Part shown: positions 1 to 64,000 of the stretch, piece after piece
Numbering within the stretch: the stretch's first letter is position 1
Layout of the letters: the number at the start of each line of letters is the position of its first letter
DNA from: Octopus vulgaris
Lineage: Eukaryota
Direction of reading: 5' to 3'
DNA length: 64,000 bases
Assembly: GCA_951406725.2 (NCBI GenBank)
Contig: OX597831.1
Span: 6,882,001 to 6,946,000 of the forward strand
Position numbers and translations under genes: made by a program
The notes under the pieces: model-generated
Database searches by the model: none
What the model was told of the DNA's origin: nothing
The model's input: only the letters and a program-made list of their open reading frames with translations

Positions 1-1158
1 CAAGAATATAGATTCAACGACCATTCTAAATATGTTGGTCAATCTCTCAATTTAAACGGCATTAAAGTAAAAAAATTTTTTAAACTTTCAAAAATAATCG
101 TTAAGGATAATTCAAATTGCATTAATTTTACTCCAAGAAATAGCCATAATTACAAAATAAGTTAAATTTAGGAAAATATCCAAAGGGAAATCAAGTCAAT
201 AGGAAATATTCCATCGAATCGAGTAACTAATGTTTCAAGCCAACAATTATTGGTGATGGTCAACTGAACAACACTCTTAAGGCGACAGAAAAAGAGAAAA
301 AAAACTAATTAAGAAAAAAATTTGTTTGAATGATTACAGTAAAATTGAATGCCGTCAGAAATTTCCAATTCATACACACAAATTAAGTGCATAGACGAGG
401 AATAAACTATTAGAATGAATGTGTGGTAAATACTCTTACACATATACACAAATAAATGGTATATTCACAAACACACTGAGATAATGTAACATATTTAAAA
501 GGCATACAATGTTTCACTTGTGAAAGGCCACCTTATCAGAAAGAACAAGGTTGCCTATTGAAGATGAAAAAAGCATAAACACAAGTCCTTGTTAAAAATA
601 AAATTTATATGAGAAGGCCAAGTCATTAAAAAGATAAATATAGGCATTTTAAAGAACTTCTGAACAGCGAATTTAGTTATTTAAATAAAATAGAGCTTCT
701 GATTAAAAAAATGAGCGAGTATTTAATTCAAAGTGATCATGGCACTTGCAGAAAGCTAATTCTGCATGTAGCATCATTTGTAAAATGACTTTAATATTAA
801 AGGTTGACGTGAAAACTAGTTTTTAAAACATTAAATAAAAGATACGAACACAATTCGCTACTTGAAGCAGAAGTAGACCGGAGTGAAGAAGACGAAGAAG
901 AAGACGAAGAAGAAGAAGAAGCATTATAAGTAAAACAAACTGTTGCTGCAATCCAAATTGCAACATTGATCATTGTAACAAGTCGAGATAATAAATATAT
1001 ACAAAGAAATATCTAAATGCAGGAATTTTTGCTTTGCACTTTTGCTTCTAATCCACCACCACCACCCCTCAAAAAAAAACCCCGACTATTTCACAAAACC
1101 CCCAATAAGTATATATTGCAACAGAATAGAGAAGATCTGCTGATAATTTGGAAGTGAT

Positions 1159-1208
<50 letters not shown>

Positions 1209-4036
1209 GTATATGTATCGCGCGCGCGAGCACACACAACTTTGCCTTCAAAAGTGACTTGAAATGCAAAGGAATTAGATTTTGCATTGTAATCTAAACT
1301 CTGACAAAAGACTAATATTATATAAACTTGGATGAATTAAAATTTTAGATCTAAGTATATCAGGATTTGAAAAATGCAGTCGGGAATATTTGAACATGTT
1401 CAAAAAGTTTAACAGGAAGACCATTTAAAGCGTTGCCGGTAGTCAGAAATGTCCATCAATTGACATTTTTATTAGACACTTCTCCTAAGACATCATCATA
1501 GTCCTAGAATAATATCACCAGTTTCGGTCAAGGGAATTAAAAATTATTACAAATGTAGCCAGAAAAAAAAAAAAATGATCTGCTCAATTTATAATAAATG
1601 CAGATCTTTTATTTTCTACTAATTAATTTATTATGGCCACAATTGAATGTTATTACGATCTGTAGAGATGAGATAACCTGGATGCTTATTGTCCGTGTTT
1701 ACTTAATCTTCTAAATCAAAAATGCCAGAGATAAATGACAATTTAACAAATCCATACGGATATAGGACCACTGGGAGGTTTCCTCTACGTAAATAGATCA
1801 ATGTCAGAGAAGGAAACATATTTGACAAATATTAAACACTTTTGACGAAGCTCATTTAAAAAAAAATTTTTTGTACAACTTTGCAAAATGTCTGAAAATA
1901 AAATGGTTTTTCGAAAAGCAAATAATTTATAATCTATGGTGGTTTTAAAAGTCATCAACAATCGTTCTGCTGCAGAAATCTTCACGTCTCTCCACTTTTA
2001 CCATCTGTGATAATTTAACTGGAATGAATTATTTAAAAAAAGCGAGCAGCTAGCGGTTCAACGAACGAAAAGAGAGCTAATTTAGCTGAAATTTTACGGA
2101 ATGGGTAGCGCCAGTAGTTGCGAGTACTTGAAAATATCTGGTTTATTAAAGCAGACAAGATTTGATACAAGGGAAAAGATATAGTAAGATCGGTTAGATG
2201 AGGAGAGACTGGGAATAATGGCAGAGTTATGGACCAGTTGGCTGAGGTTAGATACATGCAGAAAAGATGGACATCTTCAGCCAAACGAGCAGATTTTCGA
2301 GACGATAAAGCCAAGTTGGAAAACGAAGAACTGAAAATGTTCCAGTTGAAAACCATTTTTATCGTTCGCGTTCATCTAATTTATTTTATTTGGTGTAATT
2401 ATTGCCATTGGAATTGGAAAGCAGAATGGTTAAATGGTCTGCACAGGTAGCAATAAAATGACAAAAAACCTAAGTGACAATTACTGAATAAAAAACTGAC
2501 AGTTAACGAGAATCGTTGAACGACTGAAAAGAAATTAGAGCGAAAAAAAGCCGGGTTCCGATGGAGGTAAGTTCTTCAGCTAAAATGGCGGCACCCATAG
2601 CGATGAAGATAACTATCAACAAAGTTAGGGCCACTGGCACATTCCACCAACTTCGGCTTTGGCTTCCGGATGAAGAAAAAAAAAAAAGACGAGAAAATAT
2701 TCAACTTTTATTCTCAACTTTCGGTTAGTTTAAAGAAGGGGGAAAATAGAGACAGGAAATTAATGGAAAAAAAAGAAAGAATGGAATTAAGAAGTAGAAA
2801 GGAAATGGAGAAAGAAAGAACAAAAAAAAAAAAGCAATGGAAAGGCAGCTCCCTGTTGAAGAATTGTCGGCAGCGAAATAAATGGTCGTTGAGGCCGGAG
2901 GAGCAGCAAATGTTACCATCGGAAGAGCAAGCACCTGACATTATTATCAGAAAACGATAATTATTCAACATGGCGGCCAAAAAACAGCAGAAAATGGAAA
3001 AAGGAAGGGCTTTGGTAGTTGAAAGACCAGCAACGGATAGAGTTGCAGAATTAGATAGACAAACAAACAAACCATCGAAAAAAAGGAAAAATTGGGGGGG
3101 AAAGAAAAGAAAGAAGAACACAAAAAAAAACACAACACAAGAGCGAGGGAGAGGGGGGAAAGGCAATGGATGAAAAGAAGTGAAACGATGGCTCCACACC
3201 CACTGACAACATTTGACGACAAGGAAGGGTTGGCGACAACTCATGATAACAAAGATGGAAAAAGTGTCGGAACGTGATGTATGGAGAAGGGATGAGATAG
3301 ACAGATATACAGACAGATAGATAGATAGATAAATAGATAGACAGATAAATAGATAAGGAATCTGTTCCATCTTTTCGATTTAAACAAGCCCAGCTGTAAA
3401 CAAACAAACAAATTATATATACGTGTAATTAGTCTGATCATCGATGATATCGAACAGATCGGAATTTCAGACGATAAATATACACAGAGGAAAGGAAAAA
3501 GGTGTGTGACGATCGCCCATCTACGCCAAGAAAATACATTCTTGTAGCCATGACCCGAATCCTACATATCTACACCAGTTTCATTATGTATAATGTAGTT
3601 TATGTGGTAAGGATGTGTCTAATACGTATTCAACTGGAGTAACGCTGCAGTTATGAAAACAGCATACACTCTGCTATATATACTGCTGTGTGTAGCTTGT
3701 GTATAAGTGAGAGAGAGTATAGAATGTCTAAAACTAAATACATATATGGTGAGATTAGCTTGGAAGGTGCATATATATATCTATATATAAGTGTGTATAT
3801 ATATGTGTGTGTGTGTGTATAATCGTACAGTGCCATGTACACAGATAGAGGGAGAGTGTGTAGCAAAAATCAGAGTGTATCTTTTCTCTAATATATATAT
3901 CTGATGTTGTAATGTGTGTGTAGTAAGGGAGAACGAAGGAGAGAGGAAGGAAGCAAGCAACACAAGAACGAGAAGAAGGCAACAGCAAAAACTGGGAGTG
4001 GTAGGGGTGTGAATGGAGAATAATTGGTTTGTGTTA

Positions 4037-4600
<564 letters not shown>

Positions 4601-6889
4601 GGGCTGATAATAGTTACCAGTAGTAGTAGTAGTAGTAGTCGTAGTACTATCATTAGTGAGTAGTAGTAGTACCACCACTCACTATTTGGATCATGATTAC
4701 TACTACAACTAATACTAGTAAGCAATAGTAATTAATACTAACCGTGCTGCAACGACCGACCACTATCAGCAACACCAATTGTCACGGTGGTGGTGGTGGT
4801 GGTATTAGTAATAGTGTTAACAGAAGACAATTACAACTGCGACGACTATTACTATTGATAGTGTTGCAGCGATGACAACCACTACTACCCTCACTAACAA
4901 TAGTAATACTAATAGTAGTAATTTTGTTGGTATGTACAAGATTAAAAGGTTTAGAAATATATGCTCATATTTATTTATTTACATATACCAACAGATTAAT
5001 AGTAATGACAGACAATAAACTGTTTTTTTAAAGGTATTAATTATAAAATATCATTTGATTTACGTATGACAAATAGACATGAAAATATTTTTTTTTAATA
5101 ATTGACTTGGATAGTCAAGTAGAAGACAGCTTCTACAGAGTGTTAGAAGTGTTCTTTCCTCTCTTCCAAGCTAGACAACACACTCACAGACAATACTTAC
5201 AAAACAGACAAGTCGACCAGTATAAAGACGTGTAGACGTCTACGAAAAATCTCTCGACATCAGAGTCTTTCGAGGTTTTGAAGATTTGAGGAATTAACAG
5301 AATTTCAAGCATAGATCACTTTTGATAAAAACCAGTGACACACTTCTAACCTGTTCTATAATTAAAACTAGTTTCTCTCTGCCGAAAACTATCAGGCAGA
5401 CGAAAATCACATAGGTAATATATATATTATTATATATATAACAGATTACTAATAAAACATCATCAAGGAATGGAGAAATTGAAACGGGAGAGGAAAAAAA
5501 GCCCTAGATCTCACCGGTATATCTGAAAAATAGCTTTAACTTGCACTCCTGTTAGTCCAAAAAGAACGACTCTTCCTTCCTGAATACGTGTATGAAACGT
5601 TCCCCTCGAAACCCCCACAAGAAAACCAAGCTGTCGACCGAATGGTCCTTCTTTTTCCCCCCAGTGTCTTACAAATTACTTGTATGATGTGAAAATATTT
5701 CTTTGCCCCTATCCTCCTCGCCAACCAACACGGCCAAGAAACAGCCTGCTTATAGAAGCTACAGTTCTTACTTCTGCCGTATAGACAACTGCCTATATAG
5801 GATTCTGACTCGATGCTAGATGGATCATCTACACCTTGAGGATTATCGCTGTACCTACCGAATTTAAAGTTAATCGATACTGAAATGCTGAGGATCAAGC
5901 GATTTTTTTAATCGACCAATTTGTGTCATTTATCCACTCCTGTCGACACGAAATCAAGGGGAGTGATGAAAGTTGAACGGAACAGCCTAAGCCTGACAGT
6001 GAAGCACTTTGGGAAATTTGCTCTTCACATTTCAATACGAAAACAGCATTTCGCTATTTACTTAGTTGCATAAGGTAATGGGTGGCAGATACATTTTAAT
6101 AATCGATACATGATGGCTTATGTGCGGCTTATCACTACAACTAACAGCACATGTAGGATGCACACACGCACATATGTCTAAGGAAGTCGGCTAAGTTTTT
6201 TTTTTGTTCTTTATTCAGGAAGTATTTTTGAAGCAGGCTCCCTCCCTTTGTGCATCTTAAAAACATTTTTGCCACCAAAGACCATTACGTCTCTAGGAAT
6301 TAAAACCCTCGCAATAAATTACATGTCCAGCTTTTAAATGCTTCTTTTTTTCTACAATTTCAACATTTCGTTGCGAGCAGCGAATTTTTAATTACATCAC
6401 TTTGCGATAAGTTAACATAATTTTTAAAAAGAATCTCTTCAAAGTATGATAAAGCAAATATATTTATGTATATTTGCAAGAAAAGTTGAAAAAGTTGAAA
6501 TTCTATTAAAGAAGTTATTTCTTAAAATAAATAAAAAAATAAAAAAAGAAGCTAATCCTAAGTTTTAGCTGCCCGGTCTGTTTTCACATCACATCCTCAT
6601 TCGGCAAGTTGTCATCATATTTCGCTTCCTTTTCCTGATTCTTAGGAACTCCCGCCCCGCGAAATCTTACCCAAACCCCTCTCTCAGTTATGTGCATTTG
6701 AGAACCACCTGTGTCGGTAATATTAAATAAATATATTGGATGGAATATATTTCTCTTAAGAATTGAAAAACTTTTTAAAGTGTGTATGTGTATATTGCCT
6801 GTATATTTTAAGTATATGTATAGATGTCAATATGTGAATGCATATACATATATATATGTACACATGTATATATACACACACTCATGTTG

Positions 6890-7044
6890 CTATATATAAT
6901 AAATATACATACACATGAGTATATATATGTGTGTGTGTGTGTGCACATATACATTATAAATATATGCACACACATATATATATATATACATACACACATA
7001 AAAATGTATGTATAGACGCATGCATGTGTGTGTATATATATATA

Positions 7045-7088
<44 letters not shown>

Positions 7089-7290
7089 CACACATACATA
7101 AAAATGTATGTATAGACGCATGCATGTGTGTGTATATATATATGCATATATATATTTATATATACATACACACATAAAAATGTATGTATAGATGCATGCA
7201 CTTGTGTGTGTGTATATATATATATATGCATATATATATTTATATACACACACACACATACATAAAAATGTATGTATAGATCCATGCACT

Positions 7291-7321
<31 letters not shown>

Positions 7322-7480
7322 TTATGTATGTGTATGTGTGTATATATATAAATACACACACACACATACATAAAAATGTATGTATAGATGCATTCATGTG
7401 TGTGTGTGTGTATATATATATATGCATATATATATATACACACACTCACACATACATAAAAATGTATATATGTGTGCATA
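6890..7480. repeat. Compound minisatellite
   Basis: About 6 units containing CATAAAAATGTATGTATAGA(C/T)GCATGCA separated by (TG)n/(TA)n tracts. Confidence 0.85.
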
Positions 7481-8222
7481 ATAATAGTTCCTGGACCGGA
7501 TAGCATTCTGAGACCTTGAGCAAGACATTCAGCTGTAAATGTGTTGCAACTAGTGCAGGGAGCAGCCTCTCTTATCTCAACCATCACACCTTGATGCTCT
7601 GCTGGACCAAGGGTGGGGTGGATGAGCTAACAAGATGTTTATGTCTTCTCGCGACTACCCAGGTACCCAAAGCAATATACAAAGCTACCAATTCATACTT
7701 GCAAGCCAGTAATGGCTAAGGGTGGCTTATATACAGGGCACATACTTGGTACTATCAGATGGAATCAGCTGTGCCTGGGACTCATGTCAGACAGGGTCGT
7801 CACGCTCCAGAGTACTGATTGAGGTCACCCACCACACTATCTGTATAACAGTTATATATATACACATTTACACTCATACATACTATGTGTGCATGTACAC
7901 ATTATTTGTGTTAGTATTCATGTGTGTTTATATGTGCTTGTATATATATATATGTGTGTGTGTGCGATGTGTGTATTATATTACAATAATGTGAACTTAT
8001 AAGAACAGTTTTACAAAGAGTTTCTTCCAGTCCTTTAAAACTATGGACATCAGACAAGGTCAGGCTGGATTGTCTGACAACTATAGCTCTGGAGGCTTGT
8101 GGGAAATAATCATGTAGTTCTAATAACTTCACATAATTGTAATATAATCATATATTTAACTCTTTTTCCATATATTGAGTGCTCTATGATGTAGTGCGAC
8201 TACACTCTATCTATCTCTGTCT

Positions 8223-8270
<48 letters not shown>

Positions 8271-8641
8271 ATAACAAAATAATAAATAAAACATATGCAT
8301 ATATACATACATATATGTACGTACCTACATCTATATGTATATATACATGCATATATGGGTACAGGGCACCACAAAAAAACATAGAACACAACAAGAAACG
8401 AAAACATAAAAACAAAACCATGGAAACAGACATTTTTTTAAACAACGAAAAAACAGAGTACAAGGCATACAACACAAGGAAAATTCCCCTTCTTCAGCCG
8501 CCCCTGCTTCGTCTACTCCATGTTTCGAAGGTAAGGGCGAGACACGACTTCGCTGAAACAGTCCTTCCCGCAAAGCAAATTAAATAAAATTTGAGATTTT
8601 TTGCAGAGGGGTAAAAGTGGTAACAAGAACAGGACAGTAAA

Positions 8642-8695
<54 letters not shown>

Positions 8696-8739
8696 TTATA
8701 TATAAAACTACCTTTAAATATATGATTTAGATAAAGATA

Positions 8740-8910
8740 GTTATGGCTGGTTTATAGGGTTACCCAGGGTTTCACATCCATAAAGCCCTTTGCTTTACAA
8801 TGTCTTGTCAGACCCTGATGACTGGTGGCCATTTGAGTCTGACAACTCACTTCTGCAGCCAAGTGCATTGTAGGTGTGAAACCAATGGTCACTCTATGAC
8901 CAGCCGAAAC
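8740..8910. repeat. Degenerate inverted repeat / small foldback
   Basis: GTTATGGCTGGTTTATAGGGTTACC..GGTTTCACA pairs imperfectly with TGTGAAACC..GGTCACTCTATGACCAGCCGAAAC; inner TTGTCAGAC pairs with GTCTGACAA. Confidence 0.5.
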
Positions 8911-9079
8911 AATTAACTTCCTCAAAAGGTATGTTATTACCCTAATTTTGTAGAGTGTGCTTCTTTTTTGGATATATGATAATTATATATATCATTATCA
9001 TCATCATTGTTTAACGTCCGCTTTCCATGCTAGCACGGGTTGGACAATTTGATTGAGGACTATATATATATATATATAT

Positions 9080-9430
9080 CATCCTCATCATCATCGTTTA
9101 ACGTCTGTTTTCCATGCTAGCATGGGTTGGACAGTTCAACCGAGGTCTGGGAAGCCAGGAGGCTGCACCAGGCACCAGTCTGATCTGGCAGTGTTTCTAC
9201 AGGTGGATGCCCTTCCTAACGCCAACCACTCCGTGGGTGTAGTGGGTGCTTTTTACATGCCACTGGCACAGGGCCAGAGGAGACTGGCAAATGGCCACGA
9301 TCGGTTGGTGCTTTTACGTGTCACCGACATGGACAGCGGGTCACTCTAAGATCCAAGGTTAGCACAGTAGGCCGTCCTGCGAGCCATGAACTCACTTCAT
9401 TCGTCGGGTCTTCGAAGTCACAGCGTATCT
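9080..9430 (-). mobile_element. RTE-LINE 3' end / derived non-autonomous element
   Basis: (CAT)n-GTTTAACGTC..CCATGCTAGCATGGGTTGG..GGATGCCCTTCCTAACGCCAACCAC, the same as the 3' end attached to the RTE at 28140-28450. Confidence 0.8.
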
Positions 9431-9979
9431 CCAGAGAACTCGGTCTTTCATCACATACATACACACACACATGTGTGTGCATGCAAATGTATTTGTGTGG
9501 TCAGGAAGTTCTCTTGCCAACCACATGGTTTTATGTTCAGCCCCACTCTGGGCAAGTGTCTTCTATTATAGCCTCTGGGCACACTAATGTCTTGCAGTGG
9601 AAATTGTAAGAAGTGCATTGTGTGTGTTTCTCTTTCTGTTGGCATTTGGCCATAAGGAAATATTACTTTACTTGGAAGGAGATGAGGATTGGTGACAAGA
9701 AAGGCATCTGGCCAGAGAAAATAGGCTTCAATAAACTCCATTTGACCCATGCAAGAAGTGAATGTTAAAATGATGACAATGATATTTGTGCATGTGTGTG
9801 TGTATGTATATATATATATAAAATTAATCAAAGGACATACTAAGTATGTATACCTGCTTGAAATAACAGTCAAAACTCTTATTAAATCGCCAAAAATACA
9901 CTGATGAAAACTACAGAAATCAAACGAAGGCAAAATCAGGTTAAGACAATCTACTAACATACATTTAAGTATTTGGACT

Positions 9980-10035
9980 CACGTGGACCGGTTTCTGCAT
10001 TGGTAAAATAAAACCTTAGCTTCTTCAGCACACGT
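9980..10035 (-). ncRNA. Type-I hammerhead ribozyme motif, degenerate stem II
   Basis: Minus strand: CGUGUG-CUGAAGA-A-GC..GC-A-GAAA-CCGG-UC-CACGUG. Palindromic stem III, GUC triplet. Confidence 0.5.
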
Positions 10036-10172
10036 TACCATGTTTAGAGACTCCCAACCCATCATTTAGAAGTCTGTGCTGCAACTGATTCGTTTCACGC
10101 CGAAATCACAACAGCCACTGGTGTAAAATAATCTCAATACAATTTACGAGAAAAATAATTCACCTTCGTAAA

Positions 10173-10213
<41 letters not shown>

Positions 10214-10544
10214 GACACCTTCATAAATTAATTATATATATATCTCATCATCATCATCATTTAATGTCCATGTTCCATGCTGGTTTGGATCAGACAGTTT
10301 GACAAGGATCCAATGAGTCAAGGACTGCTCATGTTAAGCTCAAGAGCAAAACATCAATTATATAACGAGAAACCAAGTTATATCACCTGAGGTTATGCTT
10401 CTGCCCTGTGGGATGCATTGCAATTCATTGTATGGTTTGCAACCCATGAGAGAATGGTGCAGAATGTGTCAAAATGACCATTGGGATAAATGAAATTTTC
10501 AGCATATGCTACCTCCCACATCAATTGTTTCTACCATATATCAT

Positions 10545-10880
10545 TATCATCATCGTTTAACGTCTGCCTTCCTTGCTAGCGAACCAGATGGCTGCACCAG
10601 GCTTCAATCTTGATCTGGCAGAGTTTCTACAGCTGGATGCCCTTCCTAACGCCAACCACTCCGAGAGTGTAGTGGGTGCTTTTACGTGCCACCGGCCAGT
10701 CAGGTGGCACTGGCAATGACCTTGCTCGAATCTTTTAGACATGCCACTGGCACAGGTGCCAGTAAGGCGATGCTGGTAACAATCATGCTCGAATGGTGTT
10801 TTTTACATGCCACTGGCACGGAGGCCAGATAGCCACTCGGATGTGATCATGCTCGTATGACGATCACGCTCGGATGGCAA
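10545..10880 (-). mobile_element. RTE 3'-end element
   Basis: Same consensus, with tandem GTGCC-nnn-GGCAC modules. Confidence 0.8.
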
Positions 10881-10989
10881 TGTATTTATAAAAATATATA
10901 TATATGTGTATTTATATAAATATATGTATGTATGGGTGGGTGGGTGTTTGAGTGTGTATCTGTTTGCATTTATGAAAAAGTGTAAATGA

Positions 10990-11260
10990 GTTGAGAGAAA
11001 ATTGGATGCAGGAAGAATCAGATGTAGTGTGCAAGACTCATGTGATGTGAATGGACGAAGACAGCTGCATAAAAAAAGGTGCCATTGCCTAAATGTGGAG
11101 GGAACCTGTGGAAAAGGAAGACTTAGGAGGACTTGGGCCAAAGAAGTGAAAAATGATCTTGAGATGCTGAGCCTCACAGAAGAGATGACAAAAGACCAAA
11201 TCGATTGGCAATTTGCTCTTTCTTGAGAAAACCCATCCAACTAAGTAAAACCAAGGCCAT
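10990..11260 (+). mobile_element. RTE LINE C-terminal fragment
   Basis: Encodes VEGTCGKGRLRRTW..DLEMLSLTEEMTKD..W, matching the ORF end at 27890-28030. Confidence 0.7.
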
Positions 11261-11673
11261 AGAGGCAGGTCCTTTACGTCCATTCATCCCCGACAAACCC
11301 CTTCCCCGTAATCCATATTCTCAACACCTTCTCTCCTCTTCCACCACCCATGCTCACCATCTGCTGTATTCCCTTCCCCTCTATCTCCCACTCTTGAACC
11401 ATCCAACCCATGCCCGTATGGAAAGAGGACATTAAATGATGATGATGATACCACACACACACACATACACACACACACACACACGCGCACATACACACAC
11501 ACACAAACACACACTTATTCTTATACATATATATAGAGAGAAAAAAATGATCTTATTCTACTTCTGGGAGCGGCTTCTTCCCCTCAAAATCTTGAATTCA
11601 TTTCCTGCAGATGTTTATGCATATTCGTTGGTAATGCTTTTCTGTGTATATATATATGTATATATATACATAT

Positions 11674-11709
<36 letters not shown>

Positions 11710-11760
11710 GAATGTAAATGCTTTCCAAATAAAATTGATAAAACTGCACCACATGTTTGA

Positions 11761-11841
11761 GGCTCTGATGAAGCTACAAGCTGATACAAAAGCATTCAAC
11801 TCTGAGTGCATTGCATCTTATAGCAGAAACAGCTGTATGCT
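11761..11841 (+). ncRNA. Type-I hammerhead ribozyme motif, weak stem I
   Basis: CUGAUGA (11765)-A-GCUA..long stem II..UAGC-A-GAAA-CAGCUG-UA. Palindromic stem III, GUA triplet. Confidence 0.55.
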
Positions 11842-11967
11842 AATGAAGTTTATGACTTAATCTCTTGTTGTACACATTGTACACTGCTTTCTGCTCTCCA
11901 TACCAACCACGGACTGCTTGAAGCTTACACACTTCCTACACTTGGATCCCCAGATCTTAACCTTGTA

Positions 11968-12024
<57 letters not shown>

Positions 12025-12968
12025 GTCTATGCATGCATGCATGTATGCATACATGCATACATGCATACATACATGCATACATACATACATGTAACCCAGT
12101 ACAACCTGTTGCATGGTTGGGCCGTCGGCGACTAAACCGGCAACCCCACCAAGCTTGCTTGGTGAGGAGGGCGTTTATTGGACACCCTGTGGGATGAAAA
12201 ACAAAACCCGTCAAAGGGTGGAGGAACTCTTGAGAGTCAATGGCCATCCAATAAATGTGTAATTTTTTTCTTCTTTTTCCTAAGGCATAAGGCTGTATCA
12301 TGCGCGGGGACATAGAAATAATCGGACATACATACATACATACATACACACAGACACATGTATACATGCCAGCAGGGAAAATGGGTGTTAAAGGAGGAGG
12401 AGGAGGAGGATATATGTATAAATAGAGCCAGCACTCATGCAAGTGAGGAATATGGCTTTATTACATGCCCCATGGTTTTGTTTATTGTTTTAAGTCTCAG
12501 ATACAGATGCCCTTTTGGTGCTCCCACCCTTGACTCGGTGGAGTTAACTGATGCTGTGACAGCTTCTGGGAGAGAAGGCTGAATTAGTTTTCATTTGGGG
12601 TTTATTTCACAAACTGAGTAGACTGGAGCAATGTGGAATGATCCAGGAACTGAACCCAGGACCTTCAAATTTCAACACCCCGATGATGTTTTTACTGTTC
12701 CTCTAATCTACAATCCTGGACTGGTCCATTTTATTGGCCCTGAAAGAATGTAAAGCAAAGCTGACCTTGGTAGGATTTGAACTCAGAGCAGAGACAGTCA
12801 GAAAATAATATTGTGAGATCTTCTAGCCACTACTCAAAAGCCTTTGCCATCAGCAGTGTGCTATTGATCATTGCTGATCTCTTGAAGATTGTCTGTTATT
12901 CTTGTGGGCATAAACAGTGGTAAACATTAAATACAGTAATGTCTGAATGAAAATGCTAATGTCTTTAA

Positions 12969-13189
12969 CCCTTTTGTTACTGTATTTATTTTGAGATGCT
13001 CTGTGTTTCTTTCAATCACTTTAAATATGACAAAGAATTTAGTAAAATAACCTGGTTATCATTAATTTAGTGTTAGGAACATAAATTGTGACTAAGGTTT
13101 GGTAGAAGATTTTAATTCAAAACTTATGAAAACAAGACATTTGTACTACAGAGCCAGAGCCAGTTTCAGCCAGGTTGGTAATGAAAGGG
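12969..13189. mobile_element. piggyBac-type MITE
   Basis: TTAA on both sides; termini CCCTTTTGTTAC / GTAATGAAAGGG; a second copy lies at 51247-51459. Confidence 0.85.
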
Positions 13190-13767
13190 TTAAATAATCC
13201 AAACCATATTTATTCCAGTTTTGTAACCTCAAACACATTAATGATATCTTTCTTATACATTTTCATACTAATTTAGAATTGCTTAAATACACTTCTGACA
13301 TTCTGGACGATCAAGTTAGTAAAGAGAAAACTTTCTGAGTCATGCTTATATTGAATACTTGTCCTAAATTTGAATGAATGTATCTTGACTATTACACTAA
13401 AAACTGGTTCAATGTCATGTTAGATGCATTTCAATATCAAGTTTCTAAGATCAAAATCTGGTTGGGTCAACTTTGTGCTTTATTCATCCAGGTATAATAA
13501 AACAACAAGCCGAGCAAGTCTTTACATCCTGCCCCCACTGAAAATAGTGCAGAATCTTAGTGTTTTCTTTGGCAATAATTCACTGCAGTAGTTTTTCATT
13601 CCTTTTTCCAGACTCATGAACAGATTTGAGACATGCATGACACACCCACTGAATGGACAATGGACCATTATCATATCTCTTGACTTGCTGCAGTTAAAAA
13701 AATTATTATTGCAATGAAAAGTCACTGATTTGTTTGTTCACATGCATACATGCATGTACGTATGTAT

Positions 13768-13985
13768 GTCATCATCATCATCGTTTAACGTCCGTTTTCC
13801 ATGCTAGCATGTGTTGGACGGTTCAACCGGGGTCTGGGAAGCCAGGAGGCTGCACCAGGCTCCAGTCTAATCTGGCAGTGTTTCTACAGCTGGAGGCCCT
13901 TCCTAATGCCAACCACTCCGTGAGTGTAGTGGGTGCTTTTTACGTGCCAGGCGAGGCTGGCAATGGCCAGGATTGGTTGGTGCTT
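13768..13985 (-). mobile_element. RTE 3'-end element
   Basis: Family consensus with (CAT)n tail. Confidence 0.8.
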
Positions 13986-15596
13986 TTTTTAGAATTATTT
14001 CAGTTGTTTTGGTAAGGAGCTGGTTTCTAACAACGAAATAAAACAATGCTCACTGAAATATGGATTATAAAAGAAATTAGTGTTACTTGTTGAACTTTAG
14101 AAAAGTTTTGCATACTTATACATTTCCACTTATAGATTGTGTTTGAGAGCTGGTCATTTATTTTGCCTGAGAGCTCTATCTTCCCAAGGTTGCCACTGGG
14201 ACTTTTATTAATTTATGAACATAAATTTATAAGATGGGTAGAGAAGCAGTTGTCCGTAAATGTCCTACTGTGTGCATGTGTATATGTATGTACATATATA
14301 CATACATATGTGTGTGTGTGTATATGCTTCTATGCGTGCATGCAAGCATATCTGTATTTCTGTATATGTGTATGTAGGTAATATGATCCCTTGTGAGTGC
14401 CATATGTAGCACATGACCCAGTCCAACCTGTTACATGGGTGGGTCATCAGCAATAAAACTTGATGGATCCCCCTCAGCCTGTTTGGTGCAGTGAAGGGGG
14501 CGGGGAGGGACTTCTGGACATTCTATGCAATGGAAAACAAAACTTGCTGATCAACTCCAGACAGTCAACCACTAATGTGCATACATACATACATACATAC
14601 ATACATACATACATACACATATACATGCATACATACATACATACACATATATATATACTCATATCCATCCATCCATCCATTCATACATACATACATACAT
14701 ACATACATACATACATACATACATACGTACGTAGGTACATACATACACACATACATACATACATACTCACATCCATCTATCTATCCATCTCCACCTATCC
14801 ATCCATCCATCCATACATACATACACATATATATACTCACATCCATCCATCCATCCACACATACATATATACATGCATGTATATATACATGCATGCATAC
14901 ACACATATACATACACTCAAAATATAGTATATATATCATGGACGTAGCTACTGGTGTGGAAGGAGAGAAAGTCTTAATCCTGTCATACTGGTGTACGCCA
15001 TTGCAACAAAGCCGTTGACAAGAAGGGGCCACATCTTCAAAGAAAGAGGAAAGGGAATGTAAGAGGGGATCATATTTGATTTGGGGGTTGGCAATTGGCA
15101 TGTATCCTCCTGCTCCTCCTCTTCCTCCTTGTTTTAGCATCAACTTTTCCATGTTTGCAGGAGTCAGATGAAATTTTTTGAAGCAGGTTTTCTTCAACTG
15201 GATGCCCTTCCTGTCACCAACATTCACCTGTTTCCAGACAGTTTTTTCACAAAAACATACAACATCGCTTGTATGACAATGATGCTCATTTACAAACATC
15301 AGATGAAGGGAACAAGTAAACACAAACACATACACACACACACACTCACACACACACACACACATGTGTGCGTATGTGTTATTACAACTAAAGATCAGAT
15401 TGACCTTTCTCTCGACATGTAAATTAACTCGAAAATTTAATTCTTCATTTCTGGAAATTATTTCTAATTCTGTCTGTGAGTCACAAACAATTACCACAAG
15501 GTTTTGACTTTATTTTTTTAACTTTGAGGAAATTTTCAATAAATTAAGAATTCGTTGTATACAGCATTCAGTACATCACCGTTTGACTTATACATA

Positions 15597-16939
15597 CGAA
15601 GGAGTACCCCAAAATAACCAGAAACATTCTCTGTGGGACAAGCCCATTGTAGTTCAGGCTTCTGACATTAGAAACCACTTGATGCAACCCTCAGGCATCA
15701 ATCTACCAACTGACATCATCCGGTGCTATCATACTGCCATGTGGTGTATCTTCGTTTTGCAGTGCTTCTTGCCTGTTGATTTTGTGAGGGCTGAAACGAA
15801 GGGGCAGTGTGCTTCTGTGAAATTGCTTTCTGCTGGAGAAAACAGCAGCTGAAACAGTTCTCAGGCTTCAAGCAGCTTACATGGAGGCTGCTACGAACAA
15901 AACACAAGTTTACAAGTAGTTTTCACACTTTAGGAATGGTCACTTGTCACTTGAAGATCAACCTTGTTCAGGGCAACCGTTGACCTGACAAATGAGTGAA
16001 AACACCAGGAAAATTCATGAACTGATCTTCGAGGACTGTCACTGAACAATTGATGAACTTGTTGATTTGATTGATGCATCCTGGAACTCCGCATCCTGGA
16101 ACTCCGCATCCTGGAGCTCTGCATCCTGGAGTTCCTCCCAATGAAGTGTGAGCGAGGAATTACAAATCAGAAGAGTTGCAGCAAAATGTTGTGCCTCACT
16201 TGCTCACAGAAGATCAAAAGCAGTCACAACTGAATGAACTGAAAGAACAGTTGAAAGTTGATTCGGACCTGTTTTTGAAGGTCATCACTGGTGACAAAAG
16301 CTGTTGCTATGGTTACAACCCAGAAACGAAGCAGCAGTCAAGTCAGTGGAAGCATTCAATGTCACCATGCCCTCAAAAGAAGCACGTCAAGTGAAGTACA
16401 ATGACAAGACGATGCTGATTTGTTTCATGAATGTGAAAGGAATTGTCCACTCAGTATTTGTTCTTCCTAATCAAATTGTTAACCAGACGTTTTACTTGGA
16501 AGTTCTGAAGCATTTGTGAGACGAAAACGTCCCAATCTGTGGCAAAAAGTGGAGACAGGTGGTTTCATCATGGCAATGCACCTGCACACACTGCCTTGAG
16601 GGTGAGGCAGTTTCTTACCAAAAAGGGCACAACCCTGTATACCTGCCCTCTCTATTCACCTGATCTTGCTCCCTGTATCTTTTTTTTGTTCCCCTGAATG
16701 GAAAAAGTCCTTAAAGTTAAACGTTTTGCTGATGTGGAAGATGTGAAGAAAAAAAAAACGATGGAGGCGTCAAAAGGCATCACTTTACAAGAGTTCCAGG
16801 ACTTCTTCCAACAGTGGAAAACCAATGCCTTGTGGACCAATGCTTTGCTTCAAATGGAGAATACTTTGAAGGCGATAAAAATATAAACATGTAAAACGAA
16901 GTGAATAGAATATTCCGGTTTCTTTGGGGTACCCCCAAA
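15597..16939 (+). mobile_element. Full-length degenerate mariner (Tc1/mariner) transposon, pseudogenised transposase
   Basis: TA-flanked imperfect TIRs (CGAAGGAGTACCCCAAAATAACCAGAA / TTCCGGTTTCTTTGGGGTACCCCCAAA). Motifs VVPHLLTEDQK (WVPHEL-like), ITGDKSCCYGYNPETKQQSSQW and YSPDLAP are present, with frameshifts and stops. Confidence 0.92.
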
Positions 16940-17034
16940 TATATGCATAATTTTTATAACTTGCATTGTTTTGGCTTTAAAAAATATTTAAAACACACAC
17001 ACACACACACATCAATATAAAGGCATAGCTTGCT

Positions 17035-17210
17035 GCAGGTGTAGCTGTGTGGTAAGAACTTTGCTTCCTAACCACACAGTTCTGGGTTCAGTCCCACTAT
17101 GTTGCACCTTGAATGAGTGTCTTCTGCTATAATCCTGGGCCAAACAAAGCCTTGTGAGTAGATGTGATAGATAGAAACTGGAAGAAGCCTATTGTATATA
17201 TACATATATA

Positions 17211-17241
<31 letters not shown>

Positions 17242-17925
17242 ATATGTATATAAATATATATGTACACCTGGCGGCGAGCTGGCAGAAACATTAGCATGCC
17301 AGGCGAAATGCATAGCAGTATTTCGTATGCCGTTACGTTCTGGGTTCAAATTCCGCTGAGGTCGACTTTGCCTTTCATCTTTTCGGGGTCGATAAATTAA
17401 GTACCAGTTACGCACTGGGGTTAATGTAACCAACTTAATCCGTTTGTCTGTCCTTGTTTGTCCCCTCTATGTTTAGCCCCTTGTGGGTAATAAAGAAACA
17501 TATATACGTACACATGGTTCCTGTTTCAGTCTCACTGCACGACAACTTGGGTGAATGTCTTCTACTACAGCCTCGGGCCAACCAAAGCCTTGAGAGTGGA
17601 TTTTGGTGAGGGAAACTGAAAAAAGCCCGTCATGTGTGTGTGTGTGTCTGTTTGTCCCTCCACCATCACTTGACAACCGATGTTGGTGTGTTTACGTCCC
17701 CGTAATGTAGCAGTTTGGCAAAAGAGACCAATATATGTGTGTGAGTCTTTGTGTTTGTCCCCTTCTTCATTGCTTGACAACTGGGGTTCAGGAAAAGAGA
17801 ACAACAGAATAAGTACTAGAGTTAAAAGAAAAATAATTACTCGAGCTTATTCATCCTACTAAAACCCTTCAAGGTAGTGCCCCAGCATGGCCACCATCCA
17901 AAGACTGAAAAGGTAAAAGAATGAA
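17035..17925 (+). mobile_element. tRNA-derived SINE group C, two nested/partial copies
   Basis: GCTGTGTGGTAAGAA..GGTTCAGTCCC A/B boxes, an ACCTTGGGCAAGTGTCTTCTACTATAGC-type core, and a CCCAGCATGGCC 3' part. Similar to 62281-62680. Confidence 0.75.
17270..17498 (+). mobile_element. tRNA-derived SINE group B (Meta/MESC-like central domain)
   Basis: GGCGGCGAGCTGGCAGAA..GTTCAAATTCC head followed by GACTTTGCCTTTCATC.TTTCGGGGTCGATAAATTAAGTACCAG. Confidence 0.85.
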
Positions 17926-17952
17926 GGAAAATATATATATGTGTGTGTGTGT

Positions 17953-18242
17953 GGAGGCACAATGGCCCAGTGGTTAGGGCAGCGGACTCGTGGTTGTAGG
18001 ATCGCGGTTTCGATTCCCAGACCAGGTGTTGTATTGAGCGAAAACACCAAAAAGCTCCACGAGGCACCACCAGGGGGTGGTGGCGATCCCTGCTGTACTC
18101 TTTCGCCACAACTTTCTCTCATTCTTTCTTCTGTTGGCCTGCTCGCTTAGCCAGCAGGGTGGCGTCACTTGAAGGCTAAAACAATGCAAAGCACATTGTG
18201 ACCAGTGATGTGTAGCAACATCTGATAGCCTGGTCGGTCACG

Positions 18243-18248
<6 letters not shown>
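17953..18248 (+). mobile_element. tRNA-derived SINE group A, tail type 1
   Basis: GGAGGCACAATGGCCCAGTGGTTAGGGCAGCGGACTCG..GGTTTCGATTCCC head, shared central block, unique 3' tail. Confidence 0.85.
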
Positions 18249-18277
<29 letters not shown>

Positions 18278-19059
18278 TCATCATCATTTAATGTCCTCTC
18301 TTCGTGTTGGTATAGGTTGGATGATTTGTCAGGAGCTGGCATGGTCAGAAGGCTGTGCCACCCTCTACAGACACCTTTGGCATGGTTTATACAGCTGAAT
18401 GCTCTTCTTAACATCGTGATTAATATGTTTTATTCTCTGTCATAATGGCTATAATCTTTACTATTCAGCCATTAGTATTTTGTTTAAGCAAATGGTGTCA
18501 GAGCTGAGGTGTTGCCACTGAATGCCTTTCAGCTGCTAATTAAAGAACTGGAATTTGTTTTTAACCAGTCAAGCTGAAAGAAGGTGAGTTGTATGCCTTA
18601 CCCAGGAGTTTAATGTAATACTTATAATCAGCTTTCAAGTCTGGATAATCTAATTTAGAATTGCTTCTTCATAATCTAAATTTGCAAAGACATTTTAAAT
18701 GAACAAAGATTACCAGAACTACGGTCATTTTATATTTATTTTGGAAACTAAATTACAAGAAAAATATCCTCATGTTCAAAGCATTTATAAAACTGCCAAG
18801 AGATTTACTTACATTTTACCTTTCATTTGTTTCATTCATTAGACTGTGGCCATGCTGGGGCACCTCCTTCAGGGGTTTAGTTGAACAAATCAACCCCAGT
18901 ACTTACTTTTTTTTATCTGGTATTTTGTCTACTGTTCTCTTCTGCTGAACCACTAAGTTAAGGGGACACAAGCAAATCAACACTGTTTGTTAAACTGTGA
19001 GCTGGTGGGGGACATATACAAACACAAAAGCACACACACACACACGTACCACCATACGA

Positions 19060-19560
19060 GCATGATCGTTGACAGAGTGGCTACCGGCTTCTGTGCCAGT
19101 GGTACGTAAAAGGCACCATCCGAGTGTGATCGTTACCAGCTTCGCCTTACTGGCACTTGTGCCCCGTGCTAGTAGGGTGCTAAGAGCAACATCTGAATGT
19201 GATCATTGCCAGAGCAGCTAACTGGCTTCCATGCCGGTGGCATATAAGAGGCACCATTCGAGTGGGATCGTTACCAGCATCGCCTTACTGGCACCTGTGC
19301 CGTTGGCATGTGTAAAAAAAAAAAAAAAATTCGAGCAAGGTCGTTGCCTGTACCGTCTGACTGGTCCCCGTGTCAGTGGCACATAAAAGCTCCGACTACA
19401 CTCTGGGAGTGGTTGGCGTTAGGAAGGGCATCCAGCTGTAGAAACTCTGCCAGATCTAGACTGGAGCCTGGTGCAGCCATCTGGTTTGCCAGCCTAGTCA
19501 AACCATCCAACCCATGCTAGCATGGAAAGCAGACGTTAAACGATGATGATGATGATGATA
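19060..19560 (+). mobile_element. RTE 3'-end element with multiple tandem modules
   Basis: Repeated GTGCC..GGCAC-GTAAAA-GCACC modules, AGGAAGGGCATCCAGCTGTAGAAAC, and a (GAT)n tail. Confidence 0.85.
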
Positions 19561-20158
19561 TATATATATATATATTGTTCCTTTGTGACAGGCCCTTTTA
19601 AGCTCAGGGTGCTGAATTATCTTTTCCCCTCAGGCATTGCAACTAGTCCTAATGACACCTCTCCTCTTGTTCCGATCCAGAACATCAATTTCCCAATCCC
19701 TTCTCTTCGCATCCAGTTTCTTCAGGGTTTTCTTTCACACAGTCTTTATACCTTTTCCTCGGCTTATGTTGTGGTTGCTTACCAGAGTTGAGCTCACCAT
19801 AAAAAAGATGCTTTGACAATCGCTAATCTTCCATTCTAATAACATGTCCAGTTCATCTCATTTGAGCCATGATAACATGTTGTTCAACTGAGCTGCAATG
19901 TGCCATGTGCAAAACTTCTGTATCTGGTATGAAACATTCCCACTTGACTCCCAAGATACATCAGAGGCACTTTTGAAGAAATCTCTCCGGCATTTTGATA
20001 TGATACCTGTAAGTGGTCCATTTTACATCTATGTAGTTTCATGTTTGGTCCCACAACACTTTGGGCAAGTGTCTTTCACTATAGCCCCAGGCTGACCAGT
20101 ATCTTGGAAGTAAATTTGGTAAACAGAAGCTGTATGGAAGCTCAATGTATATATACAC

Positions 20159-20189
<31 letters not shown>

Positions 20190-20301
20190 CGTGCATGTGC
20201 ATGTCTCCCACCTACCATTTGACAATCAGCATTGATTTGTTTCACAAGAGTGCCCCAACATAGCTGCAGTCCAATGCCTGAAGCAAGTAAAAAAAATAGA
20301 A

Positions 20302-20530
20302 GATGGCGAGCTGACAGAACCGTGAGCACGCCGGGTGAAATGCGTAGCCGTATTTCTTCTGTCATTACATTCTGGGTTCAAATTCCGCCGAGGTCAACTT
20401 TGCCTTTCATCCTTTCGGGATCGACAAATTAAGTACCAGTTATGCACTGGGGGTCGATGTAATCGGCTTAATCCGTTTGTCTGTCCTTGTTTGTCCCCTC
20501 TATGTTTAGCCCCTTGTGGGTAATAAAGAA
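20302..20530 (+). mobile_element. SINE group B
   Basis: Near-identical to 17270-17498. Confidence 0.85.
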
Positions 20531-21909
20531 ACAGATATATTTCAGCAATCTATGAAGGGATGTCTTAAACGCATTATAGTCCCTTGGACAAAGAATTTGG
20601 GCCTCCACATACACAGTCACAGCATACATAGACAAGCATTTGGTTCATAGGCTTATGGAACCCTTGGACAAACTCCTGGTCATGGCTATGTCATGAGATG
20701 TCACTGACTCTCTGCATAGTAAAACAAGGAATGTTGCATTTACAATTTAGTTTTGCAAACTAAACTAAGAATTAGCAAAACTATTTCATTACCATTAGTT
20801 TTCTGATCTTTCACAAGATAAATTTTTTACTGGATAACCTTTTCTCATAAACAAAATAACAGATCATATGCTTTTGGTGTGTACAATGAGACAATGGAGT
20901 CTACAGTTTTATATATCATAGGTCATGAGAGTGGTCCATTCACCATAAGAGTTATGTACTGAAGAAGATGGCGTCTTGCTGAATATTACAGTCCCCATGG
21001 TATTGTTTGATGTTGCTGGAATGAAATATCACTAGCCAGCACTGGTGACTGGTACAATGAGTGGAAGTTGCAGAAAAATAGATGCAATTCTAAATTGGAT
21101 ATTTTATAATGCTCATCTAAGTTTGAATCCTTAATAGAGTTAGTTGTTTTCTTTCTGTTTTTTGAGTAATGTTTTGGAGTAAGTGATAAAAATTAAGTGG
21201 GGAGAAAAGTTATGTCAGCCTCTACTAAGAACAGACTACACAACTGAATACCCTGTATGATATAATTTCACAATATCTAATACCATACAGGACTGGGTAC
21301 TGCAACAAGAGCAGTACTTTAGTATTGCTTTGCCTTATGTATTGTAAACAAAAATTCGCTTCTTTCTGACATTTTAGTCTTTATTATTCCTCCAATGTAA
21401 ACCAAACAGGGTTTAAATGATGAAGCAGATAAGTTAAAGAAATGTCTCAAAGAAGCAAACAAGCAATATGAAATTGTTTTCATTTCTTTCAATTAATAGG
21501 TAAACGAGAAATGCTTCATTGCACACCCAACAAATTTAAAGTCATGCAATGCTTCACTGCAGCTCAGGAATGTTGACTGTGTATGTGATATGGTCTTGAA
21601 AAAATTTTGTCACACGACTTGTCTCTAAGCTTATTCAGATGTTTCGAGAGAGATTTTTTCCACTAATTTTTTGCATTTCATGTATGGATATCTTCTATAT
21701 AAAACAGCTTCTTCCAAACAATTTGTTTACTCCTTCAAAAGTGTCTCAATGCCTGCAGTTTGAACTTCCATCTTTTACAACTAATTAAAATGTAGATTTG
21801 GAATTACTTTGAATATTTTATTGTGAGTTAGAGAAAGAAAAATTTGGTTAACAAAAATCACATTTACTCTTATAGTTTTTTTTTTAGTTGTTTTGTTATT
21901 TGAGATCAT

Positions 21910-21912
<3 letters not shown>

Positions 21913-22000
<88 letters not shown>
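21913..22000. repeat. Perfect (CA)n microsatellite
   Basis: 88 bp of uninterrupted CA. Confidence 0.97.
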
Positions 22001-22002
<2 letters not shown>

Positions 22003-22153
22003 TGGATGAACTACTAGGAACATACAAATATAATTAACCACAGCAGAATCCATCATTAGTTGATATTCAATAACATAAATGATGCCTTTAAACATATCAA
22101 TTCATCTTTATAGAATGCTGCCTAAGATATTCGACTACTGTCTCATGGTTCAA

Positions 22154-22540
22154 TTGTTGTTGCTGTTGCTGTTGAGCGAATGGTCTTCGTCCCAGAGCTC
22201 GCATGATGGGAGAAGTTCGAATTGTGGTCCTTTGCTATTCATAAGACCCGCAGAAGAGAAAGCAGGTCAAGCTCCAACACCGAGAGCATCGACGGATGGA
22301 TGAATGCGCATCCAGGCTCAGCGGTTGCGTAGGAAGTCGGGGACAAGAAACAAGAAGAAAGAGTGAGAGAAAGTTGGAGCGAAAGAGTACAACTGGGGTC
22401 GCCCCCCCCCCCCTGCCAGAGCCTCGTAGAGCTTTAGGTGTTTTCGCTCAATAAACACACACAACGCCTCGTCTGGGAATCGAAACTGCAATCCTCCGAC
22501 CACGAGTCCGCTGCCCTAACCATTGGGCCATTGTGCCTCC
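22154..22540 (-). mobile_element. SINE group A, tail type 2
   Basis: Same head on the minus strand; tail ..GGATGCGCATTCATCCATCCGTCGATGCTCTCGG..TTCGCTCAACAGCAACAGCAAC. Confidence 0.88.
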
Positions 22541-24739
22541 ACTGTTGTTGCTGTTGTTGTTGCCGCCATTGCTTAGCTCCGAGTCAACCTCAATTGAGCA
22601 GACCTATGATGAAAGGCATTCCAGTCATGACAATCCCATCTTTCATTTCAGACAGAGTGCATTGTATATCCATGTACTTATTATTCAGTGTCTTTGGTTT
22701 TATTTTTTTCTTTTATATAAGATGATTGAAATCTATGTCTTGGGAGGTACTGGTTGCAATTTCTAGCTGGTCAACTAACCACATAGAACTTTCTTAATGA
22801 CTTGCTGCTTCGTTAATTCATAACAACCAGAAACACTTGGCTCTCAGTCTTCATCTTCTTCGTGATTTTTAAGCCAAGATGAAGAAGCTTTATTTTAATC
22901 CATCAGTGACAAAATTATTCGCTCTGAACCTAATTTGTATTCTTGGGATCATGTCTTAATCATGGAAACTGGTAAAATCTGGAAACTACAAAATTTAGGT
23001 TGTAAGGAGGATGTGAGAAAATATGAATTTGTTTCTATGTACAGCTCTTGGGTTTTAAAAGTACTTAGTGTATGTCAGGAATATTTAGCAATCAGGTCAC
23101 TATATCCAATGATTGGTCAGATCATCGAAAAGATCTGACCAATCAAGACTTTGCCTGGAAATGGACCCGACAACAATTTCATCTTTTGGTGCGTTTCTTT
23201 CCAAGCTAAACCCTCACTATATATTCAGCGCACCTACAAAAAGATGGCAGACAGACAATGAAGAGAGAACAGACAGGAGCTGATCCAAGCTGACAACACA
23301 GAAGCAATGGACAAGAGACATTGCAAGACAGTAGCATGACCAGCAGCTAACACAATGACTGAACGGTGACAGCAATACAAGGAGCAGCTACAATCATTTT
23401 CTCGCAAACTCTATTGATGTTTTGTTGTTCATAGTTGTAGTGTGATGGAGGAAAAGGACAACAGAAAAAGAAGCAACGTGAGAAAGAAATACAAAAGGCC
23501 TTACCTCGGCGAAATCAGCGGTCACTCTCACGAATTCCACATGTCTTCTCGCTCTGCGCTCTTTGCTGGAACTGACCACATGTGCTTGCTGACCACACGT
23601 GCTCCCTGCCCACGCATGCCCCTTTCACTCTTCTGCCAGCTCCTGCAAGCCTTACTTCTGCCCACCTCATCTGTCATCCTCTCCACCAACACCACATAGC
23701 TCATCACAGCCCATAACACTACTAACACCACAATAGTGATGGCAAAAATTTTCTTTGTTTAAATAGATATTTTGCTGATCAAAAATCTCAACAAATATCC
23801 GTATTCTTCTTTGTGACAAGTATAATCCAGCTGAAAAGTCTTATGACGGTTACTTGTGACAGGACCCTGTGGAGGAGGTGCCTGAGGACCCTACCCCCTT
23901 ACCCTTCCCAGGAATTGTGGGTGGAGAAGATGGATGGGTGGGTGGATGGATATATGAAAATTTGCACATGATACAGTGACAAAATATTCCTTTTATGCAC
24001 CAAACATTGACACATACATTTCTAGAATTGAAATAAGACAACAAATTTTGGAGTTGGGTTAACTTGATTTAAGCAATATTGGTACTTGACTGGTACTTGA
24101 GAGGGAAAAGGCAAAGTTAGTTCTGGCAAGATTTGAACTCAGAACATAAAATGATGTAACGAAACACCACAATGCATTTTATCCAATGCCGTGCTGAGTA
24201 AGGCCATCCACAATTCTATCATGAACTTAAATAATAAACTCTCAGCAAATGTCCTTGGTACATTGGTGATTGTTCTCAACATTCACTGTCACAATACAAG
24301 ATTTAGCAATGGCGACATACTTTTTTTTGCTTCTTCACACAAACAAAATAAAAATAAAATTTAACTCAGGAGGAGAATTTTCCCTTAAAATGTGGTCTAT
24401 TCAAAGTTGGCAATTTTTCAGTAAATACTTCCTTAATAATAATCTTTCTCCTCTAAATTGTGTAAAACTCAAATTGATGCCCGAGAAATATTATCAAAAT
24501 TCACGTGTTATCTGAATAATGCACTTATTCTGGACTCTAGCTCTTCCATAAAACAATATATTCTTTGTCTAATGGATTGGATTTTTAGAAGATTATTCGA
24601 TGCACATAAACGAAAATAAATAAATAGATTATAATTCTTACAAATAATATTTCTGAAGATGTTTTTGAATAGTTTTGTTGGTTTACTTCTGAGCTTCTAT
24701 TTTACAATGCATTTTTAAATACTAATGATTCCATTTTGT

Positions 24740-25024
24740 GGAGGCACATGGCCTAGTGGTTAGAGCAGCAGATTCGCGGTCAAGGGATCGTGGGTTCGAA
24801 TCTCAGACCGGGCGATGTGTGTGTTTATGAGCGAAACACCTAAGCTCCACACGGCTCCGGCAGAAGGTAATGGCGATACTTCTGCTGATTCTTTCACCAC
24901 AACTTTCTCTCACTCTTTCATCTTGCAGCTCACCTGCGACGGACCAGCGTCCCATCCAGGTGGGGAACCTATATGCCAAGGAAACCGGCCCTTATGAGCC
25001 AGGCGTGGCTCAAGAAGGAACAAA
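24740..25024 (+). mobile_element. SINE group A variant, tail type 4, with 16-bp TSD
   Basis: TSD AATGATTCCATTTTGT at 24724-24739 and 25025-25040; tRNA-like head TGGCCTAGTGGTTAGAGC..GGGTTCGAATCTC. Confidence 0.92.
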
Positions 25025-25549
25025 AATGATTCCATTTTGTATAGTCATAAAGTAGTATAGCTTATTGCTTTAACCCCTGCATATTACTGGTACTGTTTTT
25101 GTTTTATGAACCAACAAATAGGTGAAGAAACTCACTCAAGAGGAAGTGAAATCCTAATGGTGGTGTAAGAAGTTTTGATGGTCTGGCTCCTTAAAACTTG
25201 ACTGGAAAATACTGTCAGCTCTCTAAACTTCCTTCAGCACTCTCGAATCAAATGTTCTCATTACAAAAGGATCCACAATTATCTCATTAACTGATATGTT
25301 CCGCATTTTGACGACGTAACTTTGTTGTCTGCGTGACTGGCTCAAACAGTGTATCTTGCCGACTGACACTACTTACTGAGTCTGTCCCCTATTTATTAGT
25401 AGTGGACCAGCCCGCTTCTCCCCTTGGGTCATCTGCCATAACATTAGTTAAGGTGCAAACTTGGACACTCAGCCAAAGTTTCCTTCAAAATAAGTAAAAC
25501 ATACAAAGACTCATTAATTTAAATGTCCTTAACTTCTGTCGAGTGTGAA

Positions 25550-26110
25550 TAAATAATTGAAAAAATTTGGAGTCAACAACAAGAAGGAGTACAGTTGGAC
25601 ATTTATTTTCAATCACCACAATTGTTTCTATGCAACGTAGCTCTCCAGGCATGCAGGTACTTGATTATGCAACCATTTCCCTTCATTATGAGATCTAGTT
25701 GTGTTTCCTCAGGCGATATGTAAATATTGTCTCCATAAGTTCAACATCTCCGCTTCAGAGCATCCACTCCATCTGTCATGGCCTGGAGTTAGTAGCAGCC
25801 ACTGAGTTTATCAAAGGAATAGTGTTGCTGAAGGACCATTTGGCAAACTGCTTTGAGTGTGTAGATGTAGTGGGATGGTGATTCAGAAACTCAGTGATTC
25901 ATAAACTACTAACTCCAGGCCACAACAGACAAAGAAGATGCTTTTGAAGCCGAAAATTTGAACTTATGGAGACAATACTCATATATTGCCTGCAGAAACA
26001 CAACTAGATCTCATAATGTAGGGAAACAGTTGCATAATCAAATACCTGCATGCCTGGAGAATTGCATTGTGTACAAACAATTGTAGTGATTGAATTTTTT
26101 CAGTTATATA
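25550..26110. mobile_element. Long-TIR foldback element (non-autonomous DNA transposon-like)
   Basis: Imperfect inverted arms of about 200 bp at 25608-25810 and 25886-26094 (e.g. CTCCAGGCATGCAGGTA/TACCTGCATGCCTGGAG; CATTATGAGATCTAGTTGTGTTTC/GAAACACAACTAGATCTCATAATG). Confidence 0.85.
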
Positions 26111-26149
26111 TATATATAATTTTTTTCAATTATATGTATATATATAGGT

Positions 26150-28450
26150 ATAAAATCTTCTGGGAAGGTAACAGTGATGGAATAGGTGGTGTGGGCATAC
26201 TTCTTGCAGAGAAATAGTTGGATAAGGTCATAGAGGTAATCAGAGTTTGCGAGAGAGCATTTGAGCTCAAGCTAGTCTTGCAGAATAGTATAGCTACAAT
26301 TATATCCCACAAGCAGGCCTACCAAATGAACAGAAGGACCACTTTTATGATATTCTTCTGCAGGCTACTTCAAAGACGAGGGACAATGGCTGGGGATGTT
26401 AGTTAGTTAGTTAGTTAATTTTTTGGCTCAAAAAGCAAAATGCAAGGCCATGTAGGGGGACATGGAGTTATGTACAGGGTGGTGTTCATGTAAAGAGTTC
26501 AGGCCACTTGAGGTCAAGGGAGACTTTGAACCAAGCGGTCGTCGGCATCTTGACCATCTCGTCTGGCAGCTTATTCCACGGATCCGCAACCCGGACAGAG
26601 AAAGCCCCTCTCCTTCGTTCAATGGGCATGTCAGACAGCAGCCCGGTATCTTCTATGGTGTACATGGGGGCCATGGAATTGGTTCCCAAAATGAAGAGGG
26701 AACAAGGCTACTGGAGTTCTGTGATGCAAATAACTTTTTGATCTGCAACACCAACTTCAGGAAGCCAGCCATCCACCTGACAACCCACCTGTCAGGTGAC
26801 TCTGCTAGCCAGATCGATTTCATTCTCACCAGACAGTGGGATGCATGGTTGCTCTTAAATACAAAAACCCTCTCTGGTGAAGAATGTACTCCTTAACATA
26901 GCAACTTTAGAATCCAGGCCAGAAGGGTGCCAAGAAGCAGACCAATCTGGAAAAGAAGGATTTGGAAGTTTAAGGACCCTTCATATGGTCAGAGATTTAG
27001 GGACATCCAAACTGAGAAATTTGATGAGAGGGGGAAAGAGCTACAAACTTGTGACATAGAGGAATAGAGGGCAACTGGGAATTCCTATGAGACAGCTTGC
27101 TGAGTGCCACAGACCAAATCTGTGGCTGGTGCAAAGTCCCTTTCAGGCCTAGGGTAATGTGGTGGTGGAACAATACTGTAGACAGGGCCATTAGAGCAAT
27201 CTAGCAAAAACCAAAGTCTTAGTAAGTCGGAAGGCAGACAAATCCCAAATCCCTTCAGGTAGATGGTCCTGCTCAATCTGTAGAAAAGGCATAGGTAGAA
27301 ACTCCATAAGATATACCTGATGTAAGCTATGGACTCATAAGAGGTACAGAAATATCAAAGGAAGGTTAACTGGGAAGATCGTTTTTGTGTGTGGCAGATG
27401 CACAGGGGCAATAAACACCAAAGAGGTACAGAAAACAGATTCCATCACATTCCAGGGAGAAAAACTAGAAGTAGTTGATAGCTTCCATTACCTAGGTGAC
27501 CAAGTCAGTAGCTAGGGGGAGGGGGATGCTGAGAGCGTAGCTGCTAGAATAAGAATAAAGTTCAGAGAGCTCCTACCTCTGCTGGTAACAAAGGGCCTCT
27601 CACTCAGAATGAAAGGTAGACTGTATGATGTATGTGTGTGAACAGCCATGCTACACAGCAGTGAAACATGGGCTGTGACTGCTGAGGACATGCATAAGCT
27701 TGCAAGAAATGAAACTGGTATTCTCCGCTGGATGTGTAATGTCATTGTGTATGTTCGACAGAGTGTAAGCACACTGAGAGTAAAGATGGGCGTAAGAAGC
27801 ATCAGATGTGGTGTGCAAGAGAGACGACTGTGCTGGTTGGGTCATGTGTTGCATATGGGTGAGGACAGCTGTGTGTAAAAGTGTTACAACCTAACAGTGG
27901 AGGGGACCTGTGGAAGAGGTAGATTCAGGAAGGCATAGGATGAGATGGTGAAGCACAACCTTCAAACGTTGGGCTTCACAAAGGCAATGACAAGCAAGCA
28001 AGACCTTTGGAGATATGCTGTGCTTGAGAAGAGCCAGCAAGCCAGGTGGGATTGTAGCCCTGGCCAATGCCAGTGTTGCATAACCGGTCTGTTTAAAAGC
28101 ACCCTTCAATCATTGAATAATATGCTGTGCTGTTGAGTCAAGCGAAATCGTTGTCATGGCCAATGCCAGTGCCACCTGACTGGCACTTGTGCCAGTGGCA
28201 TGTAAAAAGCACCATTCGAGCGTGGTCGACGCCAGTACCAACTGACTAGCCCCTGTGCCAAAAGCAAGTAAAACGCACCCACTACACGCTTGGAGTGGTT
28301 GGCATTATGAAAGGCATCCAGCTGTAGATACCTTGCCAGATCAGATTGGAGCCTGGTACAGCCTCCTGGCTTGCCAGTCCTCAGTCAAAACGTCCAACCC
28401 ATGCCAGCATGGAAAGCATATGTTAAACGATGACGACGACAATGATGATG
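26150..28450 (+). mobile_element. Degraded, internally deleted RTE-clade LINE with 3'UTR and (GAT)n tail
   Basis: APE endonuclease motifs GVGILLAE, AGD/FNGHV, GGHGIGSQNEEGTRLLEFC and SQIDFIL; late RT motifs LEVVDSFHYLG and MLHSSETW. Many stops; most of the RT core is missing at about 27200. Confidence 0.9.
26398..26617 (-). mobile_element. CR1-type LINE 3' fragment nested in the RTE
   Basis: Encodes FSVRVADPWNKLP..FKVSLD and has a (TAAC)n tail. It splits the RTE GD|FNGHV motif exactly. Confidence 0.85.
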
Positions 28451-28579
28451 ATATATATATATTCTGTAAGTTTAAAACCTTTCATTGGATCTCCATGAAT
28501 CGAACTTTCTTCAATGCAGTTAATCTTACACCCTCTTTTGTATCTACCCCTTTAGATGTTTGGGAATTCTCTGATGTTT

Positions 28580-28667
28580 TTTCGGCTGACGAGTACGAGC
28601 CATCTGTATTCACTGCATTTTTTGTAGCTTATTAAAGATGTCCTCGTACGAAACGATTGTACCGAGA
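28580..28667 (+). ncRNA. Type-I hammerhead ribozyme, intact core
   Basis: UUUCGG-CUGACGA(28586-28592)-GUACGAG..CUCGUAC-GAAA(28650-28653)-CGAUUG-UA-CCGAGA. Six-bp stem I, perfect 7-bp stem II with canonical G10.1-C11.1, predicted cleavage after A28661. Confidence 0.85.
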
Positions 28668-28693
28668 TTTTAATCCATTCTTGTTGCTTTTTT

Positions 28694-28732
<39 letters not shown>

Positions 28733-28855
28733 TCATCATTTAACATCTGCTTTCCATGCTGGCATGGATTAAATGGCTTGACTGGAACTGGTTAGCCAAA
28801 GAGATGCACCAAGTTCCAGTCCGATTTGGCATGGTTTCTATGGCTGGATACCCTT

Positions 28856-28889
<34 letters not shown>

Positions 28890-30130
28890 CACAATATATA
28901 GAAGATATTAACAGAAAAAGTTGAACCAGAGAGCAATTATTGCCAAAAATAATGCAGCAACAATTCCACAAATGAGCAAAAGCTACTGGAAAGCTATAGA
29001 CATCTGGCTGGAATAGACATATGCTTAAAATGGACTGTCAAAGACATATTTGTGGCTTCATTTCCTCATGTCTAAAAGAACATGTATTGACCTCAACCAA
29101 TGCCTTGTGAGTGAATTTAGGAGACAGAAACTGTGTGGAAGCCAACTGTATACATATGGGGCAGTTATCTACCCTGTCAGTATATAGAAATGTGCTTTTA
29201 CACAGCTATAAGAGGTTGATGGAGTTGACGTGATCAACTTATTCTTTCCCCAGAAGTTGCTTTGTGTCAAAATCAGAAAGAATTTTATGAATATTTTTCC
29301 ATGACCATTGTTCTGCTGAATATTCCTTTCTTGTTCCTCCTGTTAAGGTTACTAATCATCTTTCTAATTCCTTTCCAGTTGTCATTTCCTCTTTCTCGTA
29401 AAATGAATTTTTACTTCAACAGTTTCTTTCCTCAAACATCTGCTTTATGGAATCCTCTTCCTTCTTTTATTTATTTATTTTTTTTTTTTTGCTGATAAAT
29501 ATAATCTTAATTCTTTTAAATCTTGTGTTGATCATTTTATTGTTTTATGGTTTTTAAGGAAGCTTCTCATTTATGTTTGTTTTATATTCATCCTTTTGTT
29601 TTCTAACTTCCAACATTCTTAGTGGTTGCTTGCTTAAGGCCTGTTTCATTGCTGGTTGTTTGTCACATTGTTCAGAGTGACTTTCAATAAAAAGATTTTT
29701 AAAAATTTATCTTAAAATATATATTGCAAAAAAATTAAATGGCAATATTTATCTATAAACATCCAACTGTCGTTTCTGTTATAATAATTCCTAGCTGCCT
29801 CTGAGAATTTCGTCTAATCTTGTCAAAAGTGTCAATGGGGTGTCAACACATCACTTATCCTACTTAAACAAGTTTACAGTTAGTTTGTAAATGTTTAACT
29901 TGGTAATCCAGCAGTAATCTATACAAAGGCCGCTATTTTGTCAATGTGGTTTCAACAAAGAGTTATAGAGTTAATCCATAATTAATAAAGATGGGCATGA
30001 GAAAAAAAGTCTGCCTTCTGCACGTGGGATATTGTTTAAACAGAGGCGTATAAATGTGTGGATTTCTTCAATGTTTACACACATGCATTTGTATGAATGT
30101 ATACCTTTTTCACACAAACACACACACGTA

Positions 30131-31047
30131 TGAGGGGGTACCCCAAAGAAACCGGAATTTTGCAATATTATTCTATTCACTTTGTTTTACATGTTGACAC
30201 TTTTGTCACCTTCAAAGAATTCTTCATTTGAAGCAAAGCTTCGGTCCAGACGTGTTTTCCTCTGTTTGAAGCAATGCTAGAACTCTTGCAATATGATGCC
30301 TTTTGGTGCCTCTGTTGTTTTTTTTTCTTCACCTCTTCCACATCTGCAAATTCCATAGCACCAGCTTTTGTCACCAGTGACGACCATCAAAAGAAGGTCT
30401 GAATCAACTTCCAACTGTTCTTTCAGTTCACAACACGCATTCAGTCTTGACTGCTTTTGATCTTCCGTGAGAAAGCGAGGCACAACATTTTGCTGCAACT
30501 CTTTTCATTCGCAATTCCTCACTCAAAATTCATTGGGAGGAGCTTCAGGACACACCAGTCATATCAACAAGTTCATCAATTGTCCAGTAATGGCCTCCAA
30601 GATTAGTTCATAAATTTTCATGATGCGTCCATTCGTTCAGGAGGTCAACAGTTTTGCCCTAAATGAAATTGATCTTCTGGTAACAAGTGACCATTACTAA
30701 AGCACAAAAACCACTCATAACTTTGTGTATTTGCTTTTGGCAGCACACTTGCAAGCAGTTTGAAGTATGACAATTGATTTGACCTCTGTTTTCCCCAGCA
30801 GAAAACAGAATTTCATGGAAGCATGCTGTTCCTTCATTTCAACCATCGCAAAAATTGACAAACAGGGGAGAAGCACTGCAAAACAAAGATGCACCAGGTA
30901 ACAGTAACAGTACAACTTCACTAAGCACTGCCAGTTAGAAGACTGATGCCTGAGGGTCGCATCAAGTGGCTTCTAGTGGTGGAAGCCTGAACTACAATGG
31001 GCGTGTCTCACAGAGAACATTTCTGGTTACTTTTGAGTACCTCCTTG
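30131..31047 (-). mobile_element. Internally deleted mariner, same family as 15597-16939
   Basis: TA-flanked matching TIRs; VVPRFLTEDQKQSR..VTGDKSWCYG is joined directly to FADVEEVKK. Confidence 0.92.
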
Positions 31048-31159
31048 TATGTGTCCCCATACAAATATATCTATATGTACTCATGTATGCACCTCTCTCT
31101 CCTTATAAGAATGCATACATATATGTATTCTTTTCTGGAATATTGAAACTCGAAGCAGA

Positions 31160-31395
31160 TAAAGCTATAAATAATGTCATGTAAATATTGAGTTAGAAAA
31201 ACCCTTTTGGATAGAAAACGTTGAAGGTTGCCCCTTCAACAAGAATCAACATCTTCTGTGAACATGACAGACATTCTACCACTGGACTAAAGCAATCCCT
31301 GGGTTTCAATCTCATGGGCAACCTTCAATGTTTTCTATTCAAAGTTTTTTTAATTTTTTAATCCAATATATACACTCTGATAATTGTAGCTTTTA
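31160..31395. repeat. Degenerate inverted-repeat (MITE-like) element
   Basis: TTTGGATAGAAAACGTTGAAGGTTGCCC pairs with GGGCAACCTTCAATGTTTTCTATTCAAA, with weaker outer pairing. Confidence 0.65.
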
Positions 31396-31656
31396 TATAT
31401 ACTTTGAGTTTCAATGTTCCAAAAAAGAATTATCTCCAAAAGAGAAATATTTCACATACATTTCAAAGTTTTGAAATGCTTATGACATCAACAATGTGCA
31501 CACACACACACACATGTGCATGTGCATGCACATTTTTTATACATATACATATTTGCATATATATATATATATATGGACACACACATATATATAAACATAC
31601 TTATGAATATACATATTTACACACAAAACAACAGTTTCATACAGAATAAAAAGATA

Positions 31657-32005
31657 TCATCATCATCATCATCATCATCATCGTTTAACGTCCGTTTTCT
31701 GCGCTAGCACGGGTTGGACGGTTCGACCGGGGTCTGGGGAGCCAGGGGCTGCTCCAGGCTCCAGTCTGATCTGGCAGTGTTTCTACAGCTGGATGCCCTT
31801 CCTAACGCCAACCACTCCGCGAGTGTAGTGGGTGCTTTTTACGTGCCACCTGCACAGGTGCCAGAGGGGTCTGGCATCGGCCACGATCGGTTGGTGCTTT
31901 TTATGTGCCACCGGCACAGAAGCCAGTCGAGTCGAAGCTGGCATCGGCCACGTTTGAATGGTGCTTTTTATGTGCCACCGGCACAGAAGCCAGTCGAGGC
32001 GGGGC
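31657..32005 (-). mobile_element. RTE 3'-end element, young-looking CpG-rich copy
   Basis: Family consensus with three GTGCC/GGCAC modules and a (CAT)n tail. Confidence 0.85.
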
Positions 32006-32252
32006 TATATTGTCACCATCATCATCATCGTTTATTGTCCATTTTACATGCTACCATGGGTAAGATAGTTTTACTGGGGTTGGTAAGTCAGAGAGCTGCA
32101 CTGGGATCCAGTCTGTTTTAGCTTGGTTTCTATGGCTGGATGCTCTCCCTAATACCATCGTGTCACTGGCATGGGTGTCTTTTACATATATTTGGGACTG
32201 GCCAGGAATACTGTTTCCCTTAGTTTTCTGTATCTTCTCAAGCACAGCAACT

Positions 32253-32635
32253 GTAGAGGCACAATGGCCCAGTGGTTAGGGCAGCGGACTCGCGGTCGGA
32301 GGATCGTGGTTTTGATTCCCAGACCGGGCGTTTTGTGTGTTTATTGAGCGAAAACACCTAAAGCCCCACGAAGCTCCGGCAGAGGGTGGTGGCGACCCCT
32401 GTTGTACTCTTTTGCTCCAACTTTCTCTCACTCTTTCTTCTTGTTTCTTGTCCCCGACTTCCTACGCAACCGCTGAGCCTGGATGTGCATTCATCCATCC
32501 GTCGATGCTCTCGGTGTCGGGGGTTGACTTGCTTTCTCTTCTGCGGGTCTTACGAATAGCAAAGGACCACGTTTCGGACTTCTCCCATCTTGCGAGCTCT
32601 GGGACTAAGACCGTTCGCTCAATATCAACAGCAAC
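32253..32635 (+). mobile_element. SINE group A, tail type 2, with 12-bp TSD
   Basis: TSD AGCACAGCAACT at 32241-32252 and 32636-32647. Confidence 0.9.
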
Positions 32636-33489
32636 AGCACAGCAACTTGCCAAAAGCCTCCATCACTTGTCACCACCTCCATAAGACTCAACATCCAAAG
32701 ATCATATTTCCCCACCTCATTCCATGTCTTCCAAAGTCTACCTCTTCCACAGGTTCCCTCCACAGGCAATGATCAGCACTTCTTTCTTGCAGCTGTCCTC
32801 ATCCATATGCATCATATGACCATGCTGGTTCAGTCTTCTCTCTTGCCCTCCACATCTGATACCTCTTATGCCCAATTTTCCTCTCAAGATGCTAACATTC
32901 TGTCGCACATGCACACTGACATTGCACATCCAGCAAAGCATATTGACTTAATTTCTTTCAAGACTTCACATAGCCTCTGCAGTCACAGCCCATGTTTCAC
33001 TGCTATGTAGCATGGCTGTTCACACACAGGCATCATACAATCTGCTTTTCACTCTGAGGGTGAAGTTGTTTGTTACCCACAAAGGTAGAAGCTCTCTGAA
33101 CTTTGCTCAGCCTATTCTCATTCAAGTAGCTATGCTCTCAGAGTATCCTCCTTCTCTGCTGACTCGGTCATCTAAACAACAGAAGCTATTAACTACTTCT
33201 AAGCATCCCACCTGGCATTTGACAAAGACTATTTTCTGCACAATTCTAGTGTTCTTTGTTCCTATATAACTGCCACACACAACAACTACTTTCTCTGTTA
33301 ACCTCCATCTGATACTGCTGCACCTCTTATGTGTCCATAACTTGCACCGGGTGCACCTTATGGAGTTTCTACCTATACCTTTTCTACATATCAAGCAGAG
33401 GGGTTTGTGATTTGTCTGTTTTCCTACTTACTAGGACTTTGGTCTTTGCTAAATTAACTCTAAAGCACTTTGATTCCAAACCTTGCTTC

Positions 33490-33797
33490 ATCATCATTAT
33501 AATCATCATCGTTTAACGTCCGCTTTCCATGCTAGCATGTGTTGGACGATTTTGACTGAGGGCTGGCGAACCAGATGGCTGCACCAGGCTCCAATCTTGA
33601 TTTGGCAGAGTTTCTACAGCTGGATGCCCTTCCTAACGCCAACCACTCCAAGAGTGTAGTGGGTGCTTTTTACATGCCATTGGCACGGAGCCAGTCAGGT
33701 GGTACTGGCAACGACCTAGCTCGAATCTTTTTACACATGCCACCAGCACAGGTACCAGTAAGGCGACGTTGGTAACGATCACGCTCGAATGGTGCCC
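33490..33797 (-). mobile_element. RTE 3'-end element nested in the RTE RT region
   Basis: Family consensus; RT sequence resumes on both sides. Confidence 0.8.
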
Positions 33798-34159
33798 ACA
33801 TACCTGAAATTTTGTCTCTAGTTCTGGTAGTGATTCAGCTATTAAAACAAAGTCATCAACATAGGGGCAGCCCATCTTAAATCCCTCTGTTATAGGCTAG
33901 AGAACTATGATGAACAAGAGAGGGCTGAGGACCGATCCCCAGTGAACTCCTATATGTACACTGAATTCATTGTTAACTTTCACCTTACTGACAGCATCCC
34001 TGTACAGCTCTCACCAGCCACTCATCTATCCCTAGATAAGGGAGCAAAAATAATTTGTAAAAAAGGCACCTGAGATTGATGCAGAGAAACAATCAAATAA
34101 AGCAATCAACATCTTTCCCTGTGACGATTTCTATCCTTATTAACTGTGTCTGTGTTATG

Positions 34160-34590
34160 ATATGATTGTTACCAGCGTCGCCTTACTGGCACTTGTGCCT
34201 GTGCTAGTAGGGTGCCAAGAGCACCATCCGAGCTTGAACGTTGCCAGAGCAGCCAACTGGTTTCTGTACCTGTGGCACGTAAAAGGGCACCATTCGAGCG
34301 TGATCGTTACCAACGTCGCTTCACTGGCACCTGTGCCGATGGCATGTGTAAAAAGATTCGAGCAAGGTCATTGCCAGTACCGCCTGACTGGCCCCTGTGC
34401 CTGTGGCACGTAAAAAGCACCCACTACACTCTCGGAGTGGTTGGCGCTAGGAAGGGCATCCAGCTGTAGAAATTCTGCCAGATCAGATTGGAGACTGGTG
34501 CAGCCATCTGGTTTGTCAGACCTCAGTAAAATCGTCCAACTCATGCTAGCATGGGAAGCGGACGTTAAACGATGATGATGATGATGATGA
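34160..34590 (+). mobile_element. RTE 3'-end element
   Basis: Family consensus with (GAT)n tail. Confidence 0.85.
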
Positions 34591-35261
34591 CTGCTATCCA
34601 TTCTGGCATGGTTTGGACTTTGTAGGTACATATCTATAAAACTGAGATAATTTCAGCCTTCATAACACCAATGTTGGTACAAGGAAGTTGATAACATCCA
34701 CACAAACCTTCAGCTTAATTAATATCATTAATCATGTGTTTCTATCTATCTCAATATAAAGTTGATTAGTTATTGGACATTTGGGTTTCAAATCATTGTT
34801 TTTTAATTATGATTTGTGTTTATCAATTTAATCTTCTATTATGGGGGCAGATTTATCTGTTAATATCTCAGCAGACATTTGTTTCTGATTAAGTATTCAG
34901 TGTATTGCTTAACCACTTTTGTTGTTTACAGGTGTGATTATAGGGATTAAACAGGTACACTTAACCACAGTTAATCCCAAAACCCATTTATATATACTTG
35001 CAGAAATACTGACCCCAAGGCAGTATTTCTGGTTGTCATTATGTTAAGGATGTACAACATGCATGCATGAATACATACTGCTCTCTTTTTTTTCTGTCTT
35101 TTGACCTTCTCCAACAAGAAAGAAAGCCACCAAGTGGTTCTTAATTGCATCACTAGGGTTGTGGATTGATAGAATTGTTAAAACATTGGACAAAATTGTC
35201 TTGCAGTATTAAGTTATGACTCTTCAGAGCCTGAGTTCAATTCCTACCAAGACCAACTTTG

Positions 35262-35652
35262 GGATCTTTTCAGTTTGACCGGAAGTTTTTTTTTATAATT
35301 TCCACGTAACTAAACACTTTTAAACTTCGTATACTGGTAGAATTTGCCTATAAAACATCTTTTTCTCTTGGCTTTCTTGAGAAAATTCTATGAGTAAGAT
35401 ATTTGTTGCTTTTTTTATTCAATTTCTGCAATTTCAACCAATCAATGACGTCTATTGAGGTAAAAAACATTCTGTGCCATATGAATATGTCCCTCGTTTA
35501 AGAAACAGATTGGGTTTATTTACATTTCTGAAGAAAAAAAGATACCCTAACCCTAACCCTAAAACAGATTGAAATGCAATAGATCAATAATTATGGGTGA
35601 CAATTTCATATGACACCGCTAGAAAAAACTGCCGTTCAAACCGAAAAGATCC
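35262..35652. mobile_element. MITE with about 27-bp TIRs, 8-bp TSD and internal (CCCTAA)3
   Basis: TIR GGATCTTTTCAGTTTGACCGGAAGTTTTTT / AAAAAACTGCCGTTCAAACCGAAAAGATCC; TSD CAACTTTG at 35254-35261 and 35653-35660. Confidence 0.9.
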
Positions 35653-38600
35653 CAACTTTGCCTTTCATATGTAAAAGGTTAATAAAATAAAGTATCATCC
35701 AAATATTTGGATTGATTTACTTAATTTGTCTTCTTGCAGTATTAAGTTATGACTCTTCAGAGCCTGAGTTCAATTCCTACCAAGATCAACTTTGCCTTTC
35801 ACATGTAAAAGGTTGATAAAATAAAGTATCGTTCAAGTATTTGGATTGGTTTACTTAATTTGTCTTCTTTCTTCAATTGTTAGAAATCATTAGTGAAAGA
35901 TTTGTAGAATGGTTAGAGCATCAGCAAAAATGCCTTTGTGCTATTTTATCTCCTTCCCAATTTATAAGTGGCTTGTGTCAACATAGAATTGTAATTATTT
36001 CTAATTCTGTTGAATTGGGGTTTGTTTTGCAATCTTTCTAGTAACAACAATCAACGACAGGCACTCATTGGGTCCCCCCCCCCCACCTGTCTCTTTATCA
36101 AAATGTTTAAATGATCAACACTTTTTCAATTCAGTTGGGCTGAGATTAATTTCCTATCAGACTTTATTATTCCAGCAAGAATATGAATTGTGGCAAATAT
36201 TCTTAAACTTACAGGATTAACTTTTTGATGTTGCAGGTCTTAGTTGTATCGTTCTTGACATTGTATTGACTTGGTGCTTCACCAATGTTCCGATCAGATT
36301 GGATTTCGGTAGGATTGTTCAAAAGAATCTTATTTCATTGGTAAACTAATAAATTAAATATGCCAAACGATTAATTAAACTCTGGGTCCTTTGTCACTGA
36401 AGGAAAACTATTTACAACACACCTATGAACCATCACAAATACAACAGTTCACTTTTTCGAAATTATTTATTATAAAAGTGATTATTTTTTGCAGCAATAA
36501 CTCTAACTTCAGGGACCAAAACTTTTCCTTCATTTAAAAAATTTTTTTGTATATTCTTCCACTTATTTTTAAAATTATTATTTCCCTAATATTGTAAAGA
36601 TTTACAGACGTTTTAGGAATGAGTTTATAGGACAGAAAGCAGAACTCATTTGTAAATCTTTTCTTGAAGAAGATCTTGCGAGTGAGCGGCATTAACCATT
36701 TCAAACTGACCGGCACCTCCTCACAGACTCACTCGTCACAACAATTTTAAGAATTTCCGCCTCTGTACTTCTTTCTTACTTAGTTATCTCTGTTACTTCA
36801 GGATTCAATATAAAAACAAAATATGGACCATTTCGTGGTAAAATAATTGAATAAATCCCAAATCATAGAAATGGCTATATTTTAATCTCTCTTTTATTAA
36901 TTGAATTCCTTTTAAAAGGTTATTGACGGCATAGAAGATTTACGCCGAAGGTAGTATTTTTGTAGCGGGGACAAAATATGGTGAACACCGATTACTGCAG
37001 TGTCCGCTCAACTTTATTATTGTTTTTCTCTTAAATCTGTCATTTATTGTAAATTGTCATCGCATCTGGTTTAGATTTCTTTAAACAGCTTTTATCTGTT
37101 GTTTAACTAAGTATAAAGATTTCGTTTTATCCTCGGTTACATTACATTATCAATATTTTTGCAGTTTATAATATTAATTGTTTCAATATTAATTGATTTT
37201 GAGACGATTTTGATTCGAATATAAAATATTTCGGTTTTTTAAAAGTTCATATTAAAAGTCTTCTTCGTGGCTAATAAAGAAGTTTGGCGACCAGTTGAAG
37301 TTAAATTCACACTATTTAGGATTTTTAATATATTTGGGAGAGACGTGAACGTCAAAACTTAGGAATTCTTTAAAATAGTCTTGTTTTGTCTGTCCAACTA
37401 AAACTGCATCGAAGCAGTGACGGATTCTTAAATTAAGGTTTTGTGAGAATGTAATGCATAATAAACGAAATCATGTTTCAGATATTGTCTTCTTATTCAG
37501 AGTATATGTGTGAAACAATGCTGATGATGATGATATCCTCCGTTCGTAGCAAAAAAATGTTCACTGGTTTCCAACCCAAGAAATATATTTTTAAAAGTCC
37601 CCACCCATTATTACCGATTTAAAGCCTCCCTCTCTCACAGATCTCTTCTCAACCGAATAACCAACGTTTTTACAGCGACTGGTTATTGATTGAGTAAATT
37701 ACATAACATAATATTATTTTATACTCTTAATTTTTAATACAGAAGCAATTAATGATTATTAAGCGTAAGCAATATTTAATGCCCAACACGCGACGCCCAT
37801 TCTCAAGCGGCAACTGCAGTTTACGTAGCTAAAATGGCTGCACATTTGCTGGGTGAGGTTTTATTCTAATTGACTAAATTATTCATTTTTCTGACCATGG
37901 ATTTTGTCATTTAAACTGTGGAAGTAGTTTCAATAAAGAATAAGCTTTTTTTTTTTTTTACTTATTTATAAAGTTGACTTAACGTTTTTAGTTTTATCTT
38001 TATACACTGTCGTCGGTGGATTAGGTATCATAACCTGTTAGGATATCGATACCAAAAGGATCATGTTTACCAGGTGGCAGATACTACAAGAGTATTTATG
38101 TTATGAATACTTGTCCTACATTTGGTAAATTTGGCTGTAAAATATTTTTCAGTTATCAGAATTATCAAATTAACGGGAAGAAAGTTTGTTTCCTCACTAA
38201 TTCATACGAATACAGACGTCCACGCATTGATTAACTCGAGTATTGAATCTTAAGTTAGCACTGATGAAGTTTAATATCACAAAATTACTCCGAAAGCTCT
38301 AAATAATGTTAGCCGTATACACATTTCAGGTAGCTGAATTTTTGTCTCACTAAATCCTAAATATTTCGTAAAAATTTGATATGCAATGAGCATTAGATAG
38401 AGACTTATGCAACTAAGAAATAGAGCGATATACTGACACAGACAAGCAGAAAGTTTGGTGCGAATGGGTGCTAGGTGTAGCAGGTACTGACTGTGAGTAA
38501 CGGAAGGAGTGATGGATTTAGGCATAAGAAAAAGCAGGCTACAGGTTTTGGCATCAAAATCCACAGGGGGTCTTAGTGAATAAGTATAATATTAAAAAAA

Positions 38601-39054
38601 TATATATATATTTAATTTTTTGAGCTCCACTGATGTAATTTTTAAACAAGAAGCCTGTTTTGTATAGCGAAATCCAGCACCGGATGGAAAGAATGTTGAG
38701 TTTGGGTGATTGAAGAGTTTTTACATGTGAAAACTATTTGGTGACAAGACGAAGGTCCTGAAGACAGACAATTTCAGAGAACTTTTGTTGAGTGTGTTAA
38801 GTCAGAATGCTACTATTAGAGCTACTTTAGTTAAGGGGAGGCATGTAGAAGGGTTCTTGTTGTAGAGACTTTGGCAAAGAACTAGGAGGCTCTTGCAGTT
38901 TAGGAACAAGAAGAGCTGACAGGTTGAGCAATGCAAAAAGGTAGGCTGTGTTTCTAAAATAGTAGTCTTTCAAGTGTTGCTATGGTAGATAACTTTCCCC
39001 AGAAATTGTAATCTCTATTTTTGTTCATACTGCAGCAGCACAGTAAGAAAACAT

Positions 39055-39543
39055 AGAGCGGCTAACTGGCTTCTGTGCCAGTGGCACTTAAAAGGCACCA
39101 TTTGAGCGTGATCGTTATCAGTGTCGCCTTACTGGCACTCGAGCCCCGTGCTAGTAAGGTATTAAGAGCACCATCTGAGCGTGATCATTGCCCGAGCGGC
39201 TATCTGACCTCTGTGCCGGTGGCACATAAAAGACACCATTCGAGCCTGATCGTTACCAGCATCACCTTACTGGCACCTGTGCCGGTGGCATGTGTAAAAG
39301 ATTCGAGCGAGGTCGGCGCCAGTACCGCCTGACTGGCCCCATGCCGGTGGCACGTAAAAGCACCCACTACACTCTCTGAGTGGTTGGCATTAGGAAGGGC
39401 ATCCAGCTGTAGAAACTCTGCCAGATCAAGATTGAAGCCTGGTGCAGCCATCTGGTTCTCCAGCCCTCAGTCATTCGTTCAACCCATGCTAGCATGGAAA
39501 GAGGACATTAAACAATGATGATGATGATGATGATGATGATGAT
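39055..39543 (+). mobile_element. RTE 3'-end element
   Basis: Family consensus, multiple modules, (GAT)n tail. Confidence 0.85.
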
Positions 39544-40312
39544 AAGCTGGTCTGAAACCTCACCTTTGTGCAATTGTAATTTCACTGCTTCTTACCCTGC
39601 CGTTATAAAGTACTTTGATAAGATATTGATATACAAAGCCAAAGTTTCCTCACCTGATGATATAGACAGAAATTATATTGATTGCAGACCAAATTCATTT
39701 AAAAAGCCCCGGTTTCAGAAACACCACATTATTGGCTAAATATATCTGGAATTTTAAAGACAGAAAAACAAAACAGAACAAAAAAACTGATAATATTATT
39801 ACAATAAACTAGTCAGCTATTAAAAATGCAAACCCTACTTCATCATTGGCAATACCAGTCAAATCTACTTAGCAGAGAAATTTGATATTTTCATAGAGCT
39901 ACATATTATTAAATAAAAAGTCTGAACTGGTTTCAAACTGCTGACATGAAGGTTGTTATTTCTCAGGAGAATTTTTTATTATATCTCTAACTCATGCTTA
40001 ATTTTTTTTATTTAATGCCATCCACTTCTCTGTTTTTAGATGAACTCTATTCTGTGAAGTGCATGGTCTATATATATTGATCATCAATGAAAAAAAAAAC
40101 AAACACATTTTACAGAAACAGTTTATATAAATATTTTACAAAATATATTTTGTAAGGCTGCTGCAAAGCATCTGTAATACTATCATAATAAAGTTTATAT
40201 TTGCTTTTTCATTGTAGTAAAGATTGTTTGCCAACATAACATGGCAGTCCTGGTTTAGGATAAATGTTGCTGTAATTTAGCCCCAGGAGACATCGTCTCC
40301 AGCTGGCTATAC

Positions 40313-40631
40313 GACATGATCTGTGTCCTTATATTTTGAAACAAGGGAATCTAGCACCCCAACTCAGCTCAAAACAACACCTGTGTATTGCAATTTCCGG
40401 GTTATTTCCCTTCATCAGCACAGAATAATCGTTCGGCTAGAGGTGCGGCTGCCAAATTCCCATTTGAAATATATAGTTTTCAAAGTGACAACTAATCACT
40501 GATCTATAAATTAGAAAACTACTATTTTTAAATCTCACAACATGAGATATTCAGCAACAGTACTTTGTGGTAAAGATTGAGTGAGGGTGCTAGATTCCCT
40601 TGTTTGAAAATATAAGGACACAGATCATGTC
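40313..40631. mobile_element. Inverted-repeat cassette enclosing the hammerhead (Penelope pseudo-LTR-like)
   Basis: 47-bp arms at 40313-40359 and 40585-40631 with one mismatch. Confidence 0.65.
40381..40423 (-). ncRNA. Minimal type-I hammerhead ribozyme
   Basis: Minus strand: CUGUG-CUGAUGA-A-GGG-AAAUAA-CCC-G-GAAA-UUGCAA-UA-CACAG. Five-bp stem I, palindromic stem III (AUUGCAAU). Confidence 0.8.
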
Positions 40632-40869
40632 CTTATATTCTTCTATTATGTATATTTTTTATTATTATTATATATATTCTCTATTTTATATCCAACGAAT
40701 AAAGAAAGATAAGTTGAAATGTCACCTTCCAGAATGTGTATATATATACATTTCAGTTACATGCACTCCATTTATCTCATATAAGCATTGTAAGGCATCT
40801 AAAAACCACCTGGGTACATAAATTGCTATGACATTTGGGTACCTCACAATTTAATCAGAAAATTTTTAA

Positions 40870-41495
40870 TGGACTGCATTTCCATCCACAACTCTCAGTT
40901 CAAATGTAACTAAAACAACCCATTTTGGGGAAGAATAATCACAGGTGAGGAAGACTGGATTGTTTACAACAATGTGGAGCAAAAAAAGATCTTGGTAAAA
41001 TGAAATGAGTCACTGTTAACCATTCCAAAAGCTGGTCTGCATCCAAAGAAAATGATGTTATGTACAAGGTGGGATAGGAAAGGCATTGTGAATTGTGAGA
41101 ATCCTTTCATGAAACATTGTTTATTACCGGACTGACTGAAGGCAGATGAAAAGTGTTTTTCGAATTGGCCCATTGAAAGAGTGTCATCTTCCTTCAAGAT
41201 AATGTCAGACCTCAAATCTGTTTACAGATATGGCAGAAATTAGTGCAGTGTTGTTGGGATGTTCAACCTCAGCCACCAAACTCACCTCATTTTGCTCCTT
41301 CAGATTATAACTTATTTCAATCCTACAAAGTCCTCTTAATGAGAAGTAATTCAATTCATCGTGTGTCTGTAAAAACTACTTAGACCAGTTCATCGCTCAG
41401 AAAGATGCCAAGTCCTCAAATGATGCACTCATGAAACTGCCCCAAAGATGGAAAATGGTAGTGGCACAAAATGGCACACATTTAGTTGGCTAAAT
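40870..41495 (+). mobile_element. Mariner transposase relic of a second family
   Basis: KAGLHPKKMMLCTRWDRKGIV, FLQDNVRP, PPNSPHFAPSDYNLFQSL and KLPQRWKMVVAQNG, frameshifted. Confidence 0.85.
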
Positions 41496-41657
41496 ACATG
41501 TACCAATATCTATTTTATTCTAGCTAGTCTGGATCTGAAGAGGGTCTATGAGGTGCTGTGCAAACCTTGTTGGATCTAAAATTTTACATTTTACAATTGC
41601 TAGTCATGTGACTTTCTGATGTCTGGCAAGCAAGTAGGAAGGCACTGCAGTGAGAAT

Positions 41658-41675
41658 CATCATCATCACCATCAC

Positions 41676-41711
<36 letters not shown>

Positions 41712-41724
41712 TATCATCATCATT

Positions 41725-41760
<36 letters not shown>

Positions 41761-42003
41761 GTTTAATGTCCATTTTCCATACTAGCATGGGTTGGATGGT
41801 TCGACCGGGATCTGGGAAGCCAGGAGGCTGCACCGGGCTCCAATCTTGATCTGGCAGTGTTTCTACAGCTGGATACCCTTCCTAACACCAACCACTCCGT
41901 GAGTATAGTGGGTGCTTTTTACGTGCCACCGGCACAGGTGCCTGGGGAGGCTGGCAACAGCCAGCCACAATCGGTTGGTGCTTTTTACGTGCCACTGGCA
42001 CAG
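41658..42003 (-). mobile_element. RTE 3'-end element with expanded (CAT)n tail of about 100 bp
   Basis: Family consensus; the tail explains the poly-His ORF. Confidence 0.85.
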
Positions 42004-42375
42004 AATATATATATATATATATTAGAAGAAGTGAGGTAATCAGAAGATCGGATGGTTTATATTTACAGATATTTATTTATATATTACATTTTTGATATAT
42101 ATATCATATCACTAAGATCATTAGCGCTTTCTCCCATTCTAGTGGGGTTTTCAAATCAAAATAAGTTCCTTTGTGGGGAATTTTAATCATTTTATAGTTT
42201 TGTAGTGGTGGGGAGGAATATAAGACAGTACAAGGTGGATGAGGAGAAAGTGAGAGAGAGAACATGTGTGTATGTATATGTGTGTGTGTGTTTGTAATCT
42301 GAGGTGAGTGCTAAAGAGAAAGAGGGGAAGGGAGAGGGAAGAAGAAGGAAAGAATTTTTTTGGTCTGCTGGACAG

Positions 42376-42527
42376 AATATTGACTCCAAAGGGGTTCTAA
42401 GAATTTCAGCTTTGACCACTTCACAGTGTCACTGAGTGTGTGGCGATGGGGAGGTAGGCCATAATATTGACTCCAATGGGGTTCTAAGAATTTCAGCTTT
42501 GACCACTTCACAGTGTCATTGAATGTG
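42376..42527. repeat. Direct duplication of about 60 bp
   Basis: AATATTGACTCCAA.GGGGTTCTAAGAATTTCAGCTTTGACCACTTCACAGTGTCA at 42376 and 42463. Confidence 0.9.
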
Positions 42528-42541
42528 TTATTATATATATG

Positions 42542-42601
<60 letters not shown>

Positions 42602-42719
42602 TAATTTCATTTGGGTGTTAATTTAGGAATTTACCCTATTAAGCTCATCCATGGGGCCAAACTATCAGATAGATTTATCAAACATACCAAAAAATCCAAA
42701 ATATCCACAGAGTTTTTTG

Positions 42720-43080
42720 CAATTATAAACAAGGAGAATGGAGTGTGGAAGTTCTTTTATTACATTAATTTACAATTGTTTCGTCTAAATTTGATCTCAT
42801 GAATATTGCTATATTATGCAATAATATATGCAACTGGTGGTTCATGAGGTGTCATTGTAATGGCACACACTGAATTCAGTTCTTGAGAATTATGTATGAA
42901 AGCCATTTGCAAATGATTCTGAAGAACTGAATTCGATATGTGTCAATAACACCTCATGAATCAATAGCTGAATACATCATTACATAATACGGTGATTGTC
43001 ATGAGAATGAATTCAGACAGAAGAATTGTGAGTTGATGTTACAAAAGAATTAGTTCACTCCATTCCTCTTGCTATAATTA
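42720..43080. mobile_element. Degenerate foldback element
   Basis: Nested inverted matches GAATGGAGTG/CACTCCATTC, TTCATGAGGTGT/ACACCTCATGAA and GAATTCAGTTCTT/AAGAACTGAATTC. Confidence 0.75.
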
Positions 43081-43086
43081 TACAAA

Positions 43087-43325
43087 GGTAGCGAGGTGGT
43101 AGAAACGTTAGCATGTCGGGCGAAATGCTTAGTGGTATTTCGTCTGCGGTTACGTTCTGAGTTCAAATTCCGCCGAGGTCGGATTAAATAAGGCATAGTG
43201 AATTCCTTTCGGGGTCGATTAAATAAGTAGCAGTTACGCACTGGGGTCGATATAATCGACTTAATCCATTTATCTGTCCTTGTTTGTCCTCTCTGTGTTT
43301 AGCCCCTTGTGGGTAGTAAAGAAAT
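43087..43325 (+). mobile_element. SINE group B
   Basis: Matches 17270-17498 apart from a short internal rearrangement. Confidence 0.85.
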
Positions 43326-43359
43326 ATATAATTATACAAACAAACATACATACGTACAT

Positions 43360-43995
43360 ACCAAGAGGCATGAGAAGTGGTGTGCAAGAAAGACGACTGT
43401 GCTAGTATGTTCATGTGATGCATATGGATGAGGAGAGCTGTGTAAAGAAGGGCCAATCTCTAATGGTGGAGGGAACCTGTGGAAGAGGTAGACCCAGGAA
43501 GACATAGAATGAGGTAGTGAAGCATGATCTTTGAACATTGGTTCTCACAGGGGCAATGACAAGTGACCGAGACCTTTGCCTATACGCCATGCTTGAGAAG
43601 ACCCGTCAAGCTAAGTGAAATTGTAGTTGTGGCTGATGCCAGTGTCACATAGTTGGTACCCATGCGGGTGGCACGTAAAGGGCACTCTAGAAACCCAGGG
43701 GCTCACATAGGCAGTGACAAATGACTGAGACCTCTGGCGATATATTGTGCTTGAGAAGACCAGTCAAGCCAAGTGACATCATAGTCATGGCCAATGTCAG
43801 TGTTACATAACTGGTACCTGTACTGGTGGCACTTAAAAAGGCATCCACTACACCCTCAGAGTGGTTGGTGTTAGGAAGGGCATCCAGCTGTAGAAACCAT
43901 GCCAAATCAGATTGGAACCTGGTGCAGCAGTTTTCAGTCAAACCATCCAACCCATGCCAGCTTGTAAAACGGATATTAAATGATGATGTTGATGA
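43360..43995 (+). mobile_element. RTE LINE 3' fragment with partial internal duplication
   Basis: VQERRLC..VEGTCGRGRPRKT followed by the 3'UTR consensus. Confidence 0.8.
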
Positions 43996-44146
43996 TATAT
44001 ACATACATATATAAATTTAAAATGAGGGTGAGAAATTAGATATTAATTTAATTAACATCGATTTCACACTAGTGGTCTAGCAAATAAAAAAAACTGAAGG
44101 TTCAGTAAAATTGTATTATATACATATATATGTTCTTATATATGTA

Positions 44147-44527
44147 CTAGTGTCGGGTTTGTAAGGGAAATAATTATATAAGCATTTTTAGAGATGTAAA
44201 GTATAATAGCCATCTCAATATGGCTAACCACAAAGGGGGGGCGGTATTACTGTAGCTTTTTACGTTCTGAGATTTAATAATAAATTTTTAGAGAGTTACT
44301 TCCCTTATATATGCCAAAAATGCATTAAAAATGACAAAATTGATGGTAAATTTTTTTTTAAATCGTAGACTCATCGTAGACGTGTGCTAATACCCAGAAG
44401 GGCTCGATATGAATCACGACTATAAGATACCCGGTTTTGGTTAAACTGCACCGCAAAATGTGGGAGTAGTTAGGAATCTAAATCGTAGGAGACAGACAGC
44501 ACACAACCTCTCTTTTATATATAAAGA
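44147..44527 (-). mobile_element. Non-autonomous Helitron-like element
   Basis: Minus strand begins A|TCTTTATATATAAAAG and ends CACTAG|T (5' TC, 3' CTAG, AT target); no TIRs. Confidence 0.65.
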
Positions 44528-44963
44528 TATGTTCTTATATATGTATATGTGCATGTGGGTGTGGGTGTATGTATGCATGTTTGTATGTCTTCTCTTTCTC
44601 TTTTTAATTAAGAGTAAATTTTGAGCGGCCACCAGCTTAGTAGCAAGGTTGTGAAAGAACGTATCTTGATTTAACCGTCATCCCTTAAATCCTAAGAAGA
44701 TCTTACCGATTTTTAGAGGTCCAGAATATCACAATCATTTGTTGCTTATAAACGAAAGGTTTACATTCTCTCCCCCAAATCCCAAGTTCAGCCATGCTTT
44801 GATCCAGACAGGTTTTGTATGGATCCTGTTGCTAAAGTGGGTATGAAGCTGAAAGTGCATCTTGGGGACTGGATTTGCAAACTATTTATGTATGTGGGTA
44901 TGTACATATTTTTTGGCGAATGTGTGTGTTTCAAGTGAGGGTGGATGAGTATATACATATAGC

Positions 44964-45190
44964 TTTTCTTTACTGCCCACAAGGGGCTAAACATAGAGGG
45001 GACAAACAAGGACAGACGTGTTTAAGTCGATTATATTGACCCCAGTACGTAACTGGTACTTAATTTATCGACCCCGAAAGGATGAAAGGCAAAGTCGACC
45101 TCGGCGGAATTTGAACTCAGAACGTAAAGCCAAACGAAATACTGCTAAGCATTTCGCCCGGCGCGCTAACGTTTCTGCCAGCTTGCCGCC
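44964..45190 (-). mobile_element. SINE group B
   Basis: Reverse complement of the group B consensus. Confidence 0.88.
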
Positions 45191-45562
45191 TTATATATAT
45201 ATATATAGGCACATGTACATGGGTGTGCGGGTGTGCATGTGTAGGTATGGACATGCACGCTTACGCACTTACTATGAACATTTTTACTCCCTTGCCTCAC
45301 TTAGCGGTCATTCTAATAGCTCTTTTGTCTTAATAATAGTCAATCATACAGCAATTTTCCTTTGTTATAACGGTCATTTTCATAGCATTTTTTTCAATGG
45401 CCCGATAGCTGAAGAGATGCTGGCATGGGTTTCAACCCCAACATCCGAAACTCAGAGTTTTATCATGGCTACTGAATAATTGTCACATATTATATTTACA
45501 GATATATATATATATATATATATATATACGTATATACATACATACATATGTATGTATGTATA

Positions 45563-45652
<90 letters not shown>

Positions 45653-45781
45653 TACATCTATCTATCTGTGTGTGTGTGTGTGTGTCTATGGGTGTGTATA
45701 TATGCATGCATGTGTGTATGCATATAAATACACATTACTAGAACTATACATGTATATTTTTATAGATGCATATATGCATGC

Positions 45782-45812
<31 letters not shown>

Positions 45813-46489
45813 TACATCGACACACACACACATACTTACGTATGTTTACACATCCACAAATATACATAAAGCTTTCAAAATCAGTGCTCAGTTTAACTAT
45901 TTTCATTGTAGATCTTCTCCCTCTTAATCCCATTTATTGTCAGTGTGGAAGCTTAATTAACTAAGCCAACATGATGGTCTGATAAGGATTAACCACATAT
46001 ATTCCATAATAGGGCGTGATACTGTAAATATAATCATCCTAAATACGAGATTAACAAAACCGAATACATAATCACTGAAGTTTTCTAATTGCTCATATCA
46101 TATATTCAGGGTGAATCCAGAATTTTAGCTGGGGTTGATTCCCAACCTTACACACACACACACACAATGTTCTCTCGTTATGGTTCAACTTCTTTGAGGT
46201 GGTGAGCTGGCAGAATCATTAGCATGCTTTGTGGCATTTCGTCTGTCTTTACTAGGTTCAAATTCTGAGAAGGTTGGCTGTGCCTTTCATATTTTTTGGG
46301 TTCGTTAAAATAAGTACCAGTCATGTACTGGGGTCAATGTAATCAACTAGCCCTTTTCACCAAAATTTCAGGTCTTGTGTTCATGTCAAGCCAACACATG
46401 GTTTGATGTCTCAAACCAATTGAATTAGTTCTTCAGTTTTTGGTTACTTTTCTATTTAATTTTATCATGTTATTATCATCCTCATCATA

Positions 46490-47322
46490 ATAATAATAAT
46501 AATAATAATAATTGTGTACAGTGCTCAGGTGCACTACAACTCATCTAAAGTGTATATATAATCAGGTGTAGTTTCGGCGGATTTCGGAAAGCATGAGGGC
46601 CTTAAAAGATGCAGTGTCATGGCAGTCAACAACTGACGCAGGCAGTTTATTCCATGCTTCAGCAACTCTGAGCGTGAAAAAATGTTTCCGAAAGTCATGG
46701 GAGCTGTATTGTTTTCTGACTTTGTAGGCATGTCCACGTGTGTTAGACACATGGAGATCAAAAAGGTGTTCAGTGTTGTTGTTGGTGAGGTGGTTGATAA
46801 CTTTGTGGGTGTTTACCAAGTCCGTCGCCAGATGCCGGAGCTTCAGTGAATCCATGCCCAGGGAAACAAGGCGCTCAGAATATGGTAGGTGTCTGATGGA
46901 GGGTATGCGTTTGGTTGCACGTCTCTGGACAGATTCCAGGAGGTCAATGTTCTGTGCAAGATAGGGGTTCCAAACTGATGATGCGAATTCCAAGTGTGGT
47001 CGTACCATAGCTGTATACAGTTTTAAATAGATGGCTGGAGAGCGGCTAACAAAAGACCTGCTGAGTGATGCCAAGACACCCTCGGCCTTCCTGACAATCT
47101 TAGAGATATGCTTTGACCAACGCAAATCACTGCTGACAGTGATGCCTAGGTCACGCTCGCAAGAGGATTTCTTGATATCAGTGTTGTGGAGGGAGTAAGT
47201 GAACGCAGGGTTTTTTCTCCCAAAATGCATGGTGGTACACTTGTCCACAGCCAGTTTCAGTTGCCAGTCTGTGATCCATTGCTGCATTGTGTCTAGGTCT
47301 GATTGCAGGAAAGAGTTATCAT
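46490..47322 (-). mobile_element. 5'-truncated CR1-type LINE with open C-terminal RT frame
   Basis: LQSDLD..WQLKLAVDKC..ERDLGI..VRPHLEFASSVWNPY..LESVQRRATK..TRGH..FFTLRVAEAWNKLP, stop at 46562-46564, short 3'UTR and (ATT)n tail. Confidence 0.93.
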
Positions 47323-47644
47323 CCTCATCATTAACCATTTTCGTCTGTTTTTCCATGCTGGGTTAGGCTACAGCACCTCAGATTTTTGCTGTCTCTTCTC
47401 ATCTGTTATACACCGCAACAGAAAAAAAGCACCACTCCTTGCTGTTGTGTATATTATGCGTTTGGCATGGTTTTTATGAGCAGATGGTCTTCCTATTACC
47501 AGTCAGTTTACCATACAGAATGAGAGCATTTTATCATGTAACCAACCCTAGAGAAGTCCCCTGTAGCAGGACTACAGATTCCTCTCTACCCTACAACTAC
47601 TTTAATTCAGATATACTCTTTTCAAGATTGGCTGCCTCTGCTGT

Positions 47645-48002
47645 TGCTGCTGAGCGAACGGTCTTTGTCCCAGAGCTCGCAAGAAACGTGGTCCTTTGCT
47701 ATTCGTAAGACCCGCAGAAGAGAAAGCAGGTCAACCCCCGACACCGAGAGCATCGACGGATGGATGAATGTGCATCCAGGCTCAGCAGTTGCATAGGAAG
47801 TCGGGGACAAGAAACAGGAAGAAAGAGTGAGAGAAAGTTGGGGCGAAAGAGTATAACAGGAGTCGCCACTACCCCCTGCCAGAACCTCGTAGAGCTTTAG
47901 GTGTTTTCGCTCAATAAACACACACAACGCCCGGTCTGGGAATCGAAACCGCGATCCTCCGACCATGAGTCCGCTGCCCTAACCACTGGGCCATTGCGCC
48001 TC
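47645..48002 (-). mobile_element. SINE group A, tail type 2, with 13-bp TSD
   Basis: TSD CTGCCTCTGCTGT at 47632-47644 and 48003-48015. Confidence 0.9.
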
Positions 48003-49403
48003 CTGCCTCTGCTGTGGCTTGTGGAGGCCATGTCTATAGCTAGATGCCTTTTCTAACTTTACAGAATAGATAGGATACATTTTATTAAGCTAACTAATCC
48101 TCTCTGCCAGATCTAGAGAGCTTCTTATACTTTCTGTTTCGTGTTAGATTTACTAAAGAGTAACCTGCATTCTGTATTAGTTGATTCTGAATGAATGTCT
48201 GCACATGAGTATCTATATATTTTAATATATTGAATTAATGCTTAGATACTACAAAAAATATACCCACTGAATTTAAGAGCTCCACTTTTAACATATTAAA
48301 TTCCAATATTTTATTTAAATGCAATCACCATAACTGGAATGAGTTTGTATGGAGATAAATTGGTTCAGCGCAAAATATTTAGAAGAATAAAAAACAAGGA
48401 TTTCAGTGTTGTTTCATTATTTCACTCTCAGTTCTACAGCAGTTTCCACAGTTAAAATACAAACATCATCATACCTATTATTACATAATTAATATATAGA
48501 AGTGCATAATTAATTGGAATGAGATGAATAAGCTATGTCGTCAGGAAAAGAAATTGAAATATTTCAATAAATTATGACTCATCAAAGACATTTTTATTTT
48601 CTAAATATTTATTATTTATGAATGTTTTATATCTGACCATATGTCCTGCCATCCATTGGTACGTTAGGCTCTACCAAACCATAGATCCACAACAAGTCAG
48701 TTCTGCTGTCAGGTTAAACCCTTTGAGAGATTTGGGATTAGCAGCACAAGCTAATAAAATGCGAATCATTTATACTGTATGATAATTGATTAGAGTGCAG
48801 TCAAACCAATGGGGTAGCCTCCGCATAGTTGCTCAACCAGCTAGAAATAGCAACCACTCAGATCACGTGGTGTTATAAAACAGGATGGGATGCATAGGCT
48901 AATGTAGTCGAGGGTACAGTATGCCTAGGAAATAACAAGGTTGGAATCCCTTTGATCATTGATCAGTTTGATTAGAGTTGGGACCAAGGTTCAGTCCTTG
49001 CTGCAGTCTGGTGGCATGTGTGCCTCAATGACCCTGAGAGCTCTGTGCCAGCGGGGCACAAACTCTGGGTAGGGTCTTTCATCCTGGACAGGTCAAAGGA
49101 GGATAGATGCCAGACTAGTATAGACCGTCTTTTCTCAGACATAAAAATAGATCCAACACTCTTACCTAGAAAAAAAGTAGTTACAGAAGCATCGATGACA
49201 ATCCAAAGCCAACAAGATCTAGAAAAGGAATGGGCCTTCCCTCAAGGAAACATAGGACACCCTAAAAATAATGAGAAGCTGGATACTGAGACAGAACCGA
49301 AAAACCAGGGATCTAACTGGAAAGAAACAGAAAAGACAGCCCAGGGTCGAGAATGCCCAATTGGAAGCAAAGGGCTAAACAACAGGGAATTACCACCAAT
49401 AAG

Positions 49404-49797
49404 TGGAGGCACAATGGCCCAGTGGTTAGGGCAGCGGACTCGCGGTCGTAGGATCGCGGTTTCGATTCCCAGACCAGGCGTTGTGAATATTTATTGAGCG
49501 AAAACACCTAAAGCTCCACGAGGCTCCGGCAGGGATGGTGGTGATCCCTGCTGTACTCTTTCACCACATCTTTCTCTCACTCTTACTTCCTGTTTCTGTT
49601 GTACCTGTATTTCAAAGGGCCGGCCTTGTCACTCTCTTGTGTCACGCTGAATATCCCCGAGAACTACGTTAAGGGCACACGTGTCTGTGGAGTGCTCAGC
49701 CACTTACACGTTAATTTCACGAGCAGGCTGTTCCGTTGATCAGATCAACCGGAACCCTCGTCATCGTAACCGACGGAGTGCTTCCACCATCCATCCA
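49404..49797 (+). mobile_element. SINE group A, tail type 3
   Basis: Same head and central block; distinct 3' half GTGTCACGCTGAATATCCCCGAGAACTACG..TTAATTTCACGAGCAGG..(CCAT)n. Confidence 0.88.
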
Positions 49798-51246
49798 GCC
49801 CTTATCAACTGACCCAACTGTCATTCTATGCTGGTGAATATCTATATTAATTTTACCTTTTCTTCTTAGAGAGTGAAAGGCAAGTCAGTTGATATGGGAC
49901 AGTGGAAAATTTCTGAAGATGCTTTCTTCATGAAGAACACCTAATTAAGTGTAAGTTAGCATACTTAATATAGTGAGTTGAAAATTAATTTTTAACCTAC
50001 AAAATTACATCTTTAATGAGAGGAAAAAATTATTAGTGCCAATGACAACTCTTACTGAAGAAGGCAAAGGAGAGAACTCTGGGAGTTATCTTGATAAAAA
50101 ATTAATTGGAGACTTGCATTTGGGAATGAATTAGATGTTTGGATCAGTATGGTGACAACTCTGGACATGTTTCAGGGCTATTTGACCTCCTTAGTGATGT
50201 GTAAGTTAACATCTACGTACAAAATCTTAGAGCAACTGGGAGAGTATAGTCTTTTTTCTTTTTTGTGTGTGAAAATTGTCATTTGAAATAAGGACAGTCG
50301 AGAGTTCCTCATAGATGCCTACTGCATGAAGAACAGATAGTTAAGTGCAGACAGAGCCTGCAAAAGCAGGAAGGGGCTCAACTAATTTATTGGTCTGGGA
50401 CCCAAAGAGTCAAAGAAGAGATAATGATTCTCTACTGGGCTCCTCCTTAAAAGAATCTCAGCATTTTGAATTTTGAGAGATCTCTCACCCCATTCCAGGA
50501 CCTCCAAAATAGTTTTGTTCTGTTTTGCCACATTCAGCCCAGAGTCTCTGAATGCACCTACCACACTTAAGCACCTTCACTCCCTATGGAGCAGAAACCA
50601 TCAACATCTTTTCTCCACTGTAAGACTTTTCTCTCCCAAGTCCTGTTGGTTTTGCATTGGCTTTGATGCTTCTGCAACTTTGCTTTTTTTTCTTGGGAGG
50701 GGTTTTGGCTCTATGCAAATCTATTTTTACCCCTGGAAAGAGGTGATCCATATTAGTCTGGCCTCTATCCTTTGAGCTGTCCAGCATGAGAAGCCCTACC
50801 AGGGGCTTGTGTTGTGCTGATAGAGCTCTCAGGGGTCACTGAGGCATGAGACATACAAGCCATCACATTGCAGCAAAGGCTGAACTACGTGTTGGAACAT
50901 ACTTAATGGAGTGATCCAAAATGAATTATTAATCAAATGATATCCCACCTGTAATGAGAGGAATATAGATTCAAACCCTCACCTCTTGTTAATTATGACC
51001 AGCATAATTTCTTTTGAAGAGAGCAGTTATGTATAGCGATTTGATTTTGATTAATGTCTCAGTTCTATATTTTCGTGAAGGAGAAATGGAAGGATGTGAT
51101 GCTTATGTCTTTCTTCAATAGTGAACTGAAATATCTTCATCCAGGCATTTTTTTGTATTGCTCTATCTGGAGGAAAGCTTAGTGTTGAGGACTTTTACAG
51201 ATCCTTTTGAAATCAGTGGGCTTGGTGTTGTTAATGTTGTGTTTAA

Positions 51247-51459
51247 CACTTTCGATACCGTATTTATTTTGAGATGCTCTGAGTTTCTTTCAATTATTTT
51301 AAATATATCAAAGAATTTAGTAAAATAACTATTATCATAAAGCTAGTGTTAGGAACGTAACTTGTGACTAATGTTTGGTGTTTAATTCAAAACTTATGAA
51401 AATGAAACATTTGTAGTACAGATCCAGAGCCGGCTTCAGCCGGGTTGGTAACAAAAGGG
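51247..51459. mobile_element. piggyBac-type MITE, second copy
   Basis: Colinear with 12969-13189; left TTAA retained. Confidence 0.8.
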
Positions 51460-52599
51460 TTTTAAAGTGTTGCAAGTCAACATATGCAGGAAAGACATGA
51501 TCAGGGAAGAGATTCTAGAAAAATGTTATTCTGGGGAGGAAGGATTTAGAAGGGTTTGTGTGGGAGCAGGGTTGGCTGCAGCAAGAGTCACAAGAGATAG
51601 AGAAAAAAATGAGTGTATCTGAATAGAGAAGGTACAGGTCCACCAAGCTCTGAGGAACAGAGGCTAGTATTGTAGTGATAGAGAGAAAGAATGAAAGAAA
51701 AAGAAAAATCTGAGAGAGAGAAGAGAGCAGATGTGTGAGCGAGGGATTGCAGGGTGTCGGTTATTGGCCGAATGCAAGTCAATTGAATAAACTCCTTTGG
51801 ATGGAGTTCAGGATATCAGTGTGTGTGTAGCAGCAGAACCATTCCAGATATTGAAACAATGATCCATTGTAGCTGTGATTGGAGTCTTGCAGGGAGACTG
51901 AATCTCAGCCTATGGAGGAGAATGTACGTTCTTCTCAGCATTACCAAAGGGCTTGTTAGTTCCCTATTTATACTGAGTAGCTTGAAATCGAATCATTAAA
52001 TCAGCAAACGACTTACTTTGTATAAAGTCAAGTTCTCAGATCAATAAGTCAGTAGAGTATTATTATTATTGAATAATCCTGATGAGCTTATCTCAAGCTG
52101 ACCTTCTTTAGCTCTGCCCATCCCATCTTGATTTTCAGAAACAACATCCTTATATTTAAATTTTTATTTAGTTGGCAGGGTAACATTCAGCTGTTACAGT
52201 GAACAGGTTGAGAGTTGAGGTGTAAGTTCCTTCAATAATTCTCTTATCATGGATCAGAAAGCTAATATGTGAGCTCACCTTGAACAAAATGTAGTGTCAG
52301 TCAGGTGTTAAAATACATTTGTGTTTCATTCTTTACATTTCTGAATTTTAGTCCAAAGATTGAATTCCGTTTCAGTGGTGAAGAAGTATTTGATAAATCA
52401 CACACCAACATATGGAGTTCATTTTGTATCCAGTTCTATCTCACCTTGGACATCTTCTACCATAGCCTCAGGCTGACCAATTCTTTATGAGTGGAATTGG
52501 TAGACAGAAAGCTGGATAAGCGCTGTCCTACTGAGCCCGTGGGCTTGTGACTTACAGGATCATTGTCACACACACACATACTTATATAGGTGTAAATAT

Positions 52600-53120
52600 A
52601 TATCATCATCATCATCATTATCATTATCATCGTTGTTTAACGTCCATTTTCTGTGCTAGCACCGGTTGGATGGTTCGACCGGGGTCTGGGAAGCCAGGAG
52701 GCTGCACCAGGCTCCAGTCTGATCTGGCAGTGTTTCTACAGCTGGATGCCCTTCCTAATGCCAACCACTCCGTGAGTGTAGTGGGTGCTTTTTACGTGCC
52801 ACCAGCACAGGTGCCAGGGGAGGCTGGCAGCGGCCATGATTGGTTGGTGCTTTTTACATGCCACTGGCACAGAAGCCAGTCAAAGCGGCGCTGGCATCGG
52901 CCACATTCAGATGGTGTTTTTACATGCCACCGGCACAGGTATCTTAACTACAATTTCCATTTGATATTTATTTTGATGTTGATGTACTTGACTCAATAGG
53001 TCTCCTCAAGCACAGCAGGTTACCCTACAATCCAAGGTAAGCACAGCAGGTCATTCTGCAATCCAAGGTACTTTGGATGGGCTGGGGCTATACGGAACTG
53101 ATGCAGGAAGCAGCCATGAA
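52600..53120 (-). mobile_element. RTE 3'-end element
   Basis: Family consensus with (CAT)n tail. Confidence 0.8.
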
Positions 53121-53164
53121 CTCACATTATTTGTTGGGTTTGTTTCATTCATTAGACTGCAGCC

Positions 53165-53465
53165 ATCCTTTGTCATCTCCTGAATGAGGCTCAACATCTG
53201 AAGGTCATCCTTCACTACTTCATCCCACATCTTCCACTTCCATCCACATTAACAATCGGTACTTTTCTACAAAGCTCTCCTCGTCCATATGCATCACATG
53301 ACCATACCAGGTCAGTCTCATGCCTCTTATACCCAATTTTTCTCTCCCAATACATTTACATTCTGTCGTACATGCACACTGACATTGCACATCCAGCAGA
53401 GCATGCTAGCTTCATTTCTTTCAAGTCTGTCCACTGCATTCACAGCCCATGTTTCACCCTCATGT
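53165..53465 (-). mobile_element. RTE LINE C-terminal fragment
   Basis: LHEGETWAV..LERNEASMLCWMCNVSV. Confidence 0.75.
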
Positions 53466-54844
53466 AACCCTGACTCCTCCCCCAGCACTGTGCATCTCTC
53501 TTGCACACCACCCCTCTCACTTTGCTGCCACCTATTGCCTCCCTCACCCACACCTACTTCCTCCACCACATACTCATGATCGATCTTGCCTCCACTCATA
53601 TTCATCCCTCACTGCATCTCCCTCTATCCCCATCCATCTGACACTCACAACTCACCTCCCACAACTTACCCATCCATACCACTTCTCTTCATTCACCTTC
53701 TTGTAATTTGTGGGAACACCTCAACAGATCTGCTCCACCATCCTCCTTCTCTTCCAATTTAAGTAACCATAACCACCTGTACTTGTCCCTCTATCATACC
53801 TTGATCTTCTTATCACCTGGCATGAAGCCACCTTCCTCAATTTTACTCTCCTCAGCTGAGGGGATCTCTGTCTTGTGAGTCACTTGGTAACCTCAGTCGT
53901 GCTAGTGCCACATAAAAAGCACCCACCCAGTAAAGTAGTTAGCGCCAGCAAGTGCATTCAGCTGTATAAACCAAACTCCAAAGTGGACTTTGGAGTTTGG
54001 TGCAAACCTCTGCCTTGTTAGCCCCTGTCAAACCGTCCAACCCATTCCACATAAAAGATGGACATTAAGTGCTGCTGCAGCTGCTGATGATACGTGTGTA
54101 TGTATATCTATATATGCGCACGTGAGTGTGTGTGTACAAATACACACACGCACTTCGACGTACAAATGGAGGAAAGAGTGCTCAGTACGCTGGCAAAATG
54201 CATTCTTCCATCAAAGCTGTTGATTCATTCTGTACTCAGACTTTGAAGGTTTGAGTCCTCCTTTAGGTTACAAAATGGAGCTTTTCAAGGACTGCCCATA
54301 TTGACACCGAACAGCAACAGGTACCAGATCCGAATGAATACCCCACCACACACACACACAAGCAAGCATTTACACATATCGTTTCTGTATTGCAGTCACA
54401 CTGATTTTTGTAAGAAACAGCTGCCAAAATTTTCCTCAGTAAACTTTTCATAGTCTTTCAAAATAAGGAACCCTCGTTTTAAATTATCTCTCAAGACAAT
54501 ATATTCTCTCGTAAGGACAGGATGTCCCTAGCTTTTTGGGAACTGATAAGACGAATAAGGAAGCCTTACTTCCAACGACTGCTAGAGACTTCTTAATAAT
54601 TGCACATCCAGGATGCTGGATCTGTGAAATACTTCTAATCAGCTGCTTCTGTATCGTACAATCTGCTGAAGTATGAATCCAGAGCTTTTCTAACGACGAT
54701 AACAAAAACTACATCAACAAATGTGTTGACAGCTTTACTCGTTGACGAATTCAGAAGTCTTCTTATTACAAGTCGGATGTTAAAAGTTGAAAAGGAAGAA
54801 AGAAAAACCACACACAAAAAAAAAAAACGAGTTACTAAACAACA

Positions 54845-54886
54845 CCCCGCCCCTACTTAGATGGTCTTGTGACTCAAAAATATAAA
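54845..54886 (+). promoter_or_regulatory. Candidate Pol II promoter
   Basis: GC box CCCCGCCCC (54845), AP-1 TGACTCA (54870) and TATAAA (54881) in order, followed by TE-free, CpG-retaining DNA. Confidence 0.3.
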
Positions 54887-55690
54887 TTTACAACAAAACG
54901 AATAAATAAGACAGCCTTTATTTTTTTTTTACGGATTCGCAGGCGAGAACAGGAAAACAAGTGCAGCGAGCAAATCAAATTTGAAGTTAATTATAATTAT
55001 GAAATGTTACTTTTTACGTAAATATTTATACAGAAAACCATTTAGGCGCACTTTGCCAACATGATGTGTGTGTGTGTATGATAAAGAGAGAGAGAGAGAA
55101 AGGGGGAAGTGTATATGGTAGCATGCTCCACGGTATTTCCGATGGATAAGGCTCTCCTTCGGAGTATTATGTGTTATCGCTCGTTCACTGACCACCTCCA
55201 TAAAATACGAAAATACAACTCGAACCGACGAGCGAACATCGACTTCTATGTGGTCGTCAGACCTGCTAGAAGTTATAGCCAAATCTCCTTCAGATCGCAC
55301 CCTACAATATCGGCTTGACTCGCTTTTGGCCATAGTTCTGCTCGATCAGGGCCAACCTGAGGTTAGCAGCAAAAATGCAAATGTTTATCGAGTCAACAGA
55401 AAGGGCCTCTCTCTGCGGCCGCTCAAGTTGCAAAGAGTATAGCATTCAACTCTCCATCGAAGTACATCCTGCCAAATATCTTTAAAAAGCTAAAAATACA
55501 TTGGATAATATCAGCTCGAATACTCGATATATAGACCAGCGAAAACCCAACAAACAAAATAACACACACACATATATATATACAGACAGAGGCAAGAGAG
55601 AGCCAAAAGTCTGGAGAGGATTGAAGAATCAAGTCTTCATGTTTAACGCGCACACACACACACGGTTTTTATTTGAAGCTGTATCGACAA

Positions 55691-55760
55691 ATGACGATTC
55701 CGAGTTCCGAATTGACAACCACAAAACAACAACAATTGATGACTGAAGCTTTGAGCGAGG
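55691..55760 (+). CDS. Candidate first coding exon of an unidentified gene
   Basis: ATG..MTIPSSELTTTKQQQLMTEALSE(G) followed by a consensus donor G|GTAAGT; no homology recognised. Confidence 0.25.
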
Positions 55761-56090
55761 GTAAGTTTAGAAAAAGACGGTCCGAAAGACGAGATTCTAA
55801 CAGAATTAATTCCTGTGAACATCTCTCAGCTGTTTCGCTTTCTCTCGGGAGAACTTCCTTATCACGCGCGCGCGCGCACACTCACACGTACGCACTCCTA
55901 CATACATATACATACACACACACACTCACACAGAGAGAGAGGCACGTGCATATTTTCCCAGTTATTTATACGCCGTGAAAAGACACCTTTGTCAACATTG
56001 AAATTTAATTAGAATTTCGTACTTCGAAAAATATTTAAATGAAAGCAAGCTCGTACGCTTATATGCACACATTCATACACACACATACGC

Positions 56091-56142
<52 letters not shown>

Positions 56143-56964
56143 ATGGGTGCGTGCATACAAATACATATATAGGCAATATGTGTGTGTGAGAGAGAGAGAG
56201 TCTAAATTTCAATTACAAAATGTTAACTTTGTAAGAATTGAAAACGAAAATAGCACACACACATACATACATACATGTACACAGCGCAACAGGAGAATTG
56301 CGTGTGTATATGTATTTCACAGTTCCCTTTATTTGAAATTATGTGCCTGTATATTTGAATTAAATTATAATATTAGTACGAATAGGTTTCTAGCCACCCA
56401 AACGGTTGTGTATGTGTGTGTGTGTGTGTGTTTGCTGTTTATAGACGTTGACAAATTGCCCTTCTTTAGCGGTTTTTGTTGCCATTTGTTGTTGTTGTTG
56501 TTGTATGCATTTGAGGCGAACAATTTGATATCAGTGGATAACGTCATCGCTATATATGAAGGGAAATACCACTCTTTAAATATTCACAGTGATTAGCATG
56601 TAGTTTTAGGCGCAGGCCATATCATTACCACCTCCCTCATCATCACCATCATCATTATCATCATCCTAATAACAATATGAAAGAATAAGAATTATTACTA
56701 TTATTATTATTATTTCAATAGACTGGGCTGAATTGAATATACAAGATATCACACACATACGGACAGAAAATTTTAGGATTAAAAAAAAAAACGCATCATC
56801 AAGACGAATTCTATTTTGTTTTGTTTTTAATTATTGAAATTAATTAAAGAAGCTATTTATATTTATATTTACTCCTATCTCGTTTTTTTCTTTCTCTTTT
56901 CCGAAAACTACAGATTAAAAAAAAAGAAAAAAAAGCATCAAAAAACCCAAGGAATGGTAACTCA

Positions 56965-57160
56965 TCTCTATGACGTAATGCAGAATATTTCTTGCCCCCC
57001 CCCTCCCCCTCGTTTCTTCCTCTGACCATAGAGTGAGAGAGACACTGGGAGGCTGGATTTCTACTGGAAAAGCCGAACGCACGTGACAACGCACATGTTT
57101 CCATCAGCGGCAATAAATCCAAACTAGAACCAATCTAGACGCCCTCTGATTGGCCGACAC
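56965..57160. promoter_or_regulatory. Candidate promoter/enhancer motif cluster
   Basis: TGACGTAA (56971), CACGTGAC (57080), AACCAATC (about 57128) and GATTGG (about 57148) within 190 bp of unique DNA. Confidence 0.35.
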
Positions 57161-59329
57161 CTGACTCCTTGCTAATTAGGCTTACCTACTGCAGCCACCA
57201 TGCGCTCGGGCACATGTTCTGCGATTCTTCTTTACCTTGATTTTCTTTCATCTTAATGATGTGTGTGAGTGAATGTGCATCTCTCTCTATTTCTCCCTCT
57301 CTGTTATATATGTGTGTGTGTGTGTGTGTGCATGCGTTAGTGTGTGCGTATGCAAGCTTAATTTTTTTAATTTTCTTTTTAATATTTCAATAACACGATG
57401 CCTTTCTCTCTCTCCTTCTCTCTATCTCTGTCTCTTATACACACACACATAATGTATATACACATACAACGACAATTATACACACTTGTTTGTGTATACA
57501 CAAATATATTCAATTACACCCATATATAACTACATATGTGTGTAATATAATATGTGCATGTATACACACACACACATACACACACGTGTGTGAGCGAGTA
57601 GAATTGTCACCAAACATCTCCCACTCATTTTATCATCACACTTCTGTCAATTTTTGGAAGAATAGGACTGACAAATTTGAACACACACACACCTACTATA
57701 TACTACTACAATCTATCTTAGTAACAACTATTCATACATCCTCCCCCTCTCGTCTGCTCTCTGCTTCTCTCTTCTCTCTCCTTTCTGCCTGTTCTATGGT
57801 ACCGATGCATCGACATATATGGATATAATAGACCTGGCATTGGATTAAAATCTCGGAAGAACATATGAATACGAACCACTTCTTGAATAAATAAATAGCT
57901 AGCTCTAGTTTACAACCCAGACAACCTGTAGATCTCAACATATAATTTTTTTCTCGTTTTGTCTCCCCGATGGCTAGAATGGTCCATATTTTTGTCCTTC
58001 ATAAATTCAGCAACTTATCCTCTCAATTTTAACAGGTCTTGTAGAAAGGCATAAACATCACACATTCTCATCTCCCCACTTTGGAAAATAAATCTGAAAA
58101 ACTGAGGCAATGTAGTAATTTGTGTATTTTTAAAGTTTGTAATCTTCAAGAAATAACTTCTTGGCAAGATGGGGGTCTATCAAGATGTTTTGGGGTCTTG
58201 TTTGAAGCCATTTTCATTTTACTAATTCTATTAATAATGTCCTTGAGAAATATATGAATGTCACAACTTAGCTTTTCTTAAACCCTGTGTGTGTCTGTGT
58301 GTCCATAGCTGCGTGGTTAACAAGTTTGCTTCCTAATTATGTGGTTTTTGGTTCAATCTCAGTGTATGACATCTTGGGTAAGTATCTTCTACTATAGTTC
58401 CAGGTTGACCAAAGCCTTGTGAATGGAGTCGATAAATGGAAACTGAAGAGGCGTGTCAAATATGTGTGTGTGTGTGTGTTAGTCTCTTCTCTTGATATTG
58501 TGTAAATTGTAGTTGTAAACGAGTATAACCATCATACAAGCAGTTTCTTTCATTTCCAATTTTCTATGTAAACATGTCTGGCTATGGGCATCTATTACCT
58601 TACTTGGGAACTGCAGAGCTTGGCAACAGAAAGTGCATCTGGTTATAGAAAATCTGCCTCAGTTTATTGTTTAATTCATACAAACATGGAAAAGTGGATA
58701 TTAAAATGATGAATGATTCTCTCTCTCTCTGCACCTCCTACAGATCAGATTTCTCTTTCTCTTCTTCTACTAAATGTGGATTGTCATGCAAACTCTCTAC
58801 AAGAACCTGCTCTGCCCCACTGTAGTTTTAATCCCTCATCCCCGAGTATGAAGCTGACCCTCTCACCTCCCCTGGGAGTCTTAGTTCTGTGAGTTGCATG
58901 GCAACCTCAATAGTGCTGCTGGCATGTAAAACGGTTGGCATTAGAAAGGGCATCTGGCTGTAGAAACCACGCTAAAGTAGACAGAAGCATGATGCAGTCC
59001 CTGGGCACATTGGATCCTGACAAACCATCTGATTCATGCAAACATGGAGCATGAACATTAAGTGATGGTGGTGATGACGACCAAGGGTGGGGACACCACA
59101 CCAATCCAACTGTTCAGATTGCGATGCAAGATTTAAGCAAAGCCACAGAACACAAGGAGAATAATGATGGGTTATATTAACAATCAGTAAATACAAACAA
59201 TTCATTAAACGAGGCTAAATTAGTTTAGTGTAATGAGATGCTAACGAGATCAGATGTGTTGTCCTTTGTGAATCGTTTGTATTTCACTTGTTCAATTCAT
59301 AGGACTTTTTGGGAAATTCAACCTAATTC

Positions 59330-59850
59330 TTAGATGTTTATCAGATGGACACCAAGGCATTTAGCCATTGTGTTTAGCTGCTGACCAACTGGACATATTG
59401 TGTTTAGACATTGAATAGATACATGCAAAGCAGAGGTGTTGTTTAGATGACACAGTACTTTGATGTTCCAGTATTTAGAAGTCAATTGACCAGGTGTTAA
59501 GTAGATCGAAGAATCATCCTTGACACTGTACTTAGATGTCAGTTAGGTAGGCACTGTGTTTAGGTGGTGGCTGGTTCGATACAGAGTTTCAGGGTTGTCG
59601 GTCCAGTTATCCATTATGTCCATCCAGTTTGGATATTCACTAAACAGATACAATGTTTAAGTGTTGGTTATACAGATATCATGTTTAGAGGTTGACTAGA
59701 TGGACATAATGTTTAAGTGTTTATTGCAAAGATACAGTTTTTGACAAGATAGACACAGTGTTTAAATGTTGATCCAATAGATGCAGCATTTAGATGTTAT
59801 TTAAACGGACACAACATCAAGAATGTATGATTGGTTTAGACACAGAATTC
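59330..59850. repeat. Old degenerate minisatellite, unit of about 28-30 bp
   Basis: Recurring (A/G)GA(C/T)ACA..GTGTTTAGATGTT motif. Confidence 0.55.
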
Positions 59851-59884
59851 AGAAAGACAATCCACACAAGTTGAGCAAATTGTT

Positions 59885-60250
59885 ACTGACAGTAGATGGC
59901 AACCAGCACCGCCCCGACTGGCCTCGTGCCGATGGCACGTAAAAAGCACCATCCGTTCATGTCCGTTGCCAGCCTCGCCTGACCCTCGTGCCGGTGGCAC
60001 ATAAAAAGCACCATCCGTTCGTGGTCGTTTGCCAGCTCTGTCTGGCACCTGTGCGGGTGGCACGTAAAAAGCACCCACTACACTCACGGAGTGGTTGGCG
60101 TTAGGAAGGGCATCCAGCCATAGAAACACCGCCAGATTTGACTGGGCCTGATGAAGCCTTCTGGCTTCACAGACCCCAGTAGAACCGTCCAACCCATGCT
60201 AGCATGGAAAACGGATGCTAAACGATGATGATGATGATGATGATGATGAT
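59885..60250 (+). mobile_element. RTE 3'-end element
   Basis: Family consensus, three modules, (GAT)n tail. Confidence 0.85.
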
Positions 60251-60923
60251 ATGGAAAGTAATTAGATTTTAAGTCCATCCCAGTAGCTTGTTTCTAATAG
60301 GTAGAATTAGTATCTATTATGTTTGTAAAAGTCTATCTTTTCTAATTTCTTAAACACACTGTTTTGACATTGTACAGTATTACAATAGACGGTACTAGTC
60401 TTCTTAATTCAATATGACTGTTGACAAGATAAAAATTCCACTTTTATCAAGTACTAAAAGTGATTGTTACAATTATCCTACAGTAATTATTCCATGTTTT
60501 TAGCTGTATTTATTCCATCAATTTCATAACAGAAATATTTAAATGATTCCATTTATGTTAATACAATATCATAACCTGGCATAATTTAATGTAATACAAG
60601 AAATCTGGTCAAATGTTGCAAGGATTTGGACCAAAACTGTTAATAGATTCCACACAAAGAATCACAGTCTCATTATTTTTTGTATCTTTTTAAATTTCAG
60701 ACAAAATTTTGATGCCAATTCCTTCTTCAGAATACAAAAGTATTGGCAGCAGATGACATTTGTTCTGAGATTATGTAAGATCTGTCACCCAATAATCATA
60801 GCAATATCAGACTGTGTTATGCAAAGCACTTGACAACGTTAGGTTTGGCACCCTACAATGTTGCACTTGGCACTGGGCAGTGTTAGGCCCAAATTCTTTT
60901 AGCTTCTTCATAAACTGCATACC

Positions 60924-61400
60924 ATCATCATCATCATCATGCTAGCATGGGTTGGACAATTTTGACTGAAGGCTGGCGAACCAGATGGCTGCTCCAGGCT
61001 CCAATCTGATCTGGCAGAGTTTCTACAGCTGGATGCCCTTCCTAACGCCAACCACTCCGAGAGTGTAGGGGGATCTTTTTAAATGCCACTGGCACGGGGG
61101 CCAGTCAGGTGGTACTGGCAACGACCTCGCTCAAATCTTTTTACACATGCCACCAGCACAGGTGCCAGTAAGGCGACGTTGGTAACGATCACACTCAAAT
61201 GGTGCCCTTTTACGTGCCACTGGCATGGAAGCCAGTTGGCTGCTCTGGCAACGATCACACTTGGATGGTGCTTTTGGCGCCCTACTAGCACAGGTACAAG
61301 TGTCAGTAAGGCGACGCTGGTAACGATCACGCTTGAATGGTGCCCTTTAAGTGCCACTGGCACGGAAGCCGGTTAGCCGCTCTGTCAATGATCACGCTCA
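60924..61400 (-). mobile_element. RTE 3'-end element
   Basis: Family consensus with multiple modules. Confidence 0.85.
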
Positions 61401-61881
61401 GAAAGTCCCATGTGCTTGAAGTAGGGATCAAATCTCCTTCAACTTACATCCTACTGGAAGGACACATTGAAATAAAACAGGACAGTCACAGCGGGGAAGT
61501 ATTTCATTCTGGGCCAACATGAGGAAAAGACACGAAAAGAACAAATGTGTTTGGTTAATTTAAGAATTTTGGAGAGACTGAAAGCAAAAAATAATGAGAC
61601 CGAAGTAGCGAAAAGAAGAGAAAATAGGTTAAGAAGATCTCTTTAGAACCACGAGGGTTTCAGGTTCAGTTCCACTGTGCGACACTTTGGGTAAGTGTCT
61701 TCTACTATAGCCCTGAGCCAACTAATGCTTTGTGAGTGAATTTGGTAGAAGGAAACTGTGTGGAAACCTTATGTATATATAATTCATTTTACACTAAGAA
61801 GCAACTAATTGAAATTGGTGTTAGAGCAGCCCCATAAGTAGAGTCAAATCCAGTTTGCATTAGGATTGAGTTGTAATTATG

Positions 61882-61960
61882 GTAATAAAGAAGTCAAGCC
61901 AAATCATGATATTTTGAAATCATTTCAAAATATCATGATTTGGCTTAACTTCTTTATTAC
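61882..61960. repeat. Near-perfect 79-bp palindrome
   Basis: 39-bp arms at 61882-61920 and 61922-61960, one mismatch, 1-nt spacer. Confidence 0.95.
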
Positions 61961-62280
61961 AACTCCTTCTCTCTCTCTCTCACTATACATGTGTGTGTAT
62001 GTGTGTGTTGGTCTATGTCTCTACAATATTTTTCTACTGAATAAGGTGACCACCACCCTTGAGGATTAAACGTTGCTCTTGCCGGTATAATCCCCATTCT
62101 CCTTTCTATATTGTAAACTTTAAATTTTTTCTTTAATTTGCATTTCAAAATAATTTAAAGTTTTTCTTAATCCACACAAAATATGTAACCCTATTGTCCC
62201 GAAAATAAAAAAGACACATTAGATAATGAGGTTCTAGATACCAAAGACAGGATGGTCATGGAGTGAATTCCTTTGATCAG

Positions 62281-62680
62281 GCACAGGTGTGGTAAGAAGC
62301 TTTCTTCCCAACCACATGGTTCTGGGTTCAGTCCCACTGCATGACACCTCGGGCAAGTGTCCTTTACTATAGTCTCAAGCTGACCAAAGCCTTGTCAGTG
62401 GGTTTGGCACATGGAAACCAGAATAAGCCGTTGTATATGCATATATGTGTGTTTGTGTGTGTGACTTTGTGTCTCTGTCTGTCCCCCACTACCACTACCA
62501 CTTGACAACCGGTGTTGGTGTGTTTACATCCCCATTACTTAGCAGTTTGGCAAAAGAAACTGATAGAATAAGTACTAGGTTTAACAGTTAAGTACTGTGG
62601 TCAATTCATTTAACTAAAACCCTTCAAAGTGGTGCCCCAGCATGGCCATAGTCTAATGACTGAGCAAGAAAAAGATTAAA
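62281..62680 (+). mobile_element. SINE group C, most complete copy
   Basis: tRNA-like head GTGTGGTAAGAAGCT..GGGTTCAGTCCC, core, internal (TG)n and 3' CCCCAGCATGGCC. Other copies lie at about 9495, 18822(-), 20036, 58306 and 61625. Confidence 0.8.
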
Positions 62681-62774
62681 AATAAGTTGGTTCACTTAGG
62701 ATTGACCTGGAGCAACAACAGTTTGAATTTCTTCACACAAAGTGTGAAACATTTGTAGAGTTTTACTTTGTATG

Positions 62775-63238
62775 CATGAAAAGATTCAAGCGAGGTCATT
62801 GCCAGTACCCCTTGACTGGCTCCTGTACCGGTGGCACGTAAAAAAGCACCCACTACACTCTCGGAGTGGTTGGCGTTAGGAAGGGCATCCAGCTGTAGAA
62901 ACTCTGCCAAATCAAGATCGGAGCCCAGTGCAGCCATCTGGTTCACCAGCCCTCAGTCAAAATCGTTCAACCCATGCTAGCATGGAAAGCAGACGTTTAA
63001 CGATGATGATGGTAATGATATTCCCTTGTGTGTTTTCCTTCTAATGTTTTTATGTCTACCGAGCGTGATCGTTACCAATATCACCTTACTGGCACCTGTG
63101 CCGGTGGCATGTGTAAAAAGATTCGAGCGAGGTCATTGCCAGTACCGCTTGACCGGCCCCGTGCCAGTGGCACATAAAAAGCAGCCACTACACTCAAAGT
63201 CGTCCAACCCATGCTAGCATGGAAAGCGGACGTTAAAC

Positions 63239-63269
<31 letters not shown>

Positions 63270-63270
63270 G
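62775..63270 (+). mobile_element. Two tandem RTE 3'-end elements
   Basis: Two consensus copies, each ending in (GAT)n; the second is internally deleted. Confidence 0.8.
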
Positions 63271-64000
63271 TGATGGTGGTGGTGGTGGTGGTGGTGGTGT
63301 GTGTGTGTGTGTGTATAGGAGAGAAATGAAACTGGAGTTGAGGAATTGGTAAACCTAAATGAAATTCTTAAGATTCATGTAAGGATTAAATATTCATTTC
63401 AAATATTGGCTGACTTTCAAGGAAAGTTAACTGTGATTCATCAGCATCCTATCCAGGGGTGGTAGATTCACCTCTCAGCTTCTTAATTCTCGAGAAACTG
63501 GAGCTGAGAAAATGTTTCATGGATGGTTATGATTCGTCAACGGATTAACAATTAATTTTAACATTGGCTTACTCCAAACATTTAGCAATCAATAGTCTTA
63601 TTTAGTTTTAACGAAATATTACGTTAACATCAGTTACTTATAATGATAGTGGTGGTGGTGGTTGTGGTGGTGGTGATTATGATGAAGAGATCGGTGGGGG
63701 AGCAGGCTGGGGAGTAACAATATATTTGGGAAAGGTGGCAGACAGTAATTGCCAAGCAATATTTTACACACCCAAACCAAACTCCTTCCCAATCAACAGT
63801 GCTAGATACAGCAGTAAATAAGTACAGGTATACACCCCACCTTTCGTTAGCTTTCATTTAGAGAGATGTGTAAAGGTCATATGCTTCTAAAGCTTTACTT
63901 CATTGCTTTATTATTAGTAGTATTATTATGACTGTTTATTTCTGTTAATTTTATTTCATGGCCAGATTAACACTGCAGGTTGATTTACAGGTGGCATTCA

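Follow-up and report, generated by a model that had tools for sequence, protein, structure and literature searches.

A type I hammerhead in Octopus vulgaris lies in the 3' end of a truncated Penelope-like element of the Hydra clade and is predicted to cleave only as a dimer

A hammerhead motif at positions 28580-28667 of a 64,000-nt stretch of Octopus vulgaris DNA (contig OX597831.1; the whole stretch is referred to hereafter as the window) raises the question of whether it is a self-cleaving unit in its own right or a piece of a larger element, and of what a single copy at this site is likely to do. We assign a probability of about 0.8 to the following reading: the motif belongs to a Penelope-like element (PLE) of the Hydra clade, of which only the 3' end, truncated on its 5' side, lies here in (TA)n, its hammerhead is predicted to act only as a dimer, and the solo copy is likely to be a silent passenger. 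The parts of the motif, all on the + strand, are as follows.

28580..28667, +: type I hammerhead ribozyme with a predicted cut 3' of A28661 (descriptor, fold, covariation across subfamilies)
28580-28585/28662-28667, +: stem I, 6 bp including one G-U (descriptor scan)
28586..28592, +: core CUGANGA (C3-A9), reading CTGACGA, unchanged in 34/34 sister copies and 19/19 aligned copies
28593-28599/28643-28649, +: stem II, 7 bp, closing a 43-nt loop (descriptor scan, fold)
28601-28605/28636-28640, +: 5-bp extension of stem II, CATCT/AGATG, within loop II
28613-28617/28623-28627, +: inner hairpin of loop II, 87% paired across 19 copies
28631..28636, +: ATTAAA in loop II, a hexamer resembling a poly(A) signal, 25 nt ahead of the cut
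28650-28653, +: GAAA of the core
28653..28660, +: palindromic stem III, ACGATTGT, predicted dimer interface (sister-copy counts, duplex energies)

The initial annotation had described an intact core (CUGACGA, GAAA and GUA), and all three elements were found in place in the sequence and by the descriptor scan, which also recovered the claimed stem I, the perfect 7-bp stem II and its CAUCU/AGAUG extension; A17 of the hammerhead is 28661, in agreement with the cut predicted 3' of that residue. A strict type I descriptor (stem I of at least 6 bp and stem II of at least 7 bp) had a single match in the 64-kb window and none in 60/60 dinucleotide shuffles. The predicted fold had a z value of -2.35 (3/200 shuffles equally good), with monomer pair probabilities of 0.81-1.0 for stems I and II and of at most 0.02 for stem III. 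No Rfam hammerhead model matched, either at the gathering score or at E values up to 10, and this miss is likely to be due to the 43-nt loop II; to our knowledge, a match to Rfam is no defining feature of hammerhead chemistry. The order CUGANGA, GAAA and NUH, together with helices I and II and their covariation, identifies the motif from its letters as a type I hammerhead for which self-cleavage is predicted, although a helix III stable in the monomer was not found. The description "apparently intact" therefore holds for the core and for stems I and II, but not for stem III, which is predicted to be unstable in the monomer and has a palindrome weaker than that of the family majority.

Stem III was indeed near-palindromic, as previously claimed. 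Among 34 sister copies, 23 carry the majority form ACGATCGT, 8 the window variant ACGATTGT, with its G-U pair, and 3 other forms; the window variant was also present at L059-L061. Duplex energies of -10.0, -5.8 and -6.4 kcal/mol were predicted for ACGATCGT, ACGATTGT and ACAATTGT, respectively, and the shift from G-C to A-U via G-U seen across copies leaves the palindrome intact; it is broken in two of 19 aligned copies (ACAACTGT, predicted duplex -1.0 kcal/mol). In the monomer, stem III was predicted at +2.4 kcal/mol, and two copies cofolded as a double hammerhead at -56.2 kcal/mol, versus 2 x -25.1 (-50.2) kcal/mol. On these energies, cleavage is predicted only as a dimer, with stem III pairing between two copies. 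Dimer action with low activity in vitro has been published for such type I motifs (PMC4209133; PMC7229834), PLE hammerheads have been described as cutting poorly in vitro (PMC4209133), and the hammerhead of the anole element was reported to need its protein (PMC11167929). No second copy of this family's hammerhead was found in the 64-kb window and, since the window copy is predicted to cut only with a second copy, it is likely to be a silent passenger.

The sequence carrying the hammerhead, hereafter the cassette, and its surroundings are arranged as follows.

26450..28450, +: old decayed non-LTR retrotransposon with endonuclease and RT remnants, 3'UTR and (GAT)n tail (frames, relatives); 5' limit approximate; a neighbour, not part of the element
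28451..28461, no strand: left remnant of the (TA)n target, 11 nt (sequence)
28462..28698, +: 5'-truncated 3' end (end of the 3'UTR/pLTR) of a young Hydra-clade PLE (sister matches, continuity with ORF-bearing copies)
28696..28730, no strand: 17.5 units of the (TA)n target, on the right side (sequence)
28731..28855, -: short 3' end from a retrotransposon of the left flank's type, tail-to-tail with it and 77% alike to its 3' end over 124 nt; a neighbour

The cassette is 235 nt long (28462-28696) and stops at the first 3' end of its family, CCT|AT, the AT being common to element and target; A28554 is a private letter of this copy. The initial annotation had placed it between (TA)n tracts, which are present on both sides, and between two tail-to-tail RTE 3' ends. 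The tail-to-tail arrangement stood, as both flanks are 3' ends of one non-LTR retrotransposon type with (GAT)n tails; the clade name RTE is our assumption from sequence motifs, and a Pfam search with the C-terminal piece of the flanking retrotransposon returned nothing. The endonuclease and RT frames of the left flank are decayed, and this flank is just 85-88% alike to its best 39 relatives; the element thus most likely inserted late, into a TA tract flanked by a tail-to-tail pair of retrotransposon ends of greater age. A link of the RTE-like flanks to the ribozyme was ruled out, since the flanks of sister copies are unrelated, and the flanks are incidental to the hammerhead, as older neighbours of the TA target. 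As to insertion polymorphism, the contigs of four sequencing runs were broken by repeats and none spans the site.

A comparison of the cassette with the genome gave 41 near-full-length matches with 97-100% identity (40 of 1013 candidates scored); exact searches of the genome found a 32-nt piece of the 5' arm 286 times and a 28-nt piece from behind the cut 499 times (control 0 in each case). In sister copies, the sequence upstream of the cassette continues as 3'UTR for about 1.1 kb and then enters a GIY-YIG frame, with which full-length copies were retrieved, and the cassette sequence is continuous with the ORF-bearing copies L031, L053, L055 and L057. The full-length copies contain a single RT and GIY-YIG ORF (1072 aa in L053 and 1071 aa in L054), and the hammerhead region lies both 5' and 3' of the ORF in L053, where the 5' copy is partial, and in L054, the 3' end of which is lost to an assembly gap. 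The protein has YRDD in the RT, a CxCX5C linker and, at its C-terminus, a GIY-YIG domain (PF01541, 23.4 bits against a cutoff of 22.6, on the C-terminal 131 aa); Pfam returned 0 families for the whole protein and only noise for the RT half. L053 contains ADKTG (DKT for DKG) and, near the N-terminus, RWR, which reads RWK in L059-L061. By eye, CxxC and CxH flank the catalytic E and N of the endonuclease when set against the supplementary rows of PMC8557442, and the conserved cysteine pair inside the GIY-YIG core is absent (no CCHH).

The Hydra clade was defined by Craig et al. (2021) through these protein features (PMC8557442). The (TA)n targets that are a trait of this clade are present in the family, as are the hallmarks of EN+ PLEs, namely a single RT and GIY-YIG ORF, pLTRs with a hammerhead, inverted truncated arms and a tail. 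Naiad, Neptune and Nematis were excluded: there is no N-terminal EN (Naiad) and no CX2-5CxxC linker with CCHH. Its sequence continuity, with the clade assigned by protein motifs, identifies the cassette as a truncated copy, reduced to the 3' end, of a coding PLE of the Hydra clade and not as a stand-alone unit. Relatives elsewhere are of about 700 aa and 33-40% identical (22/23 matches), one homologue being named from Octopus sinensis; the present family has, in addition, two Asn-rich inserts, of about 140 aa and about 220 aa. In the Hydra-type ORF of L053 (3957-7175) and of L059-L061, these inserts (23% and 35% Asn) change fast and keep the frame; one follows the RT and the other precedes the zinc linker. 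In L012 (1094-1546), the 3'UTR contains, just 5' of the hammerhead, a direct repeat with units of about 170-210 nt that have diverged to about 76% likeness.

This kind of element is already known, while the family itself is absent from the literature searched, in which, as judged from the listings, no paper on it was found. Hammerheads in Hydra PLEs, octopus included, have been published (PMC8557442), and the family Hydra-1_Obim from Octopus bimaculoides is listed with (TA)n targets and a hammerhead in the supplement to that paper. Our family shares with the Hydra clade and Hydra-1_Obim the one RT and C-terminal GIY-YIG ORF with RW(K/R), DKT, CxCX5C, CxxC and CxH and, with the clade as described there, insertion in (TA)n, a type I hammerhead close to the 3' end, arms that are inverted and 5'-truncated, and a one-ended tail (PMC8557442). 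However, its hammerhead sequence differs from that of Hydra-1_Obim, loop II measures 43-46 nt rather than the 4-9 nt of five Hydra rows, the protein has 950-1072 aa with the two Asn-rich inserts rather than about 700 aa, and the tail is of 118 nt rather than 30-40 nt (PMC8557442). The unit, at 4.2-4.7 kb from hammerhead to hammerhead, also exceeds the typical but non-diagnostic Hydra size of <3 kb (PMC8557442), because of the Asn-rich inserts and the 1.3-kb 3'UTR. With published metazoan type I motifs, the octopus hammerhead shares a long helix II (7 bp), a helix III that is short and palindromic, an occurrence mostly as dispersed single motifs left by truncated PLEs, a dimer model and the proposal of a circle; unlike those motifs, it lacks an extra nucleotide between A9 and helix II and has a 6-bp helix I and a loop II that is long and structured and contains a poly(A)-like hexamer. 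Near Hydra elements, hammerheads belonging to two further families, likewise with long arms on stem II and a palindrome as stem III, were seen at L064:6233 (-) and L066:2708 (-).

Among the 34 best non-self copies, divergence from the majority averages 0.8%, and the core is intact in all of them; they are the top-scoring copies, hence biased to the young. The window copy departs from this majority at 4/235 letters. The annotated contrast between a CpG-rich motif and a CpG-poor region was borne out (7 CpGs in 88 nt; o/e 1.8, against 0.48 in the window and 0.16-0.34 in the flanks). Two explanations had been offered, youth or constraint: the divergence of 0.8% indicates that the CpGs reflect youth, whereas a constraint on the CpGs themselves is contradicted by older subfamilies (endonuclease identity 69-88%), which keep the fold with only 1-2 CpGs. 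We instead see the constraint as acting on the structure of the hammerhead, as suggested by compensatory changes across subfamilies. In 19 aligned copies, all catalytic core letters are invariant, 95.4% of 475 cells are paired (slid controls 33-50%), five pairs have changed on both sides, and the stem II pairs and two of the extension pairs are 100% paired. These copies fall in two main clades of related subfamilies, so the independent covariation events are few. Between the clades, likeness is 76-85% in the ribozyme arms and 75-82% in the tail, against about 40% at 41-150 nt upstream of the core.

The copies have two fixed 3' ends, at CCT|AT 35 nt behind the cut (end 1) or 118 nt further (end 2), each followed by (TA)n and with a small hairpin a few bases behind it, the one at end 2 being weak; the older subfamilies have the same two ends. 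In all 19 two-armed loci (19/19, among 40 fetched), one arm stops at end 1 and the other is tailed, in 16 cases exactly at end 2, and the arms within a locus differ by 0.36 per 115 nt, versus 2.0 to other copies (11 loci). The 5' ends, by contrast with these fixed ends, are scattered: 58/59 copies extend at least 18 nt upstream of the cut (sample: the 36, among the first 100 of the 499 places, that had no exact 5'-arm match, plus eight paired loci). A 5' end fixed at the cut site was ruled out, as just 1/59 copies stops there. The template would thus have been whole at the ribozyme, uncut or re-joined, and, with 5' ends not piled up at the cut, there is no genomic trace of cleavage in vivo. 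At L090 and L091, about 48 kb apart on one contig, an identical rearranged 5' junction was observed, likely reflecting segmental duplication of one insertion.

In five full-length copies, the 5' pLTR begins 55 to >800 nt upstream of the cut. The 5' and 3' pLTRs of three elements differ at 2, 1 and 0 positions per 228 nt, and the nearest other elements at 4-6. To judge from the alignments, near-identical pLTRs of variable length would fit a circle, as proposed by Cervera and de la Pena, and are also compatible with tandem read-through or template jumps. By analogy, the two 3' ends would fit the two internal RT starts shown for Poseidon_Ac, the green anole element of Frangieh et al. (2024), with which the octopus family shares AT-rich targets and would share two internal RT starts defining the tail and a template uncut at the ribozyme (PMC11167929). 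Poseidon_Ac belongs to another clade, and its hammerhead overlaps the start codon with RT starts inside the ORF, whereas in the octopus element the cut and the two ends all lie upstream of the ATG, the cut by about 210 nt and the ends by about 55-175 nt. A 5'UTR intron across the ribozyme (donor GTAAGT at 28466, acceptor an AG ahead of the ATG) was rejected, the donor being in place in 3/18 copies and the acceptor varying. Four runs that we guessed to be RNA, available as contigs, cover mainly the pLTR of a full-length copy, with one 296-nt contig over the cut, and showed no A tail among 17 of 20 loose ends and no intron-like joint, a pattern that is neutral as to expression.

The read-through of the cut in 58/59 copies, with no pile-up, is what would be expected if the pLTR had retained the fold for a structural or protein-binding role, with little or no cleavage in vivo and uncut read-through RNA as the template; an anole PLE with a dead ribozyme inserted equally well in vitro, with no read ends at the cut (PMC11167929). 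We nevertheless hold this explanation to be doubtful, since the catalytic core is invariant in 19/19 copies despite the low likeness further upstream, and near-identical pLTRs with such variable upstream lengths fit a circle.

The preferred reading, a truncated Hydra-clade PLE with a hammerhead cutting as a dimer, has published precedent (PMC4209133, PMC11167929, PMC8557442), and would involve the following steps. The two hammerheads of a full-length pLTR-ORF-pLTR transcript, separated by 4.2-4.7 kb, would pair through the palindromic stem III, perhaps assisted by the element's protein, and the paired hammerheads would excise a unit-length RNA. Once single, in an RNA re-joined as a circle or left uncut, the ribozyme would be off. 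The GIY-YIG nuclease would cut (TA)n, and the RT would begin at end 1 or end 2, beside the small hairpins, copy back across the intact ribozyme and halt at a random point. For the window copy, the RT may have started at end 1 and halted after about 235 nt. Against this reading stand the lack of a pile-up of 5' ends at the cut, the derivation of the covariation from few related subfamilies, the palindrome broken in 2/19 copies, and the published findings that the anole element could insert in vitro without its ribozyme and that PLE hammerheads cleave poorly in vitro (PMC11167929, PMC4209133).

The hexamer in loop II suggests a further function for the fold. AATAAA and ATTAAA are the two strongest poly(A) signals, and a hexamer followed by a downstream U/GU-rich run is the layout of a poly(A) site; in the cassette such a run follows at 28668-28695, and A(A/T)TAAA lies 25-26 nt before the cut in 19/19 aligned copies. 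If the hexamer were a working signal directing host cleavage and polyadenylation onto the ribozyme's cut, one RNA fold would toggle between two fates, an mRNA that is polyadenylated and translated and a template that has cut itself, become circular and serves retrotransposition. We consider this improbable: genomic copies with an A run after the cut numbered 0, loop II is about 70% conserved anyway, the sequence is AT-rich, and the change of hexamer is a single switch event. The hexamer is absent from five published Hydra loops (PMC8557442), and the literature searched, as judged from the listings, contained no paper on a poly(A) hexamer in a PLE hammerhead.

Animal non-LTR retrozymes have a type I hammerhead with dimer dependence in some species (PMC7229834; bioRxiv 10.64898/2026.07.22.740005), and the cassette, being short, young and dispersed with such a hammerhead, might be taken for a non-autonomous retrozyme or SINE-like unit amplifying itself as a small circular RNA, the more so as animal retrozymes have been proposed to derive from pLTRs (bioRxiv 10.64898/2026.07.22.740005). 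However, retrozymes are non-coding tandem units of 170-400 nt (PMC7229834), whereas the cassette derives from a coding element, as a fragment without a fixed unit; its 5' end is not fixed, no head-to-tail monomers were found in 30 + 40 loci, and the upstream sequence runs into the 3'UTR and ORF of a coding element, which makes this explanation very improbable. Co-option of the window copy by the host, to cut a host transcript, would agree with the intact core but is scarcely credible, as the core is equally intact in 34/34 sisters, host selection is not needed for a copy this close to its majority, stem III is weak in the monomer with no partner within the window, and none of the 11 frames of at least 150 aa was recognised as coding for a host protein.

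The single locus is of little weight, as one among several hundred truncated ends. The family is of modest use: being young, with full-length open ORFs, a clean natural series of palindromes (G-C, G-U and A-U) and two sharp 3' ends separated by 118 nt, it lends itself well to asking what PLE hammerheads do, be it dimer cutting, circles or nothing.

Other motifs were observed in the window. A hammerhead-like motif of another family lies at 45404-45466 (+), with its core at 45409, a 5-bp stem I, a bulged stem II and a fold z of -0.2, and a minimal one at 40380-40425 (-), with a 6-bp stem I, a 3-bp stem II and a palindromic stem III (ATTGCAAT), is likely another Penelope end. A possible decayed hammerhead core with a 7-bp stem I, at 38255-38310 (+), is weak. 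A 16-nt exact match to the sequence just behind the cut, at 57841-57856 (-) and with no ribozyme upstream, may be due to chance (E 0.012). Finally, a 266-aa frame at 46562-47362 (-) resembles the C-terminal part of a non-LTR retrotransposon RT, which we take to be CR1/L2-like.

Follow-up and report, generated by a model that had tools for sequence, protein, structure and literature searches.

The element at positions 40212–40639 of the window (the whole stretch of Octopus vulgaris DNA that was analyzed, 64,000 nucleotides) is, with a probability of about 85%, a decayed copy of an abundant 353-bp repeat that bears a hammerhead, likely inserted in trans by a Penelope-like element (PLE). The family is a dispersed non-coding repeat with hundreds to thousands of copies; it matches metazoan non-LTR retrozymes in those features that could be tested and, judged from its sequence, appears to be a new family of this known kind, with cleavage predicted. 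The inverted repeat at the locus is the leftover stub of a second arm, and the locus is therefore an ordinary one.

Coordinates within the repeat (u) run in the ribozyme sense, with u1 at 40579 and u368 at 40212; the locus consists of u1–368 (minus strand) and u214–267 (plus strand), which overlap by 2 nt where they meet. The preliminary description had noted that GTAAAGATTG recurs near 40217 and 40570, and both occurrences lie within a 15-nt direct repeat (40212–40226 and 40565–40579, spacing 353); the decamer recurs because the long arm (40212–40579, minus strand) is one monomer plus 15 nt. The first copy of this redundancy (minus strand) is the fixed, short and tail-less 3′ end of the family (S), with loose RNA and DNA ends at 40212/40213, and the second (minus strand) starts the next monomer register, where reads and contigs jump back by 353. 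Also on the minus strand of the long arm are an internal copy of the 54-nt “tail” u16–69 (40511–40564, with loose ends at 40511), a type I hammerhead (40380–40424) assigned by descriptor scan and sister-family alignment, and, from fold prediction, an extended helix I (40365–40439) that encloses the hammerhead and includes an internal loop and closing stems. The end of the tail segment is the second fixed terminus of the family (T), and a hairpin (u18–60) is predicted in its majority sequence.

The 47-bp inverted arms described previously are present as the outer part of 54-nt arms (40313–40366 and 40578–40631; 94% complementary, spacer 211 nt), but family alignment identifies the left arm as an internal monomer segment (u214–267, minus strand) with no terminus and the right arm as a short head-to-head second copy of it (plus strand), with the 2-nt overlap at the inner junction. 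The “cassette” boundary placed at 40313 has to be moved to 40212, as family homology extends 101 bp beyond the left arm. At the other end, eight more bases (40632–40639, plus strand) fold back onto 40609–40616 to give a 12-bp hairpin (40609–40639), likely a snap-back repair scar; the post hoc chance of such complementarity is about 7e-5 to 5e-4. No ORF of at least 100 aa overlaps the element at 40212–40639. Two copies of a different abundant repeat, which has (ATG)n tracts, lie in opposite orientation on either side of the region (39356–39543 and 41731–41919) and are unlinked to the element.

A search of the whole genome (2.8 Gb) returned 3022 first-look candidates, of which 40 were scored; among these, the best matches span 40212–40579 at 90–93% and some are in tandem with about 352-bp spacing. 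An exact 31-nt ribozyme pattern gave 274 matches and an exact 31-nt 3′-end pattern 905, with 0 for the controls. Family matches are thus found genome-wide, and the label “solo” is not supported. The monomer has a period of 353 bp and a GC content of 0.39–0.41, and occurs as dimers or trimers at two of the loci (L010, with three units in tandem, and L017). Its predicted circular fold has a z score of −5.1 for the window copy and −7.8 for the majority sequence (40 shuffles).

Mapping of 80 loci (the 20 best BLAST matches, the first 30 ribozyme-pattern places, and the first 30 3′-end-pattern places) left, after removal of nine duplicates, 71 loci including 40212–40639, of which 56 are head-to-head two-armed and 15 one-armed. 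In 44 of the 71, an inverted 5′-truncated copy is combined with a tail at one end: the end of one arm lies close to u368/u15 (S) and that of the other close to u69 (T), S and T being two fixed 3′ ends 54 nt apart. A target duplication (score at least 8) accompanies 29 of these 44 S+T loci, compared with 1.3% of shuffled flank pairs; the duplications are roughly 8–14 bp, lengths that are approximate because four element letters were admitted. The inner junctions of two-armed loci are scattered, about half of them with a 1–6 nt overlap. The S+T layout, the target duplications, and the many copies bear out the earlier proposal that a non-autonomous, hammerhead-carrying element was inserted in the manner of a PLE. 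Three arms (at L003, L007, and L012) stop at u227–229, perhaps marking a third, minor start site.

The window copy is one of six “S plus other” loci among the 71: it retains the S end, but the second arm reaches only u267, leaving 155 nt to T. There is no target duplication (score 0), and no displaced remainder of the short arm was found elsewhere in the 64-kb window. We infer a break that snap-back synthesis repaired; alternatively, the truncated second arm may stem from an insertion that aborted. In contigs of organisms B, D, and E, the left flank continues 27–28 nt into the element, and contigs of D and E, aligned from 40594 and 40606 onwards, cross the right junction with about 1–2% of letters different; the right contig of organism B aligns from 40628 only, and organism C gave no informative long piece. 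As the D and E contigs carry the truncated junction, the truncated state is shared and old. There is no empty site among the joints listed for related organisms, and no contig bridges the locus. A joint 40249→40559, considered as a different allele, was rejected as foreign to the locus since the flank contig ends at 40238. At 22 of 368 positions (about 6%) the window copy departs from the family majority; across 36 long copies the median divergence is 5.55%, and 28% of CpG sites are changed. Arms differ by 9.35% within a locus and by 9.92% between loci (57 loci), which implies that most change occurred post-insertion. The window copy is probably an inert fossil.

The link to PLEs is by footprint and not by sequence, since no DNA is shared with the PLEs searched. 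GIY-YIG matches in the genome comprised 6136 candidates, of which 150 were scored, and 781-aa ORFs with RT and GIY-YIG domains exist. The 30 GIY-YIG loci taken from the 150 scored show no DNA homology with the unit (best E 0.10); 15 longer PLE stretches share no DNA with the unit, the only relative being a copy of the sister family described below, and a tblastn partner search gave no PLE link. Two of the 80 family loci have PLE protein matches, at distances of 468 and 815 bp and neither contiguous with the element; a further 29 loci, a set that partly overlaps the 80, have none. Neither a contiguous RT plus GIY-YIG ORF nor pseudo-LTR (pLTR) DNA homology was found in this limited PLE sample, and the extension of copies to an autonomous PLE ORF, envisaged in the preliminary description, failed in the loci examined.

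It could be argued that the repeat is itself the pLTR of an autonomous PLE, and that the loci are short 5′-truncated insertions of that PLE instead of a separately propagating retrozyme. The footprint of two arms, tail, and duplication indeed matches that of autonomous PLEs, a PLE in the same genome combines an ORF with an inverted arm and a hammerhead, and the partner search covered the 30 of 150 GIY-YIG matches and the 15 stretches given above. However, arms exceeding one unit continue into another monomer copy and never into an ORF at the loci examined, and no contiguous PLE protein match is present in the 80 plus 29 loci, which makes a pLTR unlikely. The ORF-bearing PLE (L119:1321–4483, G000:C14) has a 574-aa RT and GIY-YIG frame, a 766-bp inverted arm that is 100% identical, and a hammerhead with a CCGAAGA core and a GTAC palindrome. 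A further PLE family (L111, G000:C16:20835500–20842500, and others) has many 781-aa open frames, is likely young, and carries short internal repeats in its 3′ region. Within the window, a 266-aa frame at 46562–47362 (minus strand) has a weak RVT_1 match (E 2e-4).

Family transcripts were surveyed in three RNA runs, about 6% of each and unstranded, which yielded 1956, 1675, and 1521 family reads at a likeness of at least 86%; only 5, 8, and 8 reads, respectively, are at least 99% alike. No transcription of the window copy was detectable in these three runs, and no indexed RNA run is listed as containing the sequence of the locus. Between 71% and 78% of family reads continue into unlike sequence, and coverage, highest towards the 3′ end, is reduced several-fold over the ribozyme. 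Read ends do not accumulate at the predicted cut site (between 40386 and 40385), although fragmented, unstranded libraries could mask such a pile. These features together fit truncated copies within host transcripts. Joints that jump back by 353 occur in RNA reads but are no proof of circles, because tail-bearing copies and DNA contigs share them. At 40415, about 30–45% of family RNA reads alter a base of the hammerhead core, probably reflecting one diverged expressed copy.

The descriptor scan identified in the hammerhead (40380–40424) the core motifs CUGAUGA and GAAA, a palindromic UUGCAA, an AUA triplet, and a helix I of 6 bp with G-U counted; helix II is GGG/CCC with a 6-nt loop and an A.G mismatch at its base. 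A minus-strand hammerhead had been correctly recognized in the preliminary description, but its size is canonical, and the term “minimal 43-nt” understates a motif with a 6-bp helix I, an internal loop, and closing stems. The bare core pattern has 11 matches against 4.4 expected and alone is weak evidence; the relaxed form of the descriptor averages 0.05 matches in Markov-simulated windows. Of 25 aligned ribozyme copies (L002–L020), 22 have an intact core, and at loci not chosen by the ribozyme pattern the conservation of the core is borderline and not significant (4/299 against 335/10327, p = 0.065). The loop 3 palindrome is TCGCGA in the majority and TTGCAA in the window copy, a double CpG decay that leaves it palindromic but makes the predicted dimer helix weaker (−10.1 kcal/mol for the majority, −6.5 kcal/mol for the window copy). 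At 10.1–11.1, where hammerheads have a conserved G-C pair according to PMC4209133, A is found in 60/60 copies with G (44) or A (16) as its partner, about half of the 60 rows having been picked by a pattern that fixes those letters; the paired 10.1–11.1 (usually G-C) that would be expected under the core was not found. RNA editing was considered for the three A>G changes in helix I of the window copy and rejected, as family A>G and T>C changes number 94 and 92 (p = 0.88). A second hammerhead-like motif (45404–45464, plus strand) belongs to another family, and like motifs occur in L123.

A sister family, discovered beside the PLE of L119 (L119:5105–5315) and present at further loci (L126–L137), comprises 2588 candidates and aligns along the monomer with about 60–65% likeness by eye; its period is 356 in one locus, and several of its copies adjoin (TA)n. 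Its hammerhead has an identical core, compensatory changes in five of the six helix I pairs, and a different loop 3 palindrome, CTCGAG; at 10.1–11.1, C.A occurs in six copies, T.A in three, and C.G in one (ten copies). The compensatory helix I and the new palindrome support a selected ribozyme in the lineage, and at the level of the lineage the hammerhead is a real, predicted motif. These observations bear on the possibility that the hammerhead match arose by chance or was never active, the repeat being a SINE-like PLE parasite without a ribozyme. Such a reading would account for the negative Rfam results (no family at the gathering score in the window; no match of the hammerhead models at E ≤ 10 in 39800–41200), for the A.G mismatch at the base of helix II, for a monomer helix III whose formation is not predicted, and for the lack of RNA ends at the cut site, and in the account of 10.64898/2026.07.22.740005 only one of nine predicted frog retrozyme dimers was cleaved. 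Against this, the strict descriptor matched in 0 of 100 Markov-simulated windows and the sister family retains the core with a compensated helix I and a different palindrome, such that the absence of a ribozyme is, in our view, very unlikely.

The preliminary description also placed the ribozyme in the loop of a long hairpin. In the predicted fold of a minus-strand transcript of 40300–40645, both arms do pair in a long stem (z −11.8), but the predicted pairing of helix I drops from 0.92 to 0.39 in the context of the full-insertion transcript, implying that the hairpin would not aid cleavage, and the scattered inner junctions of two-armed loci imply that the position of the ribozyme in a hairpin loop is an accident of the insertion at 40212–40639. 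That the 47/54-bp arms are the terminal inverted repeats of a mobile (MITE/TIR-type) cassette, or a functional hairpin with the ribozyme in its loop, is extremely improbable despite their complementarity and in silico stem, given that family homology continues past the left arm, that no other of the 71 loci has such ends, that there is no duplication, that helix I is poorly paired in the hairpin, and that RNA depth is 0 for the left flank and no more than about 5 for the right one, with few reads at least 99% alike.

The reading as a decayed, trans-inserted retrozyme-like copy suggests the following course. A PLE RT/GIY-YIG protein would nick both strands of AT-rich DNA about 8–14 nt apart, and each of the 3′ ends would prime cDNA synthesis on a multimeric or circular RNA, at a pair of fixed internal sites; head-to-head joining of the 5′-truncated cDNAs via a few bases of microhomology would follow. 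At 40212–40639, the tail-bearing arm may later have lost its outer part or may have aborted during insertion, and snap-back healing would have left a 54-bp inverted stub with no duplication. In the active ancestor, the ribozyme likely cut multimeric transcripts to monomers, mainly as a dimer or aided by protein.

Several parts of this scheme have published counterparts. The inverted-copy-plus-tail layout is reported for PLE insertions (PMC8557442; PMC3846280), and a purified PLE protein is described as cutting and extending both strands and as initiating at two positions inside the RNA that delimit the tail, with a hammerhead that cut only with protein and was dispensable for insertion (PMC11167929). 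The family resembles EN+ PLE insertions, as those three accounts present them, in the inverted 5′-truncated copy at the 5′ end, the tail on one arm, duplications of about 8–14 bp, AT-rich targets, and two fixed termini. It is unlike them in having no ORF, a tail of 54 nt as opposed to the published 30–40 bp, and no matching autonomous element found; the window copy, in addition, has lost its tail end. Metazoan non-LTR retrozymes, as described in PMC7229834 and 10.64898/2026.07.22.740005, share with the family a non-coding monomer of about 350 bp (350–390 bp in mussel), a GC content of about 40%, a type I hammerhead with a weak palindromic helix III, dispersed monomers to multimers, target duplications of over 4 bp, and co-resident PLEs. 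In contrast to those retrozymes, as far as these accounts go, the family consists mostly of short two-armed inverted insertions and not long arrays, is old (5–6% decayed), has A.G at the base of helix II, and has cleavage and circular RNA only as putative features. The helix II mismatch recalls the U.U of the axolotl HHR_Amex2 in the retrozyme literature.

The palindromic loop 3, which suits dimers, and, in one possible register, an additional purine following position 9 are shared with the minimal PLE hammerheads described in PMC4209133. The family motif differs from that description in its 6-bp helix I with internal loop and closing stems, in a 3-bp helix II with a mismatch that is nearer canonical type I geometry, and in an extra G before GAAA in the minimal-type register. 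In PMC6962438, the hammerheads of a squid are only counted. No cephalopod retrozyme family was found in the titles and abstract openings screened; supplementary consensus tables might hold the family.

It is conceivable, though on present evidence doubtful, that the family and its sister form a retrozyme lineage in which a non-Watson-Crick helix II pair (A.G in one, mostly C.A in the other) acts as a brake that would be released only by dimers or by PLE protein, and in which a PLE dimer would write the copies by priming on both strands of the target, from a pair of fixed sites that lie 54 nt from each other in a single RNA circle. The window copy is a fossil, and the finding has little import for the locus itself. 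The mobilization of retrozymes in trans by PLEs has been proposed from co-occurrence and pLTR phylogeny in the papers cited above. To this the family adds a genomic case of a protein-free hammerhead repeat with the full Penelope signature of inverted arm, one-sided tail, and duplication, and the presence of that signature on a protein-free repeat supports mobilization in trans.
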